NCBI GenBank assembly: GCA_963729715.1
Contig: CAVSPA010000006.1
Coordinates: 438,528 to 502,527 of the forward strand
DNA: 64,000 nt
Source of the DNA: an uncultured delta proteobacterium
GTDB lineage: Bacteria > Desulfobacterota > Syntrophia > Syntrophales > UBA2185
Direction: 5' to 3'
Shown: positions 1 through 64,000 of the stretch, piece after piece
Numbering within the stretch: position 1 is the first letter of the stretch
Layout of the letters: each line of letters begins with the position of its first letter
The notes under the pieces: model-generated
The model's input: the letters and a program-made list of their open reading frames with translations, nothing else
Database searches by the model: none
Told to the model about the DNA's origin: nothing
Position numbers and translations under genes: made by a program

Positions 1-12
1 AAATGGTCAGAT

Positions 13-1638
13 ATGCCACAACGCGCAGGAATCAAGAATTTACTGCCCTGGATTGCCGCCGTAGCAGGCGGCATTGTGGCGTTCCTGGGCTACGCTGGCT
101 TTGACCATTTCTACCTAGAGTGGATATGCCTCGTGCCCGTGCTGTGGGCGATTCGCGGGCAGAGCCCAAGACGTGCGTTCCTCATGGGCTGGGTCGCAGG
201 TATTGTGGGGCACGGTGGAGGTTTCTACTGGATCGTCCATATGTTCCAACAATTCGCGGGGCTGGCATGGCCGTTCGCGGTACTTGGGCTGCTACTTATT
301 GCCGCGGCGAATGGCATCGTGTTCGCGGCATGGGCAGGGATCATGCGGCTGATCATACGCGACACCGGCTGGAACGTGGTCTGGGTCTCCCCCATAGTGT
401 GGACCGCACTCGAAAAGTTCTGGCCCGAGATTTTCCCTAACTACCTCGGCGCGAGCCAATACAAGCTCAACCTTTTGACACAAATCGCAGATGTAACAGG
501 CATCCTCGGAGTTACTTTCCTCGTCGTATATGCTAATTCCATGATCTATTCGGTGATTGAGGGCCAGCTCAATAAGCGGCCCTTTTCTCTGCGTCCGGTA
601 GTGGTTTTCACGACTGTCGTTGCGCTGATGATAGGTTACGGGGAGGTCCGCATGCACATGGTTGACCAGCAGGCCTCCATGGCTGAGAAGCTGACAGTCG
701 GCGTAGTCCAGATTAATCGTGATGCAGGGGAGAAGTATAATGAACCAGTTCGTTTTGTCCGCGAGCACCAGGAAATGTCCAAAGACATTACCGCCACCGG
801 CGCCGTCGACCTCATCGTGTGGCCGGAGAGTGCCTACCCCCTCAACCTCATCACGTCCCGGGAGGGTAAGCTTCCACCTGATGTGCTTGGTAATCTGCAC
901 ACGCCAACGCTGTTCGGCGCAGTCTTGCGCATTGACCAGGGCGGCAAACCCCGCTTCTATAACAGCGCCGTACTTGCAGACGGGATGGGGAAAATCCTCG
1001 GTACGTACGACAAGATGGTGCTCGTGCCCTTCGGTGAGTACATCCCCTTCGGCGATACATTCACATGGCTGTACTCATGGTCGCCCTACTCTAGCCGGTT
1101 CTGGCCGGGAGAGAACGATGAGCCACTCCAGCTCGGAAGGCACCTGATCTCGGTAAACATCTGCTATGAGGATATCTTTCCCGGGCAGATCCGTTTACTC
1201 ATGAACGGAGGGCGTTACCACCGTGTTCCTGAAGCGATGTTCAACCTGACCGACGACTCCTGGTACGGTAATACGGTCGAACCAATGGAGCATCTCGCCC
1301 TCGCAAGCTTCCGCGCAATCGAGCACCGTCGGTCCCTTGTTCGGACCACGAATACCGGTATATCTGCCATTGTGGACCCGGTAGGTCGGATTGACCACCG
1401 CATCAGGCAATGGACAAAGGGGACGCTTGTCGGGCCGATCCCGATAATGTATGGCCGCACAGTCTATGCCGTGATCGGGGACTGGTTAGGATGGCTGTGT
1501 GTCATCCTCGTACTCCTTGGCATCGGCCGAGTATACCAGTTGACCAGGACTCGCGTCGAGAAAGCGAAGGTACTTGGAAGCAAGGGGAAGAAACGTCGCC
1601 AGGATCTCCCTGCACAGCACAAGCGACCGCGGAAATAA
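13..1638 (+). CDS. lnt: Apolipoprotein N-acyltransferase
   Basis: N-terminal TM helices plus nitrilase domain with WPES, YDKMVLVPFGEYIP and ICYEDIF (E-K-C triad). Confidence 0.95.
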   Translation: MPQRAGIKNLLPWIAAVAGGIVAFLGYAGFDHFYLEWICLVPVLWAIRGQSPRRAFLMGWVAGIVGHGGGFYWIVHMFQQFAGLAWPFAVLGLLLIAAANGIVFAAWAGIMRLIIRDTGWNVVWVSPIVWTALEKFWPEIFPNYLGASQYKLNLLTQIADVTGILGVTFLVVYANSMIYSVIEGQLNKRPFSLRPVVVFTTVVALMIGYGEVRMHMVDQQASMAEKLTVGVVQINRDAGEKYNEPVRFVREHQEMSKDITATGAVDLIVWPESAYPLNLITSREGKLPPDVLGNLHTPTLFGAVLRIDQGGKPRFYNSAVLADGMGKILGTYDKMVLVPFGEYIPFGDTFTWLYSWSPYSSRFWPGENDEPLQLGRHLISVNICYEDIFPGQIRLLMNGGRYHRVPEAMFNLTDDSWYGNTVEPMEHLALASFRAIEHRRSLVRTTNTGISAIVDPVGRIDHRIRQWTKGTLVGPIPIMYGRTVYAVIGDWLGWLCVILVLLGIGRVYQLTRTRVEKAKVLGSKGKKRRQDLPAQHKRPRK

Positions 1639-2025
1639 TGAGTCATATAAGAGTTCGCACCGAAAAAATAATTTTAAAAAGAATGTTTATATTATTTGAA
1701 TAAGACTTACAGACATTAGAAGTGAGCGTAGATAGATCGGCTCCCAGTAGCCTTAGCGTTATTACTCAATTTAATTCGTAACTCACAACATCAAGACTTT
1801 TTAAAATCGTTTTTTTTAGGTGAAGCAAACAGTCCTTCCTTTCAGGTCTTTCTTCCTTGGACTGTTGATTTTCTGATTCAGACAACCCGCACTACAGTTC
1901 ACTCGGTAATCGCCAAAAAAATCCGAGAACTCTAACTCAAAATGTGTTACAAGCTCCAGGGGCAGGTCAATGTCTTGGTTAGTGTCTCGGGCTCAATACA
2001 AACCATAATGATACGATGGAATAAA

Positions 2026-2955
2026 ATGAAAAAATTCTTAGGGTACGGATTGGTCGTTGTCGTTGCCATCGTTGTCCTGCTGGTGGGATTTTACTTCTTT
2101 TTCCCGGAAGCGGCTTTCAAGTTGGCGATGGACGTCCAAAGACGCTCCGCCGATTTGGTCAAAAAGGAAGTCCAAGTCGATGATCACAGGATAGTCTACC
2201 TGGAAGGAGGAACAGGAGAAACAGTCATACTTCTTCATGGATTCGGCGGCAACAAAGATAACTGGACGGCATTCGCCAAATACTTGAAGGGCTACCACCT
2301 GGTTATCCCCGACGTCCCTGGTTTCGGTGAGAGCTCGCAGGTGCCGACGGATAGTTACGATGTCGAGAGCCAGGTGGGGCGCATCAACAGATTTGTGGAG
2401 GTGCTCAAGCTCGATAAATTCCACATGGCAGGAAATTCAATGGGAGGTGCATTGACTGCAACCTACGGAGCAAAACACCCCGACAAGGTCCTGACTCTTG
2501 CCCTATTGGACACGTCTGGAGCTCCATCTCAGAACAAGAGCGAGCTCGTCATGCAACTGGAGAAGGGCAATAATCCGTTGCTCGCTAGCAACACCGACGA
2601 TTTCGATAAGCTTATGGCATTGATTTTCGTGAAGACGCCGACAATCCCCACATCTTTCAAGAAAATTATGGTCGCAGATTTGATCGCCCACGCGGAGTTC
2701 AACAAGAAAATATGGAACGACAGGCAGCCGAATCAATTCACTTTAGCAGCCTTTCTACCCCTGATTCAGGCACCCGTCCTGATCATATGGGGGGATCGGG
2801 ACAAACTGACGGACGTAGGAGGCGTTACTTTTCTGGAAAAGAATCTAAAGAATTACAGGACGGTTATCATGAACGATACAGGACATTGTCCCATGGTTGA
2901 GAAGCCTGAAGAAACAGCGAAGGCCTATATGAGTTTCTTGAAGGAGAAAAGGTGA
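2026..2955 (+). CDS. Alpha/beta hydrolase (lipase/esterase-like) with N-terminal membrane anchor
   Basis: LLHGFGG, GNSMGG nucleophile elbow, WGDRD, GHCP; ATG 2026 precedes a hydrophobic segment. Confidence 0.9.
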   Translation: MKKFLGYGLVVVVAIVVLLVGFYFFFPEAAFKLAMDVQRRSADLVKKEVQVDDHRIVYLEGGTGETVILLHGFGGNKDNWTAFAKYLKGYHLVIPDVPGFGESSQVPTDSYDVESQVGRINRFVEVLKLDKFHMAGNSMGGALTATYGAKHPDKVLTLALLDTSGAPSQNKSELVMQLEKGNNPLLASNTDDFDKLMALIFVKTPTIPTSFKKIMVADLIAHAEFNKKIWNDRQPNQFTLAAFLPLIQAPVLIIWGDRDKLTDVGGVTFLEKNLKNYRTVIMNDTGHCPMVEKPEETAKAYMSFLKEKR

Positions 2956-3442
2956 AGATTCCTTATAATGGATTGTACTAGTGACGGCATTAACCGTATC
3001 TCTCAGATCCCCACTGCAATTGAAGAAGAGGCAGGGTCATCATGCCCTGCCTCTATGGTACATTTCGATCTGTAATCCTCAGTCTCAGTCTAAATTGATC
3101 TCCACTACTGAAACTTTGGTGAACTCAACGTTCGCCTATTTGGTACTTCTTTCTGAAAGTCCACAAACCATTAACCTTGATGAAGATACAACACCTTAAA
3201 CCGTAGTCATTAATATTCTTTCCAAAATAATAATGATATATATAAACGGTTAAAATAGTGTGGCACCGCTGGGGAAAGAGGCTATGAATGAGAAAACAAA
3301 ATTTAATTTCAATCGTCAACAAGGGCGGGACAGGGGAAACAAAAATAACTGTGTGCGGTTACGGAATCATGTTAGAACCCACCTAATGGGGTGTCATGAA
3401 TGGCAGGCCCTTGGGCTTGAAATCAGCGGGAGGTGAAAACTC

Positions 3443-4188
3443 ATGAAGACAGTTTCTTTCCATACTCGATCCTTTGTGTTCTGTCTCTGCCTTCTGCTGG
3501 CAGGTGTTTTGCCGGATTGGTTTACGGCCAGCAGACGGGGATAGGGCAGCAAGATCGAATGCCAAACAGTGCGCCAGGTTTGGAGACCCAGATAGCGGCA
3601 GGGAAAAACACCATATACCAGGATCAGTAGGCTATAGCGGCAGCGCAAACTTTGCTGTCCGGATATATGCAGGATTGGGACACCCTGAAGAAGGAGCTCC
3701 TGGCATGCCGAAATGCACTGGACATCTCGAACAAAAAGTCCCAGGCAGACCAACATAAACTTGACGATCTGAATAAGCAGCTCCAGAGCGCGCAGGCAGC
3801 ACACAACCAGAAAGGAGCGGCCAACCTGCAGACCAAGATAACGGCGACACAGCAGGAAGTCAATATGTTATTGTCCTATATAACGGACTTAACGGGGCAA
3901 ATAAGCGATTTAGAGACGAATTTAATACCGCAGAATCAGCAAAAGGTCGCACAAGAACAAGCCGACCTAAACAGATTGCAGGATATACTCCAGCACGACC
4001 AGAATGCGTTGAACAATCTGAGACATGCAGGGCACATGGGCCAGCAAGGTACCGCCTCAAGCGCGGCGGCTCCGACCGACGCGAAGAGTGCAGCGAAGCA
4101 AGGAAGCGCTGCGGCTGCAAGCACCACTACAAACTCGGCTAGCGGACAGAAAGGTGCCGTTCCAGGACCAGGGCTACCCGTGGATTAG
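3443..4188 (+). pseudogene. Secreted coiled-coil/Q-rich protein, disrupted by a frameshift near 3510 and an in-frame TAG at 3628-3630
   Basis: GGAGG RBS, then ATG 3443 with a signal-like peptide that shifts frame in a T-run; ORFs 3433-3630 and 3652-4188 are in one frame separated by TAG. Confidence 0.55.
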
Positions 4189-4408
4189 CTCACCATCGGC
4201 AAGAAGGGCCTCCGCTAATCCTGGAAACAGATGAAGAAAAAAGAAGGAACCGGTAAGCAAAAGCCAGGCGGGAGATGCGTCTCAGAGAAAAATAAAAGGA
4301 AAAGGAATGCCAACTCGATGCGAACAGCTGCGAGTTAGCTTGATAATACTACGTGCTTAAATTAGCTTACGTATTTTATGCCCAGGTTTAAGAATTTCCA
4401 TGTACTAG

Positions 4409-4480
4409 TGTCATTTCCAGCGTAGCGATAAATCTTAACGGGGGTAAAATAAAAGATATCTCCCTTCGGTCGCTATGACA
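4409..4480. repeat. Intergenic palindromic element (TGTCAT...ATGACA, REP/RPE-like)
   Basis: TGTCATTTCCAGCGTAGCGATAAATCTT ... AAGATATCTCCCTTCGGTCGCTATGACA imperfect inverted repeat. Confidence 0.65.
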
Positions 4481-4499
4481 CCTTAAGAGTATATAAGCA

Positions 4500-5135
4500 G
4501 TGTGGGAACTTATTACAATCTTCGTTTCTTCTTTTATCATCGCCTTCTCCGGCGCTATGATGCCGGGGCCTCTGCTTACGGCGACAATCAGTGAGAGCTC
4601 GCAAAGGGGATTGGTCGCCGGACCTTTGCTTATCGCAGGTCATGGCATCCTGGAGATTATGCTGCTTGCTGCGCTTGTCTTGGGATTGGCCCCGTTTCTT
4701 CGGCGTAACGACGTCTTTGCCGTTGTCGCCATAGCCGGTGGTGTTATCCTGCTCTGGATGGCTGCCGCGATGTTCCGCGCCCTGCCGACGTTGACTTTGT
4801 CATTGATCACGGGGAAGACCAAGAGTGCCTCCCTGGTCATGAATGGAGCGATCCTGAGCATAGCTAATCCCTACTGGGTGGTCTGGTGGGCGACAATAGG
4901 GTTTGGTTACGTCATTTATAGCTGGGGTTTCGGTATAGCAGGCCTAATATTTTTTTTCACGGGACACATTCTCGCAGATTTTGTCTGGTACTCAGCGGTT
5001 TCTGCGGCAGTAGGGAAGGGCAGGCATCTTTTCACTGATGGTTCTTATAGATGGGTCATGGGAACATGCGCAGTTGTATTAATTCTCTTTGCATGCTATT
5101 TCTTCTATGCCGGAGCACAGAAAATAATTGCTTGA
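4500..5135 (+). CDS. LysE-family translocator
   Basis: AFSGAMMPGPL, GHGILE and ANPYWVVWWAT motifs; multiple TM helices. Confidence 0.9.
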   Translation: MWELITIFVSSFIIAFSGAMMPGPLLTATISESSQRGLVAGPLLIAGHGILEIMLLAALVLGLAPFLRRNDVFAVVAIAGGVILLWMAAAMFRALPTLTLSLITGKTKSASLVMNGAILSIANPYWVVWWATIGFGYVIYSWGFGIAGLIFFFTGHILADFVWYSAVSAAVGKGRHLFTDGSYRWVMGTCAVVLILFACYFFYAGAQKIIA

Positions 5136-5161
5136 GAGATTGAAAGAGGAGAAAAGCCTGA

Positions 5162-5566
5162 ATGACGAAGAAGACGCAAAAATCCGACCTCGATGGGCTG
5201 ACTTTACTCAGGCGGGATGCCCAACCCACAAAGAATCTGGAAACATTTCCTAACCATCATCCGGGAAGGGACTACGTTGTAACGCTAAAGACGGAAGAGT
5301 TCACATGCGCCTGTCCGGCGACGGGGCAGCCGGATTTTGCCAGGCTGATCATCCAGTACATACCGGACAAAAAGATTATCGAATCAAAGTCCCTGAAATT
5401 GTATCTCTGGTCTTACCGTGACGAAGGGGTGTTTCATGAGCATGTGGCCAACGTGATTCTTGACGATCTGGTTCTTGCTCTCAAGCCCCGGTGGTGCAAG
5501 GTAACGGCGGATTTTGCCGTCCGTGGGGGCATTTCCATTACCATAGATGCGGAATACAAAAAGTGA
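5162..5566 (+). CDS. queF: PreQ1 synthase (7-cyano-7-deazaguanine reductase), short type
   Basis: EFTCACPATGQPDFA, ESKSLKLYL, FHEH, RGGI. Confidence 0.95.
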   Translation: MTKKTQKSDLDGLTLLRRDAQPTKNLETFPNHHPGRDYVVTLKTEEFTCACPATGQPDFARLIIQYIPDKKIIESKSLKLYLWSYRDEGVFHEHVANVILDDLVLALKPRWCKVTADFAVRGGISITIDAEYKK

Positions 5567-5635
5567 TCTTGCCGGCATGCCGGATACCCGTAATAAGGCC
5601 CCAAGATCATTGCCGGAATGTCATCTAGAATACTG

Positions 5636-5664
5636 TTGACATGGAAGGCTTCTGTTACTATGTT
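5636..5664 (+). promoter_or_regulatory. Sigma70-type promoter of the activator gene
   Basis: TTGACA-17 nt-TATGTT about 30 nt upstream of GTG 5696. Confidence 0.55.
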
Positions 5665-5695
5665 ATATTAAAAGAAATTTTTCAGGAAGAAGAAA

Positions 5696-7168
5696 GTGTC
5701 AAAACCTACATCCAGAACAAAAAAAGCAGATAATCTGAAATTAGTCGGAGCAGACGAATCCCATCAGGCCCGGCACAAATGTGATTTTTGCGAACTGGAA
5801 GATATCATTGAGGCATCCCATGACGGCCTTTTCATAACCGACGGGCAGGGGGTTATCCTGAGGGTAAATAGTGCATGGGAGCGTATTGCCGGAATCCAGA
5901 GGGACTTCGCCGTAGGAAAGTGCGCTAAGGACCTCGTAAATCATAAATGGTACACGGAATCTTCAGCAATGGCGGCAATCAGGGAAAGAAAGAAAGTGAC
6001 AGTCATGCTGGAGATGCTCAAAGGGGAAAAAATCGGCCAGAAAATAATGGCGACGGCCATACCCATATGGGGTGACGATGGTGAAATCAGGCGGGTTGTC
6101 GCCAATATCAGAGATATAACGGAAATACTCTATTTGAAGCAGTTGCTCGAGAAGACGCAGCGGTTGAATGAATTATATGCCGCCGAACTTGAGCAGATGA
6201 AGAACGTCGATATAGTCGCTCACAGCGAATCGACGAAGCGGCTAATGGAAATCGTGGCGCGCGTCGCCAGTTTCGATGTATCGGTGTTAATCACCGGCGA
6301 ATCCGGTGTGGGCAAGGAAGTGATTGCGAATGCCATACATCAGCAAAGCCAGCGCTCCAAGGGCCCTCTCATCAAGGTGAACTCCGGAGCAATTCCTGAA
6401 ACACTTCTTGAATCCGAACTTTTTGGTTACGATTACGGCGCTTTTACGGGTGCAAAAAAACAGGGGAAACCCGGCATGTTTGAGCTCGCAAATGAGGGGA
6501 CCCTGTTTCTCGACGAAGTCGGCGATATACCATACAGTCTACAGGGAAAACTCTTAAGAGCCCTGCAGGATCGTGAGATCATGCGGATTGGTGGCGTGAA
6601 GCCCGCTCCCGTCGATGTGCGCATTGTTGCGGCGACAAACAAGAATCTTGAAGAAATGGTAAAAAAAGGCACTTTCCGTGACGACCTTTATTATCGTCTG
6701 AACGTCGTTGCGATTGAGATTCCTCCGCTCCGTGAGCGCAAAGAAGACATACCTATGTTTGTTTTGCACTTTCTGGATAAGATGAACAAGAAACACCAGT
6801 ACAATAAGCGCATTTCACCGGAGGTTATAGATGTTCTGATGCTCTATTCCTGGCCCGGTAATGTGCGGGAATTGGAAAACGTAGTGGAGAGGATGATCAT
6901 CATGACGGAGGGTGATGAGATAACCATGAAGCATCTGCCCATTCAGATCAAAAGTCAGATCTCTGCTGATGCAATGAGCGTCATCGGGGGCAGCAGTTTC
7001 AAAACGACAATTGAGCAGGCGGAGAAGCAACTCCTGAAGCAGGCGCTCCAGAATCACAAGAGTACAAGAGGGATCGCCAAGGCAATGAAGATCAATCAAT
7101 CCACGGTCGTGCGCAAACTGAAGAAATATAACCTCGGTCCATCCCCGGATAACGAACCACAGAAATAA
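5696..7168 (+). CDS. PAS-domain sigma54-dependent transcriptional activator (bEBP)
   Basis: PAS domain, GESGVGKE Walker [25 protein letters not shown]-terminal HTH. Confidence 0.95.
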
Positions 7169-7275
7169 TTTTTGATCCTTCGGGCGCGAAGGCCAATCCT
7201 ACCTTAATTTGCAGAACAGGCACAAATTCTCTTGCAAGATTACAAGAGATATCTGTTTCTTCGGCAACTCCACAC

Positions 7276-7728
7276 CTATTTGTAAACAGCCATCCGTTGG
7301 GAATGGGCCAGCCTCTTCATGATGCGCTGGGCATGGCGCACATGAATTTCTATGTGATAAATTTTCTTCAGATACTTAACCAGTTCCTTGCCGTCCCAGC
7401 GGTTACTGGAGACTCCAACTTCGCGCGGTGAATTCGTCAAGACCGCTTCGAGCTTCTTCATCACCTCCCTCTTAATGCGGGGCGGCCTGCCCATACGCCG
7501 TCGGTCGAGTACCGCCTCTGCTCCTTCCCTGTTTGCCTTCTGAATCCATTTCACTACCGTCCAGCGGGTTAAACCAAAAAGCTCCGCTGCCTGGGCGGAT
7601 TTCCACCCGGCCACAATCAGGAGCAGAACGGCGATACGTATCCCAATCCAGGCCCCAGGCGTCCGGTCGGCTAAACGAAGCAGAGCCTCTCTGGTAAGTT
7701 CCGGATGATCGAGCGTCAATGCCTTCAT
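7276..7728 (-). mobile_element. Stand-alone HTH protein resembling the IS630 transposase N-terminus (no DDE domain)
   Basis: AAELFGLTRWTVVKWI, GRPPR, PREVG..RWDGKEL..YL; no catalytic domain follows the stop. Confidence 0.65.
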
Positions 7729-7908
7729 GTCTCTGCCCCCTTTCTTTCTTTTGAGGGCAGCATATCAGGGACGTTCTGCGATGTCTACTTATATATGTCG
7801 TTTGTGGTTCGGATCATCGCCTCTGTTTTGAAAACATAAGCGGATATTTATTGGAGGTGTCGGGACGTACAGGAAGGATTTGTGCGTTGATTGTGTCTCA
7901 AAGTAAAA

Positions 7909-7936
7909 GGGAGACGAGTTATCCCCGTCTCCCCCG
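7909..7936 (-). terminator. Intrinsic terminator-like hairpin after the acyl-CoA dehydrogenase
   Basis: GGGAGACG...CGTCTCCC stem followed by a T-run on the minus strand. Confidence 0.6.
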
Positions 7937-7981
7937 AAGTTCATAAACTCAGGCTAAATCATCAAGCCTGCGCAGTATAGG

Positions 7982-9121
7982 CTATCTTAGAATGCTGCCG
8001 CCGATAACCATGCGCATTGCCTCGCTTGTGCCCTCATAGATCTGCGTAATCTTTGCATCTCGCATCAGGCGCTCCACGGGATATTCGCGGCTGTACCCGT
8101 AGCCACCAAATACCTGGACCGCGTCGGTCGTAACAGACATAGCGACATCGGAAGCAAACAGCTTAGCCATTGCCGCCTCTTTGGAATAAGGCAGGTCATT
8201 AGATTTGTTAAAAGCGGCTCGATACGTCATGAGACGGGCTGCCTCAACTTTTGTTGCCATGTTGGCGAGCATAAAGCTGATGCCCTGCTGGGTCGCTATG
8301 GGTTTTCCAAACTGAACACGCTGTTTTGCATATTTGATTGCGTGATCGAGAGCGCCCTGGGCAATGCCAACGGCCTGGGCAGCTATACCGATACGGCCGC
8401 CATCCAAAGTCGCCATGGCAATCCTAAACCCATCGCCTTCTTTTCCTAAGATGTTGGAGGCGGGGGTTTTTGCATTGACCATTATGACTTCGCGCTGTAC
8501 GGCTGCGCGAATACCCATTTTGGTTTCTTTCTTGCCGAAGCTCAAGCCCGGTGAACCTTTCTCGAGAATGAACGCGCTCATGCCCTTAAGGCCGGCCTCT
8601 TTATTTGTTTTGGTAAAGACAACCTCTACTTCCGCCTCTCCACCGTTTGTGTTGAAAACCTTGGTCCCGGTGATAAGATATGAATCTCCTTCTTTGACGG
8701 CAAATGTTGAGGCGTTGCCTACGTCTGTGCCTGCATTGGGTTCCGTTAGACCGAATGCGCCTAACTTTATGCCCTGGGCCAGCGGCACGAGGTATTTCTG
8801 TTTTTGCTCCTCCGTGCCGTACTTGTAGATTGGCCATGAACACAGCGACGTGTGCACCGACATACCGATGGAAGTTGACGCGTCTATGCGTGAAATTTCC
8901 TCAATTGCAATGGCATAAGCGACGAAGTCCATACCGCCTCCGCCGTACTTTTCGGGATAGGGAAGGCCCATGAGGCCCAGTTTACCCATTTCATCAAATA
9001 TACTCCTGTCAAACAGCTCTTTTTCATCACGCTCCACAATAGTCGGAGCCAGCTTCTTTTCCGCAAATTCCCGCACCATCTTGCGGATGCCTTCATTTTC
9101 CGGTGATACAGTAAAATTCAT
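7982..9121 (-). CDS. Acyl-CoA dehydrogenase (butyryl-CoA dehydrogenase-like)
   Basis: GAFGLTEPNAGTD, GGRIGIAAQAVG, RDAKITQIYEGTSE. Confidence 0.95.
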   Translation of the reverse strand: MNFTVSPENEGIRKMVREFAEKKLAPTIVERDEKELFDRSIFDEMGKLGLMGLPYPEKYGGGGMDFVAYAIAIEEISRIDASTSIGMSVHTSLCSWPIYKYGTEEQKQKYLVPLAQGIKLGAFGLTEPNAGTDVGNASTFAVKEGDSYLITGTKVFNTNGGEAEVEVVFTKTNKEAGLKGMSAFILEKGSPGLSFGKKETKMGIRAAVQREVIMVNAKTPASNILGKEGDGFRIAMATLDGGRIGIAAQAVGIAQGALDHAIKYAKQRVQFGKPIATQQGISFMLANMATKVEAARLMTYRAAFNKSNDLPYSKEAAMAKLFASDVAMSVTTDAVQVFGGYGYSREYPVERLMRDAKITQIYEGTSEAMRMVIGGSILR

Positions 9122-9203
9122 AGATTACCCTCCTCTTAAAATATATTGTTTGTCGTTTTCAAAATTGCGCCGACTTGCAGATTGCGGACGGCGATTACTT
9201 TTC

Positions 9204-10397
9204 TTATTGCAGAACCTCCCGCAATTTGGCGGTCAATGCCGGTACGACTTCGTACACATCACCGACTATTCCGTAGGTCGCCACCTTGAAGATGGGAGCA
9301 TCAGGGTCTTTATTAATCGCAATTATAACGTCGGATGTCTGCATCCCGGCTAGATGCTGAATGGCGCCTGATATGCCGCAAGCGATATAGATTTTCGGCG
9401 CCACCGTTTTTCCTGTTTGACCGACCTGGTGCGGATAAGGCATCCAGCCCGCGTCAACAGCAGCACGGGACGATCCGACGGTGCCTTTCAAAACTTGCGC
9501 AAGCTCCTCCACCATCCTGAAGCCTTCCGGCTTTCCAAGTCCCCGCCCTCCGGATACGATGATCTCTGCGTCCTCGAGATTGCATGAGAAAGTGCAGACC
9601 TTGACGACATCGATGAGTTTTGTGCGAATGTCCTTCTCGTTTATTGCCAACTCTTCCCGGATTATTTTTCCCGTGCGGTTGTAGTCCGGTACAGGCTTCT
9701 TAAAGACCTTGGGCCTCACCGTTCCCATCTGCGGACGATTATCGGGGCAAAAGATCGTTGCCATGATATTGCCGCCGAAGGCAGGTCTTGTCCATGCAAC
9801 AAGCCTGGTTTCCGGATCTATGGAAAGATTCGTGCAGTCGGCAGTCAGGCCGGTCTTTACCCTGGCGGATACGCGGGGGCCTAAATCGCGGCCGTCATTG
9901 GTCGCGCCCAATAATATTACGGACGGCAGATACTTCCTGATCAGATGCGTAAAGGCGATTGAATACGCGTCCGTCGAATAGTGGTGAAAAGCGCTCCCTT
10001 CAACCAGGTACACATTGTCGGCGCCGCTCGCAAAAAGTTCCTTGCACATTTCCGCCACATTGTCGCCGATAAGGACGGCAGACAGCTCCTCGCCAAGCTC
10101 CTGGGCAAGCTTCCTGCCCTCGCCGACAAGTTCCAGTGAAACGTTGCGTATACGACCATCACGATGTTCTATGAATACCCAGACGCCCTTATAGGCGCTG
10201 ATGTCTTGCGCCTCTTCCGTTTTTTCCCGTTCTACCTTGATTGCGGATACGGGGCAGCTGCTTTCGCAAGCACCGCAGAATGTACAAGCTTCCGTGAGAA
10301 CGGCTTTATCATCTTTCATGACAATTGCGCCATAAGGACAACTGTCGATGCATGTTTGACAACCAATGCATTCTTCCGACAAAATCTTAACAGACAT
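9204..10397 (-). CDS. etfA: ETF alpha subunit with N-terminal 2x[4Fe-4S] ferredoxin domain
   Basis: CIGCQTCIDSCP and CTFCGACESSCP, then GLTADCT, QVGQTG, GISGAIQH. Confidence 0.95.
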   Translation of the reverse strand: MSVKILSEECIGCQTCIDSCPYGAIVMKDDKAVLTEACTFCGACESSCPVSAIKVEREKTEEAQDISAYKGVWVFIEHRDGRIRNVSLELVGEGRKLAQELGEELSAVLIGDNVAEMCKELFASGADNVYLVEGSAFHHYSTDAYSIAFTHLIRKYLPSVILLGATNDGRDLGPRVSARVKTGLTADCTNLSIDPETRLVAWTRPAFGGNIMATIFCPDNRPQMGTVRPKVFKKPVPDYNRTGKIIREELAINEKDIRTKLIDVVKVCTFSCNLEDAEIIVSGGRGLGKPEGFRMVEELAQVLKGTVGSSRAAVDAGWMPYPHQVGQTGKTVAPKIYIACGISGAIQHLAGMQTSDVIIAINKDPDAPIFKVATYGIVGDVYEVVPALTAKLREVLQ

Positions 10398-10418
10398 ATT
10401 TAACTGCTTCCTCCTCGA

Positions 10419-11201
10419 CTATAGTATCTTGGCCTGCCTCAACTTATCGACAAGCAAATCGACGGCTTCTTTGCTGTCGCCCTGAATAAGTTCACCCTTG
10501 CCGCGCCGCTCCGGAGTAAATATGCGCTTTACGAGCGTAGGTGAGCCCTCCAGGCCTGCGGATTTAGGATCTATGGCAATGTCAGCGGCAGTCCACACAG
10601 GGATTTCCGTGCGGTATGCCTTAGCAGTACCTCTCACTGTGGGAATACGGGGATCCATGGCCAGTTTTATGATGGTAACCACAAGAGGCGGTTTGGCCTC
10701 TATAACGTCATATCCCTCATCCTGTTCGCGGTGTGCAATGAGCTTTTCGCCGTCAAATTCGAGCGTGCTTATATAAGTCAACTGGCCGATGCCAAGATGT
10801 TCTGCCATTTCCGGTCCAACCTGGGCCGTATCTCCGTCAATCGCCTGCTTGCCGCAAATGACCAAATCGACGTTTCCCATTTTGCGCACTGCCTGAGATA
10901 ATGTGTAGGATGTAGCGAGCGTATCCGAGCCCGCAAATGCCCTATCGCTTAGAAGGACGGCTTCATCGGCGCCCATGGCGACACATTCCCGCAGTGCCGC
11001 CACTGCCTGCGGTGGCCCCATGCTGATCACTGTAACCTTTCCTCCGTGTTTATCCCTGAGCTGCAGCGCCATCTCGAGAGCATATTTGTCGAAGGGATTA
11101 ACAATGCTCGGCACTCCTTCCCTGACCAACGTGTTGGTGACAGGATCAATTTTGACTTCTGTGGTATCAGGTACCTGTTTGACACATACAACAATTTCCA
11201 T
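10419..11201 (-). CDS. etfB: ETF beta subunit (bifurcating-type motifs)
   Basis: CVKQVPD, NPFD, AFAGSDTLATS, CGKQAIDGDTAQVGP; GGAG RBS before ATG 11201. Confidence 0.95.
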   Translation of the reverse strand: MEIVVCVKQVPDTTEVKIDPVTNTLVREGVPSIVNPFDKYALEMALQLRDKHGGKVTVISMGPPQAVAALRECVAMGADEAVLLSDRAFAGSDTLATSYTLSQAVRKMGNVDLVICGKQAIDGDTAQVGPEMAEHLGIGQLTYISTLEFDGEKLIAHREQDEGYDVIEAKPPLVVTIIKLAMDPRIPTVRGTAKAYRTEIPVWTAADIAIDPKSAGLEGSPTLVKRIFTPERRGKGELIQGDSKEAVDLLVDKLRQAKIL

Positions 11202-11289
11202 AAAAATATTCACTCCTGGTTATGTTAAGAGTCATTTTGCATAGAGTATATGCAAATAACTTTTTTCTCTTCAATGCACCATTCAGCTA

Positions 11290-11407
11290 TTGAATTCGGT
11301 AGTGAGCGCATTCCCCGCAGCTTGCTGTGCGGTAAGCGAGCGAATACCGGACAATACTATTTCTTAAGTATCGAGGATTCTCCGCAGCGAGCAGCGGAGA
11401 GATTCAA
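11290..11407. mobile_element. Short non-autonomous palindromic element (IS200/IS605-end-like)
   Basis: TTGAA...TTCAA ends with two subterminal hairpins (CCGCAGCTTGCTGTGCGG; CTCCGCAGCGAGCAGCGGAG). Confidence 0.5.
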
Positions 11408-11719
11408 TACTGCACATCTTACATTACTTTCCGCGAGATTAATCGACATGGCAAAAAAGAACCGAGCGAATGGCTAAATTACCTAAGCGGCGGATCTCAG
11501 CTGGCACCGCAAAATAAAATCCCCGCAAGGAGAAAGATATCTTGCGGGATTGATATACGCATCATTTTGCGCAAGTTTTTTCAAAGAACAATCAAGGAAT
11601 GTTAACATTAAAGGGGGCATGGGGGCTTCCGATATTCACCGAAACCCGCCTATATCTTACATACGGTCTGCCATGCCCCCCATGTGGATAGTTTATAATC
11701 TTTAACTTTTGACCTATCC

Positions 11720-13051
11720 TTACGCTGCCTTCTTGGTAATGATAGGTTTAGAATCCGTTGTGAAGTACATCGCCACGGCACCTACTACGAGCGATGCCGC
11801 GCAGAACATAAAGGTGGCCTGGTATGCTTCCACTGGAAATTTACCGTTAACCTTTCCGTAGTGGTCAAGTACAACACCCATCAATGACTGATATAAAGCT
11901 CCTCCTACGAAGTACCATATATTCAGCATCCCGTTGGACGTCGCCATGAAGCTGGTCGGCTGACCGTCAGCTATATGTGCATAATTGGGCACATATGCGC
12001 CACAGAAGAAGCCCATGACAAATAACAAGGGATAAAACCACACAAGGGGAATCGATCCCGTAAAGAAAGCTATCGGTATCCAGGTCGCAACGTAGATAAG
12101 CATACCGTAGAAAGACGTGTTCCTGCGCGACTTCAGAACACGGTCGGAGCACCAACCGGCCGCAAAGCATCCGAGAGCCATCCCTATTGGCCAGAACATG
12201 AGCATGTTGGCCGCCTGCTGCTTGGGCATACCGTATATCTGCTGCGCGTATGGAATGAACCAGAGTCCCTGAAATCCCATGACCGTACCGTAGATCACAA
12301 AGGCGTAAAGTGATATCAACCAGTAGTTTTTCATCTTTAGCAGTTTTACAAAATTCTTTTTGAACGTGGTCTTCTGGGCGGCAGTCTGTACCGGGTAGTA
12401 GTCGATGCCGTCGATCTCTGAAACTGTTGGGTAACCCATATCGCTCGGTTTATTTCGGACGATCAGGTAGTCAACGATAGATATGAGGATCATGAAAGCG
12501 CCCAGCCATAAGAATGAATTCCGCCATCCGACGATACCCACCAGAAACGCAAGCGGTGCGGACGCGAGTATCGCGCCGACATTGCCCAGGGTGAGCATCA
12601 CACCCGTAAGTGTCGCTAATTCATTCGGCCGGAACCAGTTGTACAGGATCTTCATACAAGGCATCCAAACAACCGCGACGCCGACACCCATTAAAAAGCG
12701 GCCGAAGATACACCAGCCGAACGTCTGGGCCAAACCAAACAATGCAGTACCGATTGCCGCTATGACGAAAAACATGCTAACCGAAAGCCTGGGGCCTATT
12801 TTATCGGATAGGACTCCCGACGGGAACTGCATTGCTGCATAAGGATAAAAGTACATCGATGACAAAATACCAAGGGTCGTCGCTGTGAGACCGAATTCCT
12901 TCATCAGTTCCGGCGCAACAACCGCCGGTGAAACACGGTCGAAATATACAAAAATATACGTTAACAAGAACATTCCATAAGTAATCCAGCGATACGTAAT
13001 CATCTTCTTGGCTTTCACGGGATCAACTCCTGCGGCTACATTTGCACTCAT
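11720..13051 (-). CDS. MFS transporter (organic anion/OPA-like)
   Basis: About 12 TM helices, YFDRVS, GVLSDKIGPR motif A. Confidence 0.9.
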   Translation of the reverse strand: MSANVAAGVDPVKAKKMITYRWITYGMFLLTYIFVYFDRVSPAVVAPELMKEFGLTATTLGILSSMYFYPYAAMQFPSGVLSDKIGPRLSVSMFFVIAAIGTALFGLAQTFGWCIFGRFLMGVGVAVVWMPCMKILYNWFRPNELATLTGVMLTLGNVGAILASAPLAFLVGIVGWRNSFLWLGAFMILISIVDYLIVRNKPSDMGYPTVSEIDGIDYYPVQTAAQKTTFKKNFVKLLKMKNYWLISLYAFVIYGTVMGFQGLWFIPYAQQIYGMPKQQAANMLMFWPIGMALGCFAAGWCSDRVLKSRRNTSFYGMLIYVATWIPIAFFTGSIPLVWFYPLLFVMGFFCGAYVPNYAHIADGQPTSFMATSNGMLNIWYFVGGALYQSLMGVVLDHYGKVNGKFPVEAYQATFMFCAASLVVGAVAMYFTTDSKPIITKKAA

Positions 13052-13343
13052 ATAACCCTCCTCCTTAATTTTTTTTATATGCGTCTTTGGTGCAATTAAT
13101 CTTTATCTCGGGTTTTAACTGACAAAAAAAATTAGAACCCCGCCAGCCCTCTTTGAAAAGATCATTTCTTTAGACGGTTTTCCCCCCGGGTAAATACCAC
13201 AAGTGCCCTTAAATATCGATATCTTTCTCTTTACTTTTAAATTCCGCATGGGCTGCGATTGTCGGGAAATCGTCCTTAGAGATATCCGCTTATTTTAGAG
13301 CTGGCTGCCCCGCCGGGCGGGCGGGGCAATCCGATCCAGCTAA

Positions 13344-14813
13344 TTATTTCTTTTTCTTTTCCGGCTCTGGAATTTCTTCAATGATGCCTGCAATTTTTCT
13401 TGCGTATTCGGCAAACTGGTCAACGGGGGTCAAGGATCTGACAACCAGCTTTGCGCCGTCAGGAGAACCGCCGCCGTGCATACATCCCGGTACGCCCGCG
13501 CCAAGCGTCAGCCACTCAGAAAGCCTTGCTGCGCGCGCCCTTGACTCAGCGCTGAACTTGGGGGAGGCTTTAAGAGCCGCCTGGACCATGGTCCCGATCT
13601 TCTGGTCATTAAAGTCCTTCGAAGATGGGAAGCAACCGGTTTCGACGATACCGCCGCCGATATCCTGGCAGATACGCTTTGTTTCATAGGGAAGGGTCGC
13701 CACATGCACTTTATTGGCATGGGCTGTCAGGGAATCTGAAACCCACATGCCGCCCGGACCTTTCTTCCCGAGGGCCATCGAACCGATTCCCATGCAGTAT
13801 GTAGTTTCATTATTAACCGCCATCTCCACCAGCTTGTTTGCAAACGTGCTTGCAGCCAATCCATTCGTCCTCGCCATAAGCGCCGCGGCGCCGATCATCA
13901 CGTCTCCCTGACCGGCCACACATGCGCCGATGCAGGACCGGTAGTTGGCTGTAAAGTATTCTATTATCTTTCCCGTGTATTTTGATTCCTTGCACATGAA
14001 CACCCTGTCATTGGGGACAAAACAGTCCTTGAAGAACAGAAAAGACTGGGTGATGCCGGAGTCCGGAATGTCGAATCCGCCTTCCATTTCTCTTGTGTCG
14101 CTCGGTCTCCGGGCTTCCACTATAGTGAGACCCTTTATGTCACGCGGTACTACGCAGCTCACTGCATAGTCTTGATCTTCTTCCCTGTAACCACTTCCGG
14201 GCAGGATAAATATCTCATTGGAAGCGGCAACACCACAGATCATCGCCTTCATGCCGCTGATTACGATGCCGTCTTCACGGACTTCCGTAATATGCACATT
14301 GCTGTCCGGGTTCGCCTGCTGTGACGGTCTCAGGCTTCTGTCGCCTTTTGCATCTGTAAGGGCACCCGATACGACGAGCCCGTTCTTCTGGGTATTGATA
14401 ATCCACTTCTTGAGACGCTCCTGGTACTTGGTTCCGAGCTCCTTGTCCATTTGCGATGTGATATTCCACATAACGTTCTGGGCATTCCAGCCTACGCACA
14501 CGCCCCCGCTGCAGCTTCCCGTAAGGCGGTACATCCATCTTTTAAACTTGGAATTGCCCATGATGTCTTCAAGGGTTTCCATCATGGAATTCCACCTGTG
14601 GATCTTTTCACCACTTAGGAAAGTGGATGTAGTAGTGAAATCCTCGGCCAATTTCGGGTCACGTGACGCATCGAATGCCCGTGCGTGGCTTTCTACTACT
14701 CTCTTTGTCGCCGGATGAGTCGTAACATCCTCGATCAGCTCACCGAATTTGTAGATGTTCGGTTTCATTACCTTTAATGATTTCTTGTATTCTTCTCTCG
14801 TCTTCAAAGCCAT
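13344..14813 (-). CDS. 4-hydroxybutyryl-CoA dehydratase (AbfD)/HpaB-fold flavoprotein with non-canonical active site
   Basis: GALTDAKGDRS, GDVMIGAAAL, DIGGG, MHGGGSP match AbfD; catalytic positions substituted (see findings). Confidence 0.85.
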   Translation of the reverse strand: MALKTREEYKKSLKVMKPNIYKFGELIEDVTTHPATKRVVESHARAFDASRDPKLAEDFTTTSTFLSGEKIHRWNSMMETLEDIMGNSKFKRWMYRLTGSCSGGVCVGWNAQNVMWNITSQMDKELGTKYQERLKKWIINTQKNGLVVSGALTDAKGDRSLRPSQQANPDSNVHITEVREDGIVISGMKAMICGVAASNEIFILPGSGYREEDQDYAVSCVVPRDIKGLTIVEARRPSDTREMEGGFDIPDSGITQSFLFFKDCFVPNDRVFMCKESKYTGKIIEYFTANYRSCIGACVAGQGDVMIGAAALMARTNGLAASTFANKLVEMAVNNETTYCMGIGSMALGKKGPGGMWVSDSLTAHANKVHVATLPYETKRICQDIGGGIVETGCFPSSKDFNDQKIGTMVQAALKASPKFSAESRARAARLSEWLTLGAGVPGCMHGGGSPDGAKLVVRSLTPVDQFAEYARKIAGIIEEIPEPEKKKK

Positions 14814-14856
14814 ATTTGTCCTCCTTAAATTATTTTCTTGATCTCAATTTTGATTG

Positions 14857-16431
14857 TTAAAGTTCCTTCTTCAATATCTCAGGTTTGATGCCCATCGGCC
14901 CTTCCTTAAAAAGGCGTGCATCCATCAATTTAACCTCAGGAGCGATGAGCGGCCTGTATTCCATCTGAGATAATACGTCCTTCTCCATATCCAAGCCGGG
15001 AGCAATTTCCGTCAGCATGACGCCTTCAGGCGTGAGTTTAAAGACAGCCCGTTCCGTCACATAAAGGACCGTCTGACCACTTGCCTTTCCGTATTCACCG
15101 CTGAACGTGATATGCTCCACCTTCTTGACTAACTTCTTTACCTTTCCTTCTTTTACGATCTTGAGCTTTCCGTCGCCAATGCCCAACTCGAGACCGCTTG
15201 CCGTCAGCGTTCCACAGAAGACAACCCTCTTTGTACTCTGGGTGATGTTAATAAATCCTCCTGCTCCGGCTATCCTGGGGCCGAACTTACTGACGTTCAC
15301 GTTTCCGAACTGATCCATTTCCGCCATTCCCAGGACCGCAAGGTCGAGCCCGCCGCCGTCATAAAAATCAAACATGAGGGGATGGTCAACCAGGGCTTCG
15401 GGATTTATTGCCGATCCGAAATAGAGCTTGCCTCCAGGGACGCCGCCAATCGCTCCCGGCTCAACTGTCATTGTCATCAATTCGATCAGATCCTCTTCGG
15501 CTGCGACGGCGCCGCAGCCTTCCGGCATGCCGATGCCCATGTTTACGACTGCATTCGGGATAAGTTCCATAACGCACCTTCGGCAGATAACTTTTCTTTC
15601 GCTCATCGGGAGAGGCGCTATGCGACTCAGAGGGACCCTTGTTTCACCGCAAAGGCTGGGATTGTATTGCTCGGCCATGGGAACCTGCCAGTGGTTCTCA
15701 GGCTTCGCAACTACAATTGCATCCACCCATACTTTGGGTATCTTGACCATCATCGGATGAATCGTACCCGCTTTTGTCACCCTTTCCACCTGCACGATGA
15801 CTTTGCCGCCAGAACCCTTGGCAGCAAGCGCCAATAAGGCAAACTCCAGGGATATGGCTTCTCTTTCAATGGATATATTGCCATTTTCATCTGCGGTAGT
15901 TCCGCGCACAATGGCAACATTGATGGGTATGGCCTTGTAGAAAAGGTATTCCTTGCCATCAATCTCCATTAAACGGACGTACTCTTCGTGGCTGATGCTG
16001 TTTAGTTTTCCACCGGTTTCTCTCGGATCCACAAATGTCCTCAGGCCGACGTGCGTAATGACGCCCGGCTTCTTGCCGGCGGTGGCTCGAAAGACGTGGA
16101 GAATGACGCCTTGGGGAATATTGTATGCCTCTATCTTATTGGCGACAGCCATCTTGATTAGATCAGGCTGCAAGCCCCAATGGCCTGATACGACCTTTCT
16201 CACCAGACCTTCTTTTGCCCAGCGATTCAGTCCCCAGTTTGATTTTCCGTCATTCTGGCTTGCGCCAAATGTAAGCGTTAAGTTGTTTGGTTGACCTGTT
16301 TCCAAAAAGCTCTTTTCTACTGCCTTTGAAAGTTCTTCCGGATGACCCATTCCGACGAATCCGGAAGTTGCCACAGTGTCTCCATTCTTGATCAGCTTAA
16401 TCGCCTCTTCTGCAGTCATAAATTTTGCCAC
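14857..16431 (-). CDS. Family I acyl-CoA:acetate CoA-transferase (Pct/YdiF-like, fused alpha-beta)
   Basis: VGLRTFVDPR, NMGIGMP, catalytic Glu in TVEPGAIGG, FDFYDGGGLD, GAGGFINI. Confidence 0.92.
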   Translation of the reverse strand: MAKFMTAEEAIKLIKNGDTVATSGFVGMGHPEELSKAVEKSFLETGQPNNLTLTFGASQNDGKSNWGLNRWAKEGLVRKVVSGHWGLQPDLIKMAVANKIEAYNIPQGVILHVFRATAGKKPGVITHVGLRTFVDPRETGGKLNSISHEEYVRLMEIDGKEYLFYKAIPINVAIVRGTTADENGNISIEREAISLEFALLALAAKGSGGKVIVQVERVTKAGTIHPMMVKIPKVWVDAIVVAKPENHWQVPMAEQYNPSLCGETRVPLSRIAPLPMSERKVICRRCVMELIPNAVVNMGIGMPEGCGAVAAEEDLIELMTMTVEPGAIGGVPGGKLYFGSAINPEALVDHPLMFDFYDGGGLDLAVLGMAEMDQFGNVNVSKFGPRIAGAGGFINITQSTKRVVFCGTLTASGLELGIGDGKLKIVKEGKVKKLVKKVEHITFSGEYGKASGQTVLYVTERAVFKLTPEGVMLTEIAPGLDMEKDVLSQMEYRPLIAPEVKLMDARLFKEGPMGIKPEILKKEL

Positions 16432-16503
16432 GGCCTCACCTCCAATGTTTTTAAATAGATTGGACTATATTGTTCGACTTCAACTACCCGTTGAGCTTAT
16501 ACC

Positions 16504-16518
16504 GCAATTTATATGCCA
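16504..16518 (-). promoter_or_regulatory. Sigma54 (-24/-12) promoter of the CoA-transferase operon
   Basis: Minus strand reads TGGCATATAAATTGC (GG-N10-GC), about 70 nt upstream of the start. Confidence 0.8.
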
Positions 16519-16863
16519 GCGGCCCTGATAAGGGGCTGACAGGGTATGTATCGTATCATCACCGACGTGATAAACGACATAAATTAGTAGACTACCATAG
16601 GCAGTTTCCACGAGATGCTATTCTCCGTATACCGTACAGAGCCATTCTCTGGTGGTATAGCATTCCTAGGCGCCACTTTAATGTCTATTCGCTTATGTCG
16701 CTTTTCCGGAAGAATTAAGAGACAGTATCCGTCATATCTTGTATAAAAACCACCAATAGAGCGGACTGACATTACAAGGTGGGAATCACATTGCTTTGCA
16801 GAATAGAGGATAATAGAGCAATGAGAACAAGGACTTGGTTATAAGGCAGGGGGAATATGTCCA

Positions 16864-16901
16864 TGATGCGCAATGGCATCAGCTGCTGCTTTACTGCATC
16901 A
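16864..16901. promoter_or_regulatory. Tandem palindromic candidate enhancer (UAS) sites
   Basis: TGATGC-N6-GCATCA (16864-16881) and TGCTGC-N6-GCATCA (16884-16901), 20 bp apart. Confidence 0.55.
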
Positions 16902-16966
16902 CTTGCTTGTGCTCTCATCAGGGCGCTGCCGGGGTATCCTAATGTATCAGAAGGAATTATTTCCAG

Positions 16967-17914
16967 TCATTTCTTTAATTCAGAGATGAGTTTCGGCATC
17001 ACATCGTAGAGATCGCCGATGATGCCGAAGTCTGCCGCCTTGAATATGGGGGCATTCTCATCCTTATTTATGGCGGCGATTATCTTGGCATTACGTATGC
17101 CGGTAACATGCTGAACCTGGCCGGAAACCCCGATGCCCAGATAGAGATCCGGTTTCACCTGCACGCCGGAAAGACCGATGCATAGTTCTTCCGGTAGCCA
17201 GTGGAGCTCTTCGGCAATGGGCCTCGTGCAGGCTATTGAACCGTCCACGACATCGGCCAATTGACGGGCAATGGCCAGGTCTTCCTCCTTCTCCATTCCT
17301 CTTCCTACGCAGACAACGACCCGCGCTTCGGAGATGTCTTTCGCCTCCTTTTGTTTCACCTTTCTCTCAATGACCTTAATTGTGGAAAATGATGGCGAAG
17401 GGAGTTCTCGGACGTTCCCTTGTCGTTCTGTCTCAGGCATCGCTGTCTCATAAGTCCTCGGTGGGATGGTGGCCATGGCGGGCCGGGCCGAGCAAATCAC
17501 CTTCTGCAGGGCTGCTCCTCCATATGCCAACCGTTCCATCAGCAACGTTTTGCTCCCTTCATCAAAATCTATCTCCGTACAACTGCTCACGAGACCTACA
17601 TTCAGTCGTGCCGCAAGCTGGGCTGCCATATTTTTTCCTCTCGGCGTGGCGGAAAGGAGGATCAGATCGGGGTCTCCCTTTTTTGCTTCTTTTAAGATAA
17701 CCGGGATGCAGCTTTCCGTGGGCTGTTCACTGCTAAGCGGGGGAAGAAGCATGACCTCATCCGCTCCATGGCTGACGCAGTCCTTCGCATGTTCGCGTTC
17801 CTGGTAAAGAAGCGCGGCTGCATGCGTTCCCATCTTATCGGCCAACTGTCGGCCAATATTCAAAAGCTCCATCGATTGCCTGCGGTTTTCCGAAATTATC
17901 CAGACTCCTGACAT
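16967..17914 (-). CDS. fixB: ETF alpha subunit, FixB-type
   Basis: CTRPIAEE, IGLSGVQVKP, GVSGQVQH. Confidence 0.88.
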   Translation of the reverse strand: MSGVWIISENRRQSMELLNIGRQLADKMGTHAAALLYQEREHAKDCVSHGADEVMLLPPLSSEQPTESCIPVILKEAKKGDPDLILLSATPRGKNMAAQLAARLNVGLVSSCTEIDFDEGSKTLLMERLAYGGAALQKVICSARPAMATIPPRTYETAMPETERQGNVRELPSPSFSTIKVIERKVKQKEAKDISEARVVVCVGRGMEKEEDLAIARQLADVVDGSIACTRPIAEELHWLPEELCIGLSGVQVKPDLYLGIGVSGQVQHVTGIRNAKIIAAINKDENAPIFKAADFGIIGDLYDVMPKLISELKK

Positions 17915-17924
17915 ATGATCTCCT

Positions 17925-18692
17925 TTAACCGATGACGCCTTTCTTGCGCAATGACCCCACGAACCGGGCTATCTCTGCGGCGTCTGTCCCAAACCTCTCG
18001 CAGCTCCTTTCCATCGCTGAAGCCGTGAGGCTGATGGTCCTAAGCAGGGGCTCACCTACGGGCGGCAGTTCATCCTTCGTAATCTTCACAGTCGGCTTCT
18101 TTCCCGCCATCAGGGTATCCTTAACACCGGGGATCCTCGGGACATTGATATCGGGGAGAACCGTCACCAGGGCAGGCAGCGGCGCCGTGATCACTTCAAT
18201 GCCCTCTTCGACGCGACGCTCCGCGACGAGCTGGTCCTTTCCAAGGGAGAGCTTCTGTACGAAGGAAATGCAGGGTATCTCGAGTCGTTCTGCCAGGCGG
18301 GGGCCGACCTGCTGGGCATAGAGGTCACTCGAACCCTCGCCGCAGAGGATGATGTCATACTGTCCTATTCTACTGCGGATAACCTCTGCCAGGATGAGGG
18401 CAGTCTGGGAGGAATCCAGATTACCGAAAGAACTGTCGACTATAAAATAGGCCTCGTCGGTCCGACGGGAGAGGGCATCCTTGACGCCTTTTGCGGCCTC
18501 GGGCATACCGACGGTGACGGCGATGGCCTTCCCTCCAAGGGCTTCCTTGAGCCGTACGGCTTCCTCGATGGCATTGCGGTCATACTCGCCGATCTTGTAA
18601 TCTACGGAGGAGAAGTCCAAATCACCGGATGGCCCGCGCCGGATGTAGGCCTCATCGATGACCCATTTGAAACAGGCAATAATAGAAAACAT
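17925..18692 (-). CDS. fixA: ETF beta subunit, FixA-type
   Basis: IGEYDRNAIE, CGEGSSDLYAQQVG (similar to enterobacterial FixA/YdiQ). Confidence 0.88.
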   Translation of the reverse strand: MFSIIACFKWVIDEAYIRRGPSGDLDFSSVDYKIGEYDRNAIEEAVRLKEALGGKAIAVTVGMPEAAKGVKDALSRRTDEAYFIVDSSFGNLDSSQTALILAEVIRSRIGQYDIILCGEGSSDLYAQQVGPRLAERLEIPCISFVQKLSLGKDQLVAERRVEEGIEVITAPLPALVTVLPDINVPRIPGVKDTLMAGKKPTVKITKDELPPVGEPLLRTISLTASAMERSCERFGTDAAEIARFVGSLRKKGVIG

Positions 18693-18742
18693 AAACTGAC
18701 ACCCTTATAATATTTTCAAGGCGGGCTTCATATTTCAGAGGC

Positions 18743-19882
18743 TCAGCGGAGCACGGTCCCGGAGATCACCATGCGCATTGCTTCACTTGTGCCCTCGTAT
18801 ATCTCCGTGATCTTGGCGTCGCGCATCAAACGCTCCACCTTGGCGCCCTTGCAGTAGCCGTATCCGCCATGTATCTGGACGGCCTTCACGGTGTGCCGCA
18901 TGGCTGCTTCCGATGCATAGAGTTTCGCCATCGCCGCTTCCTTACTGAATGGCAGCTTCTGGTCTTTGAGCCAGGCCGCATGATAGGCAAGGAATCGGGC
19001 GGCAGAGAGATCCGTAGCCATGTCCGCTATCATCCAGGCAATGGCTTGGTTGCGTGCTATGGGGGAACCGAATTGTATCCTCTCCTTGGAATACCGGATA
19101 GACTCGTCGAGGGCCGCCTGGAGGATGCCGATGCATTGGGCGGCGATTCCTATCCGGCCGCCGTCGAAGCCGGTCATTGCCATCGGAAGACCTGCCCCTT
19201 CCTTACCGAGAAGATTATTCTTAGGAACACGGCAGTCCTTGAAGATCAGCTCGGATGTCTGCGACGAACGGAGGCCCATCTTCTTGAAATGCTCGCCCAC
19301 CCTGAAACCGGGCGCTTCCCGGGGGACTATGAATGTGCTCATGCCTTTGCGCCCAGCCGCTTTGTCCGTCCACGCGAAGACCAGGTATGTGCCCGCAGTG
19401 GGGCCATTGGACGTGAAGGTTTTGGTTCCATTGATGACATAATCATTACCGTCTAAAACTGCGGCGGTAGTTACGGCCATCACGTCGGTGCCTGCACCGG
19501 GCTCGGTCAGGGCGAAAGCCCCTAAATGCCTGCCTTCGGCCATGGGTGTCAGGTAATTCTTCTTCTGCTCTTCCGTACCGAAGAGATGTATCATCGTGCA
19601 CACGATGCCGGCATGGGTTGATATGGTAAACCCCGTGGAGGCGCATGACCGGGAAAGTTCTTCCACGACAATGATGCTCGTCAAAAAGTCAGCCCCGGCT
19701 CCTCCGTACTCCTGCGGAACAGGTATGCCCATCCAGCCCCCAGCGGAGAGTTTTTCAAACAACTCGGCCGGGTGACGGCTGTTCTCATCGATTTCCGCGG
19801 CAATGGGTTCCACGTTCTTCACGCAGAATTCTCGCACATTCTTACGAATCAGTTCTTGTTCCTCAGTAAATTTGAAATCCAT
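18743..19882 (-). CDS. Acyl-CoA dehydrogenase (second paralogue)
   Basis: GAFALTEPGAGTD, RDAKITEIYEGTSE. Confidence 0.95.
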   Translation of the reverse strand: MDFKFTEEQELIRKNVREFCVKNVEPIAAEIDENSRHPAELFEKLSAGGWMGIPVPQEYGGAGADFLTSIIVVEELSRSCASTGFTISTHAGIVCTMIHLFGTEEQKKNYLTPMAEGRHLGAFALTEPGAGTDVMAVTTAAVLDGNDYVINGTKTFTSNGPTAGTYLVFAWTDKAAGRKGMSTFIVPREAPGFRVGEHFKKMGLRSSQTSELIFKDCRVPKNNLLGKEGAGLPMAMTGFDGGRIGIAAQCIGILQAALDESIRYSKERIQFGSPIARNQAIAWMIADMATDLSAARFLAYHAAWLKDQKLPFSKEAAMAKLYASEAAMRHTVKAVQIHGGYGYCKGAKVERLMRDAKITEIYEGTSEAMRMVISGTVLR

Positions 19883-20038
19883 AACATTCATCCCCTCGAT
19901 TTTATTGTCCGGACCATCACCTCGGCCAAGCGGCCCTTTAGCATTGACGTTACGGTAGAGTCTCTCAGCCGCAATGACGTGGAATTAAAAAAAATCAACT
20001 ATACAGTTGGTTTTGCCGTCAGGAAAAATATATCATGC

Positions 20039-20323
20039 CTAACCGAAACGGTACTGCACACCTGTTCCTCCGGGTGGATAATTCCAATCCAGAATTTCCG
20101 TGCCGCAAACGAGACGACAGGTGCCGCACTCGAGACAGCCGTCTATAGTGAGCACGACCTCGCCTTTTTCGTTCTCGCTGTAGAGGCCGGCAGGACATAC
20201 GCGGAGAGCCGGCTTCAGGCGCAGGTCTTTTTCCATGCCTTGTCTGATCCTGATGTGGGGTTCGCCGGCCGGCTTGAACACATCGAGCCCCAGTTTAGCC
20301 TTCAAGTCCAGCATCTCTCTCAT
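20039..20323 (-). CDS. fixX: FixX ferredoxin-like protein
   Basis: CPAGLY, GCLECGTCRLVC, WNYPPGGTGV; ATGA overlap with the fixC stop. Confidence 0.9.
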   Translation of the reverse strand: MREMLDLKAKLGLDVFKPAGEPHIRIRQGMEKDLRLKPALRVCPAGLYSENEKGEVVLTIDGCLECGTCRLVCGTEILDWNYPPGGTGVQYRFG

Positions 20324-21606
20324 ATCTTCATTACCCCTTTCAGATCCATGAAGAGGGCCCACAATTCGCTGAGAGTGAAGCTCTTTCTGATGGTCGGGTA
20401 CAACCTTTCCTTGGGGCCTGCGGGAACGGAGTAGACATCTTTCATGATTTCCCCAATCAGCTCCGGGTAATGGTTTAAGAACCGCGGATTTCCGAGTACA
20501 GCGGGCGTTTCCTGAAAGTTTCTCAAATCAGTGAGAACGAAGCTGTCATCGAGGAGTCTCCTGTACATACTCAGGGTCTGTGCGTCATAATTTCCTACTT
20601 CCTTGGCCTTCATGACGGTCTGGGCGGCGAAGTGGCCTGAAGCCAGGGCAAATTCCATGCCCCTCACTGTGAAACCGATGTTCAGTGCGAGCCCGGCAGC
20701 GTCGCCCGCAATCAGGATACCGTTTCCGTACAGGTTACCCATGACCTTGAAGCCGCCCTCGGGAATGACATGGGCCGAATACTCTACGGTGCCGCCGCCG
20801 TTGATTAGGGGGGCGATCTCAGGCCGCTTCTTAAATGCGTCCATGAGCGCAGGCACTTCGATGGGAAGGGTGTCTCTTGTAGCATCCTCCATGCCGATGA
20901 CAATGCCCAAACTGACACTGTCCCTGTTCGTGTAGAGAAAACCCCCGCCGAATTTTCCCAGGGTTACTTCTCCCACAAAGAGGCGCGCCGCACCCTCGTC
21001 GCCTTCCAGATTGAAACGTTCATTGATAACCCCGGAATCGAGGGCGATGACTTCTTTGATTCCGAGGGCGAAGTTGCCGGGCGCCACGGGCGCGCGCAGG
21101 CCCGCTTTTTCGGAAACGATGGATAATACGCCGTCACAGGCAAGCACAACGTCGGCGCGCAGTTCATCGGCGCCTGCAAGGACACCAACGATTATTCCAT
21201 CGTCCTTGATGACATCGTCGACTCTGATCTTGGATAAAATGGCGACCCCTTTTTCTTCCGCCCGTTCCGAGAGCCACTTGTCGAACTTCGACCGCAGGAT
21301 ACTATAGCTCTGGTGGGGTTCATCCGTGAGCTCATTGCCGGTATAGTGCAGGGTTACCGAGCGATCTTTTGCCATGATTGATATTCCTTCATGGGCTATG
21401 AAGCGCTCGAGGGGGGCGTTTTCGAAGAGGCCGGGAAACAGCTTGCGAACGGGATTCAAGTAAAGACGGCCACCCGTCATGTTCTTTGCACCGGGATAGT
21501 CACCCCGTTCCAGAACCAGCACCTCAAGACCGCTCCCTGCAAGCGTATACGCCGCACCGAGGCCGGCCAGTCCAGCGCCTACTATGATCACATCGAACTT
21601 ATCCAT
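20320..21606 (-). CDS. fixC: FixC FAD-dependent ETF:quinone oxidoreductase
   Basis: GAGLAG, ERGDYPGAKNMTGG, GGGFLYTN, EYSAHVIPEGG, GDAAG. Confidence 0.92.
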   Translation of the reverse strand: MDKFDVIIVGAGLAGLGAAYTLAGSGLEVLVLERGDYPGAKNMTGGRLYLNPVRKLFPGLFENAPLERFIAHEGISIMAKDRSVTLHYTGNELTDEPHQSYSILRSKFDKWLSERAEEKGVAILSKIRVDDVIKDDGIIVGVLAGADELRADVVLACDGVLSIVSEKAGLRAPVAPGNFALGIKEVIALDSGVINERFNLEGDEGAARLFVGEVTLGKFGGGFLYTNRDSVSLGIVIGMEDATRDTLPIEVPALMDAFKKRPEIAPLINGGGTVEYSAHVIPEGGFKVMGNLYGNGILIAGDAAGLALNIGFTVRGMEFALASGHFAAQTVMKAKEVGNYDAQTLSMYRRLLDDSFVLTDLRNFQETPAVLGNPRFLNHYPELIGEIMKDVYSVPAGPKERLYPTIRKSFTLSELWALFMDLKGVMKI

Positions 21607-21667
21607 TTTCCTGATGTCTCTCTGGGATTTTTGTATGACGTTCTCTCAGTCACCTTTTTAAAAGGTA

Positions 21668-22240
21668 TCAGAGCGATGAGATACGTTCGAGGTCCTTTCT
21701 GGTGTTGACATTTATGAATATCTGCCCTTCCGGATCAAAGGGTTTGATATCCTCTTTGGGGATCACCATGGTTCTTAATCCTTTGTAAAAACCAGTGACC
21801 TTCAGGTTGTCCGTATCCATAAGTTTCTTGATAGGATTAAGGCATCTCTTCGAATAAATGGCATGGAGGGGCTGGAGACCGTCAGAAGGTTCCGGCACCA
21901 CGATGTCATATCTGTCTGTGCATTTAACCATATGCTCGATGAAGGACCTGTTTAAGAAGGGCATATCGCAGGCGGAAACAAAGACATGATCGAAGGAGGC
22001 ATAAAAAATTCCTGTATAGATGCCTCCCAGCGCACCTTTGTTCTTGAATATATCGGAGACAATCATGCAATCCTGGTCAAGATATTCTAAGGGGGAATTT
22101 GTCACGAGTATCACTTCCTGAAAAATGTCCCTGAACATCGCGGCGGCTCTATCGATCAGCCGCTTACCTTCAAACTCGAGAAAAGCCTTGTTCGTTCCCA
22201 TCCTCGCGCTTTTCCCCCCTGATAAAATTACGCCTGTCAT
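21668..22240 (-). CDS. mobA: Molybdenum cofactor guanylyltransferase
   Basis: ILSGGKSARMGTNKA, ACDMPF, QPLHAIY, NVNT. Confidence 0.92.
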   Translation of the reverse strand: MTGVILSGGKSARMGTNKAFLEFEGKRLIDRAAAMFRDIFQEVILVTNSPLEYLDQDCMIVSDIFKNKGALGGIYTGIFYASFDHVFVSACDMPFLNRSFIEHMVKCTDRYDIVVPEPSDGLQPLHAIYSKRCLNPIKKLMDTDNLKVTGFYKGLRTMVIPKEDIKPFDPEGQIFINVNTRKDLERISSL

Positions 22241-22259
22241 AGAACTTGTGCATTCCCGG

Positions 22260-22847
22260 TTAATAATTTTCCGCCAATACTTCGTAGTATGATTGCGGAT
22301 GTTTGCACGCCGGACATTGGGCCGGTGCTTCTGTTCCTTCGAAGATGTAGCCGCAGTTTGTGCAGTGCCATTTTGCAGGCGTTCTCTTCTTAAATACTTC
22401 TTTGTTCTCAATGTTCTTTATAAGCTTTCTGTATCTCCCTTCATGAAACATTTCCACCTTCGCGATTTCGGCAAAGGAGTTCGCGATCTCAGGGAACCCT
22501 TCAACTCTCGCGATCTCTTCAAAGTCCCGATAGAGGGTAGACCACTCCAGTTTCTCACCGGATGCCGCCGCCATGAGGTTACCCTTGGTGTCTGCTATGA
22601 CGCCGGTAGGATAGGAGGCAGTGATCTCCACATCACCTCCCTCGAGATACTTGAAAAATACCTTGGCGTGTTCCTTTTCGTTTTCCGCCGTTTCCAAAAA
22701 AATGTGCGCAATTTGTTCGAAACACTCTTTTCGGGCGGCGCTCGCGAAATAGGTATATCTGTTTCTTGCCTGTGACTCACCGGCGAAGGCCGCCAGGAGG
22801 TTCTTTTCTGTCCTTGATCCTTTAATTGGCTTTCCCATGTTGCTCAA
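22260..22847 (-). CDS. rbr: Rubrerythrin
   Basis: FAGESQARNRY, ExxH di-iron motifs, CTNCG/CPAC rubredoxin tail. Confidence 0.95.
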   Translation of the reverse strand: MSNMGKPIKGSRTEKNLLAAFAGESQARNRYTYFASAARKECFEQIAHIFLETAENEKEHAKVFFKYLEGGDVEITASYPTGVIADTKGNLMAAASGEKLEWSTLYRDFEEIARVEGFPEIANSFAEIAKVEMFHEGRYRKLIKNIENKEVFKKRTPAKWHCTNCGYIFEGTEAPAQCPACKHPQSYYEVLAENY

Positions 22848-23072
22848 ATTCCTCCCTTTATCTATTCATAGCATTACAAATAGCGCGTATTTTTTCTACT
22901 TGACTGTTCCTTTTAAAGCAAGACTTTTTTCTTCTCACAAACTCGTCATTTTTCTATCTGCATGGAGGCCCGGCATAACGAATATACCGATTACTAAGTG
23001 GAGAAAAATATCTTGATAAAATTTGCAGCGAATTGTAGGAGTGACATCAAGTGCAAGGATGGGAGGCATCAA

Positions 23073-24371
23073 ATGTATTGGGACAAAGATATAGAGATAA
23101 TGGATCGGGAAAGGCTCGCAGCCATACAGCTCGAAAGATTTAAAAAGACGGTAAAAAAGGCACAGAAATCCGTTTATTATGACAGATTGTTCAAGGGGAT
23201 GGGCATAGACGCTGATCTTGTTAAATCTCTCGACGACATCAGAAATTTTCCTTTTACCACAAAGGACGATTTGAGAGCGCAGTGGCCTTATGGCTTTATC
23301 GCTGTTCCCAAGGACGAACTCATGAGGATGCATGCATCCTCAGGGACCACTGGCCGGGCCATTGTCGTATTTCATACAGCCGCCGACATCCAGACATGGA
23401 CGGATGTCCTCGCGCGCTGCATATATATGGCAGGTATGAGAAAGACGGATGTCTTCCAGAACATGATGACCTACGGCCTTTTTACAGGCGGGCTTGGTTT
23501 TCACTACGCCGCCGAAAAGGTGGGCGCCCTGGTAATACCGGCAGGGGCGGGCAACAGCAAGCGTCAGATTCAATTGATGCGCGATTTTGATACGACAGCC
23601 ATCCACATAATTCCGAGCTACGCCCTCCATCTCTCCAAGGTATTTGAGGAATTAAAGGTTGATCCCGTAAGGGATACAAAACTTCGGATTGCCTTTCTGG
23701 GCGCAGAACCGCACTCCGAAAGGATGAGAAAAAAAATCGAAGAGTATTACGGATTCAAGGCTTACAATTCCTACGGCCTTTCGGAAATGAACGGGCCGGG
23801 CGTGTCGTTTGAATGTCCGTATCAGGACGGAATGCACATCTGGGAAGACCATTATCTAGTGGAAATCATAGATCCAAAAACATTGAAGCCCGTTGCCGAC
23901 GGCGAAGAGGGAGAACTTGTCATGACTACTCTCCTCCGGGAGGGTATGCCTATCATCAGGTATCGGACGAAGGACCTGACGCGCATCGTCCCGGGAACGT
24001 GTGCGTGCGGGAGAACTCACCGGAGAATTGAGCGCATCAAAGGTCGGACAGATGACATGATGATTATTAAAGGGGTCAATATATTCCCGATCCAGATCGA
24101 AAAGAAGCTGATGGAGATACCGGGCGTCGGCAATAACTTCGTGATCATACTGGAACGGGAAGGGTATGATGATCATATGACCGTAAAAGTGGAAGTGCAA
24201 AATGAGGTCTTTACCGGGGATCTGAGGCCTCTCGAAGACCTGAGAAAAAGGGTTGTTGATGAATTGAAAGCGGACATTCTCATTACACCGAGAGTGAAAC
24301 TGGTAGAACCCGGTAGCATACCCGCCACCGAAGGGAAGGCAATCCGGGTCATAGACAACAGAAAAGAATAG
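23073..24371 (+). CDS. paaK: Phenylacetate-CoA ligase family
   Basis: HASSGTTG, YGLFTGGLG, YGLSEMNGPGV, RYRTKD, GRTDDM; GGAGG RBS before ATG 23073. Confidence 0.9.
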   Translation: MYWDKDIEIMDRERLAAIQLERFKKTVKKAQKSVYYDRLFKGMGIDADLVKSLDDIRNFPFTTKDDLRAQWPYGFIAVPKDELMRMHASSGTTGRAIVVFHTAADIQTWTDVLARCIYMAGMRKTDVFQNMMTYGLFTGGLGFHYAAEKVGALVIPAGAGNSKRQIQLMRDFDTTAIHIIPSYALHLSKVFEELKVDPVRDTKLRIAFLGAEPHSERMRKKIEEYYGFKAYNSYGLSEMNGPGVSFECPYQDGMHIWEDHYLVEIIDPKTLKPVADGEEGELVMTTLLREGMPIIRYRTKDLTRIVPGTCACGRTHRRIERIKGRTDDMMIIKGVNIFPIQIEKKLMEIPGVGNNFVIILEREGYDDHMTVKVEVQNEVFTGDLRPLEDLRKRVVDELKADILITPRVKLVEPGSIPATEGKAIRVIDNRKE

Positions 24372-24422
24372 ATGGGGGAGGGGCCATTTGCACAGGAATA
24401 ACCGAATTCGGAGGATACAAAA

Positions 24423-24857
24423 ATGACGCATGGGGATAAAGGAAACTACAAGGCAAAGCATTCACCGGCGAGAAGATTGGATCAGAGGATCGCCCAGGCT
24501 CTAAAGAGAAAAACTGCCGACGGTAAGATTACCTGCGCCGATGCAAATAGCACAGCTGTTGAGTTGGACGTGACGATGAAGGAAGTCGGACTCACCATTG
24601 ATCTCATGGAGATTGAGATAAGCAAATGTCAACTTGGACTTTTCGGTTACAGCCCCCAAAAAATGGTCGTCAAAGCTGCTGAAGCCGTTCAGGCTGATCT
24701 GGAAAAGGCCATACGCGGCGCCCTCGTGAACGACCGCATTCCCTGTGCAACGGCCTGGCGTATTGCTGAAACATTCAGCATCCCGAAAATGGCGGTTTCT
24801 TCCGCATGTGAGACCTTAAAGATTAAGGTTAAGCCATGCCAACTGGGGGCGTTTTAA
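24423..24857 (+). CDS. Hypothetical protein with two tandem C..A...CQLGxF repeats
   Basis: KITCADA...SKCQLGLF and RIPCATA...KPCQLGAF; GGAGG RBS. Confidence 0.8.
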   Translation: MTHGDKGNYKAKHSPARRLDQRIAQALKRKTADGKITCADANSTAVELDVTMKEVGLTIDLMEIEISKCQLGLFGYSPQKMVVKAAEAVQADLEKAIRGALVNDRIPCATAWRIAETFSIPKMAVSSACETLKIKVKPCQLGAF

Positions 24858-25375
24858 TTATTACCTTTCTGTTCTTCGTACCGTGCGAGCACAAAAAGCA
24901 TATCCGCCAATCTGTTTAGATATCTGTTGATTTCTGCACTGCGAAGGAGTCCTTCATTCTTGAGGCTGGCGGCTTTTCTCTCGGCCCTTCTTGTGATGGT
25001 TCTTCCCACATCTATCTGGGCAGATACCGGAGTTTCCCCAGGGTAGATAAATTCGTTTTTCAAGGTGATATTTTTCTGCAGTTCGTCAATGATTTGCTCC
25101 AGGCGCTTAATGTCTCCTTCCCCGATCCTGCGCGCGAGCTTTTGAATATCTTCCGGAACGCTGGAAAGTTCCGCCCCCATGATGAGCAGATCTTTCTGCA
25201 CGCTCAATATGATGTCTTTAATCTTTTGGTTCTTTGTTGTGGCTCTGGCTACTCCAAGTGCGGAGCTTGCCTCGTCCAGTACCCCGTAGGTCTCCGGCCT
25301 GGGATCATATTTAGGGACCCTCTGCCCGCCTAACAAACTTGTTTCCCCTGCGTCCCCTCTCGTGGAAAATTTCAT
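24854..25375 (-). CDS. pduO: PduO-type cob(I)alamin adenosyltransferase
   Basis: TRGDAGETSL, YGVLDE, RTITRRAER, YLNRLAD. Confidence 0.92.
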   Translation of the reverse strand: MKFSTRGDAGETSLLGGQRVPKYDPRPETYGVLDEASSALGVARATTKNQKIKDIILSVQKDLLIMGAELSSVPEDIQKLARRIGEGDIKRLEQIIDELQKNITLKNEFIYPGETPVSAQIDVGRTITRRAERKAASLKNEGLLRSAEINRYLNRLADMLFVLARYEEQKGNN

Positions 25376-26112
25376 TATTTTCTCCTTTCCATGTATCTCG
25401 TGACTATTTTTAACACTACGTCAGCATTTCTCCGGGCATGCTGAAGTATTTCCTCCACAGTCAAATCTCTCTCTCCGAGGCCATTCGCATAGTTGTCCAC
25501 GGAGCACAAGGACGCATATGAAAGCCCGAGTTCCTGCGCAACGACCGCCTCACTCGCCATAGTCATGCCGACGAGATCAGCAAACTGGGACATCATCCGG
25601 ATCTCCGCCTTCGTCTCAAATCTGGGGCCTTGCGTTTGCCAGTATACTCCTCCATTCACGGCATCAATTCCGCAGTCTCTTGCTGCGGCCATCCAATTTT
25701 GCCGGACTTCTTCGGCCAGTCTTGGCGTGATATGGAATGCCTTGCCACCAACCGTGGTGGGCGTTTCCGTAAGTATGAGGAAGTCGTCCGGTACGACAAA
25801 TGTACCGGGTGTCAGATTTCTCCTGAGAGATCCCGTAGAATTGACGCTGATGACCTCTTCAATCCCGAGATCCTTCAACGCCTTGACATTGGCCCGATGG
25901 TTAATTAAGTGAGGAAGGATATGCCGCCGCGGGTCTTTACCGTGTCTTGGTATGAATGAGATGGCATCCGAAGAGAAAACAAGGGCCTTGCCAAATTCAG
26001 TTGTCATTACCCTTTCCTCAAGTTTATCGAAGATACCTTTGCCTTGCAGAAGAACTACGCCGGATATGATACCGAGAGGTGCCATTTGATTCTCCACGGG
26101 GACTCTTGTCAT
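25375..26112 (-). CDS. mtnP: Methylthioadenosine/methylthioinosine phosphorylase family (start may be 26085)
   Basis: PRHG, GSLR, QGPRFETKAE, VGMT, SVDNYA. Confidence 0.85.
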   Translation of the reverse strand: MTRVPVENQMAPLGIISGVVLLQGKGIFDKLEERVMTTEFGKALVFSSDAISFIPRHGKDPRRHILPHLINHRANVKALKDLGIEEVISVNSTGSLRRNLTPGTFVVPDDFLILTETPTTVGGKAFHITPRLAEEVRQNWMAAARDCGIDAVNGGVYWQTQGPRFETKAEIRMMSQFADLVGMTMASEAVVAQELGLSYASLCSVDNYANGLGERDLTVEEILQHARRNADVVLKIVTRYMERRK

Positions 26113-26235
26113 TGGTGACGAGTCCTTATACCAGATTCATCGAGGTCTGTCAAAATGTTGGACAATAATTGCGTTTGACATCCCTTGCGGCCATATAGTA
26201 ATAGAGTCACATAAAGTTATCGAGGAGGAGGCAGT

Positions 26236-26568
26236 ATGGCTAAGGATGAATCCATGGTTCAATTTACAGATGCTAATTTCGAACAGGAGGTGCTCAAATC
26301 GGAGAAGCCCGTTCTCGTCGATTTCTGGGCGCCATGGTGCGGTCCTTGCAGGGCCGTCGGGCCTGTTGTCGAAGACCTTGCAGAGGCATATAAGGGCCGC
26401 GTCAAAGTGGGAAAGATAAATATTGATGACAATCCTAAGACAGCTACGACCTATGGTGTAATGAGCATACCGACTCTCGTCCTGTTCAACAAGGGTGATA
26501 TTATGGATAAGCTGATAGGCCTCTCTCCCAAGGAGCGTCTCGAAGGGTTGATTAAAAAGGCTTTGTGA
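26236..26568 (+). CDS. trxA: Thioredoxin
   Basis: WCGPC, SIPT; strong RBS. Confidence 0.97.
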   Translation: MAKDESMVQFTDANFEQEVLKSEKPVLVDFWAPWCGPCRAVGPVVEDLAEAYKGRVKVGKINIDDNPKTATTYGVMSIPTLVLFNKGDIMDKLIGLSPKERLEGLIKKAL

Positions 26569-26571
26569 ACG

Positions 26572-27300
26572 ATGGCTGGAAAAGTGCGCAGGAAGAATAC
26601 AGTTTTAATTCTTATCATAATCGCGGCGTTTTCTCTTTCCGGATGCGGCTTATGGACTCATATTACGCATCTGTGGGAGAAGCCTGACAATACAAGGGGC
26701 ACCGCGGATCAGCTTTATCAGAAGGGATATGACGCGTATCAGGATGGCTGGTACAAAAGGGCAATTGAATATTTTCAGAAAGTGCGGGATCAGTATCCGC
26801 TCAGTAAGCTTGCCCTTCTTGCGGAGCTGGGGATTGCCGATTCACATTTCAGCGACGAGGAATATGGTGAGGCCGAGCTCGCCTACAATGATTTTATAAA
26901 CCTCCATCCCACGAACGAGAACTTGCCTTACGTGATTTATCAGCTTGGCATGTGCCACTATAAGCAGATGTACAGTATAGACCGTGACCAGACCGAGACA
27001 AGCAAAGCCATAAAAGAATTTGAAAGACTTATTGCACGCTTTCCGGGCAGTAAATTTTCCTTAATGGCGGAGAAGACCCTGCGGGAATGCAAGAGGAATC
27101 TTGCAGAAAACGAATTTTACGTAGGTCACTTCTACTTCAAGAAAAAGCAGTATAAATCAGCCCTGAAAAGATTTGAGACTGTTGCAAAAAAATATGCAAA
27201 TCTTGGTTTGGACTACAAGGTATCTTACTTCCTGAGAGAAACAAAGAAGCGCATTGCCGAGGAAGAGGCGAGCAAGAAGGAATCAAATAAAACCAAATAA
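26572..27300 (+). CDS. bamD: Outer membrane assembly lipoprotein BamD
   Basis: Lipobox LSGC, TPRs, FINLHP, DRDQ, RFPGS. Confidence 0.9.
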   Translation: MAGKVRRKNTVLILIIIAAFSLSGCGLWTHITHLWEKPDNTRGTADQLYQKGYDAYQDGWYKRAIEYFQKVRDQYPLSKLALLAELGIADSHFSDEEYGEAELAYNDFINLHPTNENLPYVIYQLGMCHYKQMYSIDRDQTETSKAIKEFERLIARFPGSKFSLMAEKTLRECKRNLAENEFYVGHFYFKKKQYKSALKRFETVAKKYANLGLDYKVSYFLRETKKRIAEEEASKKESNKTK

Positions 27301-27348
27301 TCAACCGAGAGTGAAAATGGAAGAAGGCGAGGAGCCCTGTCCTTGCGA

Positions 27349-28983
27349 TCATGACTTCATGGAGAAGCCCTTTATTTTTTTTAGCGCCCTGTATGTGCAC
27401 TCGTCCGGTGTCAGTGAGGCATCGAGGACGATATGTAAGCCTTCAGGTACTTCAGTGATCCTGTCGAAGGTTTCTTTTTGTTTCAGGTAAATTTCCCAGC
27501 GCCCGTCAGAAGCCTCTCCCTTATCGGACGTCCGCATATCGAGCCTCTCCCTGACAATATTCTCCGGGCATATACACTCGATGATGAAGAAATCAGCCTT
27601 TAGCTTTTCTGCCGCAGCAAGGGCTCTTTGACGATGAGCGCGACTCTTGAATGATGCGTCGATGATAACCGATTTTCCCTCTGTCAGTTTGTCTGATGAA
27701 AGCTCGATGACCCTGTCATAGGTCTTCCACGTAACTTCTTCCCTATATATGCCTCTGCCGAAGGCTTCGCGATGTCTTTCCGCAGGCGCCATGTGCAACA
27801 TCTCTTTTCTCAGGATATCGGTGCGAATGATTTCCGCACCGATGCGGGGGGCAAGGGAGGCGGCGCGGACGCTCTTTCCTGTTCCCGTAAGTCCCGCCAT
27901 CAGGATTAGCGTCGGTTTTTCCAATCTCGCCGAATACGTGTAGGCGAGATCGAAATACCTCGACGCCGCACTTATTTCTTCCTCACGATCTTGCGGGGTG
28001 ATGGAGCTCTCACTTAGCCGGAAACTTATGACCTTGCCCCGCACATAGGCGTAGTAGCATTTATAGAAATTCTGCAGGCCTCCGATCTCACGATCATCTG
28101 AATGTCCGATATAGGCCGATACAAAAGTATCTGCATAGCTGGCGTATCCGTTATAATCGAGGTCCATGGCCAAAAATGCCACTTCCGAGGCGACATCCTC
28201 ATAACGGAACCTTTCGTTGAATTCGATGCAATCAAATATGATGATGTCGTCCGGACTATAATTATTGCTCGATCCCTTCGCTTCGTAAAGCCGTATGCCG
28301 GAGTCTTTAATGCAGATGTGGTCAAGGTGCAGGTCACCATGGCAGTCCCTGATCTTATGGTCTTGCACTCTTTTCATGAGAATATCCTGATGCCTGTCCA
28401 TGAAATCGTATGCGTAATATTTTATGAAGCGGTACTGATATTCCGGAATGGCTATATTTATGTAGTTTCGTGTCTCTTCAAAATTTTCATCGTGGTTCCT
28501 GTGTATCGTTTCGACACCCCCGATTTCATCGATGTTGCCGCCTGTGGCAGCATGCGCGTGGAAATCAGAGAGCTTCCTCGCAACGGCGTCCATAATAGGG
28601 CGGTCAATTTTCCCCTGTTGCAGCAGCGTTTTGAGCATCCTGTTCTGGGGCAGCTTCTTCATGAGGACGGCGTAATCGACGACGCGTTCTCCTTTTCCCA
28701 GCACTATGTTGCCGCTCGCATCTTCACTGATCTCGAGGACGTCCAGATACACATCCGGGGCAAGCCTCCTGTTCAATCGGAGCTCTTCGTTGCAGTAAAA
28801 TCTTCTCCTTTCGATTGTGGTAAAATCAAGAAAGTCGAAATCAACGGCCTTCTTGATCTTATAGACGTAATCTCCGGCGAGGAAAATATAGGATATGTGG
28901 GTCTGGATTAATTCGATATGTTCCGGCCGGTGGGGATAGAATTCCGGCCGGAACATAGCTTGAACGAGTTTTGGATGAGTCAT
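27349..28983 (-). CDS. Aminoglycoside-phosphotransferase-like / AAA_33 kinase fusion
   Basis: QTHIS, ELRLNRRLAP, DCHGDLHL, FDCIEFN, GLTGTGKS. Confidence 0.9.
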   Translation of the reverse strand: MTHPKLVQAMFRPEFYPHRPEHIELIQTHISYIFLAGDYVYKIKKAVDFDFLDFTTIERRRFYCNEELRLNRRLAPDVYLDVLEISEDASGNIVLGKGERVVDYAVLMKKLPQNRMLKTLLQQGKIDRPIMDAVARKLSDFHAHAATGGNIDEIGGVETIHRNHDENFEETRNYINIAIPEYQYRFIKYYAYDFMDRHQDILMKRVQDHKIRDCHGDLHLDHICIKDSGIRLYEAKGSSNNYSPDDIIIFDCIEFNERFRYEDVASEVAFLAMDLDYNGYASYADTFVSAYIGHSDDREIGGLQNFYKCYYAYVRGKVISFRLSESSITPQDREEEISAASRYFDLAYTYSARLEKPTLILMAGLTGTGKSVRAASLAPRIGAEIIRTDILRKEMLHMAPAERHREAFGRGIYREEVTWKTYDRVIELSSDKLTEGKSVIIDASFKSRAHRQRALAAAEKLKADFFIIECICPENIVRERLDMRTSDKGEASDGRWEIYLKQKETFDRITEVPEGLHIVLDASLTPDECTYRALKKIKGFSMKS

Positions 28984-28987
28984 CTCG

Positions 28988-30337
28988 TTAGATAATACCC
29001 TTGCCTCCGAGCTCTTTGAGTTTCACTGGACCATATCCAAAATACTTGAGGTATATGAAGCCGTTGTCGTAGCCGACGGGTCGACATGCCCATTTTGTCC
29101 TTGGTGGAGTTTCCGTTGACTTCCATTGCGCCTGGGCGCAAAGAACAGAACCGTACACGGGATCCTGAACCGGTGTGAACATGCCCCGGTCCAGCCAGTT
29201 TTCATCTTGCATCGCCTTCCACGGCGATACGATCTCCGCGACGACAGGGGTGATGGGCGCCAGCCTACCGGCTTTTGCATATTCGATAGATTTTTTTGTG
29301 AGCTCTTCACTTGTGTATTGTGCAGTCAGCGGATCGATCATAGACTGATACTTGAGTTGCCAGTCCTTTTTCATGAAAGGTGCGAGAGTCGTCCATTCAT
29401 CAGCTTTCCACTCGTCGTATTTTCCCATCATATCCACGAAGGCCTTCCACATCTCGAGGCGGAGACCTCCGAGGAAGACGCCGCCGTCCTTGGTCGGATA
29501 AAAACCATACAGCCATAAAGCCGTATCGAGGCTGCCGAAGCGCTCATTGACGACACCGGCCTCGCCGTACCACATGAGCTGATAATCGTTCAGGCGGCCG
29601 TAGGCTTCGGGCGTGGATACGTCAATTGCCTGGCCTTCGCCTGTAATGTCTCTATAATAAAGGGCCGCGAGGATTCCCATGGCCGCGAAAGTGCCGGAAG
29701 CCGCCCATGCGATCCATGGCCCCGCCTTTGTGGGAACGGCATGTGGCATGTCCTTTACGGTTTTTCCTTCAGGCAGTACCTCGCCCGTCGCATACTGTAT
29801 GCTGGAGCGTGCCTGAGAAACGTTATCATAGTCATACTGCTTTCTCTTGCTCTCCGGGCCAAACTGGCCGAAGGTGGAAATCGACGCAAAGATGAGGCGG
29901 GGATTAATCTCTGAAAGGGCCTCGTAGCCGATTCCCCACTTCTCCATAGTCCCTGCCGGATACGTCTCGATAAGCACATCCGCCTGAGCGGCAAGGGATT
30001 TAAGTATGTCTCTCCCTTCTTCCGTCTCCAGGTTCAGTGTTATATGGTACTTGTTTCGCCCTTCCTGGAGATACGCGAGCCCTGTATCCTTCACCATAAT
30101 CCCGTTGGGGGAGTAGGTTCTGACCAGGTCGCCTCCCGGTGGTTCGATGCGAATAGTCTCCGCGCCGAGCTCTGACAGCATGGAAGAACAGAAGCATCCT
30201 GCCATGCTCCGCGAACTCAAATCAATTACGACGAGATCATCCAAGGCCTCGGGTTTTTCAAAGTTCTGTGCGGGATCATCCAGTGACTTGATATTGTCCG
30301 CCCATGCCGCCCATTTTGCTCTCTTGTAGTCTGCCAT
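28988..30337 (-). CDS. Family III (CaiB/BaiF) CoA-transferase, probable non-catalytic subunit
   Basis: IEPPGGD, RNKYHITLNL, FGQFGP; no Asp at the catalytic position (GPWIAWAASG). Confidence 0.85.
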   Translation of the reverse strand: MADYKRAKWAAWADNIKSLDDPAQNFEKPEALDDLVVIDLSSRSMAGCFCSSMLSELGAETIRIEPPGGDLVRTYSPNGIMVKDTGLAYLQEGRNKYHITLNLETEEGRDILKSLAAQADVLIETYPAGTMEKWGIGYEALSEINPRLIFASISTFGQFGPESKRKQYDYDNVSQARSSIQYATGEVLPEGKTVKDMPHAVPTKAGPWIAWAASGTFAAMGILAALYYRDITGEGQAIDVSTPEAYGRLNDYQLMWYGEAGVVNERFGSLDTALWLYGFYPTKDGGVFLGGLRLEMWKAFVDMMGKYDEWKADEWTTLAPFMKKDWQLKYQSMIDPLTAQYTSEELTKKSIEYAKAGRLAPITPVVAEIVSPWKAMQDENWLDRGMFTPVQDPVYGSVLCAQAQWKSTETPPRTKWACRPVGYDNGFIYLKYFGYGPVKLKELGGKGII

Positions 30338-30343
30338 GTTTCA

Positions 30344-31672
30344 TCACCTCCTTAATATAGCGCCGGATTGCCCGTCCCAATCAGGGGGCGGTCTGCGGCC
30401 TTGCTGGTCCTTCCATCTTCCCAGTACCCCTTGCGTATATAGTTCGTCCAGTTGGGTCTGGTTTCTGCCTAGGATCTTGGTCATGATAAAGTCATTATCA
30501 AAACCCACGGGCCTTACGGTCCAGCGGTGTTTGGGAGGTGTCTTGGACATCATTATGGGAATTTCGTGATCGACAAACTTTCCGTACATGGGGTCGTCAA
30601 TCTCCTTGATGAAGCCCCGATCCCTGCGGTGTGGATCTTCGAATTCGTCTTTCGAGCTATGAAGCCGGGTAGCGGCAAAACCGTGTTTCTTTCCCAGGTT
30701 CTCAATCTGGTCGGCTGTCTTGGTTACTGCCCAGCCGGCGATGATCTTGAGTATTGCCATCGCATTTTCATCCTTGAGCCGGGTCGTGTGATCCTTGAAG
30801 CGGGCATCGTCAGCCAGCTCCGGCTTAGCCATGGCCGAGCATAAACCCTTGAACTCATCCGGGGCCGGCGCGGCAAGGGCGGCAAAATTACCATCTTTAC
30901 AAAGGAACGTATCGGCAGGGCAGATGCACTGATCCCTGTTTCCCGATGGTTCCGCCCCCTTGCCTGTCACTTGCTGATAGGGCCAGATCCACCCCATGGT
31001 ACGCATGATATTCTCGGTTTGTGACATTTCTATATACTGTCCCCTGCCGGTCCTTTTCCTGTGATGGAGGGCCGCGAGCACGGCAACTTCACCCATTATG
31101 GCACCGTATACGTCGCAGATCCAGATGCCCTGCTTGAGCGGAGGCCTCTTGGAAAAACTTGACATCCAAGCATAGCCCGAGAGCGCCTGTGCCGCGCCAT
31201 CGTTGGACGGCCGGTCCTCCTCGGCGTAACGGCCCCACTGGCCGAATCCGTTTTTCTCAAGGTAAATAATGCCGGGGTTTACTTTCTTGATATCTTCATA
31301 ACCGATGTTCCAGCGGTTCGTTACCGCGGGCCGGAGGTTGAACTCGACAATATCAGCTTTGGCACAGAGCTCTTTAAAGATATTCTGGGCCGTATCCTTG
31401 TGCAGGTCCAGGGCCATGTAATATTTGGATGGGTTGATGTGCATGAACATCGGGCCCTGTTCCTTGTAAAACCATCCGAAGGGATTCAGGGAACGCGTTA
31501 CATCTCCCACAGGGGGTAATTCGACCTTGATCACTTCGGCTCCCATTTCGGCCAGAAACGACGGGCCTGCTGGGCCGAAGAGTAGTGTGCAGACTTCTAT
31601 TACCCTGATACCTTTCAGGGGCGCTGGTTTTTTTAATTTATTCTTTGCATAGTCTTTGAAGACTCCAGGCAT
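30344..31672 (-). CDS. Family III (CaiB/BaiF) CoA-transferase, catalytic subunit
   Basis: PLKGIRVIE, GAEVIKVE, GFGQWG, catalytic Asp in GIWICDVYG. Confidence 0.88.
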   Translation of the reverse strand: MPGVFKDYAKNKLKKPAPLKGIRVIEVCTLLFGPAGPSFLAEMGAEVIKVELPPVGDVTRSLNPFGWFYKEQGPMFMHINPSKYYMALDLHKDTAQNIFKELCAKADIVEFNLRPAVTNRWNIGYEDIKKVNPGIIYLEKNGFGQWGRYAEEDRPSNDGAAQALSGYAWMSSFSKRPPLKQGIWICDVYGAIMGEVAVLAALHHRKRTGRGQYIEMSQTENIMRTMGWIWPYQQVTGKGAEPSGNRDQCICPADTFLCKDGNFAALAAPAPDEFKGLCSAMAKPELADDARFKDHTTRLKDENAMAILKIIAGWAVTKTADQIENLGKKHGFAATRLHSSKDEFEDPHRRDRGFIKEIDDPMYGKFVDHEIPIMMSKTPPKHRWTVRPVGFDNDFIMTKILGRNQTQLDELYTQGVLGRWKDQQGRRPPPDWDGQSGAILRR

Positions 31673-31783
31673 ACAGTATTCCTCCTTTTAATCCTCAATC
31701 TGTAAGCGTAAGTATGTGCGTGCCATAAGATATGCACAATTGTTCCTCATCTCATGTTAGTCTTATTCTTTCCATCACCCCCT

Positions 31784-32845
31784 TTAACTCCTCTGGCCGC
31801 TCAATTGGCCGCATGCTGCCAGGATATCGCTTCCCTTACTCGCCCGGATGATGGCCGTGTAATGGTGGTCGAGGAGAACCTGCTGAAATGCCCTCATTTC
31901 ATCGAGAGAAGGCGCTCTGAAAATTGAACCGGGAAATTCATTGAAAGCGATCAGGTTAAGCTTGCATCGCATCCCTCTTAGGAGACGCGCCAGTTTTTCC
32001 GCACTATCCGGTGAAGAATTCATGCCGGCAATAAGAATGTATTCGAATGTGAGCATTCTTCGCCCCGGCATGGGATAATTCCTGCATGCATCAAGCAGTG
32101 CTGCTATGGGATATTTTTTGTTGATCGGCATGAGACGGCTTCTTGTGATATCGTCCGGAGCATTCAGAGAAATGGCCAGATTGACGCAGATGTCTTTACC
32201 GAGCTGCTCGATCATGGGCGCAATCCCGCAGGTCGATACGGTGATTTTCCTGTGGGAAAAACCGAATCCGATCTCGGAGGTGATGATCCCGATTGCTTTG
32301 ATGGTATTCTCATAATTGGCCAGCGGCTCCCCCATTCCCATCATGACTATGTTCTTAATATTTTCTCCCTCCGGCATGTCGGACCGGAGCCTTGTTATCT
32401 GTCCCGTTATCTCCGAAGGAAGGAGATTTCTTCTGAATCCCTGCCTGCCGGTCATACAGAACGCACACCCCATCTGACAACCGACCTGGGTGGAGACGCA
32501 GACCGTCCAGTGATTCTTTCCGGGGATGAGGACACTTTCAATAAAAAGACCGTCCTCGAGCTCGAAGACGATCTTTTTCGTGCCGTCTTTTGATACCTGT
32601 GTTTTTACAATCTCCGGCAGGGCGATCCTTGCCGCGTCACTTATTTCATTCCGGAACGCCTTGGAAAGGTCTGTCATGTCCTCAAAGGATCCGGCATTCA
32701 CTTGGTAAAGCCACTTCATGATCTGCCTTGCGCGGTATTTTTCCTTGCCAAATCTCGAGATAAAGATCTCAAGCTCGGACAGGGACATGTCTTTCAGGTT
32801 CGGCTTAACCAAATAATTTCTTTCTGAGAGTTTTGGCGATTGCAT
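31784..32845 (-). CDS. rlmN: 23S rRNA m2A2503 methyltransferase (true start probably downstream of 32845)
   Basis: CVSTQVGCQMGCAFC, MGMGEPL, AACGQL. Confidence 0.96.
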   Translation of the reverse strand: MQSPKLSERNYLVKPNLKDMSLSELEIFISRFGKEKYRARQIMKWLYQVNAGSFEDMTDLSKAFRNEISDAARIALPEIVKTQVSKDGTKKIVFELEDGLFIESVLIPGKNHWTVCVSTQVGCQMGCAFCMTGRQGFRRNLLPSEITGQITRLRSDMPEGENIKNIVMMGMGEPLANYENTIKAIGIITSEIGFGFSHRKITVSTCGIAPMIEQLGKDICVNLAISLNAPDDITRSRLMPINKKYPIAALLDACRNYPMPGRRMLTFEYILIAGMNSSPDSAEKLARLLRGMRCKLNLIAFNEFPGSIFRAPSLDEMRAFQQVLLDHHYTAIIRASKGSDILAACGQLSGQRS

Positions 32846-34073
32846 CGATGAATGCTTCCGTATTTACCTTTCTGTTTTTTGGGCTCGGTCTGGCAACCGA
32901 GAGGAGATCGCCTGTCATGACCCCGGATGCCACAGTGGAAAGAGCGGCATTTTCAAGTTTGTCCGCAAACGAACCTACTTCAGGAGTCGCATCAAGCTCA
33001 GCGCGCTTGCGTAAGCACCCCGACCAGGCAAAAATAATCGCCATGGGGTTTGTGGATGTCTCTTCGCCGCGGAGATATTTATAATAGTGTTTCTGCACTG
33101 TGCCGTGAGCCGCTTCATACTCGATATGCCCATGAGGAGAAACGAGGACGGAGGTCATCATGGCCAAACTGCCGTTCGCCGATGCTATCATATCGGACAT
33201 GACGTCTCCGTCGTAGTTCTTGAGAGCCCACAGCAGGCCGCCCTCGGACTTCATGATGCGGGCCGCAGCGTCATCGATGAGTGTATAGAAATACGAGATA
33301 CCCACCCGAGCGAATTTTTCCTTCCAGTTCTCTATATACTCCTTCTCAAATATATTCCTGAAGCGGCCATCGTATATCTGAGAGATGGTATCCTTGCTGC
33401 TGAACCAGAGATCAATTTTTTGATCAAGGGCATACATGAAGCATACCTTTGCAAAGCTTTCTATCGATTCGTCGGTATTGTACATGCCCTGGATAATCCC
33501 CGGCCCTGCAAATTTCCCAATGGTCCGCCTGACGGGTGAGCCGCCTCCTGCCGGAGTAAAAAGAAGCTCTGCCTTACCGGGTGCGTCAACCCGCATCTCC
33601 GTATTGCTGTAAACATCGCCATGGGCGTGCCTCCCAATAGTGATGGGTTTCTTCCACGCGGATACGGATGGCCGGATATTCTTCACCACGATTGATTTTC
33701 TGAAAACAGTTCCGTCCAGCATTTCCCTGATTGTTGCATTGGGGCTCTTCCAGAGTTTCTTGAGATTGTATTCTTTGGCCCTTTCTTCATTCGCTGTGAT
33801 AGTCGCGCACTTGACGCCCACACCATGCCTGATTACGCCTGTCGCTGCGTCTCGCGTGACACGGTCATCCGTCGCATCCCGATTCTTGATGTGGAGGTCG
33901 TAATATTCGACGTCCATGGAAAGATAGGGAAGAAGGAGCTTGCCCTTAACCAGCTTCCACATGATTCTCGCCATCTCGTCACCGTCCATCTCCACGATTG
34001 TGGATCGGACTCTTATCTTATCCATTGAGGGAAGCGCTTTTCTGACTGACGATTTCATGCTTTTTTCTATCAT
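32805..34073 (-). CDS. icd: NADP-dependent isocitrate dehydrogenase (start may be 34025)
   Basis: EMDGDEM, KCATIT, SPNATIR, GRHAHGD, KNYDGDV, EAAHGTV. Confidence 0.95.
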   Translation of the reverse strand: MIEKSMKSSVRKALPSMDKIRVRSTIVEMDGDEMARIMWKLVKGKLLLPYLSMDVEYYDLHIKNRDATDDRVTRDAATGVIRHGVGVKCATITANEERAKEYNLKKLWKSPNATIREMLDGTVFRKSIVVKNIRPSVSAWKKPITIGRHAHGDVYSNTEMRVDAPGKAELLFTPAGGGSPVRRTIGKFAGPGIIQGMYNTDESIESFAKVCFMYALDQKIDLWFSSKDTISQIYDGRFRNIFEKEYIENWKEKFARVGISYFYTLIDDAAARIMKSEGGLLWALKNYDGDVMSDMIASANGSLAMMTSVLVSPHGHIEYEAAHGTVQKHYYKYLRGEETSTNPMAIIFAWSGCLRKRAELDATPEVGSFADKLENAALSTVASGVMTGDLLSVARPSPKNRKVNTEAFIDAIAKTLRKKLFG

Positions 34074-34201
34074 AAAGTAGGTGGACTGTCTACAGGAGTC
34101 CGCTTGTATTTTGGCTTTTTATATGGAGGGGATATTTTGATTCCCGTGCCTAATGGTGATGCGCCACACCTTCATTTCTGCATACGCCGGCAATCCTGCG
34201 C

Positions 34202-35689
34202 TCAGAAGATATTCTTCTGCCCGGAAAGCCAATCCTTTATTGTTATTGTTGCCGTGCAATCGTCCTCATTGTAATCAATAACAGCCTGGATTTTATCCCG
34301 GTATCCATCCGGATCAGTCTGGTATTTGAGATAGTAGGCTATGGCGTCGAGTGCATTGATATCGCCGTGTCGCCACTTGAAGCGGAGGTAAGCAGCTATA
34401 TCCTTGAGTCCGTTTGTGTAGGTAGGAAAAGCGAAGGCGCGAGTGGCGATCCTGTGGAGGTCAACCATGTGGGATAAGGCTAACGCATCGGCCTCCTCCA
34501 CAAGGTTATGCCTCTGGGAAAGGCGCTTCATGTGCCAGTGTTCGTAATTGTGCCAGTGGTAGATGACGTAATCATTATACTCCTTCAGAAAGGACATAAA
34601 GGCACAAAACATTTTTCGCTCGTCCCCAAGCTTGTGGGCAATGAATGGATGGTACTCATTTCCGCCCCCCGTACGAACAATAACGCCAATGAGATAATCA
34701 ACGGCATCTGTCGCGCCTTCGAGATCCGGCTCATCGGTTCCCTCCATGTCCAGGAATATTTCAGTGGACTTTGCGGGGAAATCGAGGCCCGAGAGGTCGA
34801 CGGGAATTGGTTCATTTTTCATGATGGCCGTGGCATTCAATATCAACTTCTTTGCCGTGGTGTCGCTAATACCATCTATAGCCTGCAGGGCTTCATTGCG
34901 GGCAGCTGAAATGTCCCACACCTTTTTAAATCCCCGTGAAACCAGTTTCTCCTTCATTCTGGGCCCGACCTGTCCCACGAGAGAAACGTCTCTCATTCTG
35001 ATTGCCTCATGGTTGATATATCTTTCCCAGGGCCACTCCGCCGCATTGTAGGTAGCCGTCGGCCTTTCTATGCCGTCGAGAATTGACTGAGTTCCTCTCA
35101 GAGCAATTCGGAGTTCTGTTTCATAGTCGGAGAAGGAATACTGCCGCGTCTTTAAGTCATGGTTAATAATTTTGAAAGTTCCGGGAAGATGTCCCTGGAT
35201 CTTTGCGAGTACACACGTATAAAAGGCCGCCTGCAGGATATGTTCCTTCTTGATTTTTTTTGCCTGTTTGATTTCCGTCACAATATAATGATAATTTCCA
35301 AAAACGGAAGGATGGTCATTTCTCCTCTCAAGGATGTCTGGAATCCCCCGCATATTTTCCGGGAGATAAAAGAGGGGAGGTCCCGAGATGACTTCGGCTC
35401 CGCTCGCCATCTCCTCGAGCAGTCTGCGAAACCCCTCCTCAGGCGTCTCATAATGCAATTGCCTGCATGAGGGGAACGCAGTACCTATGACCCTCAGTTC
35501 GTGTTCACGACCCCTCTCGAGAAGCAGTTCACGGTAGGGGCTCATGGAATCCTTTTCTTCTGCGGAGACGAAAGTCTCGCAATAGATCGTGAAAGGGGAG
35601 GTATGATAGAGGGAAACATTCTGCGCCGTAACTCCGCCCTGCAAAGGGCCGTCAAGACAGCGGCGGTAGATTTCATCAACGCCGGACAT
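34202..35689 (-). CDS. TM0106-family RecB-like nuclease with RNase H-like domain
   Basis: PD..EIK..QAAFY nuclease motif, HhH, FLDMEG, YHWHNYE, YNEDDC. Confidence 0.85.
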   Translation of the reverse strand: MSGVDEIYRRCLDGPLQGGVTAQNVSLYHTSPFTIYCETFVSAEEKDSMSPYRELLLERGREHELRVIGTAFPSCRQLHYETPEEGFRRLLEEMASGAEVISGPPLFYLPENMRGIPDILERRNDHPSVFGNYHYIVTEIKQAKKIKKEHILQAAFYTCVLAKIQGHLPGTFKIINHDLKTRQYSFSDYETELRIALRGTQSILDGIERPTATYNAAEWPWERYINHEAIRMRDVSLVGQVGPRMKEKLVSRGFKKVWDISAARNEALQAIDGISDTTAKKLILNATAIMKNEPIPVDLSGLDFPAKSTEIFLDMEGTDEPDLEGATDAVDYLIGVIVRTGGGNEYHPFIAHKLGDERKMFCAFMSFLKEYNDYVIYHWHNYEHWHMKRLSQRHNLVEEADALALSHMVDLHRIATRAFAFPTYTNGLKDIAAYLRFKWRHGDINALDAIAYYLKYQTDPDGYRDKIQAVIDYNEDDCTATITIKDWLSGQKNIF

Positions 35690-35734
35690 GGCAGTTTCCT
35701 TAACCGCTCATAACTTCACGCCACATGGTTAGAT

Positions 35735-37675
35735 TTATGAGATATGCCTTAGATTCAGTGCACCGCCGGCGAGGAGAATTTTTTTCTGCCGCTCCGACAG
35801 ATTGTAATTAACCTCAAATGATACGCCGTTGGAGACGTTCCTGACGATCATCCTTCCGTTTCCCTCGATCGTCTTTCTAACGTCCGCAATCTCAAGGCTG
35901 TCCCCCTGGCTAATGCGCTCGTAGTCCTTTTCATCCTTAAACGTAACGGGAAGGATTCCGAAGTTTATCAGGTTCGCCGTGTGAATTCTTTCGAAAGATT
36001 TGGCGATGATGGCCTTCACACTCAGGAACATAGGCCCCATGGCGGCGTGTTCTCTTGACGAACCCTGCCCGTATGAAATTCCGGCGATGATGACATTGTG
36101 CTTTCCTCTGCTCTGGATTTCCTTAGCGCGCTTGAAGAAGCGCCGGTCCAGCAGCTCAAAAAAATACTCCGAATATTTGGCTATGTTTGATCGATATTTC
36201 ATCCTGGTGCCGGCAGGGACAATATGATCGGTCGTGATTTTATCCCCGACCTTGATGGTTACTTCACCTTTGATCGCATCGGGAAACGGATCATTCACAG
36301 GTGGAACGCCTATATTAGGCCCCCGGAAAATTTCTATTGCAGAGGAATTCTCAGTCGATTCAGGCGTGATGATCATACTGTCATCGATGTGGAAGCGATC
36401 AGGCATGTTCACCTCCGGATATGCCATGCCGAGGTCACGGGGGTCGGTGAATTTTCCTGTTATTGCCGAGACTGCCGCAGTTTCCGGGCTTACGATATAC
36501 ACATCTGCGTCAATCGTGCCTGACCGGCCGAGGAAGTTTCTATTTGATGTGCGGAGGGACACCCCTCTCGTCTGGGGACTCTGGCTGTTGCCGATGCAGA
36601 ATCCGCATGCGCTTTCCATGAGTCTTGCCCCGGCCATAATGAGGGCGGTAAGATAGCCAGCTGCTGCAAGATTTTCCAGCACCTGTCGCGAGCCGGGTGC
36701 AATGACAAGACTGACCTTCGGGTGGACCACGCGGCCTTTCAAAATCTTGGCGACTGTTACTAGGTCTTTGAAGGATGAGTTTGTGCAGCTTCCGATACAG
36801 ACCTGGTCCACGCGAATTCCTTCCACGTCCCTCACGGGGCTTACGTTGTCGGGGCTGTGTGGTTTTGCTGTGAGTGGAGTGAGATGAGAGATGTCAATAT
36901 CAACGATTCGGTCATATTCTGCATCTGGATCGGCTCTTATTTCCTGCCAGTCATCAAGCCGATCCTGGGCCTTCAAGAAAATCCGCGTCATCTGGTCACT
37001 GGGGAAGACGGAGGTGGTTACGCCGCATTCCGCGCCCATATTGGCTATGGTGGCCCTCTCGGGCACCGAAAGAGTTGCTGTGCCCTCTCCCCCATATTCA
37101 AAGACGAACCCGACATTTCCTTTCGTGGTAAAAATCTCAAGCACCTTCAGGATAATGTCCTTGGCGGATGTCCACGGAGGTAGTTTCCCGGTAAGATTGA
37201 TCTTGATTATCCTAGGACAGGCAAAGAAAAAAGGTTCCCCCGCCATGGTCAAGGCCACATCGAGGCCGCCGGCCCCGATGGCGAGCATGCCGAGCGCTCC
37301 GCCTGTAGGCGTGTGGCTGTCGGAACCGAGGAGCGTTTTCCCCGGTTTTCCAAACCTCTCAAAGTGAACTTGGTGGCAGATACCGTTTCCCGCCCGGGAA
37401 AAGTATATGCCGTACTTCTGCGCTACAGTTTGCAGGTACCTGTGGTCATCGGAATTTTCAAATCCGCTCTGAATGGTGTTATGATCAACATAACTTATGG
37501 ACATTTCTGTTCTGACTCTCGGAACCTGCATCGATTCAAACTCAAGATAGGCCATGGTCCCTGTGGCGTCCTGCGTCAGGGTCTGATCGATTCTAATTCC
37601 GATCTCAGTTCCGTGAACGAATCTACCGGAAACAATATGTGCTTCAATTATTTTTTCGGTGATCGTCTTGCCCAT
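35735..37675 (-). CDS. Aconitate hydratase (short type)
   Basis: TQDATG, GICHQ, GSDSHT, IGSCTN, CGFCIG, NRNF, TTDH, GSSREH; next to icd. Confidence 0.92.
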   Translation of the reverse strand: MGKTITEKIIEAHIVSGRFVHGTEIGIRIDQTLTQDATGTMAYLEFESMQVPRVRTEMSISYVDHNTIQSGFENSDDHRYLQTVAQKYGIYFSRAGNGICHQVHFERFGKPGKTLLGSDSHTPTGGALGMLAIGAGGLDVALTMAGEPFFFACPRIIKINLTGKLPPWTSAKDIILKVLEIFTTKGNVGFVFEYGGEGTATLSVPERATIANMGAECGVTTSVFPSDQMTRIFLKAQDRLDDWQEIRADPDAEYDRIVDIDISHLTPLTAKPHSPDNVSPVRDVEGIRVDQVCIGSCTNSSFKDLVTVAKILKGRVVHPKVSLVIAPGSRQVLENLAAAGYLTALIMAGARLMESACGFCIGNSQSPQTRGVSLRTSNRNFLGRSGTIDADVYIVSPETAAVSAITGKFTDPRDLGMAYPEVNMPDRFHIDDSMIITPESTENSSAIEIFRGPNIGVPPVNDPFPDAIKGEVTIKVGDKITTDHIVPAGTRMKYRSNIAKYSEYFFELLDRRFFKRAKEIQSRGKHNVIIAGISYGQGSSREHAAMGPMFLSVKAIIAKSFERIHTANLINFGILPVTFKDEKDYERISQGDSLEIADVRKTIEGNGRMIVRNVSNGVSFEVNYNLSERQKKILLAGGALNLRHIS

Positions 37676-37693
37676 GAGATTCTTGTTATGCTT

Positions 37694-38488
37694 TCACTCC
37701 TTGGGGAGGAGAATAATGGCAATCCTCCGGTTCTTGGCCCGACCTTCCGGGGTGTCGTTGCCTGCTATGGGCTTATATTCACCAAAAGCAGTAGCTGATA
37801 AAAGGGTCGGATCGATTCCCTGCTGCTGCAAATATTTCGTGACATTGATGGCTCGGGCCGCCGAAAGTTCCCAGTTTGTGGGGTACTGCTTCACGAGAGC
37901 GCCTTTAATCTTTACGTTGTCAGTGTGCCCCTCAATGCGGATCGACTTATCCTTGACATTCTTGAGGATATCGTTGACCCGCTTCAAAACGGCCAGTCCT
38001 TCTTTTGTCACCTCTGACTGTCCGGAGGCAAAGAGGATTTTATCCACCACATCCAATGTCAGTTTTCCTTTAAGTTCTGAAATAGTGATCTGACCCTTGG
38101 CAACCTCTCCCTTCATTTCCTGCATCAGCTGCTTGTAAGTATTGCTCTCAGTCACAACCTCTGCCTCTTTCTTTTTCAGGTCTGCAAGATCCGCATTCAG
38201 TCTTGTATTCTCCGCTTCGAGGTCAGCAGTCTTCTGCCTGAGATCCGCGATTGACTTGGAAAGGTCATCGGCCTTCGATTTCAGGACCTTGTCCAGTTCG
38301 TCTCTCTCGTTGGCTGCCTTGGCAAACGCCTCTTTCAGTTGGTCTCTGTCCGCCTTCATTGCCGCGAGTTGCTGCGCCTGACTATCCGCTTCCGCTGCCT
38401 TCTTGTCGTAGGTGGCTGTCGTTACGCAGCCGCCGATAAGAAAGGAAAACATTATAACAATGATGAATGATAGCGCTTTGTTATGCAT
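37694..38488 (-). CDS. OmpA/MotB-family lipoprotein with coiled coil
   Basis: Lipobox IGGC, EGHTD, NWELSAARA, NRRI. Confidence 0.9.
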   Translation of the reverse strand: MHNKALSFIIVIMFSFLIGGCVTTATYDKKAAEADSQAQQLAAMKADRDQLKEAFAKAANERDELDKVLKSKADDLSKSIADLRQKTADLEAENTRLNADLADLKKKEAEVVTESNTYKQLMQEMKGEVAKGQITISELKGKLTLDVVDKILFASGQSEVTKEGLAVLKRVNDILKNVKDKSIRIEGHTDNVKIKGALVKQYPTNWELSAARAINVTKYLQQQGIDPTLLSATAFGEYKPIAGNDTPEGRAKNRRIAIILLPKE

Positions 38489-38780
38489 GCATGCCTCCTT
38501 CAAAATTCTCACAATTATTTATTCACTCTGTCTTGCCGTGGTACTTGGCTCTTCTGTGCAAACGGCAACTCTCGCTCCGTAATCGCCTAACCGCTCTTTA
38601 TCTTTTTTTTGCCATCTATGCCAAGTGAAGAATATATATGGTATGCGAATAAATCAATAGAAATGTGTCTTCATCAGCATGCAGCATCCCTTGCGGACAC
38701 GTGGGTGAATAAAAAAATGGGACATGCCTATGTCCCATCTTTCCAATCTCGTTGCTGTTCCCCACGCTGCGAAGGGTGGA

Positions 38781-39746
38781 CTATACGCCGCTGTCTAACC
38801 CCTTGATCCTGACGGCTTTGACAAAGCGTTTGTCATAATAAGGTTTGTCGAGGGTATCTATTCTGACTCTTCTCTCCCGGCCGGCTGAGGCGTGGACGAA
38901 TTCGTTATTTCCTATATATATCCCCACATGTCCATAGGCCCGCCTCGTATTGAAGAAGACGAGGTCTCCCTCTTTAAGTTCATCTCTCGATACGCGCTGC
39001 CCCACGCGTGCCTGTTCCTTTGCAGTTCTCGGAAGGCTGACATCAAAAAACTCGTAAAGCTTTTTCACAAATGAAGAACAATCCAAACCTCTGACTGATG
39101 ATCCTCCCCATCGATAGGGAGCTCCCAAAAATCCTTTGGCGACACGGACAAATAATGACCTTTCATGGGGACTGTCCCAGTTGCCGAGCAATTCAGAGCT
39201 TGTATCTGCATCCTTGTCCACTTCCGCCAAGTCATTGTTCATGACAAGGTCGTCATCATCGCCGAGAAATTCATCGTCTTCGGCTGATTCATCAGTTTCA
39301 TCAGTTCTCGCCGTCGCCAGTTCTCTCACAGGGCCGTGCCTGGCAAGGACAAGCTTCTGTCCTATCTTCAGAGATCTCGCATTTACATGATTCAGCCTGC
39401 TGATTTCAGTTACGGGATGGCCTGTTTTCTTTGCGATGGTTTTTAGAGTATCACCCTTTTTCACCACATAGTATTCGGCGCTATTGGAATTTGTCTTCTT
39501 GACTTTTGCTATTTTTTTCCTGCCGTTGTCAGGAATGGTGAGGACTTGTCTGGGTTGGAGGGCGTCGCTTGTCAGACCGTTTGCTTCCATCAAGGCCTGA
39601 GGAGTAACGCCGAACTTTTTTGAAACCTTGGCGAGTGAATCGCCTCGTTTGACTTTATATTCCTTTGCAAAGACCTCCTGGCTGAGGCCAAATGCAGTGA
39701 ACAGGACAATCAGTCCCATCCATAGGAAAATCTGCCGTCTCATCAT
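38781..39746 (-). CDS. 2xLysM + NlpC/P60 peptidoglycan endopeptidase
   Basis: YKVKRGDSL, YVVKKGDTL, PYRWGG, LDCS, GHVGIY. Confidence 0.93.
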   Translation of the reverse strand: MMRRQIFLWMGLIVLFTAFGLSQEVFAKEYKVKRGDSLAKVSKKFGVTPQALMEANGLTSDALQPRQVLTIPDNGRKKIAKVKKTNSNSAEYYVVKKGDTLKTIAKKTGHPVTEISRLNHVNARSLKIGQKLVLARHGPVRELATARTDETDESAEDDEFLGDDDDLVMNNDLAEVDKDADTSSELLGNWDSPHERSLFVRVAKGFLGAPYRWGGSSVRGLDCSSFVKKLYEFFDVSLPRTAKEQARVGQRVSRDELKEGDLVFFNTRRAYGHVGIYIGNNEFVHASAGRERRVRIDTLDKPYYDKRFVKAVRIKGLDSGV

Positions 39747-40137
39747 GAAGTACCTCCTCTTTTTCATTCGGGGGATCCCCATTTTGTTAACGGTGCACAG
39801 ATTTTGGCAATGGATAGCAAGCTGCACACAAAAAAGCTAACGGTCCCTTTTACAGAAGAAGTCATTATAAGTCAAAGAAAATTTTCATATAAATGCAGAA
39901 TTTTCAATAAAATTAAATAAAATCAGGTTATTTGGCTTCAGCAAAATAGCGGTTTCAGGTGCTCATGGGGGTCATAATTGCTCCCAAAATGCTTCCCGGG
40001 GGGTCGGTTGCTACCCCTTGCTTTCAGATGACGATTTGGTATATGAAGCATTCACGATGGCGTGATGTCAGAGAGAGCATTGATTCCTCCCTGTCCCCTG
40101 CAGCAAAACAAGGCATGAAGGAATTCCATGAGTTGAG

Positions 40138-40977
40138 ATGAAATTTTTTTTTAGACTTGCTATCCTTCTTCTTGTAGCCGCCCTGGTCGCCAGTATCGGC
40201 TTGTACTTTATTTACCCGGACGTTTCCAAACTGAGAAAGGTTCCTCCGAAGAAGACGGCCTTCATGGAGTACCGGGAAAAGGAGTGGCAGAACCAGAGTA
40301 AAAAGAAAAAGATTATTCAGCAATGGGTGCCTCTGTCGCAAATTCCTCCATACGTTATAAAGGCAGTCATTATTGCCGAAGACGATAAATTTTGGAGTCA
40401 TGAGGGGTTCGATTATGAGGCCATGCAGAAGGCCATTGAAAAAGATATTAAGAAGAGAAAGTTCGCCTTGGGCGGGAGTACGATAAGCCAGCAACTCGCA
40501 AAGAACCTGTATCTGACACCGTCCAAAAATCCGATTCGTAAGATCAAGGAAGCCATCCTCACCTGGCGGCTGGAGAGAAATCTCTCCAAGAGGAGGATCA
40601 TAGAGCTCTACGTGAATTGCGTTGAATGGGGCGACGCTGTGTTTGGCATCGGGGCTGCCGCGCGCCACTACTTCAACAAGGACGTGTCGGAGCTTACCGC
40701 CCAGGAGGCGGCGCGGCTCGCGGCCGTCCTCCCGAATCCCATAAGGTTCAATCCCACCGGCACATCGAAGTACGTAGAGAGCCGCGCCGATAGGATATAC
40801 GAGATCATGGTACGGCGTGGCGTCGTAATACCCGAATACGAAGAGATGATAAGTGAGCCACAAAAAATTGAAGGGGAAGAACTTAATAGCTCCCGGGAAC
40901 CTTCACAGCCATCTGCCAGTGATAATGCTGCGAAGACAGGCAAGCCCGATAACATTTCTCCGCAGGAGAAAAAGTAA
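40138..40977 (+). CDS. mtgA: Monofunctional peptidoglycan transglycosylase
   Basis: AEDDKF, GGSTISQQLAKNL, RKIKE, AVLPNP. Confidence 0.93.
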   Translation: MKFFFRLAILLLVAALVASIGLYFIYPDVSKLRKVPPKKTAFMEYREKEWQNQSKKKKIIQQWVPLSQIPPYVIKAVIIAEDDKFWSHEGFDYEAMQKAIEKDIKKRKFALGGSTISQQLAKNLYLTPSKNPIRKIKEAILTWRLERNLSKRRIIELYVNCVEWGDAVFGIGAAARHYFNKDVSELTAQEAARLAAVLPNPIRFNPTGTSKYVESRADRIYEIMVRRGVVIPEYEEMISEPQKIEGEELNSSREPSQPSASDNAAKTGKPDNISPQEKK

Positions 40978-41277
40978 CCTGCGAAAGGACAGTGAAAACC
41001 AGTGTACTGATCTGGAAAAGATTCTCTAAGAGTTGCAATTCTCTTTCATCAAATCGGGCGGATGAGAGGTGCCCACTGTATACCGGCTCCCCATTAAAGA
41101 TGAAAATGGGCACTGGAAGGAAATGCTTGTCTTGCAGTGAAGTTGATTATTGCTTCCACCTCCTACTTATCATTTGTGTTAATCATGAAGAGTAACCGAC
41201 ATTTTTTGAGGGTGGGCAAAGCTATTGTGGATGTCGCAGCAGTCCAGACAATGGCATCAATGCGACTTGAAAGAAGG

Positions 41278-41460
41278 CTACCAATCAATTCCGTGACTTC
41301 TTAAAAAATCTTGAGACGCTTTACTACCTAATCTTGAAGCTATTCTAAAATCTTCTATCGCCTGATTGCGGTTGCCAAGGCTGTTATAAGCAATTCCTCG
41401 GTTCTTATAGGCCTCTGCATACTTCGGGTTAATATCGATGGCTCTGTTGAAATCCCCAAT
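41278..41460 (-). pseudogene. C-terminal fragment of a TPR protein (no start codon)
   Basis: Manual translation: GDFNRAIDINPKYAEAYKNRGIAYNSLGNRNQAIEDFRIASRLGSKASQDFLRSHGIDW*. Confidence 0.75.
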
Positions 41461-41771
41461 CGAAATGACACTGCTGATGAGCTCGGCATTGATATAGAAA
41501 AGAGGTAATTATGAAGGCCGATCGACTAGAACGAATGTACAGGATGAGGCTTTCAGGCGCCCGCCAGATTTAACTGATATCTTCTTTGTCGCGGGAGTCA
41601 GCACATTCATTCATGTATTATTGATTTGTCTTTTATGTATATTAAGAAAATTTTCACATTTATTCAAGGAAAAAGTCTTTGTATGTCATGACAAGAGTAT
41701 GTGGTGGCAACGGAGTTCGGTTTCCGCGGTTCGTTTAAGGCGTGCATTGAGGAAAGGCTTAGAAATATAGA

Positions 41772-41827
41772 AAGGGATTTCGCAAAACACGAAATCCCTT
41801 GAATTGTGGCTCCCCGAGCGGGACTCT
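41772..41827 (-). repeat. att scar 1: hairpin plus degenerate tRNA-Asn 3' end (outer island boundary)
   Basis: AAGGGATTTCG..CGAAATCCCTT then TGGCTCCCCGAGCGGGACTC versus tRNA TGGCTCCCCGGCGCGGACTC. Confidence 0.8.
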
Positions 41828-42373
41828 AAGCAAAACCAGATCGGGATCAGGCATGTCTATAAGTTCATCATGATACCAATGCAAAGACACAATATAAGAA
41901 CGGCGTATTCGTATATATCAGAGAAGTTCCTAGCTGCAATACATATTCCCTTCATTTTTATCAGAAAGGGTTTCCCATTTTAAAAGTCTCGATAGATGTA
42001 TAGCAGGGAGGCACTTGATGCGAAGAAATTTATCCGGGATCGTTACAGAGGCAAAAAGATCTTGGCCTCGCAGATGTTTCCCTGTTGATTTGGTATGGGA
42101 AATGCACATCTCCTTGATGAGACTAAAAGTAATTATTGAATAGGCAATAATGTTCTAATTCAGGCAGATGACGGGAAAAAATTGCTGAGAGCGTTTGCCT
42201 GTCAGTGTCGATAGAAAATGCCTCCATTATGAAATTATAGGCGTTGTCCGGATTGAATTTACAAAACGTGATTGTCAAATATCTCACGGCCCTGTATGAA
42301 TTTATGAAAATAGGGCACTGATATTATTTTGCGACTTTGCCTCCTTGTACAGCTTTACTGGCACAAGGCCAAT

Positions 42374-43879
42374 ATGCAGGTATCAAATATGAATTCTTTC
42401 CAGCAGATTTTGAAGGTGGCGTCTGAACTTCATAGCGCCGGACGCCATCAAGAGGCAGAAACGATATCCCGCCTTTTAATAAAGATCAATCCACATGATG
42501 GCCAGTTGCTGTTCATGCTGGGAATGGTTTTGCAACGAACAGGCCGGAGCCAGGAAGCCCTGAAATATTTGGAACAAGCGGCGGAGCTTCAGCCGCAATC
42601 GGCCCCGATTTTCGACGGACTCGGGTTCGTTCATCAAAGTCTACAGGATTATGCGCGTGCGGTGGAAAATCATGCAAAGGCAGTCGAACTGGGACTGCAG
42701 ACCGCCGGCACTTTTTACAGCATGGGCTATGCCTGTTACAAACTCGGTGATTTGGAACAGGCGGTTTTACTTTTTCAAAAGGCCGTGGAGTTGAATCCAC
42801 ATTATGCGGCAAACTGGCATAATCTCGCTAAATGTCTGAAGGATTCACACCGGCTGGAGGAATCCCTCGTGGCCTACGATCGCGCATTGGCGGTCGATCC
42901 TAATTGTTTTCAGGCACATTATGGCCGTGCCATTTCCCTGCTGACGGGGGGCCGATTGCAGGAGGGATTTCGCGAACATAATAAATGGCGCAACCATGGC
43001 CGCACGCCCCGCCAGTTTTCCCAGCCAGCCTGGAATGGGGAACCTATTCCCAGCAAAACATTATTCCTGCATGCGGAACAGGGATTTGGCGATGCGATTC
43101 AAACCGTGCGATTTGTCCGGCAGGCACGTGAACGCGCGGCGAATGTCATTCTCGAATGCCGGCCGGAACTGAAGACGTTGTTCTCCAGCTCCGGTTGTGC
43201 CGATGTCGTCATTGCTTACGGTGAAGCGATTCCGCCATTCGATTGTTTTACTTCGTTATTAAGTTTGCCTGGCATTCTGGGCACCACAATGCATACGATT
43301 CCCAATGAAACGCCGTATTTGAAAGTAGCCACGTGCGCGCATTTGCCGCCGGCACCGTCCGGGCATTTAAAGGTAGGGCTGGCCTGGGCGGGCAATCCGT
43401 CACATCACAATGATGCCGCGCGTTCGATTCGCTTGGAGGAACTCGCTCCGCTTTTCCAAACGGCCGATGCCACTTTTTATAGCCTGCAAGTGCCGGTACC
43501 CGCTCGCGATGAAGTGTGCTTTCGATCTTTGGGCAAACTGTTGGATGTGAGCGAACGTTTAAAAGATTTTCTGGACACGGCGGCGGCAATTGTGGCGATG
43601 GATTTGGTCATTGCAGTTGACACTGCCGTTGCTCATCTTGCCGGTGCACTCGCTAAACCGACCTGGACCTTAATCGCTTATTCGCCGGACTGGCGGTGGC
43701 TTATGGATCGTCCAGATACGCCCTGGTATCCAACCATGCGTTTGTTTCGGCAGGCTCAAAGAGGTCAGTGGCAACCGGTCATTCTGCAAGTGGTTGAAGC
43801 ATTGGGTCATTTCACGGAAGGCGTTACATCTTACCCGTCCTCCGTTGGTGAAGAGAGTGAAGGGGAGATAAATATTTAG
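42374..43879 (+). CDS. TPR-repeat protein with C-terminal GT9-like glycosyltransferase domain
   Basis: TPRs, AEQGFGDAIQ, GLAWAGNP, DLVIAVDTAVAHLAGAL, DWRW, PWYPTMRLFRQ. Confidence 0.9.
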   Translation: MQVSNMNSFQQILKVASELHSAGRHQEAETISRLLIKINPHDGQLLFMLGMVLQRTGRSQEALKYLEQAAELQPQSAPIFDGLGFVHQSLQDYARAVENHAKAVELGLQTAGTFYSMGYACYKLGDLEQAVLLFQKAVELNPHYAANWHNLAKCLKDSHRLEESLVAYDRALAVDPNCFQAHYGRAISLLTGGRLQEGFREHNKWRNHGRTPRQFSQPAWNGEPIPSKTLFLHAEQGFGDAIQTVRFVRQARERAANVILECRPELKTLFSSSGCADVVIAYGEAIPPFDCFTSLLSLPGILGTTMHTIPNETPYLKVATCAHLPPAPSGHLKVGLAWAGNPSHHNDAARSIRLEELAPLFQTADATFYSLQVPVPARDEVCFRSLGKLLDVSERLKDFLDTAAAIVAMDLVIAVDTAVAHLAGALAKPTWTLIAYSPDWRWLMDRPDTPWYPTMRLFRQAQRGQWQPVILQVVEALGHFTEGVTSYPSSVGEESEGEINI

Positions 43880-43905
43880 ATTTTAATTCTTTGAAAAATA
43901 AAATA

Positions 43906-44017
43906 TGACGAAATCGTAAAAAGGCAAAATCTCGAAAATCAGTCTTGTAACATAATGATTTTATTAATACCTATTTTCGAAAAATGCCGGGTTGGTGACT
44001 TTTTTACGAGGCCGCCA
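43906..44017. mobile_element. MITE-like element (~112 bp)
   Basis: Terminal IRs TGACGAAATCGTAAAAA / TTTTTACGAGGCCGCCA; internal TCGAAAAT..ATTTTCGA. Confidence 0.65.
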
Positions 44018-44093
44018 AGTATATTCTGAGAAATACTTTTAAAATACCAGATTGATATATTAACCGTTGGGCAGGGGAAAGAAGGACTACATT

Positions 44094-44691
44094 ATGATAA
44101 GGCTGCAGAATCTATATGATGCAGAGGAAATATTTCGTTTGGTAGAAAAGAACTGATCGCGACTCCGAATGGTTTCCTTGGCTTGATTCCACCAAGACGG
44201 CCGCTGATGTCAGGTTACTCATCACTAAGGCATTGATTGGACACGCAGCGGGAAACCGTTTTGATAACGTGATCATTACGGACAGTCAGATCGTTGGTCT
44301 TGTCGTGCTCGACTGGATAAATCATGGCAATAAATCTGCCGGTGTCAAATACTGGATTGATATCGATGCGAGAGGTAAGGGTATTCTAACTTGCGCTGTG
44401 GTTGATCTCATAGAAATAGCGTTTGGCTCTATCGGCATGCATCGAATTGAAATCCGTGCTGCAACAGGCAATGCGAAAAGCTGCGCTGTTGCCATGCGGT
44501 TAGGCATGCGACTTGAAGGGACAATCAAGGATGCTGAGTGGCTATATGACCATTATGTTGATCACAATATATATGCCGTAACCAAACCTGAGTGGGAATT
44601 GCCGAATCGGGTAGCCCGGGGGTTTTTCTCCCCCAGGGTAAGTGGTCGCACACCTTGCAGTGCGCAGCCCTCTGTGATTTTAGAAAAATAA
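44094..44691 (+). pseudogene. RimJ/RimL-type GNAT acetyltransferase, disrupted
   Basis: MIRLQNLYDAEEIFRLVEKN* then frameshift to EWFPWL..; YWI..RGKGI, HRIEIRAATGNAKS..RLG. Confidence 0.8.
44606..44651 (-). mobile_element. Group II intron 3'-end (domain VI) remnant
   Basis: Minus strand CCTGGGGGAGAAAAACCCCCGGGCTACCCGAT: DVI-like hairpin and class C-like terminus. Confidence 0.55.
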
Positions 44692-44771
44692 GGCGTAGTG
44701 CCAGCAAAACAAGCGTACGACGGTAATCTCTGAAAACCAATCTTTTTATAACCCATAAAGGAGGTTTTGTT

Positions 44772-45320
44772 ATGGCAATCGATGCAGTATCTTCCAGTTC
44801 CAATTTATACTCAACAAATGCAACGCAGAACAATTTTCAGCAGATACGCAAGCTTTTGGAGCAGCTGGGACAGGCGTTGCAATCAGGTGATCTGAGTGGA
44901 GCTCAAAACACCTTTTCTTCATTGCAGCAGTTGCTCCCCAGTTCTTCTGCGAATCAGGCGCAAACCACACAGCAAACTAACCAAAACACTTTCATGGCCG
45001 ATTTGAATGCACTCGGTCAAGCGCTCCAATCGGGTGACCTGTCGAAGGCGCAGGAGGCGTTTTCAAAACTGCAGCAGGATATGCAGGCGGCTCATAAAGG
45101 GTATCACCACCACAAAGCGGATAATTCACAGAATTCCATCTCCAGTTCAAACCAGACAAATGGAATGCAAGCCAATTTTCAGCAGATGAGCACGTATTTT
45201 AATCAGTTGGGTCAGGCGTTGCAATCAGGTGATCTGAGTGGAGCTCAGAAGGCCTTTGCTTCTTTGCAGCAATTGCTGCCCAGTTCTTCTGAGAACACGA
45301 ACCTCAATATAGTAGCTTGA
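44772..45320 (+). CDS. Q/S-rich protein with three LGQALQSGDLSxAQ repeats
   Basis: AAGGAGG RBS; internal repeats visible in both protein and DNA. Confidence 0.85.
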   Translation: MAIDAVSSSSNLYSTNATQNNFQQIRKLLEQLGQALQSGDLSGAQNTFSSLQQLLPSSSANQAQTTQQTNQNTFMADLNALGQALQSGDLSKAQEAFSKLQQDMQAAHKGYHHHKADNSQNSISSSNQTNGMQANFQQMSTYFNQLGQALQSGDLSGAQKAFASLQQLLPSSSENTNLNIVA

Positions 45321-45707
45321 TGTCATTGGACAGCTAAAGACGAACTCCTGCGCCTGAGAGCCTGTTATCCTTTTTCTTTGCGTGACAGAAGATCTGATAC
45401 ATTGCAGGGGCAACAAGATGATTACAATTTGCAATGATGACTATTTTCCGTAAATGTCTGATCGTAGACTCCAGTCGATAGGGATTGTCGTTTGCAAGGC
45501 TGTATGTAGGAAGGCATCTCCGGAGGAAGCAAGTCGGATTCTATATGAGCAGAAAATGAACTGTCACACCTTTGCATGTTTCTATCCGTTATCAATGAAC
45601 TAGTCCCGTTATTGGAACTGACGAATTGAATTTGAAAGCTTGGATCTCACCTTGCATGCAGTTCTCATTGAGAAAAAGAAGAATATTTTGTTTTTTGGCA
45701 TCACTTA

Positions 45708-46827
45708 CCAATCAGAGCATAAAATAGATTGCAATATTCATTTTTTCATGCTATTATTTCGGCATGAAAATCAAAGACGCACGTTCTCTTCCCGCCTTTG
45801 CCCAGGAGGACCTTCGAATGAAGGCCGTCAAGGCGGTACAGGAAGGGAAAAAGCAGGTTGAAGTCGCCGAATTGTTCGGCGTAACGAGACAAGCGGTCGG
45901 CAGATGGGTCACGTCGTATCGAGAAGGAGGAAGCCGCCGACTCAAGGCCCGCCGTCAAGGGAGACCGCCGGGACGGTCGTTGGAGCCTTGGCAGGCGGCC
46001 CAGACCGTTCGGGCCATCACCGACCGGCACCCAGATCAATTGAAGCTGCCCTTTTACCTTTGGACGCGGGAGGCCGTGGCTGAGCTCATTTATGAGCGCT
46101 ACGGCCTCCTCTTGTCGATTTGGACGGTGGGTCGCTACCTGAGGGATTGGGGGTTTCCGCCTCAGAAGCCGTTGCACCGTGCCTTTGAGAAGGACCCGCA
46201 GGCGGTTAGCCGTTGGCTTGAGGAGGACTATCCCGCCATCCGGGCGCAAGCCAAGAAAGAAAAGGCCCAGATTTACTGGGGAGACGAGATGGGGATGCGT
46301 TCCGACCATCAAACCGGCACCACCTATGGCCGCAAGGGGGAGCCCCCCGTGATTCCAGGCACGGGGCAGCGGGTTCGCTGCAACATGATCACGGCCATCA
46401 CCAACCGAGGCAAGCTCTATTTCATGGTGTATCGAAAAGGATTTTCGGCCAAGGTGTTCATCGCCTTTCTCCGGCGACTGGTGCGGCAGGTCGACGGGAC
46501 GTTGTTTATGATCGTTGATGGGCATCCGGTGCATCGCTCGAAGGAAGCGAAAAATTGGGTGGTGAAGCAAAAGAGACGGATCCGCCTGTTTTTCCTGCCC
46601 GGCTACAGTCCGGAACTGAATCCCGATGAGATGTTGAATCAGGACGTCAAATCCAATGCGGTGGGCCGAAAACGCCGCCGCAACCAGGACGAGATGATGC
46701 ACACTGTCCGAGGTTTTCTTCGCAGCCGTCAGAAACGCCCAACGCAGGTTAAAAAATACTTTCAGGAAAAACATGTGCAATATGCCACTCGCTGATTAAA
46801 ATGGAACCTATTTTTCGCTCCCGGTAA
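45708..46827 (+). mobile_element. IS630-family element (1120 bp) with TA target duplication
   Basis: TA at 45706-45707 and 46828-46829; imperfect IRs; homologous empty site at 54332-54346. Confidence 0.92.
45764..46795 (+). CDS. IS630-family transposase
   Basis: HTH, WGDEMG, IVDGHPVH, LPGYSPELNPDE. Confidence 0.95.
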   Translation: MKIKDARSLPAFAQEDLRMKAVKAVQEGKKQVEVAELFGVTRQAVGRWVTSYREGGSRRLKARRQGRPPGRSLEPWQAAQTVRAITDRHPDQLKLPFYLWTREAVAELIYERYGLLLSIWTVGRYLRDWGFPPQKPLHRAFEKDPQAVSRWLEEDYPAIRAQAKKEKAQIYWGDEMGMRSDHQTGTTYGRKGEPPVIPGTGQRVRCNMITAITNRGKLYFMVYRKGFSAKVFIAFLRRLVRQVDGTLFMIVDGHPVHRSKEAKNWVVKQKRRIRLFFLPGYSPELNPDEMLNQDVKSNAVGRKRRRNQDEMMHTVRGFLRSRQKRPTQVKKYFQEKHVQYATR

Positions 46828-46907
46828 TAACATCCATGAATCGACGATTGTTTTATTCTTCAAGATAACAAAAGCCGGGAGAGGATGGGGACTAGATTTT
46901 AAACTGA

Positions 46908-46967
46908 CAAGGGGTTAACCGTTCATTAGCTAACCCCTTGATTGTGTGTGGCTCGCCGGGACGTACA
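46908..46967 (-). repeat. att scar 2: hairpin plus degenerate tRNA-Asn 3' end
   Basis: CAAGGGGTTA..TAACCCCTTG then TGGCTCGCCGGGACGTACA. Confidence 0.8.
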
Positions 46968-47054
46968 GTTGTAAAAATTTCACCTCCACAGTCCTATTTC
47001 AATGGACACGTGCACTTAGAGCTAATTGAGCAGTTCACCTTGTATAATCAAAAT

Positions 47055-49622
<2,568 letters not shown>

Positions 49623-49752
49623 GAATCGGGCTGTTAAAATACTACTTGACGTGAAACACAGTTGCTACCAACAAACAGTGGACACTTGCTAACTAAATTG
49701 TAGATTAACAAAAGAAGGGTGTATGGCTGTGCTCCATAAATGAGCAAATAAC

Positions 49753-50247
49753 CTATTTGGCGGAACGCACCGGGAGCGCCCGGCTGTAGTATTCGATAGA
49801 CTGGTGACTCCAGTTCTGTTTTCCAGAGTAGAAATCGAAGTTGGCGGCATCAGAACCGCGTTTTTCTGAAGCCCATACCCAAGCACACGTAAGATGAATC
49901 AATTCCGTTAAATCAACACTATATCCACAGTCGGACTTATAATTCTTAGTCCCGTTATACAACTTCGCTAGCTCATCCTGATATGGCATCCGCCAATCCG
50001 TATAACCGCCCCCGCGATAATTCTCGCAATACATCTTGGCACTTTGCCAGTTAATATTCGCCCCGTTGTCCCTAGACGCCCACATCAGGTTCGTACTCGT
50101 GTCCAGAACCGTCCCATTGTCATAGGCGATAAAACGACCGTCCTTGCCAGTCTCCCTTGCTGTGGCATACTTTGCCGTAATAAAGGCTCCTATTAAAATA
50201 GCCACCACCATTGCCGTAATGAAGAAACCTTTTCTCAACTCAGTCAT
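49753..50247 (-). CDS. Exported Lcl/DUF1566-domain protein
   Basis: Signal/TM segment, DNGTVLDTSTNLMW, GGYTDWRMP, terminal LPVR. Confidence 0.85.
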   Translation of the reverse strand: MTELRKGFFITAMVVAILIGAFITAKYATARETGKDGRFIAYDNGTVLDTSTNLMWASRDNGANINWQSAKMYCENYRGGGYTDWRMPYQDELAKLYNGTKNYKSDCGYSVDLTELIHLTCAWVWASEKRGSDAANFDFYSGKQNWSHQSIEYYSRALPVRSAK

Positions 50248-50385
50248 AAGTTAAACTTCCCCTCACAAAGCAATTATCCAAGTTTCAATCATGCATATCA
50301 TAGTTATCGAGGAATTAACATCAATGATTTGGACTAGAAGTCTTGCATCTTTGCCGAGATTGACGGTTTGTGTATAGCAGGAAGG

Positions 50386-50558
50386 AAGTAATACCCGAGT
50401 TGTTATTGTCTATTGGATCGGGATTTGGCCGGAGAATTTTCCAATATAAAAGTTCTTACAGGCGTACGTGTTGGGGTCTAATGATAACAACAATGCTTAT
50501 GATATGAATTTTTGAGCTGTAAGATATAGGACCGAAATTACGAGGATAATTACAAAAT
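50386..50558. repeat. 173-bp direct repeat, copy 1
   Basis: Matches 51824-51996 except 2 substitutions. Confidence 0.95.
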
Positions 50559-50613
50559 AAAAGGGTCCAATTCTCAAGATTGGAACCCTTATTTTGGCTC
50601 CAAGGGACGTACA
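50553..50613 (-). repeat. att scar 3: hairpin plus degenerate tRNA-Asn 3' end
   Basis: CAAAATAAAAGGGTCCAAT..ATTGGAACCCTTATTTTG then TGGCTCCAAGGGACGTACA. Confidence 0.7.
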
Positions 50614-50801
50614 ACAGCAAGAACTTTTCATCTACTGTATTATTCCAACATAAAAGAGTACTTAGCGCAAATTGGGCGATACCCCTACAAACAAATGATT
50701 TTGCATAGTTGGAGTGACTGAAGATTATCAATTGAAATGTTTTAACGATGCCCATCTGGCGCGTAAGCGAGCATAGCAAAAATCGTTAAAACTATAGCAA
50801 C

Positions 50802-51614
50802 CTATGGAAATTTCTTATTTGTAATCGGTGCCTTTATTACGGGGCTCAGGGTGCAGTTTACCTGATATGATGCCGCCGGCATGGGGAAGGCCATTTGACC
50901 ATTAACGACAAGGGATATCGTGCCCGAATGCGGCGGATCTTTGTATTGACCGGAGCTCTGCCCACCCACAATAAAACCCATCGGACCGACTTCCTGGATG
51001 ACCGGGGTACTAGGGGTCAACTTGCCCCCCGGGGCGGTCTGACCGTCAGACAGAAGCCACGAATAGTTCACAGTTGTGCCCGGGACAAAGAAGGCCCGTA
51101 TCCTGGCATATGCTAAAACGGTTTTCGGGCAGGCCCCTGAATAACTCTCAGGGTCGGTTCTTACCGAAGCGAAAATACCGTTGCTGCCCTTAATAAGGAC
51201 AGTAAACTCAACAGGGGGGCTCCAGTCGCTCATAGCGGTCGGCGGCGGCATCATGTTGTTGGGCTGCCCAAGCGTACACCTGGCCCGGGCGTATGCCCTC
51301 CATTGGCCGGGCCGGTTTTCGGTTATCGAACCTTGAGTCCACGTGTCCTCCACAGCAAGATTGGCCACCTGCGTGACATTGTCCGTCGTGTAAGGTGGAT
51401 CGGGACTGAACAAGTTGACATAGATGTTCTTGAATTCAAATTTGAAATCGATCGTGACCCCTTTTGCATGATTAACCTGAAGGTAGATCTGGTCCCCGGT
51501 CCAAAAAACATGATTGTCATTTATGGTGATCAGCGGCATAGGGCAATCGGCAGATGCTGATCCAGCAATAATACCGATGAAAATGAAAACAAAAATCAGG
51601 CTCTTGCGTATCAT
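50802..51614 (-). CDS. Secreted hypothetical protein (Pro-rich, Ig-like beta character)
   Basis: GGAGGAGG RBS, signal peptide ending ASA-DC, SDWSPPVEFTV. Confidence 0.8.
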   Translation of the reverse strand: MIRKSLIFVFIFIGIIAGSASADCPMPLITINDNHVFWTGDQIYLQVNHAKGVTIDFKFEFKNIYVNLFSPDPPYTTDNVTQVANLAVEDTWTQGSITENRPGQWRAYARARCTLGQPNNMMPPPTAMSDWSPPVEFTVLIKGSNGIFASVRTDPESYSGACPKTVLAYARIRAFFVPGTTVNYSWLLSDGQTAPGGKLTPSTPVIQEVGPMGFIVGGQSSGQYKDPPHSGTISLVVNGQMAFPMPAASYQVNCTLSPVIKAPITNKKFP

Positions 51615-51823
51615 GGTATAACCTCCTCCCCCTTTACATGAAACACAAAACCCCGCACTCTATTGAGAAACGGGGTTTCAATAATTAGTCCATACTACCC
51701 TCGCACAAGGTTGAAGGGTTTATGAATCATAATCTCTGACGTTACATATGTATTGTTTGACTATCACAATTCCCATGTGAAATCTACAATGAAAATTAAA
51801 GATGGCAGTTTGTTGACTTCAGC

Positions 51824-51996
51824 AAGTAATACCCGAGTTGTTATTGTCTATTGGATCGGGATTTGGCCGGAGAATTTTCCAATATAAAAGTTCTTACAGG
51901 CGTACGTGTTGGGGTCTAATGATAACAACAATGCTTATGATATGAATTTTTGAGCTGTAAGATATAGGACCGAAATTACAAGGATAATTCCAAAAT
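51824..51996. repeat. 173-bp direct repeat, copy 2
   Basis: Near-identical to 50386-50558. Confidence 0.95.
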
Positions 51997-52425
51997 GTTT
52001 TAGGGCACAATTTTTCCTTTTTAATGATTCCAGTGCGGGCGAAAAATCCAAGAACAACATATAGGTTCGAACTGCTAAATCGGTGAAAATAAGTTTTGCT
52101 GAAGCTGTGGGCATAGAAAAATATGCTTCTTTAGCTTAAGCGTAGGTACCTAAGATACATAGGTTCCTTGTTGGATATGCCTTTATTGTATGGATACTCG
52201 ACTTTAAATCCTTACAGTGTTCCATTCGACTAATTCGCTGAATGCCAGTTGAAATGCGCACTACCTGAACTGCCTATTTTTCCGTCAAAGGAAAGTGTGA
52301 ATGCCTTCCTTGTTTTTGGTAGCTTCCATCAGACTGCCAACTTTCAAATGGAAGTCATGAAATATTTATTGTAAAAGAAATGCGTACGGGAATAATAGCT
52401 GATTAATTAAAAGGGAGGCCGTTCA

Positions 52426-52884
52426 ATGAAAACGAGAATCATTCTTTCTTGGACAATCTTTGCGTGTTTAGTTTTATCATTTGTAACTGCCTCTCCTGCA
52501 AAAGCGGCAAACACCACGGAGCAGATTCTAACACAGATAGACGATATTCTTAAGGCAAACCCCTTGAAGGCAACTGATAAGATCCAAGTGATCAATGTAG
52601 TTCAGGACGATACAGTTACCATCAATGTTGTAAGACGGGTTGAAGGGGCAGGGATTAAGCCTCATGTTCACAAAACCCATGATGAAATGCTCTATGTCAT
52701 CAAGGGATCGGGGCAGATGCTTATTAACGGGAAATGGATTGATGTGAAAGCGGGGACTTTTCATTTCAACCCTATGAATAAAGTCCACGCCACCAGAAAT
52801 ACCGGCAAAGAAGATCTAGTGGTACTTGTGATATTCACCCCAGCATTGAAAGAGCCTGATCGGTATTTTGTGGATGAGAAATGA
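52426..52884 (+). CDS. Periplasmic cupin-domain protein
   Basis: Signal peptide; PHVHKTHDEMLYVIKGSG ... PMNKVH. Confidence 0.9.
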   Translation: MKTRIILSWTIFACLVLSFVTASPAKAANTTEQILTQIDDILKANPLKATDKIQVINVVQDDTVTINVVRRVEGAGIKPHVHKTHDEMLYVIKGSGQMLINGKWIDVKAGTFHFNPMNKVHATRNTGKEDLVVLVIFTPALKEPDRYFVDEK

Positions 52885-53337
52885 ACCGTGAAGAAGACCT
52901 GCTTTCAGTACATATTTTGTGAGAGGCTTGTAAGCTAAATCTGGAAAGGCAGGGTTTCAACTTGGCTCTGCCTTTTCTTATCGCACATTTCTACCAATAA
53001 TCATTATCTTTTATAGATAACTTGGAGTAAGCATTAGTAGATGTTAGAAATTTACAGCACAACACGAATTTGATCTGATGACGTTTGCGAATTACGGGAT
53101 GGATGGTGTGATATAAACGAAATCGGTTACGCTTGCTGCTTTCAATAAATAATTAATAACCTCTCGGGACAGTCAGGGGCGTTGATCAGTGTTCTCGCGT
53201 TGCGAGCATCCCTAAATCAAAACCGTAATTTCCTGTTCATTCGCTCCCGCTGGTCCAACATATAAATCCGTTACAAAGATATGGCTGTTTTTCCGGGGAA
53301 TCGTTGTCTATGACCGTGTAGGAAACAAAAAATTGTA

Positions 53338-53366
53338 TTGACTGATGGTAACGTTTAGGATACTAT
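53338..53366 (+). promoter_or_regulatory. Sigma70 promoter of the TA operon
   Basis: TTGACT-17 nt-TACTAT; imperfect palindrome GTAAC..GATAC in the spacer. Confidence 0.7.
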
Positions 53367-53373
53367 ATAATAT

Positions 53374-53736
53374 ATGGGCAACAAATTATTTGAAATTGAA
53401 GAATTTGAAACAAATGGACGATCTCCATTCGGAATATGGTTTGATAGACTAGATTCCGTACCAGCAGCAAAAATTGTAATTGCTTTGACTCGCCTTAAAA
53501 CAGGACAGCATTCAAATGTTAGATCTGTTGGTAGCGGAGTAGCGGAATATAAAATTGATTTTGGTCCCGGGTACCGGATCTATTTTGGCATTGATGGAGA
53601 TAGATTGATAATTCTGCTCTGCGGAGGAGATAAAAAAACACAGAAGAAGGATATTGAGAAGGCAAAACAATATTGGCAGGATTACAAAGATAGAAAGAAG
53701 AAGGAGGTTAAACATGGCTCTTACAAGAAAGTTTAA
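53374..53736 (+). CDS. Type II toxin, RelE/ParE/HigB-like addiction module killer
   Basis: GRSPF..WF, EYKIDFGPGYRIYF, LLCGGDKKTQ..DI. Confidence 0.92.
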   Translation: MGNKLFEIEEFETNGRSPFGIWFDRLDSVPAAKIVIALTRLKTGQHSNVRSVGSGVAEYKIDFGPGYRIYFGIDGDRLIILLCGGDKKTQKKDIEKAKQYWQDYKDRKKKEVKHGSYKKV

Positions 53737-54028
53737 AGATACTGTACAGAGAAGAGCAGCCCGTGATCCGGAATTTCGACATGCACTGCTTGTTGAAGCT
53801 ATTAATGAGCTGCTTGCTGGAGATTATGATATCGCAAAATCAATTCTCCGTGATTATATTAATGCGACAATAACATTTCCAGTGTTGGCTCAAGAACTTA
53901 ATAAATCGAGCAAGAGCATTCACAGAATGCTTGGTCCAAACGGTAATCCTCGAATGGACAGTATTGCTGGAATCCTGAAAGTATTGCAGAGCAAGGAATG
54001 TATTAAACTCCACACAAATACGATGTAA
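53714..54028 (+). CDS. HTH antitoxin (addiction module antidote)
   Basis: AGGAGG RBS; MALTRKF..RAARDPEF, LRDYINAT, SIHRMLGPNGNP; overlaps the toxin gene. Confidence 0.9.
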   Translation: MALTRKFKDTVQRRAARDPEFRHALLVEAINELLAGDYDIAKSILRDYINATITFPVLAQELNKSSKSIHRMLGPNGNPRMDSIAGILKVLQSKECIKLHTNTM

Positions 54029-54170
54029 ACTTTTGACCAAGAAGAATATCACTAACCGGCTGCCAGCCTTAGCGTACAATTTTTCCTGAATTCTGCGTCC
54101 TCCCCTACGTGCACAGTCGAGGTCATCTCGTTGAATGCGAGATAAACATGCTACTCCTTGACAGATTATT

Positions 54171-54460
54171 TATATGAACAGAAAATGAACTGTCCTGTCT
54201 TTGCATATTTCTACCCGTTAGAAATGAACTATTCCCGTTATTGTAACTGGCGACTTAAATTTGAGAATTTGAACCTTCCCTTGCGTGCAGTTCTCTCATT
54301 GATAAAAGGGAAGGGATATGTTGCTTTTTGACATCACTTAACATCCATGAATCTACGCTTTCTTTATTCTTTCAAGATAAAAAAAGTGGGGAGAGGATGG
54401 GGAATAGATTTTAAACTGACAAGGGGTTAACTATTCATCAGCTAACCCCTTGATTATGGG
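54171..54460 (+). repeat. att-proximal conserved segment, copy A (intact)
   Basis: Homologous to 45542-45707 + 46830-46948; ends in hairpin 54420-54452. Confidence 0.9.
54420..54452 (-). terminator. Hairpin terminator downstream of tRNA-Asn
   Basis: CAAGGGGTTA / TAACCCCTTG 10-bp stem, 8 nt after CCA. Confidence 0.7.
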
Positions 54461-54536
54461 TGGCTCCCCGGCGCGGACTCGAACCACGGACCCGATGGTT
54501 AACAGCCATCTGCTCTACCGACTGAGCTACCGGGGA
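54461..54536 (-). tRNA. tRNA-Asn(GTT)
   Basis: TCCCCGGTAGCTCAGTCGGTAGAGCAGATGGCTGTTAACCATCGGGTCCGTGGTTCGAGTCCGCGCCGGGGAGCCA; cloverleaf with CCA. Confidence 0.98.
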
Positions 54537-54811
54537 ATAGTCGATTTCATTGTTTTCAATATTATAAGATAATCCGAAAGTCAACAATCGTCTTATACGA
54601 TTTGCAGTTTCATGAAAAAGTCTTGATAAATCCCTTTAAAGTGGATATTAAAAGTTAATCTGAGTTGCGCCTTATAATACAAGACAATCTTCTTGTCAAT
54701 AAATGTTAGTGAGAGCCTGATGACTCTTACGCAATATCACGGACGGGAAGGAAATCTTTCAAATTTTTCATTACACTTATCATTCAATATCAAGAGAAGG
54801 GGTACGGAAAA

Positions 54812-54970
54812 ATGGAAAAGTATGTTTGCAGTATCTGCGGATATGTGTACGACCCAGCAGCGGGCGATAAGGAGGGCAACATCCCTCCCGGCGTCCCGTT
54901 TGATAAACTTCCCGACGAATGGGTATGTCCCATATGCGGCGCCGGCAAGGAAGAGTTTAACCCTGATTAA
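54812..54970 (+). CDS. Rubredoxin (52 aa, missing from the ORF track)
   Basis: [35 protein letters not shown]. Confidence 0.96.
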
Positions 54971-55093
54971 CGAGAAGTCGATATGGAATAGACCTTCGGG
55001 AATTCGTGCTGAATGGATTAGCGTCTCTTACGGGCTTCCTGGTCGCATGTTTATTAGCTGGACGCGATCAATCACGAAGAAAGGTTCTTAGGG

Positions 55094-55585
55094 ATGAGTA
55101 CGACAGATGCGTTATATGAAGCATATACGGGTGAAGCGAAGGCAGCACTCCGGCTGAAAATCTTTGCTGAAAAGGCTAAGGAGGAAGGATATTCTCAAAT
55201 CGCGAAACTCTTTCGTGTCATCGCTTTTTCGGAAGAGATCCACGGGGCGCGGGCGCTCCTCGTCTTGGGGAGGGTGAAGAGTACTGAGGAAAATCTTGCC
55301 ATGAGCTTTGAATCGGAAACAAAAGTTGCCGGGGTCGCCTATGATGAATTTGTCAAACAGGCGGAAGCGGAAGGGAACTCCGCGGCCGTACTTCACTTCA
55401 GTCAGAGCAAGGATGTGGAAGAGGTTCATGCAAAGCTCTATAAAGAAGCTATGAGCCACGTGATGGAGGAGAGGGAAACCACATACTACGTCTGCACGGT
55501 ATGCGGCTACGTATCGGATGGAACACTTCCTGACGAGTGCCCTGTTTGCGGCGCGATGAAGGAGCAATTCACGCATTTTGATTGA
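55094..55585 (+). CDS. Rubrerythrin-family protein (short)
   Basis: YTGEAKA, EEIH, EEVH, CTVCG/CPVCG. Confidence 0.92.
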   Translation: MSTTDALYEAYTGEAKAALRLKIFAEKAKEEGYSQIAKLFRVIAFSEEIHGARALLVLGRVKSTEENLAMSFESETKVAGVAYDEFVKQAEAEGNSAAVLHFSQSKDVEEVHAKLYKEAMSHVMEERETTYYVCTVCGYVSDGTLPDECPVCGAMKEQFTHFD

Positions 55586-55599
55586 GAGATTTTATTGTC

Positions 55600-55998
55600 A
55601 TGGGAATTTTAATACGCTGGATAATACTGACGGTGGCAATCATCACAGCTTCCTACCTGCTCGAAGGCATTCACATCAGCGGTTTTTTTTCCGCATTCTT
55701 CGCGGCGGCCGCGCTGGGAATCCTGAATGCCTTATTCCGACCGATATTGCTGATTCTTACCCTGCCCATTAATGTCCTGACTCTGGGGCTTTTCACTTTT
55801 ATAATAAACGCCCTGATGCTGAAGATGGCATCCGGCATTATTCCCGGGTTTGAGGTTCACGGGTTCTGGACGGCCGTAATCGGGTCCCTCATCATCAGCG
55901 TCATAAGCTCCCTCCTCAATTCTTTCATCAGCGACCGGGGAACGGTAGGGCGGGTGGAGTATATCGACCTCACGAAAAAAGGCAATAAGTGGGAATAA
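55600..55998 (+). CDS. YvlD / 4-TMS holin-family membrane protein
   Basis: [35 protein letters not shown]. Confidence 0.88.
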
Positions 55999-56006
55999 CC
56001 GGCGCC

Positions 56007-58616
56007 ATGAATTTAACCCCCGCCATGAGGCAGTACCTGGAAATCAAGGAGCAGCATAAGGACTGTATCCTTTTTTTCAGGATGGGGGATTTCTACGAGA
56101 TGTTTTTTGAGGATGCAATTACCGCTTCCAAAATTCTGGAGATTACTCTCACGTCTCGGAACAGGGGAAAGGAAGACAGTATTCCTCTCTGCGGCATACC
56201 CTACCATGCAGCGTCAACGTATATCGCAAAGCTTATCGAGAAGGGTTTCAAAGTAGCAATCTGTGAGCAGACCGAAGATCCAAGAGAAGCAAAAGGCGTT
56301 GTGAAAAGAGACGTGGTACGCATCATCACACCTGCTCTCTTTGTAAACGAAGATAACACGAACATCAAGGAAAATGCATTCCTGATGGCTCTTGCGCTCC
56401 GGGACGACAAGTTCGGCCTTGCTTTCCTCGACATATCTACAGGGGAATTTCTGGTCACGGAGTCTCAGAACAGGGATATTTTCATAGCGGAAATAAGCGG
56501 TCTCGATTTTCGCGAAGTCATCATCGAGGAGGACTTTCGTGAAAAAGCTGTTGTAAAGATGCTGTCGCAGAAGAATCCCGAGCCCAGAATAAATTTTTTC
56601 ACGGCGGAATATTTTGATTATGATGCCGCTTGCGACCGCTTAAGAGAATACTTTTCTGAAGAGCTCCTGACTAAGGAAGGCATATTAAGACATCCGGCTA
56701 CGATAGCCGCAGCTGGCGCCATCCTCCGCTACGTGGAAGAAACGCAGAAGGACCACCCGGGACACATTAACGCCATTCATTGGTACGAGACCGACAGCTA
56801 CCTTGTCATGGATGAAATAGCCAAGCGAAATCTTGAATTATTTGCAACCATAACCGAAAACAGAAAGGAAGGGTCGCTCTTTCATATCCTCGACGAGACA
56901 ATCACATCCATGGGCACAAGGAGGCTCCGGTGGTGGCTGAACTATCCTCTCGTGGATGCGGAAAAGATCAGAGAAAGACTGGCGGCGGTATCTGAAATTA
57001 AGGAGCACCATATACTGAGAGGGGATTTGAGGGATGCCCTCTCCAAAGTCTATGACTTGGAAAGGCTGGCAAGCAGGGTTTCTATGGGTGTCGCCAATGG
57101 CCGCGACCTGATTGCCCTGAAAACATCCCTGAATGCGCTCCCGCAAATAAGGGCATTCATTTGGGGCCTTGATTCCGCACTGCTCACGTCCGTCTATGCC
57201 GGAATTGATGAGATGCCGGATATCTGTGCCGCCATTGAGCGAGCCATTGTCGAAGACCCTCCGATGACAATCAGGGAAGGTGGAGTCATCAAGGAGGGTT
57301 ATGATCAGGACCTCGACGAGCTGATTTCCGCGAGCAGAGACGGAAAAAAGTGGATCGCCGCCCTTGAACAGAGGGAGAGAAAGCGAACGGGGATCAATTC
57401 TCTGAAAGTGGGATTTAACAGTGTCTTCGGATATTATATTGAAGTCACCAAGGCGAATACGGATCTCGTACCCCAGGATTACATCCGGAAACAGACCCTC
57501 ATAAATGCGGAGCGGTATATCAATGAGGAGCTGAAAGGATACGAGCATACCGTTCTTACCGCGGAGGACCGCCGGAAGGAGCGGGAATATGATCTCTTCG
57601 TCCGGATCAGGGGAGAGATATCAAAGGAGATAAAACGGATTCAGACCACGGCTTCGCATATTGCCGACCTCGACGGCCTTGCATCTCTCGCTGAGACGGC
57701 GGAGCGCTACAACTACTGCTGTCCCGTTATCGATTGTGAAGACAGGATTGAAATAAAGGACGGCAGGCATCCTGTCGTGGAAAGGATGCCGCTGCCGGAC
57801 GGGTTTGTGCCCAATGATGTCCGTCTCGATCTCGATGAAAACCGCCTGCTCATTATCACCGGTCCGAATATGGCGGGAAAATCGACATACATCAGGCAGA
57901 TCGCCCTCATCGTGATCCTCGCCCAGACGGGAAGTTTTGTGCCCGCGCAGGAGGCGCGTATCGGTGTTGTCGACCGCGTGTTTACGCGTATCGGGGCGGC
58001 GGACAGCTTGGCGAAAGGACAGAGCACCTTCATGATCGAGATGAATGAAGTGGCGAATATCCTGAAGAATGCCACAAGGAGAAGCCTGATCATCCTCGAT
58101 GAGGTTGGCAGGGGCACCAGTACATTTGACGGGCTCAGCATTGCCTGGGCAACGGCGGAATACATTCACGATGCGAAACTCATTGGGGCGCGCACGCTCT
58201 TTGCGACCCATTATCACCAGTTGACTGACCTCGCCTTGACGAAGCAAGGAGTAAAGAATTTCAATATTGCCGTCAAGGAGTGGGGAGACAGGATCATCTT
58301 TCTCAGAAGGATCGTGGAAGGCGGAACAAATCGGAGCTACGGCATTCAGGTGGCGAGAATAGCGGGAGTTCCCGAGGAAGTCATTGTCAGGGCCAGAGAG
58401 ATTTTGAATAACCTGGAAAAGGGTGAATTCGATGAGGTAGGCATGCCCAAGATCGCCCGGGGCAGGAGATCGCCTCCGAAGGATAAGGCGCAGTTAAGCC
58501 TCTTTATGGACAGTGAGGAAATAATTGCAAATGAGCTGAAGTCGCTGGATATCCCGAATATGACCCCCCTTGAGGCCCTGCAGAAGCTCAGTTCCTGGAA
58601 GGACAAACTCTTATAA
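56007..58616 (+). CDS. mutS: DNA mismatch repair protein MutS
   Basis: [39 protein letters not shown]. Confidence 0.97.
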
Positions 58617-58656
58617 GAGATCAGTCACCTGTGCAAATTTTTCGATTATCTTCTTA

Positions 58657-60987
58657 TTATTTAATACAGACTCTGCGAACCTGCTTTGCGTCCGTCACGC
58701 CCCGGAGGGCTTTCTGCAGTCCATCTTGGAGCAGGGTGGTCATCCCTTCCGCGATTGCCGCGTCACGAATCTCCTCGACAGATGCATGTTTCTGAATCAA
58801 TCTCTTGATCGTATCCGTATTAATGAGGAGTTCATGGATACCCATTCTTCCCTTGTACCCGGTCTTGACGCAAGCCTCACAACCCTTTGGGCGATAGAGG
58901 ATCAGGTCATCTGAGTAGGGCAGGTTCAGTTTCTCAAAAAGATCATGACCGTAACCTTCCACCAGTTCGTTATATTCATCGATTGATGGATTATATGCCT
59001 CTTTGCAGACTGTGCAGAGGGTTCTCACCAGACGCTGTGCAAGGATTCCCAGGAGGGAGTCCGCAAAGTTCAGGGGGTCTATCCCCATATCGAGAAGCCT
59101 GACTACCGTCTCAGGGGCGCTGTTCGTGTGCAGGGTGCTGAAGACCAAGTGCCCTGTCAGTGATGCTTCGATGCCGGTTCTCGCCGTTTCAAAATCTCTC
59201 ATTTCGCCGACCATGATAACATCCGGATCAGCGCGAAGGAAGGCGCGCGTAACGGCGGCAAAATCCAATCCGATCTTGGGGTGCACCTGAACCTGACGCA
59301 GCCCGTACTGGGTAATTTCGACGGGATCTTCTGCCGTCCAGATCTTCTTGTCCGGTGTATTTATATGGTGCAACGCCGCATGCAGGGTGGTGGTTTTTCC
59401 GGAACCAGTGGGGCCAACGCACAGGATCAGGCCGTACGGTTTTTCGCTGATGCTGATGAGCCCTTTGTAGTTTCTGTCCAATAACCCCATTTCTTCGAGC
59501 GGCATGGTCGTACCCTTGGCGAGTATTCGCATGACCACGTCCTCCACGCCGCCCTGGGTAGGAAGTGTAGCCACGCGGAGCTCGATTTCTTCGCCGCCCG
59601 CGCGCCTGAACTTTATCTTGCCGTCCTGCGGGAGTCTCTTAACCGTTATGTCGAGATTGGACATGATCTTTATTCTCGAAACGATAGCGGCGCGGTAGTT
59701 GTAAGGAAGGGTCTGATAGAGCATACATTCCCCGTCAACCCTGTAACGGATTTCCACATTTTTCTTCGCAACATTCGGTTCGACGTGAATGTCGGATGAG
59801 CGCCTTGCATATGCGTCGTTGATAATCTTGTTCACGATTTGCATGATGACGCTGTCAGATTCTGTAATGACTTCGCCTTCATCATCTTCAGCTTCGTCGT
59901 CGGAAACGAGCTTTCCGAGAATGTCAGATATCGACTGGTCGTCTTCATTCGTTGAGTAGAACAGATTGATGTACTTAATGATGTCGTCCGGGAGCGCGAC
60001 ATCATATTTGACTGCCTTCGTTTTTAGGATGCTTTCGATCGTATCGCGCTTGAGGATATTGTATGGGTCATCCATGATGACATGGATGCTTCCATCCACT
60101 CTTTGCAGTGGAACCCACATCTCACGGCGGAGAAATTCTCTCTTCAAATTCTTCAACAAGTCTCCCGGGATGGGGAATTTCTCGTTGAACGAAATGACCT
60201 TGCAGTGGAAGTATTCTTCATAAGATCTGGCGATATCACTCCTCGAGATCTTATACTTACTCATCAGGAAGGTTTCCATCGATTCCTTTTCTTCCCTCGC
60301 TCTATCCCAGGCGCTGTCCAGTTCGTATTCCTTGAGAAATCCGCGGGTGACGAGGTAATCGAATCTTGTCTTCCTCCTTCTTCCGTATATCTCCTGATTG
60401 TTGATGGCGATTCCCAAAACATCGGCAATCTCCAGCAAGAACCCCTGTTCATCTTCGGTAAATTTACCCTCATTTTTTCTGTTCAATATCTGGACAACAC
60501 CCTTGAGAGTCTTTTCATAAAAGATAGGGGCTGCCAGAACCTGCTTGGTTCTAAAGCCTGATTTTTTATCCCACCTATAATCAAAGGCCAGGTCTTTATC
60601 AATGTTCTTGAGCTCCTCAATATCATAGACGTCGGCTATGTTAATCGGCTTACCCGTGTTTGCCACATAACCGGCGATGCTTTTGTTATTGACCGGCACC
60701 CTGATTTCTTTAAGCTGAGAGCCTACGAGAAACATGGAATATATTTCATTCTTCAGTTTGTCCACCATGTAGATGGTGATTGAATGGGCATCGAAGAGGT
60801 TTAGAATGCCGTCCTTCAGGTCGACGAGGATTTGCCTTGTGTTGTGTGCAGAGTGAATGCGGTTTGTGATATCCTGCAATGCCTTACGGAGGCGCAGTTG
60901 CTCCTCGAGATCGGCCTGCTGATTAAACGTCAGATTGCCGTCCATCATTTTCTTTTCTGCTTGCAGAACGTCCGTTTTCATTGCCAT
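58657..60987 (-). CDS. GspE/PilB-family ATPase with N-terminal GAF domain
   Basis: GAF (SIAGYVA, DKKSGFRT, QILN), SDIHVEP, RLPQDG, GPTGSGKTTT, DPDVIMVGEMRD, STLHTN. Confidence 0.92.
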   Translation of the reverse strand: MAMKTDVLQAEKKMMDGNLTFNQQADLEEQLRLRKALQDITNRIHSAHNTRQILVDLKDGILNLFDAHSITIYMVDKLKNEIYSMFLVGSQLKEIRVPVNNKSIAGYVANTGKPINIADVYDIEELKNIDKDLAFDYRWDKKSGFRTKQVLAAPIFYEKTLKGVVQILNRKNEGKFTEDEQGFLLEIADVLGIAINNQEIYGRRRKTRFDYLVTRGFLKEYELDSAWDRAREEKESMETFLMSKYKISRSDIARSYEEYFHCKVISFNEKFPIPGDLLKNLKREFLRREMWVPLQRVDGSIHVIMDDPYNILKRDTIESILKTKAVKYDVALPDDIIKYINLFYSTNEDDQSISDILGKLVSDDEAEDDEGEVITESDSVIMQIVNKIINDAYARRSSDIHVEPNVAKKNVEIRYRVDGECMLYQTLPYNYRAAIVSRIKIMSNLDITVKRLPQDGKIKFRRAGGEEIELRVATLPTQGGVEDVVMRILAKGTTMPLEEMGLLDRNYKGLISISEKPYGLILCVGPTGSGKTTTLHAALHHINTPDKKIWTAEDPVEITQYGLRQVQVHPKIGLDFAAVTRAFLRADPDVIMVGEMRDFETARTGIEASLTGHLVFSTLHTNSAPETVVRLLDMGIDPLNFADSLLGILAQRLVRTLCTVCKEAYNPSIDEYNELVEGYGHDLFEKLNLPYSDDLILYRPKGCEACVKTGYKGRMGIHELLINTDTIKRLIQKHASVEEIRDAAIAEGMTTLLQDGLQKALRGVTDAKQVRRVCIK

Positions 60988-61167
60988 ATATTAATCATTA
61001 CGCTATATTTATATATTCTTTAAAGGAATCAATTTCCTCCGCATATTAAATCAGAATAAAAAAAAATTCAATATAAACTTATTTCTTGAGGATTGCCTTA
61101 GAACATGGATGAAAGTGACAAATATCACAAAGGAAATAGAAACACATGGACTAATCAGCAAAGATAA

Positions 61168-63237
61168 TCAGGATCCTGTGACAATTTTCGAAAAGTCGGC
61201 GATCATATGGAATACTCCTGAGATCTCTTTGAGAAGGGAAAGACGGTTGAACCGCACTGCATCGTCTTTCGCCATAACGAGGACATTATTAAAAAAATCA
61301 TCGACAGGTTTTCTCAAAGTGGCCAGTTCGATCAGGGCGGATAGATAGTCATCCCTCTCGATATGCTTAATAGCTTTCTCCTTTGTACGTAAGAAAGCGG
61401 CGCACAGAGTTCTTTCTTCTTCAGATTCGAATTTTGAGGGATCAACTGAGCCATTCTTAAAGTCTTTAATGATATTGCCTACACGTTTAAAAGCGATCGC
61501 GAGCGGCTCGAAATCCGCGTGGGACTTGAAAGTTTCCATTGCCTTGATTTTCTCAAATGACCGGATAATATCCGCGGCGCCCGTTTCAAGTACGGCGTCA
61601 ACTACATCATAGGGATGTCCCTGAGAGGTGAGCAGATTTTCAAATCTGCCCTTGAAGAACTCAAGCACATTGGCCGTTATCTCGTCGGGAGCTCTCTTGA
61701 GCTTACCACCTATGATCGTGATGCTCTTTTCGATCATGATTTTCAGATTCAGGGGATAGCGCTTGTTTATGATTATGTTGATGATCCCGATCGCCTGCCG
61801 CCGTAACGCATACGGGTCCGCCGTGCCTGTGGGGATCAGATTAACACCGAAGAATCCGACGATAGTGTCGAGCTTGTCCGCGATACTGACTATGGCGCCT
61901 TCATGCGTTTCCGGGAGGTCGCCTCCTGCGGCTATGGGGAGGTAGTGTTCATAGATCGCTTTTGCGACGACAGGATTTTCACCGGCTATCAATGCATATT
62001 CCCTTCCCATGATGCCCTGAAGTTCGGTGAACTCGCAGACCATCTGCGTTTCCAGATCGGCCTTGGCGAGGATGGCAGTTCGATCAACTGTATCTTTAAG
62101 GGAAGGATCGATCTGCCCTGTTATATACAGGGCAAGCTCTCTCATGTGCATGACCTTTTCGTATGAAGTTCCCAGCTGCGTGTGAAATACAACCTGCCTT
62201 AACTTCTCAAAGTGCTGATCGAGGGAGGTTTTTCGATCTTCTTCGAAGAAGAATTTTGCATCTGCCAACCTTGCCCGAATTACTTTTTCATTACCTCTCG
62301 CCACGACCTGTGGATCTCGGGCAGAAGTGTTATTTATAGTTATAAAATATGGCAGCAATTTTCTTTCATCATCGACTACAGGAAAATATTTTTGATGTGA
62401 AATCATGGAAGTCGTAAGAACCTCTTTGGGCAGCTTCAGATAGTCCTTATCAAAGCTTCCGCAGACGGCAGTCGGATATTCAACAAGATAGGTAACTGTT
62501 TCAAGAAGATCTTCCGTGTAAAAGATCTTGCCGCCTACAGTGTCCGCGGCTTTTTCAGCTTCCACAAGTATAATACTCTTCCGTTCTTCAGGATCAACAA
62601 TGACAAAGTGATTCTTGCAATTTGTCACATATTCTTTTATTTTTTTTACCTTAAATGATTTCGTGCTCATGAAGCGATGGCCGTAACTTCTATCTCCGCT
62701 CTCTATATTTCCGATCACAAACGGTATCGTTTCACCGCCGTATATGGCCAGTATCCAATGAATCGGCCTTACGAAGCGAATTTGCAGGTCAGACCAGCGC
62801 ATGGATTTTCTGAAGGGGATGGATATTATGAATTTTGTCATGATCTCCGGTAACAGTGCCATCGTATCTTCACCGGTAATCTTCTTTCGCGCACAGATAT
62901 ACTCGCCCTTCTCGGTCGCAACTACATCGAGTTCCGAAATGTCTATTCCCTGACCTGTTGCAAAGCCCGTGGCTGCCTTTCTTCAATTCCATGCTCATCA
63001 AAAGCGACTCTCTTGGCGGAACCATTTTTTCAATAATCTGATCTTCCTGCCTGCCTGCTCGTTTATAACAAAAAGACAAAGCCTCCGGGGCGTTGCCATT
63101 GCCTTGATTTCATCGTGCTGGATGCGCTTGCTGGAGAGTTCCCTCCGTATAATTTCTTCCATATCTCTAATAGCTTTCGGCAGAAAGGCCGCGGGTATTT
63201 CCTCTGTTCCTATCTCAAGTAGAAGTTCCTTGCCCAT
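61168..63237 (-). CDS. glyS: Glycyl-tRNA synthetase beta subunit (apparent frameshifts at 62900-63070)
   Basis: LLEIGTEEIP, ATPRRL, KSMRW..FVRP, EFTELQG, DPYALRR. Confidence 0.9.
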
Positions 63238-63336
63238 TCATCATCTCCAATTTCAGATTCTAAATATGACCATCAAAAATGCAAAAGCATTCAGAAAGTC
63301 AAGTATTGATATTTTATTTACCCGTTGCTATTTTCT

Positions 63337-64000
63337 TTACTTCTCTTTAGGAGGGGAAACCCCATCTTTTCTCTTTGCTTGAGATAACCTTCGGCGCTTA
63401 TCCTGGCCAGATTTCTCACCCTGCCTATGTAGCTCGTACGTTCCGCCACACTTATGGCGCCACGTGCGTTCAGCAGGTTGAAATGTGGAGCACTTGAGGC
63501 AGTAATCGTAAGTGGGAAGGATCAACTCTTTTTCAGACATCCTGATCGATTCAGCCTCGCACATATCGAAAAATTTCCTCAGCATCCCGACATCTGCATA
63601 TTCGAAATTATAGAATGACCATTCCACCTCGCCTTTATGGTGTACGTCGCCATATGTGTACCCGGTCATTCCACTTAAGGTCGTATACATTGTCTATCTC
63701 CTGTATATACATGGCAATGCGCTCGATGCCGTAAGTCAGTTCGCCGCATATGGGATTGAGGTCGATGCCTCCGCACTGCTGGAAGTAGGTCAACTGCGTT
63801 ATCTCCATACCGTCTAGCCAGACTTCCCATACAGTCCCCAGGCGCCGAGCTGGGCAATTCCCATTCGTCTTCAACAAACCTGATGTCGTGATCGAGGGGG
63901 TCTATGCCGAAATTCTTCAGTGAGTCGAGGTAAAGACTCTGGATGTCCATAGGGGAGGGCTTCAATATCACCTGATACTGGTAATAGTGTTGCAACCTGT
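63337..64000 (-). CDS. glyQ: Glycyl-tRNA synthetase alpha subunit, partial, with several apparent frameshifts
   Basis: [44 protein letters not shown] spread across frames. Confidence 0.88.

Follow-up and report, generated by a model that had tools for sequence, protein, structure and literature searches.

An AbfD-fold protein clade of anaerobic bacteria with a predicted role in C–S cleavage of thio-propionyl-CoA

What reaction is catalyzed by a protein that has the fold of 4-hydroxybutyryl-CoA dehydratase (AbfD), but has exchanged the residues that matter for dehydration? The question is raised by an open reading frame of 489 aa (13344–14813, minus strand; ribosome site AAGGAGG), here called X, in a 64 kb stretch of DNA (the window) from an uncultured member of the Syntrophales. 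The original prediction, made from the sequence and its motifs, described X as an AbfD-fold enzyme with a rebuilt, cysteine-rich active site, which is not a 4-hydroxybutyryl-CoA dehydratase and defines an undescribed catabolic pathway.

The assignment of fold holds. X contains the Pfam domains HpaB_N and HpaB, and its top match in the PDB is AbfD of C. aminobutyricum (1u8v, E 2.5e-90). The predicted monomer model (pLDDT 78; residues 435–462 below 50) matches 1U8V with a Z of 37.9 and an rmsd of 2.0 over 381 residues. Likeness to AbfD (1U8V; N. maritimus, 6VJR) amounts to 36% identity and includes the C-terminal HG motif. In the alignment to 1u8v, from which residues are indexed, the cluster ligands C99, C103 and C299 are kept as C101, C106 and C298 (codons C101 to C106 at 14496–14513, minus strand), and R90 as R92. 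The remaining ligand, H292, is replaced by Y291 (codons Y291 to C298 at 13920–13943, minus strand). Further exchanges are T190 to C193, E257 to Q256, S295 to C294, Y296 to I295, K300 to V299, S456 to C444 and A460 to G448; E455 is either replaced by G443 or deleted. Every motif swap in the original prediction proved right, but its list overlooked a two-residue insertion that creates the segment E391-T-G-C394 (13632–13643, minus strand). Going by ACAD structures, we take this segment to lie near the flavin of the partner subunit.

Dehydration by AbfD involves four cluster ligands, together with T190, E257, Y296 and E455 as important residues, and the archaeal variants E260Q and T194V have reduced activity (10.1101/2020.02.05.935528, in the passages available). 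None of H292, Y296, E257 and E455 is retained in X. Because X has lost H292 and the four dehydration residues, it is probably not a 4-hydroxybutyryl-CoA dehydratase, as originally predicted; a canonical AbfD at another site of the genome (C5:629471) and the gene neighbors described below support the same conclusion.

X is not an isolated oddity. Among representatives at 50% identity a profile search gave full-length matches at 747, 698 and 620 bits, the next falling to 372, and in a tree of 109 family rows a branch with support 100 separates 16 clade members from the rest. The clade is discrete and is spread over several anaerobic phyla. After dereplication at 95%, all 192 members have E391 and C394, as well as C106 and C298; C101 and Y291 are each present in 191, C444 in 185 and C193 in 168 (the other 24 have Ala), whereas C294 is found in only 95. 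In a wider set of 410 sequences C394 is missing from all 97 that fall outside the clade. Since E391 and C394 are invariant and C294 is not, the signature of the clade, as read from the alignment, is Y291 plus the ETGC insertion and not general cysteine richness; the cysteine-rich site originally predicted relies in part on C294, which is not conserved, and leaves out the invariant C394. The same count rules out C294 as fourth cluster ligand. Selenocysteine was also considered and rejected: stops within matches (7 of 223 alignments) are all terminal. Three RNA runs gave only short fragments of 90–99% identity, from relatives, and none supports expression.

In the window's phylum the clade is represented in 29 of the 401 sampled genomes; in genome sets sampled around four other genomes the counts are 11 of 401 (G001), 15 of 162 (G009), 21 of 251 (G002) and 1 of 251 (G004). 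Cultured Pelotomaculum, Desulfopila, Megasphaera and Intestinimonas carry the gene, and the nearest named loci, among the matches listed, are from Syntrophales. The GTDB scan found relatives encoded in at least 569 of 597 stretches among the matches listed, of which 80 were kept; the metagenome scan contributed 80 of 473.

The genome to which the window belongs (G000; contamination 6.5%) encodes nine full-length family members, among them the canonical AbfD and another copy of the clade. The latter (C18:41142–42668) is 93% identical to X and lies among Mrp/NBP35, NifU-like and Fe-S genes, without a CoA-transferase or ACAD. The seven further full-length paralogs are on C3, C4, C5, C7 and C9, and four of them have altered active-site sets of their own (for example H292Q and E257T/S/D). 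The family tree shows many such uncharacterised lineages. As many AbfD paralogs have diverged, divergence in itself is nothing unusual; what is new about the clade is a testable hypothesis concerning sulfur. No characterisation of the clade was found in a literature search, from whose coverage subscription papers mostly fall out, and the matched passages of a 2026 DMSP review name no such enzyme; the description of X as uncharacterised is thus upheld within that coverage.

The immediate neighbors of X are those originally predicted. A family I CoA-transferase of the YdiF/Pct type (14857–16431, minus strand; 524 aa; 2ahu, E 1.5e-133) is located 43 bp upstream, and an MFS transporter (11720–13051, minus strand), PgtP/GlpT-like and under the curated cut-offs of the family profiles, 292 bp downstream. 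Family profiles identify the genes that follow as EtfB (10419–11213, minus strand) and an EtfA with an N-terminal 2[4Fe-4S] ferredoxin domain (9204–10397, minus strand). Next comes a short-chain acyl-CoA dehydrogenase (ACAD; 7982–9121, minus strand), which is Bcd/AcrC-like: it reaches 484 bits with the AcrC model, for which the cut-off is 640, and by sequence it fits butyryl-CoA dehydrogenases at least as well. A tree of ACADs does not separate C3 from C4 specificity. Given gaps of 292 bp between X and the MFS gene and 506 bp after it, the transporter and the ETF/ACAD genes may or may not share the transcript of X. A second cluster of ACAD, EtfB, EtfA, FixX and FixC, recognised from open reading frames and profiles, lies just upstream (16967–21606, minus strand); relatives often carry it downstream, within the same operon.

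A sigma54-type promoter, also part of the original prediction, is indicated by the box TGGCATATAAATTGC (16504–16518, minus strand), one of two motif matches in the window. The box is conserved: of 29 related CoA-transferase ORFs, 20 are preceded by it, and it is absent from all 29 control segments. The window contains both a -24/-12 box and a linked enhancer-binding protein, the latter a convergent PAS-domain sigma54 activator (5696–7168, plus strand; family profiles) with homologs near 31 of 188 clade groups. The sole other sigma54-like box is at 3498–3512 (plus strand). Between the ACAD and the activator is a small HTH ORF (7276–7728, minus strand), which to our eye resembles the N-terminus of an IS630-type transposase; homologs are present in L011, L012 and L046, and also before metY in L040.

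In order to identify neighbors that are conserved, we compared 188 clade groups with flanks (220 loci and the two copies from the window's genome; mean flank 7.5 kb) with 67 control loci that hold AbfD paralogs from outside the clade (mean flank 9.5 kb); the controls are hand-picked, mostly from around G002 and not dereplicated. A CoA-activating gene is found within 5 kb in 75 of the 188 groups, and its type varies (Pct 33, PaaK-like 17, AMP-forming ligase 17, Cat2 5, CaiB 4), which argues that the substrate of X is a CoA ester. ACAD or EtfA lies within 5 kb in 77 of 188. The module of import, CoA activation, reaction and ACAD/ETF is conserved, as the original prediction implied. Genes of the butyrate pathway, thiolase or Hbd, on the same strand are depleted (3/188, against 18/67 in controls), though on either strand they occur beside 13 groups. 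Genes for MCM, MeaB or PCC on either strand are not significantly enriched (9/188 versus 1/67, p 0.46); in six metagenome loci a methylmalonyl-CoA mutase, beyond the 5 kb limit, is divergent from an operon of ACAD, ligase, ETF, DUF6125 and X.

Several variants of this arrangement deserve mention. The operon ACAD-ligase-EtfB-EtfA-DUF6125-X is conserved in L130, L135, L145, L152–L154 and L159, often divergent from methylmalonyl-CoA mutase, and DUF6125 homologs occur in 26 of 80 metagenome loci; atlas look-ups of DUF6125 and of an orphan permease returned generic names only. In L063, L067, L070, L072 and L073 the order is GntR, carboxyltransferase, CaiB transferase, X and aldehyde:ferredoxin oxidoreductase, an operon that is possibly for a dicarboxylic thio-acid. 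In L057 and L066 X and another AbfD paralog, from outside the clade and related to G000 C5:619653, form a tandem pair.

A second kind of neighborhood points to sulfur. In L083 the operon reads Rrf2-metY-cysK-metQNI-X-CBS-CGL-CoA-transferase; in L040 metY-cysK-ssuA-type ABC-crotonase-X-CBS; in L251 cysK-X-ligase-ssuA-type ABC-metY; and in L254 metY-metQNI-X-ligase-rhodanese. These four operons are tight, with gaps of 21–69 bp to metI, cysK or CBS. L279 and L282 have the order ligase-X-metQNI, and L037 has CBS with CGL. Two later loci, outside the tallies, repeat the ligase-X-metQ layout and are 93% and 99% identical to counted loci. A SAM riboswitch was detected once among 10 loci scanned, ahead of metY in L284 and not of X.

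How often does this association occur? Sulfur genes in the broad sense (metY, cysK/CBS, metQ/metI, ssuA-type binder, cysteine desulfurase, homocysteine methyltransferase) lie on the same strand within 5 kb in 13 of 188 clade groups and in none of the 67 controls (Fisher p 0.023); for the core assimilation set the figures are 10/188 and 0/67, which is not significant (p 0.067). The background in the window's own genome (one genome) is 20 of 1558 ORFs for the broad set and 9 of 1558 for the core set. The remaining 175 groups have no sulfur gene within 5 kb, and the window operon itself has no sulfur-assimilation gene. On a tree of 47 hand-chosen rows, the eleven members with core sulfur context require five changes, four of them forced by starred branches, and monophyly is rejected (p-AU 7e-10). 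Two of the sulfur-context members, L028 and L037, fall in the smallest starred group that also holds X.

A search for longer forms of X returned three proteins. The first (P0430, with P0432 and P0433) is a full-length fusion of X to O-acetylhomoserine sulfhydrylase, 936 aa long and above the TIGR01326 cut-off, a type of enzyme that captures methanethiol or sulfide (PMC7157515, passages available). The fusion is represented by three sequences on four contigs from two sources, all in one 90% cluster. In its nearest relative, L284, metY already lies 2.4 kb downstream, so the fusion may simply join neighbors. The second, P0429, fuses X to an ACAD and is known from one sequence. The third, P0431, combines a partial X with molybdopterin and ligase pieces; it looks chimeric and was left out.

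These data lead to a specific proposal. That X performs some form of sulfur release we consider quite probable. That it cleaves 3-(methylthio)- or 3-mercaptopropionyl-CoA to acrylyl-CoA and methanethiol or H2S is a prediction to which we give an even chance. Somewhat short of even is the broader reading, in which the clade is the missing anaerobic demethiolase or desulfhydrase for 3-methylthiopropionate (MMPA) and 3-mercaptopropionate, an AbfD scaffold that has exchanged radical dehydration for Fe-S-assisted C–S cleavage and serves either energy metabolism or, with MetY and CysK, sulfur supply.

We infer the cofactors, substrate, products and mechanism as follows. The sigma54 activator would sense the acid, the MFS transporter import it and the CoA-transferase convert it to the CoA ester; X would then eliminate the thiol (methanethiol or sulfide) from 3-thio-propionyl-CoA by beta-elimination. 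For energy, ACAD/ETF would reduce acrylyl-CoA to propionyl-CoA, so pulling an otherwise unfavorable elimination. In the assimilatory lineages X would act with a CoA ligase, the thiol would be fed to MetY or CysK, and acrylyl-CoA could be removed by a crotonase, as in L040. At the active site the three kept cysteines would ligate a [4Fe-4S] cluster; its fourth iron, left open by H292Y, may bind the substrate sulfur, by analogy with Fe-S desulfidases, where an open cluster iron binds sulfur. In a beta-elimination no unactivated hydrogen has to be abstracted by a radical, so a change from gamma- to beta-elimination would explain why the T190/E257 dyad, Y296 and E455 were lost.

Each element of the proposal has its own support. 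An enoyl-CoA product is favored by ACAD or EtfA beside 77 of 188 groups, by the ACAD fusion and by the crotonase of L040. A C3 rather than a C4 substrate is suggested by the depletion of thiolase/Hbd and by the divergent mutase of the six metagenome loci. Entry via methionine, and hence MMPA, is favored by CBS directly after X (L083, L040) and by CBS with CGL (L037), whereas adjacency to cysK favors sulfide as product. 3-Methylthiopropionate arises as an end product when methionine is fermented, thioglycolate when cysteine is (PMC3942289, passages available). The claim of a catabolic pathway must be divided: the conserved ACAD/ETF module agrees with it, but several lineages place X in sulfur-assimilation operons without ACAD/ETF, and the clade is therefore not only catabolic. 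Against the proposal counts the kept flavin site, for which plain beta-elimination does not account.

One rival is reductive C–S cleavage, in which X would be an ETF-coupled redox enzyme converting, for example, thioglycolyl-CoA to acetyl-CoA or thio-propionyl-CoA directly to propionyl-CoA, with a persulfide on C193, C394 or C444 between substrate and FAD. X-EtfA fusions exist and fit a redox role; P0122 and L256 are sisters, however, so the fusion may be a single event joining adjacent genes (an apparent EtfA fusion in L076 is a frame artefact). Reductive cleavage is rather doubtful, given that C193 is replaced by Ala in 24 of 192 members, that sulfur-island copies have no ETF/ACAD within 5 kb, and that both the ACAD fusion and the crotonase of L040 hint at an enoyl-CoA as product.

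Elimination of sulfite from 3-sulfo- or 3-sulfinopropionyl-CoA has a precedent within the fold in the 3SP-CoA desulfinase (PMC5373536, passages available). Sulfite release also fits the SsuA-type binders that lie beside 4 of 188 groups and, in the L284/L352 island, a gene resembling sulfite reductase; the same island has a TauE-like gene (by eye, with no family match at cut-off), and the window's genome carries dsrA. MetQNI, CBS and CGL, in contrast, point to thioether or thiol sulfur; a recurring sulfite exporter was not found among the neighbor clusters scanned, and 4 of the 10 tested genomes that carry the clade, that of L083 included, have no PF01077 match, though these assemblies may be incomplete. 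We regard sulfite elimination as unlikely.

Equally improbable, in our judgment, is a substrate without sulfur (a short acid with a hydroxy, amino, ether or halogen substituent), for which the sulfur islands would be incidental or a specialised sub-branch. The 175 groups that have no nearby sulfur gene speak for it, as do the many other unexplained AbfD paralog lineages and the occurrence of BCCT, amino-acid permease and aminotransferase neighbors. It has to contend with repeated, non-monophyletic recruitment into sulfur operons of members with the same active-site motifs, close relatives of X among them, and with the absence of sulfur neighbors from all 67 controls.

The chemistry closest to AbfD and BbuA would be gamma-elimination from 4-(methylthio)- or 4-mercaptobutyryl-CoA to crotonyl-CoA. 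This would account for the flavin and is compatible with a window ACAD closest to butyryl-CoA dehydrogenases and with the 13 groups having thiolase or Hbd on either strand, but thiolase/Hbd is depleted relative to controls, and such C4 acids are rarer in nature. Moreover, the dyad that protonates the flavin in the radical route is lost, and Q256 corresponds to the damaging E260Q variant (10.1101/2020.02.05.935528, passages available); C4 gamma-elimination is very unlikely. Most improbable of all is that X has kept 4-hydroxybutyryl-CoA dehydratase or vinylacetyl-CoA isomerase activity, despite its database names, its nearest solved structure and its three kept cysteines and R90: H292, T190, E257, Y296 and E455 are all replaced, canonical copies coexist in the genome, and a Cat2-type transferase is beside only 5 of 188 clade groups, against 27 of 67 controls.

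From AbfD itself the clade differs in its gene neighbors as well as in H292 (Tyr in 191/192), the T190/E257 dyad (C/A and Q), Y296 (I), K300 (V), E455 (G) and the insertion. The archaeal type-2 4-hydroxybutyryl-CoA dehydratase homologs, AbfD paralogs that are likewise uncharacterised and whose cluster site is altered, are a mirror image, keeping H292 without the cysteines, whereas the clade keeps the cysteines and loses H292 (PMC4681859, passages available). HpaB-type flavin monooxygenases share Pfam families and fold with X, but clade hosts are anaerobic and the cluster cysteines are kept; X reaches 99.9 bits with TIGR02309 (cut-off 480) and 68.4 with TIGR02310 (cut-off 885). The desulfinase Acd of Advenella (5AF7, 5AHS) shares the superfamily fold (Z 15.6) and cleaves the C–S bond of a C3 CoA ester; it differs in identity (13%) and, according to the passages available, in acting after an O2-dependent dioxygenase and in releasing sulfite. 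Its profile, NF042439, gives no match to X at E 0.001. Acd presumably has no cluster cysteines. BbuA, the gamma-butyrobetainyl-CoA TMA-lyase, is likewise a flavin-dependent, redox-neutral lyase in an operon with a CoA-transferase, but has ~10% identity to AbfD and cleaves C–N at C4 (10.1101/2021.01.25.428109, passages available). Like both of these, X would put an ACAD-type fold to use as a lyase. In the aerobic DmdB/DmdC/DmdD route MMPA is also CoA-activated and methanethiol released; in that route oxidation by an ACAD comes first, and the thiol is freed by a crotonase (PMC5395565, passages available). X, by contrast, is predicted to eliminate directly as one Fe-S flavoprotein, with the ACAD reducing, and would replace DmdC and DmdD.

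Anaerobes excrete 3-methylthiopropionate made from methionine (PMC3942289), and the enzymatic routes found for MMPA (DmdBCD, PMC5395565) and 3-mercaptopropionate (dioxygenase and desulfinase, PMC5373536) are, in the passages available, from aerobes. An anaerobic enzyme removing sulfur from 3-methylthiopropionate was not found in our literature search, which mostly does not extend to subscription papers. If the predicted C–S lyase is real, anaerobes would have a route for recycling organic sulfur that has so far not been described. Syntrophs, sulfate reducers, gut fermenters and sediment microbes would draw energy from it, and anoxic habitats would have a second biological source of methanethiol, one that does not depend on methionine gamma-lyase. 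A named candidate in 29 of 401 sampled genomes of the phylum and in cultured organisms makes the gap directly testable. There is also a consequence for annotation: clade proteins carry the label 4-hydroxybutyryl-CoA dehydratase, which serves as a marker for butyrate formation and for carbon fixation, and they can be told apart by the Y291/ETGC signature.

Two further observations concern the sulfur islands. Adjoining that of L254 is a family 2B encapsulin with a cysteine desulfurase (L351:4343–7673). In L284 (4740–5645), L282, L352 and L354 a creatininase-family hydrolase lies between X/ligase and metQNI, and could open a cyclic sulfur precursor.

Follow-up and report, generated by a model that had tools for sequence, protein, structure and literature searches.

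An island of about 12.7 kb behind the tRNA-Asn gene of this genome is, on balance, best read as a stack of three or four modules lacking recombinase genes, which were probably delivered, and can probably be moved again, by a visiting large serine recombinase (LSR) element docked at the tRNA, that is, by accretion and mobilisation in cis by a helper. The window, meaning the whole stretch of 64,000 nucleotides that was analysed, holds a single tRNA, tRNA-Asn(gtt) at 54461-54536 on the minus strand, which is also the only Asn tRNA among the 48 tRNA calls of the assembly.

Layout of the island

The motif TGGCTC starts at 41807, 46949, 50595 and, in the real tRNA, at 54461, each time preceded by a stem-loop (-16.9, -19.8, -12.0 and -20.4 kcal/mol, respectively, folded on the tRNA strand). 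An earlier note had described this fourfold pattern and three units of about 5.1, 3.6 and 3.9 kb, and our measurements agreed, with 5142, 3646 and 3866 bp between TGGCTC starts, or about 4.0, 1.0 and 3.9 kb once the IS630 and the IS110/IS256 pair are subtracted. Its list of different cargo in each unit was confirmed with Pfam, and the shared non-coding blocks were found at 80-98% identity: 45542-45710 with 54171-54343 (80%), 46828-46959 with 54339-54471 (89%) and 50383-50558 with 51821-51996 (98%, block R2). Also as described, the island holds no recombinase gene; none of the 26 PF00589 matches in the genome lies inside it, and the single PF07508 and single PF00239 matches are elsewhere.

With a loose filter for a hairpin followed by TGGCTC, 26 of 1349 TGGCTC sites passed genome-wide. 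Three of these lie in the island, against 0.09 expected, and the site at 50595 failed the filter. A stricter scar pattern matched twice in the genome, both times in the island (reversed control, 0), and had no match in 400 other genomes of the phylum. The features are as follows.

41771-41806, minus: hairpin, original host terminator of tRNA-Asn (B half-site); same or near-identical hairpin directly on tRNA-Asn in genomes G004, G002 and G005
41807-42002, plus: scar 1, TGGCTC core followed by a P' half-site of type A and a frame for the recombinase tail (WLPERD..., 58 codons, up to 41983); inverted match to the G006/G001 LSR arm
42329-43879, plus: TPR and GT9 glycosyltransferase (Pfam); 91% copies without scars in G008:C3 and G003:C1
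44094-44691, plus: GNAT acetyltransferase pseudogene (Pfam), 5' part broken by a stop and a frame change
44772-45320, plus: Gln/Ser-rich repeat protein (ORF); paralogues at C5 and C6 of the same genome
45524-46948: tRNA-side end of unit 1 with R1 block, direct-repeat arms and terminator hairpin, split by the IS630; 80-89% to 54171-54471
45705-46827, plus: IS630-family element (DDE_3 and HTH; transposase 45764-46795), ends approximate, from the uninterrupted R1 copy
46949-47029, plus: scar 2, core and P' half-site of type B, which encodes a recombinase tail of 26 aa; matches four split-LSR arms in inverted form; LSR P0150 ends in the same tail type
47033-49672, plus: IS110 element interrupted by IS256 (48205-49623, minus) (Pfam); near-identical copies elsewhere in the genome
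49753-50247, minus: secreted Lcl_C-domain protein (PF07603); several paralogues in the genome
50378-50594: tRNA-side end of unit 2 with R2 block, in which an inverted P' copy at about 50448-50481 has decayed, followed by the hairpin; the same block ends a unit with different cargo in G008 and L082
50595-50675, plus: scar 3, core with type-B P' and tail; inverted match to split-LSR arms
50802-51614, minus: predicted secreted protein of 270 aa without Pfam family; 84% copy without scars at C2:10822-11861 of the same genome
51641-51827, minus: conserved leader with a terminator-like hairpin at its end; 18 BLAST matches in the genome including itself, no Rfam family
51821-51996: second R2 block, cut off before its hairpin; 98% to 50383-50558
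52426-52884, plus: cupin with predicted signal peptide (Pfam)
53374-54028, plus: Gp49/RelE-like gene (PF05973) and an overlapping partner with no Pfam match
54171-54460: tRNA-side end of unit 3 with R1 block, arms and hairpin; 85-90% to the end of a G003 unit abutting a tRNA-Glu fragment
54461-54536, minus: tRNA-Asn(gtt), insertion target (ARAGORN); crossover probably inside its last six bases

The hairpin at 41771-41806 is the left edge of the island, pushed away from tRNA-Asn by the first insertion. The hairpin end at 54171-54460 is the present terminator of tRNA-Asn. R1-type ends adjoin many different tRNAs, and the tRNA-side ends of the units are terminator ends of a generic kind and no LSR arms. 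In unit 3 the truncated R2 near 52000 probably marks a lost junction, and the unit likely consists of two that would have fused. Its gene pair at 53374-54028 is likely a toxin-antitoxin pair, of which a 95% copy lies beside tRNA-Glu in G018. The block around the cupin (52309-52930) is present without scars in G008, G004 and G003, and unbroken GNAT versions of 194 and 182 aa occur in G008 and G003, respectively.

Scars and their recombinases

Judged from their sequence, the scars are hybrid LSR attachment sites, the LSR genes themselves extending into the 3' end of tRNA-Asn. The earlier description of the scars as copies of the tRNA 3' end was overstated, since unbroken identity to the tRNA covers only 10, 6 and 7 bases and the remainder is element sequence. 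After each core follows the inverted partner of an LSR arm, which encodes an alternative C-terminal tail of the enzyme. The scars fall into two LSR types, A and B, each with a terminator hairpin, TGGCTC, and then P' and tail. Scar 1 gave 15 and 14 of 22 inverted matches to the type-A arms of the G006 and G001 LSR, centred between T and C, and is 84-85% identical over 200 bp to a tRNA-Glu-type scar in G003. Against four split-LSR arms, scar 2 scored 14-17 and scar 3 scored 10-13 of 22. The symmetry of arm and scar is centred in TGGCTC, and controls score 8-11 of 22. The type-B symmetry is centred on one base and not between two, which is a point against our preferred explanation.

It was found that five of 181 LSR homologues end in a scar tail (P0021, P0023, P0030, P0042 and P0150). 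Across tail codons 12-24, which lie outside the search pattern, pN/pS was 0.41 in 14 tails, compared to 1.57 and 1.65 in the other forward frames. A stop stands at codon 27 in 13 of the 14 (TGA in 7, TAA in 6), a position that reads TGG in scar 3. The second tail encoded by the scars is conserved and under purifying selection, which could have acted in the autonomous parents. Two displaced, decayed tails were found elsewhere in the same genome.

Cognate enzymes, for which the earlier note had pointed to the neighbourhood of tRNA-Asn in other genomes, do abut this gene in relatives, where complete LSR elements occur as well. LSR genes end in tRNA-Asn in G006, G001 (a remnant) and G017, and relatives of P0023 were detected in 7 of 339 genomes of the class, all seven ending in an Asn-antisense peptide. 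Overlap between such a gene and the att site, at the target's 3' end, was seen in these three genomes, in G141, G102 and G140 and in others; none of these genes lies in the window. One LSR family is split into a catalytic gene and a DNA-binding gene. A complete element of 27.3 kb in G141 has at its far end an LSR remnant that reads into a scar-type tail, and its helper module comprises XRE, MerR-HTH, an AAA ATPase and a split LSR. No intact LSR was found in the 19 contigs of our assembly with tblastn and family searches, which yielded only a 243-aa frame at C6:127.5-128.3k without in-frame catalytic domain and, at C3, a resolvase match interrupted by a stop. In viral contigs, none of 18 pattern matches to LSR relatives was confirmed and no scar was found, so there is no sign of the helper being a phage.

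Two other identities of the scars were rejected. They are not attC sites, as judged by eye, because the junctions map to LSR att sites. A structured RNA was dismissed on the tail analysis and the LSR arm symmetry. In an Rfam search of 41000-55000 the tRNA was the only match.

The favoured reading can be laid out in steps. In the autonomous elements seen in relatives, the LSR gene runs into the 3' end of tRNA-Asn and ends, once integrated, in a short tRNA-antisense peptide, and the other att half (P') and the second C-terminal tail of the gene stay at the far end of the element. The island scars, with hairpin, TGGCTC and P'/tail, are of two LSR types. Through deletion or recombination, a P' end may then have become fused with the generic hairpin end that bounds a different tRNA island; both recombinases would be lost and the cargo reshuffled, which would yield modules. 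A helper could integrate between the module hairpin and the tRNA and excise via the distal scar of the module, whose tail would complete the recombinase gene of the helper in the circle. The circle would integrate in a new host and the helper would later leave alone; none of these steps would need more than the usual attP x attB and attL x attR recombination. In the assembly no intact helper was found, and the island modules are in decay.

Variation among genomes and competing explanations

Comparison of the locus across relatives showed that variation breaks at the scars, as the earlier note had predicted. A precise empty site is present in three of ten same-genus genomes (G002, G004 and G005), and G008 carries a different array of four units. 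Regular short units form the architecture in G008, L055 and L067. One single-gene unit of 880 bp elsewhere keeps 95-96% identity over its full length in L074, L077 and L062, and outside it identity drops to 0.51-0.64 on the right and 0.64-0.78 on the left (random 0.42-0.56). The host flank genes of two of its carriers are 89.7% identical, below the value of the unit itself. That three sources share so similar a unit, and that the similarity stops at the scars, indicates that such units can move; the three copies are too alike for a selection test (pS 0.067, pN 0.046). Of 17 complete scar-bounded units, 16 have no LSR or tyrosine-integrase match, a count biased by short contigs towards small units without recombinase. 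The same pair of ends surrounds different cargo at tRNA-Asn and at tRNA-Glu, the latter being the target in two relatives.

None of the units of the window was found whole elsewhere. Its cargo occurs without scars in relatives and in the same genome, with identity breaking inside units, and in L059/L079 variation begins at the tail end, 80 bp inside the unit. We read the cargo as mosaic and decaying, the decay being seen in the GNAT pseudogene, three ISs, one tail-stop read-through and the truncated R2 copy. Read contigs assembled from four runs, with low depth over non-IS parts, gave no joint at a scar among the 15 of 33 joints listed, and one contig links the two R1 homologues (45676 to 54311), perhaps through an assembly artefact. 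Neither a composite of module and helper among the genomes compared nor a circle junction was seen.

Decay in place is a possible but less probable account, in which alternate serine- and tyrosine-type islands at tRNA-Asn lost their recombinase genes by deletion and left chimeric, immobile fossils. It fits the generic R1 ends, the mosaic cargo, the two displaced tails, the failure to find an intact helper in the assembly, the fragments of tyrosine integrase that L059 and L053 have close behind P', and the long tRNA-Asn fragment in L082. However, it requires repeated deletions that spared P', tail and hairpin and yet left no recombinase remnant in 16 complete units, and it poorly explains why the 880-bp unit shows greater identity than its hosts, with a break at each scar, or how one pair of ends came to surround different cargo at two tRNAs. 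The proposal of the earlier note that the units are deletion remnants accounts for part of the window, namely the mosaic cargo, the broken GNAT and the junction lost near 52000. Its other proposal, capture of non-autonomous modules by a recombinase acting in trans, stood as regards site-specific stacking at tRNA-Asn, the non-autonomous modules and an enzyme from elsewhere, and is less likely as purely trans recombination of scar with scar. Both are probably stages of one process.

Integron-like shuffling in trans, with an LSR from elsewhere recombining scar with scar or with the tRNA and so moving single modules as CcrAB does for SCC cassettes without recombinase, is in our view unlikely. Overexpressed CcrAB is described as excising adjacent cassettes independently and in all combinations (10.1101/2023.03.17.533233), the short regular units noted above would suit it, and a split LSR could loosen directionality. 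Yet two like-oriented B-P' sites should not recombine productively, since classical attL and attR are described as alike except for the asymmetric dinucleotide at their centre, with L paired to R for excision (PMC11722253); moreover, no intact LSR was found in the assembly, and shuffling offers no reason for a tail kept in frame. Tyrosine-integrase islands of tycheposon or Islander type with damaged, displaced tRNA fragments, or an integron, are very improbable. Displaced fragments with small deletions are reported (PMC4383910), the genome has its PF00589 matches, and R1 ends resemble what are presumably tyrosine-island ends. Against this, the island has no integrase gene, tRNA identity spans 6-10 bases only, and the sequence beyond is the inverted LSR-arm partner and the natural C-terminus of LSR proteins. 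Damaged tRNA fragments were thereby ruled out, and with the LSR C-termini, tail analysis and arm symmetry the tyrosine reading was largely refuted. In place of tyrosine integrases such as tycheposons and integrons typically use, the enzymes are LSRs, and the scars of the earlier note are att half-sites with a recombinase tail.

Known systems and implications

The closest systems are Dehalococcoides ssrA islands, CIMEs and SCC composites, the first two also serving as precedents for the favoured reading. Dehalococcoides ssrA islands stand in tandem at the 3' end of a stable-RNA gene, 15 of 31 without integration module, and their DsiB, a serine recombinase of about 540 aa, has a gene that overlaps att with an unclear stop, for which completion in the circle was proposed (PMC3146451). 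Shared with our system are tandem units with target-end repeats, some without integration module, and, in the LSRs of relatives, a gene overlapping att at the 3' end of the target. Differences lie in the target (tmRNA versus tRNA-Asn, and tRNA-Glu in two relatives), in the crossover (T-loop with a 20-bp direct repeat versus the terminal six bases and a core of 6-7 bp), in the recombinase ends (divergent for DsiB according to PMC3146451, versus a conserved second tail under purifying selection) and in the terminator-type unit ends found here. The Dehalococcoides six-gene module (with DsiA, RecF-like, ParB and Mom) is absent, and G141 has its own helper module instead.

CIMEs are reviewed as recombinase-less tandems at tRNA 3' ends, alongside which a later element integrates and which can transfer together (PMC5704250). 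The island units likewise lack integration and transfer genes; however, CIMEs keep attL and attR of the parent, whereas these units keep P' only and a target-like hairpin end without LSR P arm, and the enzyme is of serine type with an att site spanning its gene. Mobilisation in cis by a neighbouring element, as for CIMEs, may apply here and has indirect support from the 880-bp unit. SCC composites share LSRs, tandem cassettes partly without recombinase and short att cores (10.1101/2023.03.17.533233), but use rlmH with 18-nt sites in place of a tRNA, and excision of their single cassettes has been demonstrated. As in tycheposons and Islander-type islands, successive tRNA insertions push older elements outward (10.1101/2020.12.28.424599, PMC4383910). 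In Prochlorococcus 910 of 937 elements use tyrosine recombinases with partial tRNAs of about 40 nt (10.1101/2020.12.28.424599), and the Islander source describes serine recombinases as not known to act at tRNA genes (PMC4383910). The island has neither an on-board integrase nor such a partial tRNA at its far end. Integrons are arrays of small recombinase-less gene units added at one end. Our units resemble these in being small, recombinase-less and arrayed, but there is no intI and no PF00589 match in or beside the island, the junctions are serine att hybrids and not attC by eye, and the cargo lies on both strands with its own leaders. In literature searches, which took in few subscription journals, we found nothing on LSR integration at tRNA-Asn and no title or abstract describing such a system.

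More speculatively, and with considerable doubt, the island may be what the integron would look like if built with a serine recombinase at the acceptor end of a tRNA. Each small cassette, with its own tail copy and a fresh terminator/tRNA end, would complete the helper enzyme in the circle and license integration. A standard pair of ends would take up new cargo again and again, and a change of two central bases would switch its target between tRNA-Asn and tRNA-Glu.

Serine integrases here use the last bases of a tRNA gene, contrary to the statement in the reference island database (PMC4383910), and such islands would escape island finders that rely on a tyrosine integrase and a long piece of tRNA. 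The question raised by DsiB, whether a recombinase spanning its att site is switched by a swap of its C-terminal tail on integration, becomes testable, and the locus supplies matched enzymes, empty sites and a tRNA-Glu variant. The enzymes and their matching att halves act on a conserved tRNA end and leave it intact, which makes them candidate integration tools. Visiting elements with a recombinase probably placed the packets, each of which opens with the truncated tail of a serine-recombinase gene, behind the tRNA; such elements would in addition be able to collect packets of this kind and take them to other species. If the modules are indeed shuttled, this would be a gene-capture route in anaerobic deltaproteobacteria.

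The unit stack at tRNA-Asn

In the window, which is G000:C6:438528-502527, TGGCTC starts on the plus strand at 41807, 46949, 50595 and 54461, each time preceded by a stem-loop, and the last start belongs to the tRNA gene:

54461-54536, minus strand, tRNA-Asn(gtt)

These starts set unit lengths of 5142, 3646 and 3866 bp, and the stack of hairpin and TGGCTC units is a real feature. The cargo listed in the earlier note was borne out by Pfam, which also recognised three insertion sequences (IS630, and IS110 with IS256 inside); without these the GC content of the island is 44%, compared to 48-50% in the flanks. The island had further been described as lacking a recombinase, and profile searches found no tyrosine or serine recombinase match inside it. 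The IS110 starts 3 bp past the stop codon of the recombinase tail at the second scar (47029-47033) and leaves that tail intact. A conserved leader of ~180 bp (51641-51827), ending in a terminator-like hairpin, had 18 genome matches, and many copies precede predicted secreted proteins; it had no Rfam match and is possibly a regulatory RNA or promoter family. The start of a mutS-like gene (about 56113-56600) has a 99% copy at a contig end of the same assembly (G000:C16:91573-92063), which may be assembly redundancy.

We compared the site in 10 genomes of the same genus and in G017 from the same family. In three of the ten (G002, G004, G005) the leftmost hairpin of the window lies directly on tRNA-Asn, so that the island starts exactly at 41807. 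G008 carries four units (886, 1191, 2482 and 987 bp) with cargo that differs from the window's. A large serine recombinase (LSR) gene ends inside tRNA-Asn in G006, G001 (a remnant) and G017, the site in G003 holds an unrelated large element, and other hairpin ends were found in G007, G009 and G010. Inserts of 248-545 bp interrupt tRNA-Asn(gtt) after position 35 in G007, G017, G005 and G015; Rfam called group I introns in both inserts tested, and the other two share the 3' end:

L044:118-392, insert in tRNA-Asn(gtt)
L046:154-698, insert in tRNA-Asn(gtt)
L034:18984-19527, insert in tRNA-Asn(gtt)
L045:269-516, insert in tRNA-Asn(gtt)

Half-sites and recombinase tails in the scars

Each scar comprises the TGGCTC core, an element-side half-site (P') and a recombinase-tail frame; scar 41807 is of type A, and scars 46949 and 50595 are of type B. 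Unbroken tRNA identity extends over 10, 6 and 7 bases. The sequence past the core pairs, in inverted orientation, with the arm by which LSR genes border the tRNA. Scar 41807 agrees with the G006 arm at 15 and with the G001 arm at 14 of 22 positions, and the arms of four split LSRs match scar 46949 at 14-17 and scar 50595 at 10-13 of 22. Controls gave 8-11 of 22, yet the G006 and G001 arms reach 12-13 on scar 50595. The symmetry axis of arm and scar lies inside TGGCTC. Crossover can be placed between core bases 1 and 7, since one hairpin end brings its position-1 A onto scar (L055) and tRNA (L074) alike, and position 7 varies with P'.

Translated from TGG, the type-B scars encode the conserved peptide WLxGTYxxKNFSSTxLFQxKRxLxAN. 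A recognisable W-L/R/Y motif was present near the end of 107 of 181 LSR homologues, 80 of which run on as a tRNA-antisense peptide and 27 otherwise. The type-B scar tail ends five of these 27, P0150 being of the window's own subtype, and no homologue with the type-A tail of scar 41807 at its end was found. The pN/pS ratio was computed over codons 12-24, which the scar search pattern does not cover, from uncorrected pairwise counts of related sequences that do not amount to a formal test. It was 0.41 for 14 tails, compared with 1.57 and 1.65 when these were read in the other two forward frames and 0.60-1.35 in reverse. In eight tails of a further subtype the value was 0.37, against 0.82 and 0.68 in the remaining forward frames. 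A stop at codon 27 is shared by 13 of the 14 tails; only scar 50595 departs from this.

Other LSR tails, represented by P0003, P0009, P0012, P0022, P0053, P0054, P0063 and P0135, read WLPRRNPVHNP.., WLPxCNxFxN.., WLPLVDALR.. and WLPFIxxYRT..; one of these occurs as a hairpin scar in G032 (L142:4343). Because such tails exist, arrays of other scar types would escape our search pattern. In the R2 end, one of the shared non-coding blocks, a decayed inverted copy of P' and tail lies about 115 bp ahead of the hairpin and could mark an old inverted insertion:

Window 50448-50481, decayed inverted copy
Window 51886-51919, decayed inverted copy
L082:6997-7027, decayed inverted copy
L074 near 9887, decayed inverted copy

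Two decayed recombinase tails elsewhere in the assembly (G000:C5:430631 and C3:57158) have no hairpin or core and lie away from any Asn tRNA.

Distribution of scars, units and cognate recombinases

The strict scar pattern matched twice in G000. Of 22 genomes of the family three carry it, whereas 400 other genomes of the phylum and the reversed controls gave no match. Scans yielded 26 metagenome and 10 genome loci, and the genome-collection records with the same scar are labelled Syntrophales, Syntrophaceae, deltaproteobacterium and, once, Patescibacteria. After duplicate removal, a stable hairpin precedes 32 of 35 direct type-B scars and an LSR remnant only one. No LSR or tyrosine-integrase match was found in 16 of 17 complete scar-bounded units, a count biased towards small units by short contigs (three in the window, four in G008, one each in L047, L055, L062, L063, L067, L077, L080, L081, G003:C11 and G141; the count excludes every unit truncated at a contig end and also L059 and L079, both of which run to tRNA-Lys). 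The type-B scars in L057, L060 and L082 open long stretches of genes that look restriction- or defence-like when the ORF starts are viewed by eye, and these scars are probably the far ends of larger autonomous elements.

The whole cycle is seen in G141, where an LSR remnant reads into a tail and is followed by a 27.3-kb element on tRNA-Asn, ending with XRE, MerR-HTH, AAA ATPase and a split LSR that abuts the tRNA. Among 339 genomes of the class, seven contain relatives of the LSR homologue P0023, and none was found in G000; in viral contigs neither an LSR relative nor a scar was found. In one LSR family the recombinase is naturally divided between two genes, a catalytic one of ~175 aa and a recombinase/zinc-ribbon one of ~367 aa, and PF00239 is absent from many LSR homologues of 366-368 aa:

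L046:692-2327, split LSR genes
L090:16879-18496, split LSR genes

Possible movement of units and the origin of the stack

In favour of unit movement, an 880-bp unit with one gene for a 180-aa secreted protein (no Pfam family) is 95-96% identical among L074, L077 and L062, whereas identity just outside is 0.51-0.64 on the right and 0.64-0.78 on the left; a block further left is common to L077 and L062 at 0.86. For comparison, genes in the host flanks of G008 and G003 share 89.7% identity. Also in favour, G003:C11 contains a 13.8-kb unit whose two ends are like those of unit 1 (84-85% identity across 200 bp and 85-90% across 300 bp, falling to background outside), with other cargo and a tRNA-Glu core. 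The type-A P' on this core (TGGCGTCC) lies at G003:C11:85761 (L171:5390 reversed) and, as the Glu-type scar was also found in G015, at G015:C10:6650 (L172). It differs from the Asn scar in two central bases, which suggests retargeting between Asn and Glu by a central-dinucleotide change. Against unit movement, L059 and L079 diverge from the tail end onward, and tyrosine-integrase fragments adjoin P' in L059 and L053.

Decay in place is a possible but rather unlikely origin of the units. The window does show decay (a broken GNAT gene, a cut second R2 block), and no window unit was found whole elsewhere, which counts against unit movement; scar-free copies exist of the TPR-GT9 and GNAT block (91%), the toxin-antitoxin block (95%), the secreted gene (84%) and the cupin block. 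Assembled read contigs over the window, at low depth, had no joint at a scar among the joints shown. The window units lack an LSR P arm beside the tRNA, which a decayed LSR element would be expected to keep. Their tRNA-side ends consist of direct-repeat arms and a hairpin, an end type that also adjoins Lys, Ala, Gln, Phe, Thr, Pro, Glu and Asn tRNAs and that we infer to be a tyrosine-island end. LSR action in trans, comparable to CcrAB (10.1101/2023.03.17.533233), would need no recombinase in the unit, and we consider it improbable.

According to the Islander paper, no serine recombinase is known to use a tRNA gene as its target (PMC4383910). The stack works like the Dehalococcoides ssrA islands, in which dsiB overlaps attL and the module is absent from 15 of 31 islands (PMC3146451), but it differs from them in target, repeat and module, and it falls outside strict CIME, tycheposon, SCC and integron definitions. 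A literature search, with most subscription journals outside its scope, found no paper describing a tRNA-Asn system of LSR scars and units. No transfer genes that would carry circles between cells were identified.

We lean towards accretion with mobilisation in cis by a visiting LSR-carrying helper, which accords with CIME accretion (PMC5704250). Serine integrases join an attP of about 50 bp and an attB of 40 bp into hybrid attL and attR, and a directionality factor reverses the reaction (PMC11722253). A unit of P', cargo and hairpin would, with the tRNA, offer a fresh attB, at which a helper would integrate between unit and tRNA. The helper would later excise using the distal scar of the unit, giving a circle whose attP combines helper P and unit P' and in which the tail of the unit completes the enzyme. 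After integration of this circle elsewhere and loss of the helper, the same unit would be left behind. Mobilisation by a visiting helper would explain the intact tails in recombinase-less units with standard reactions only.
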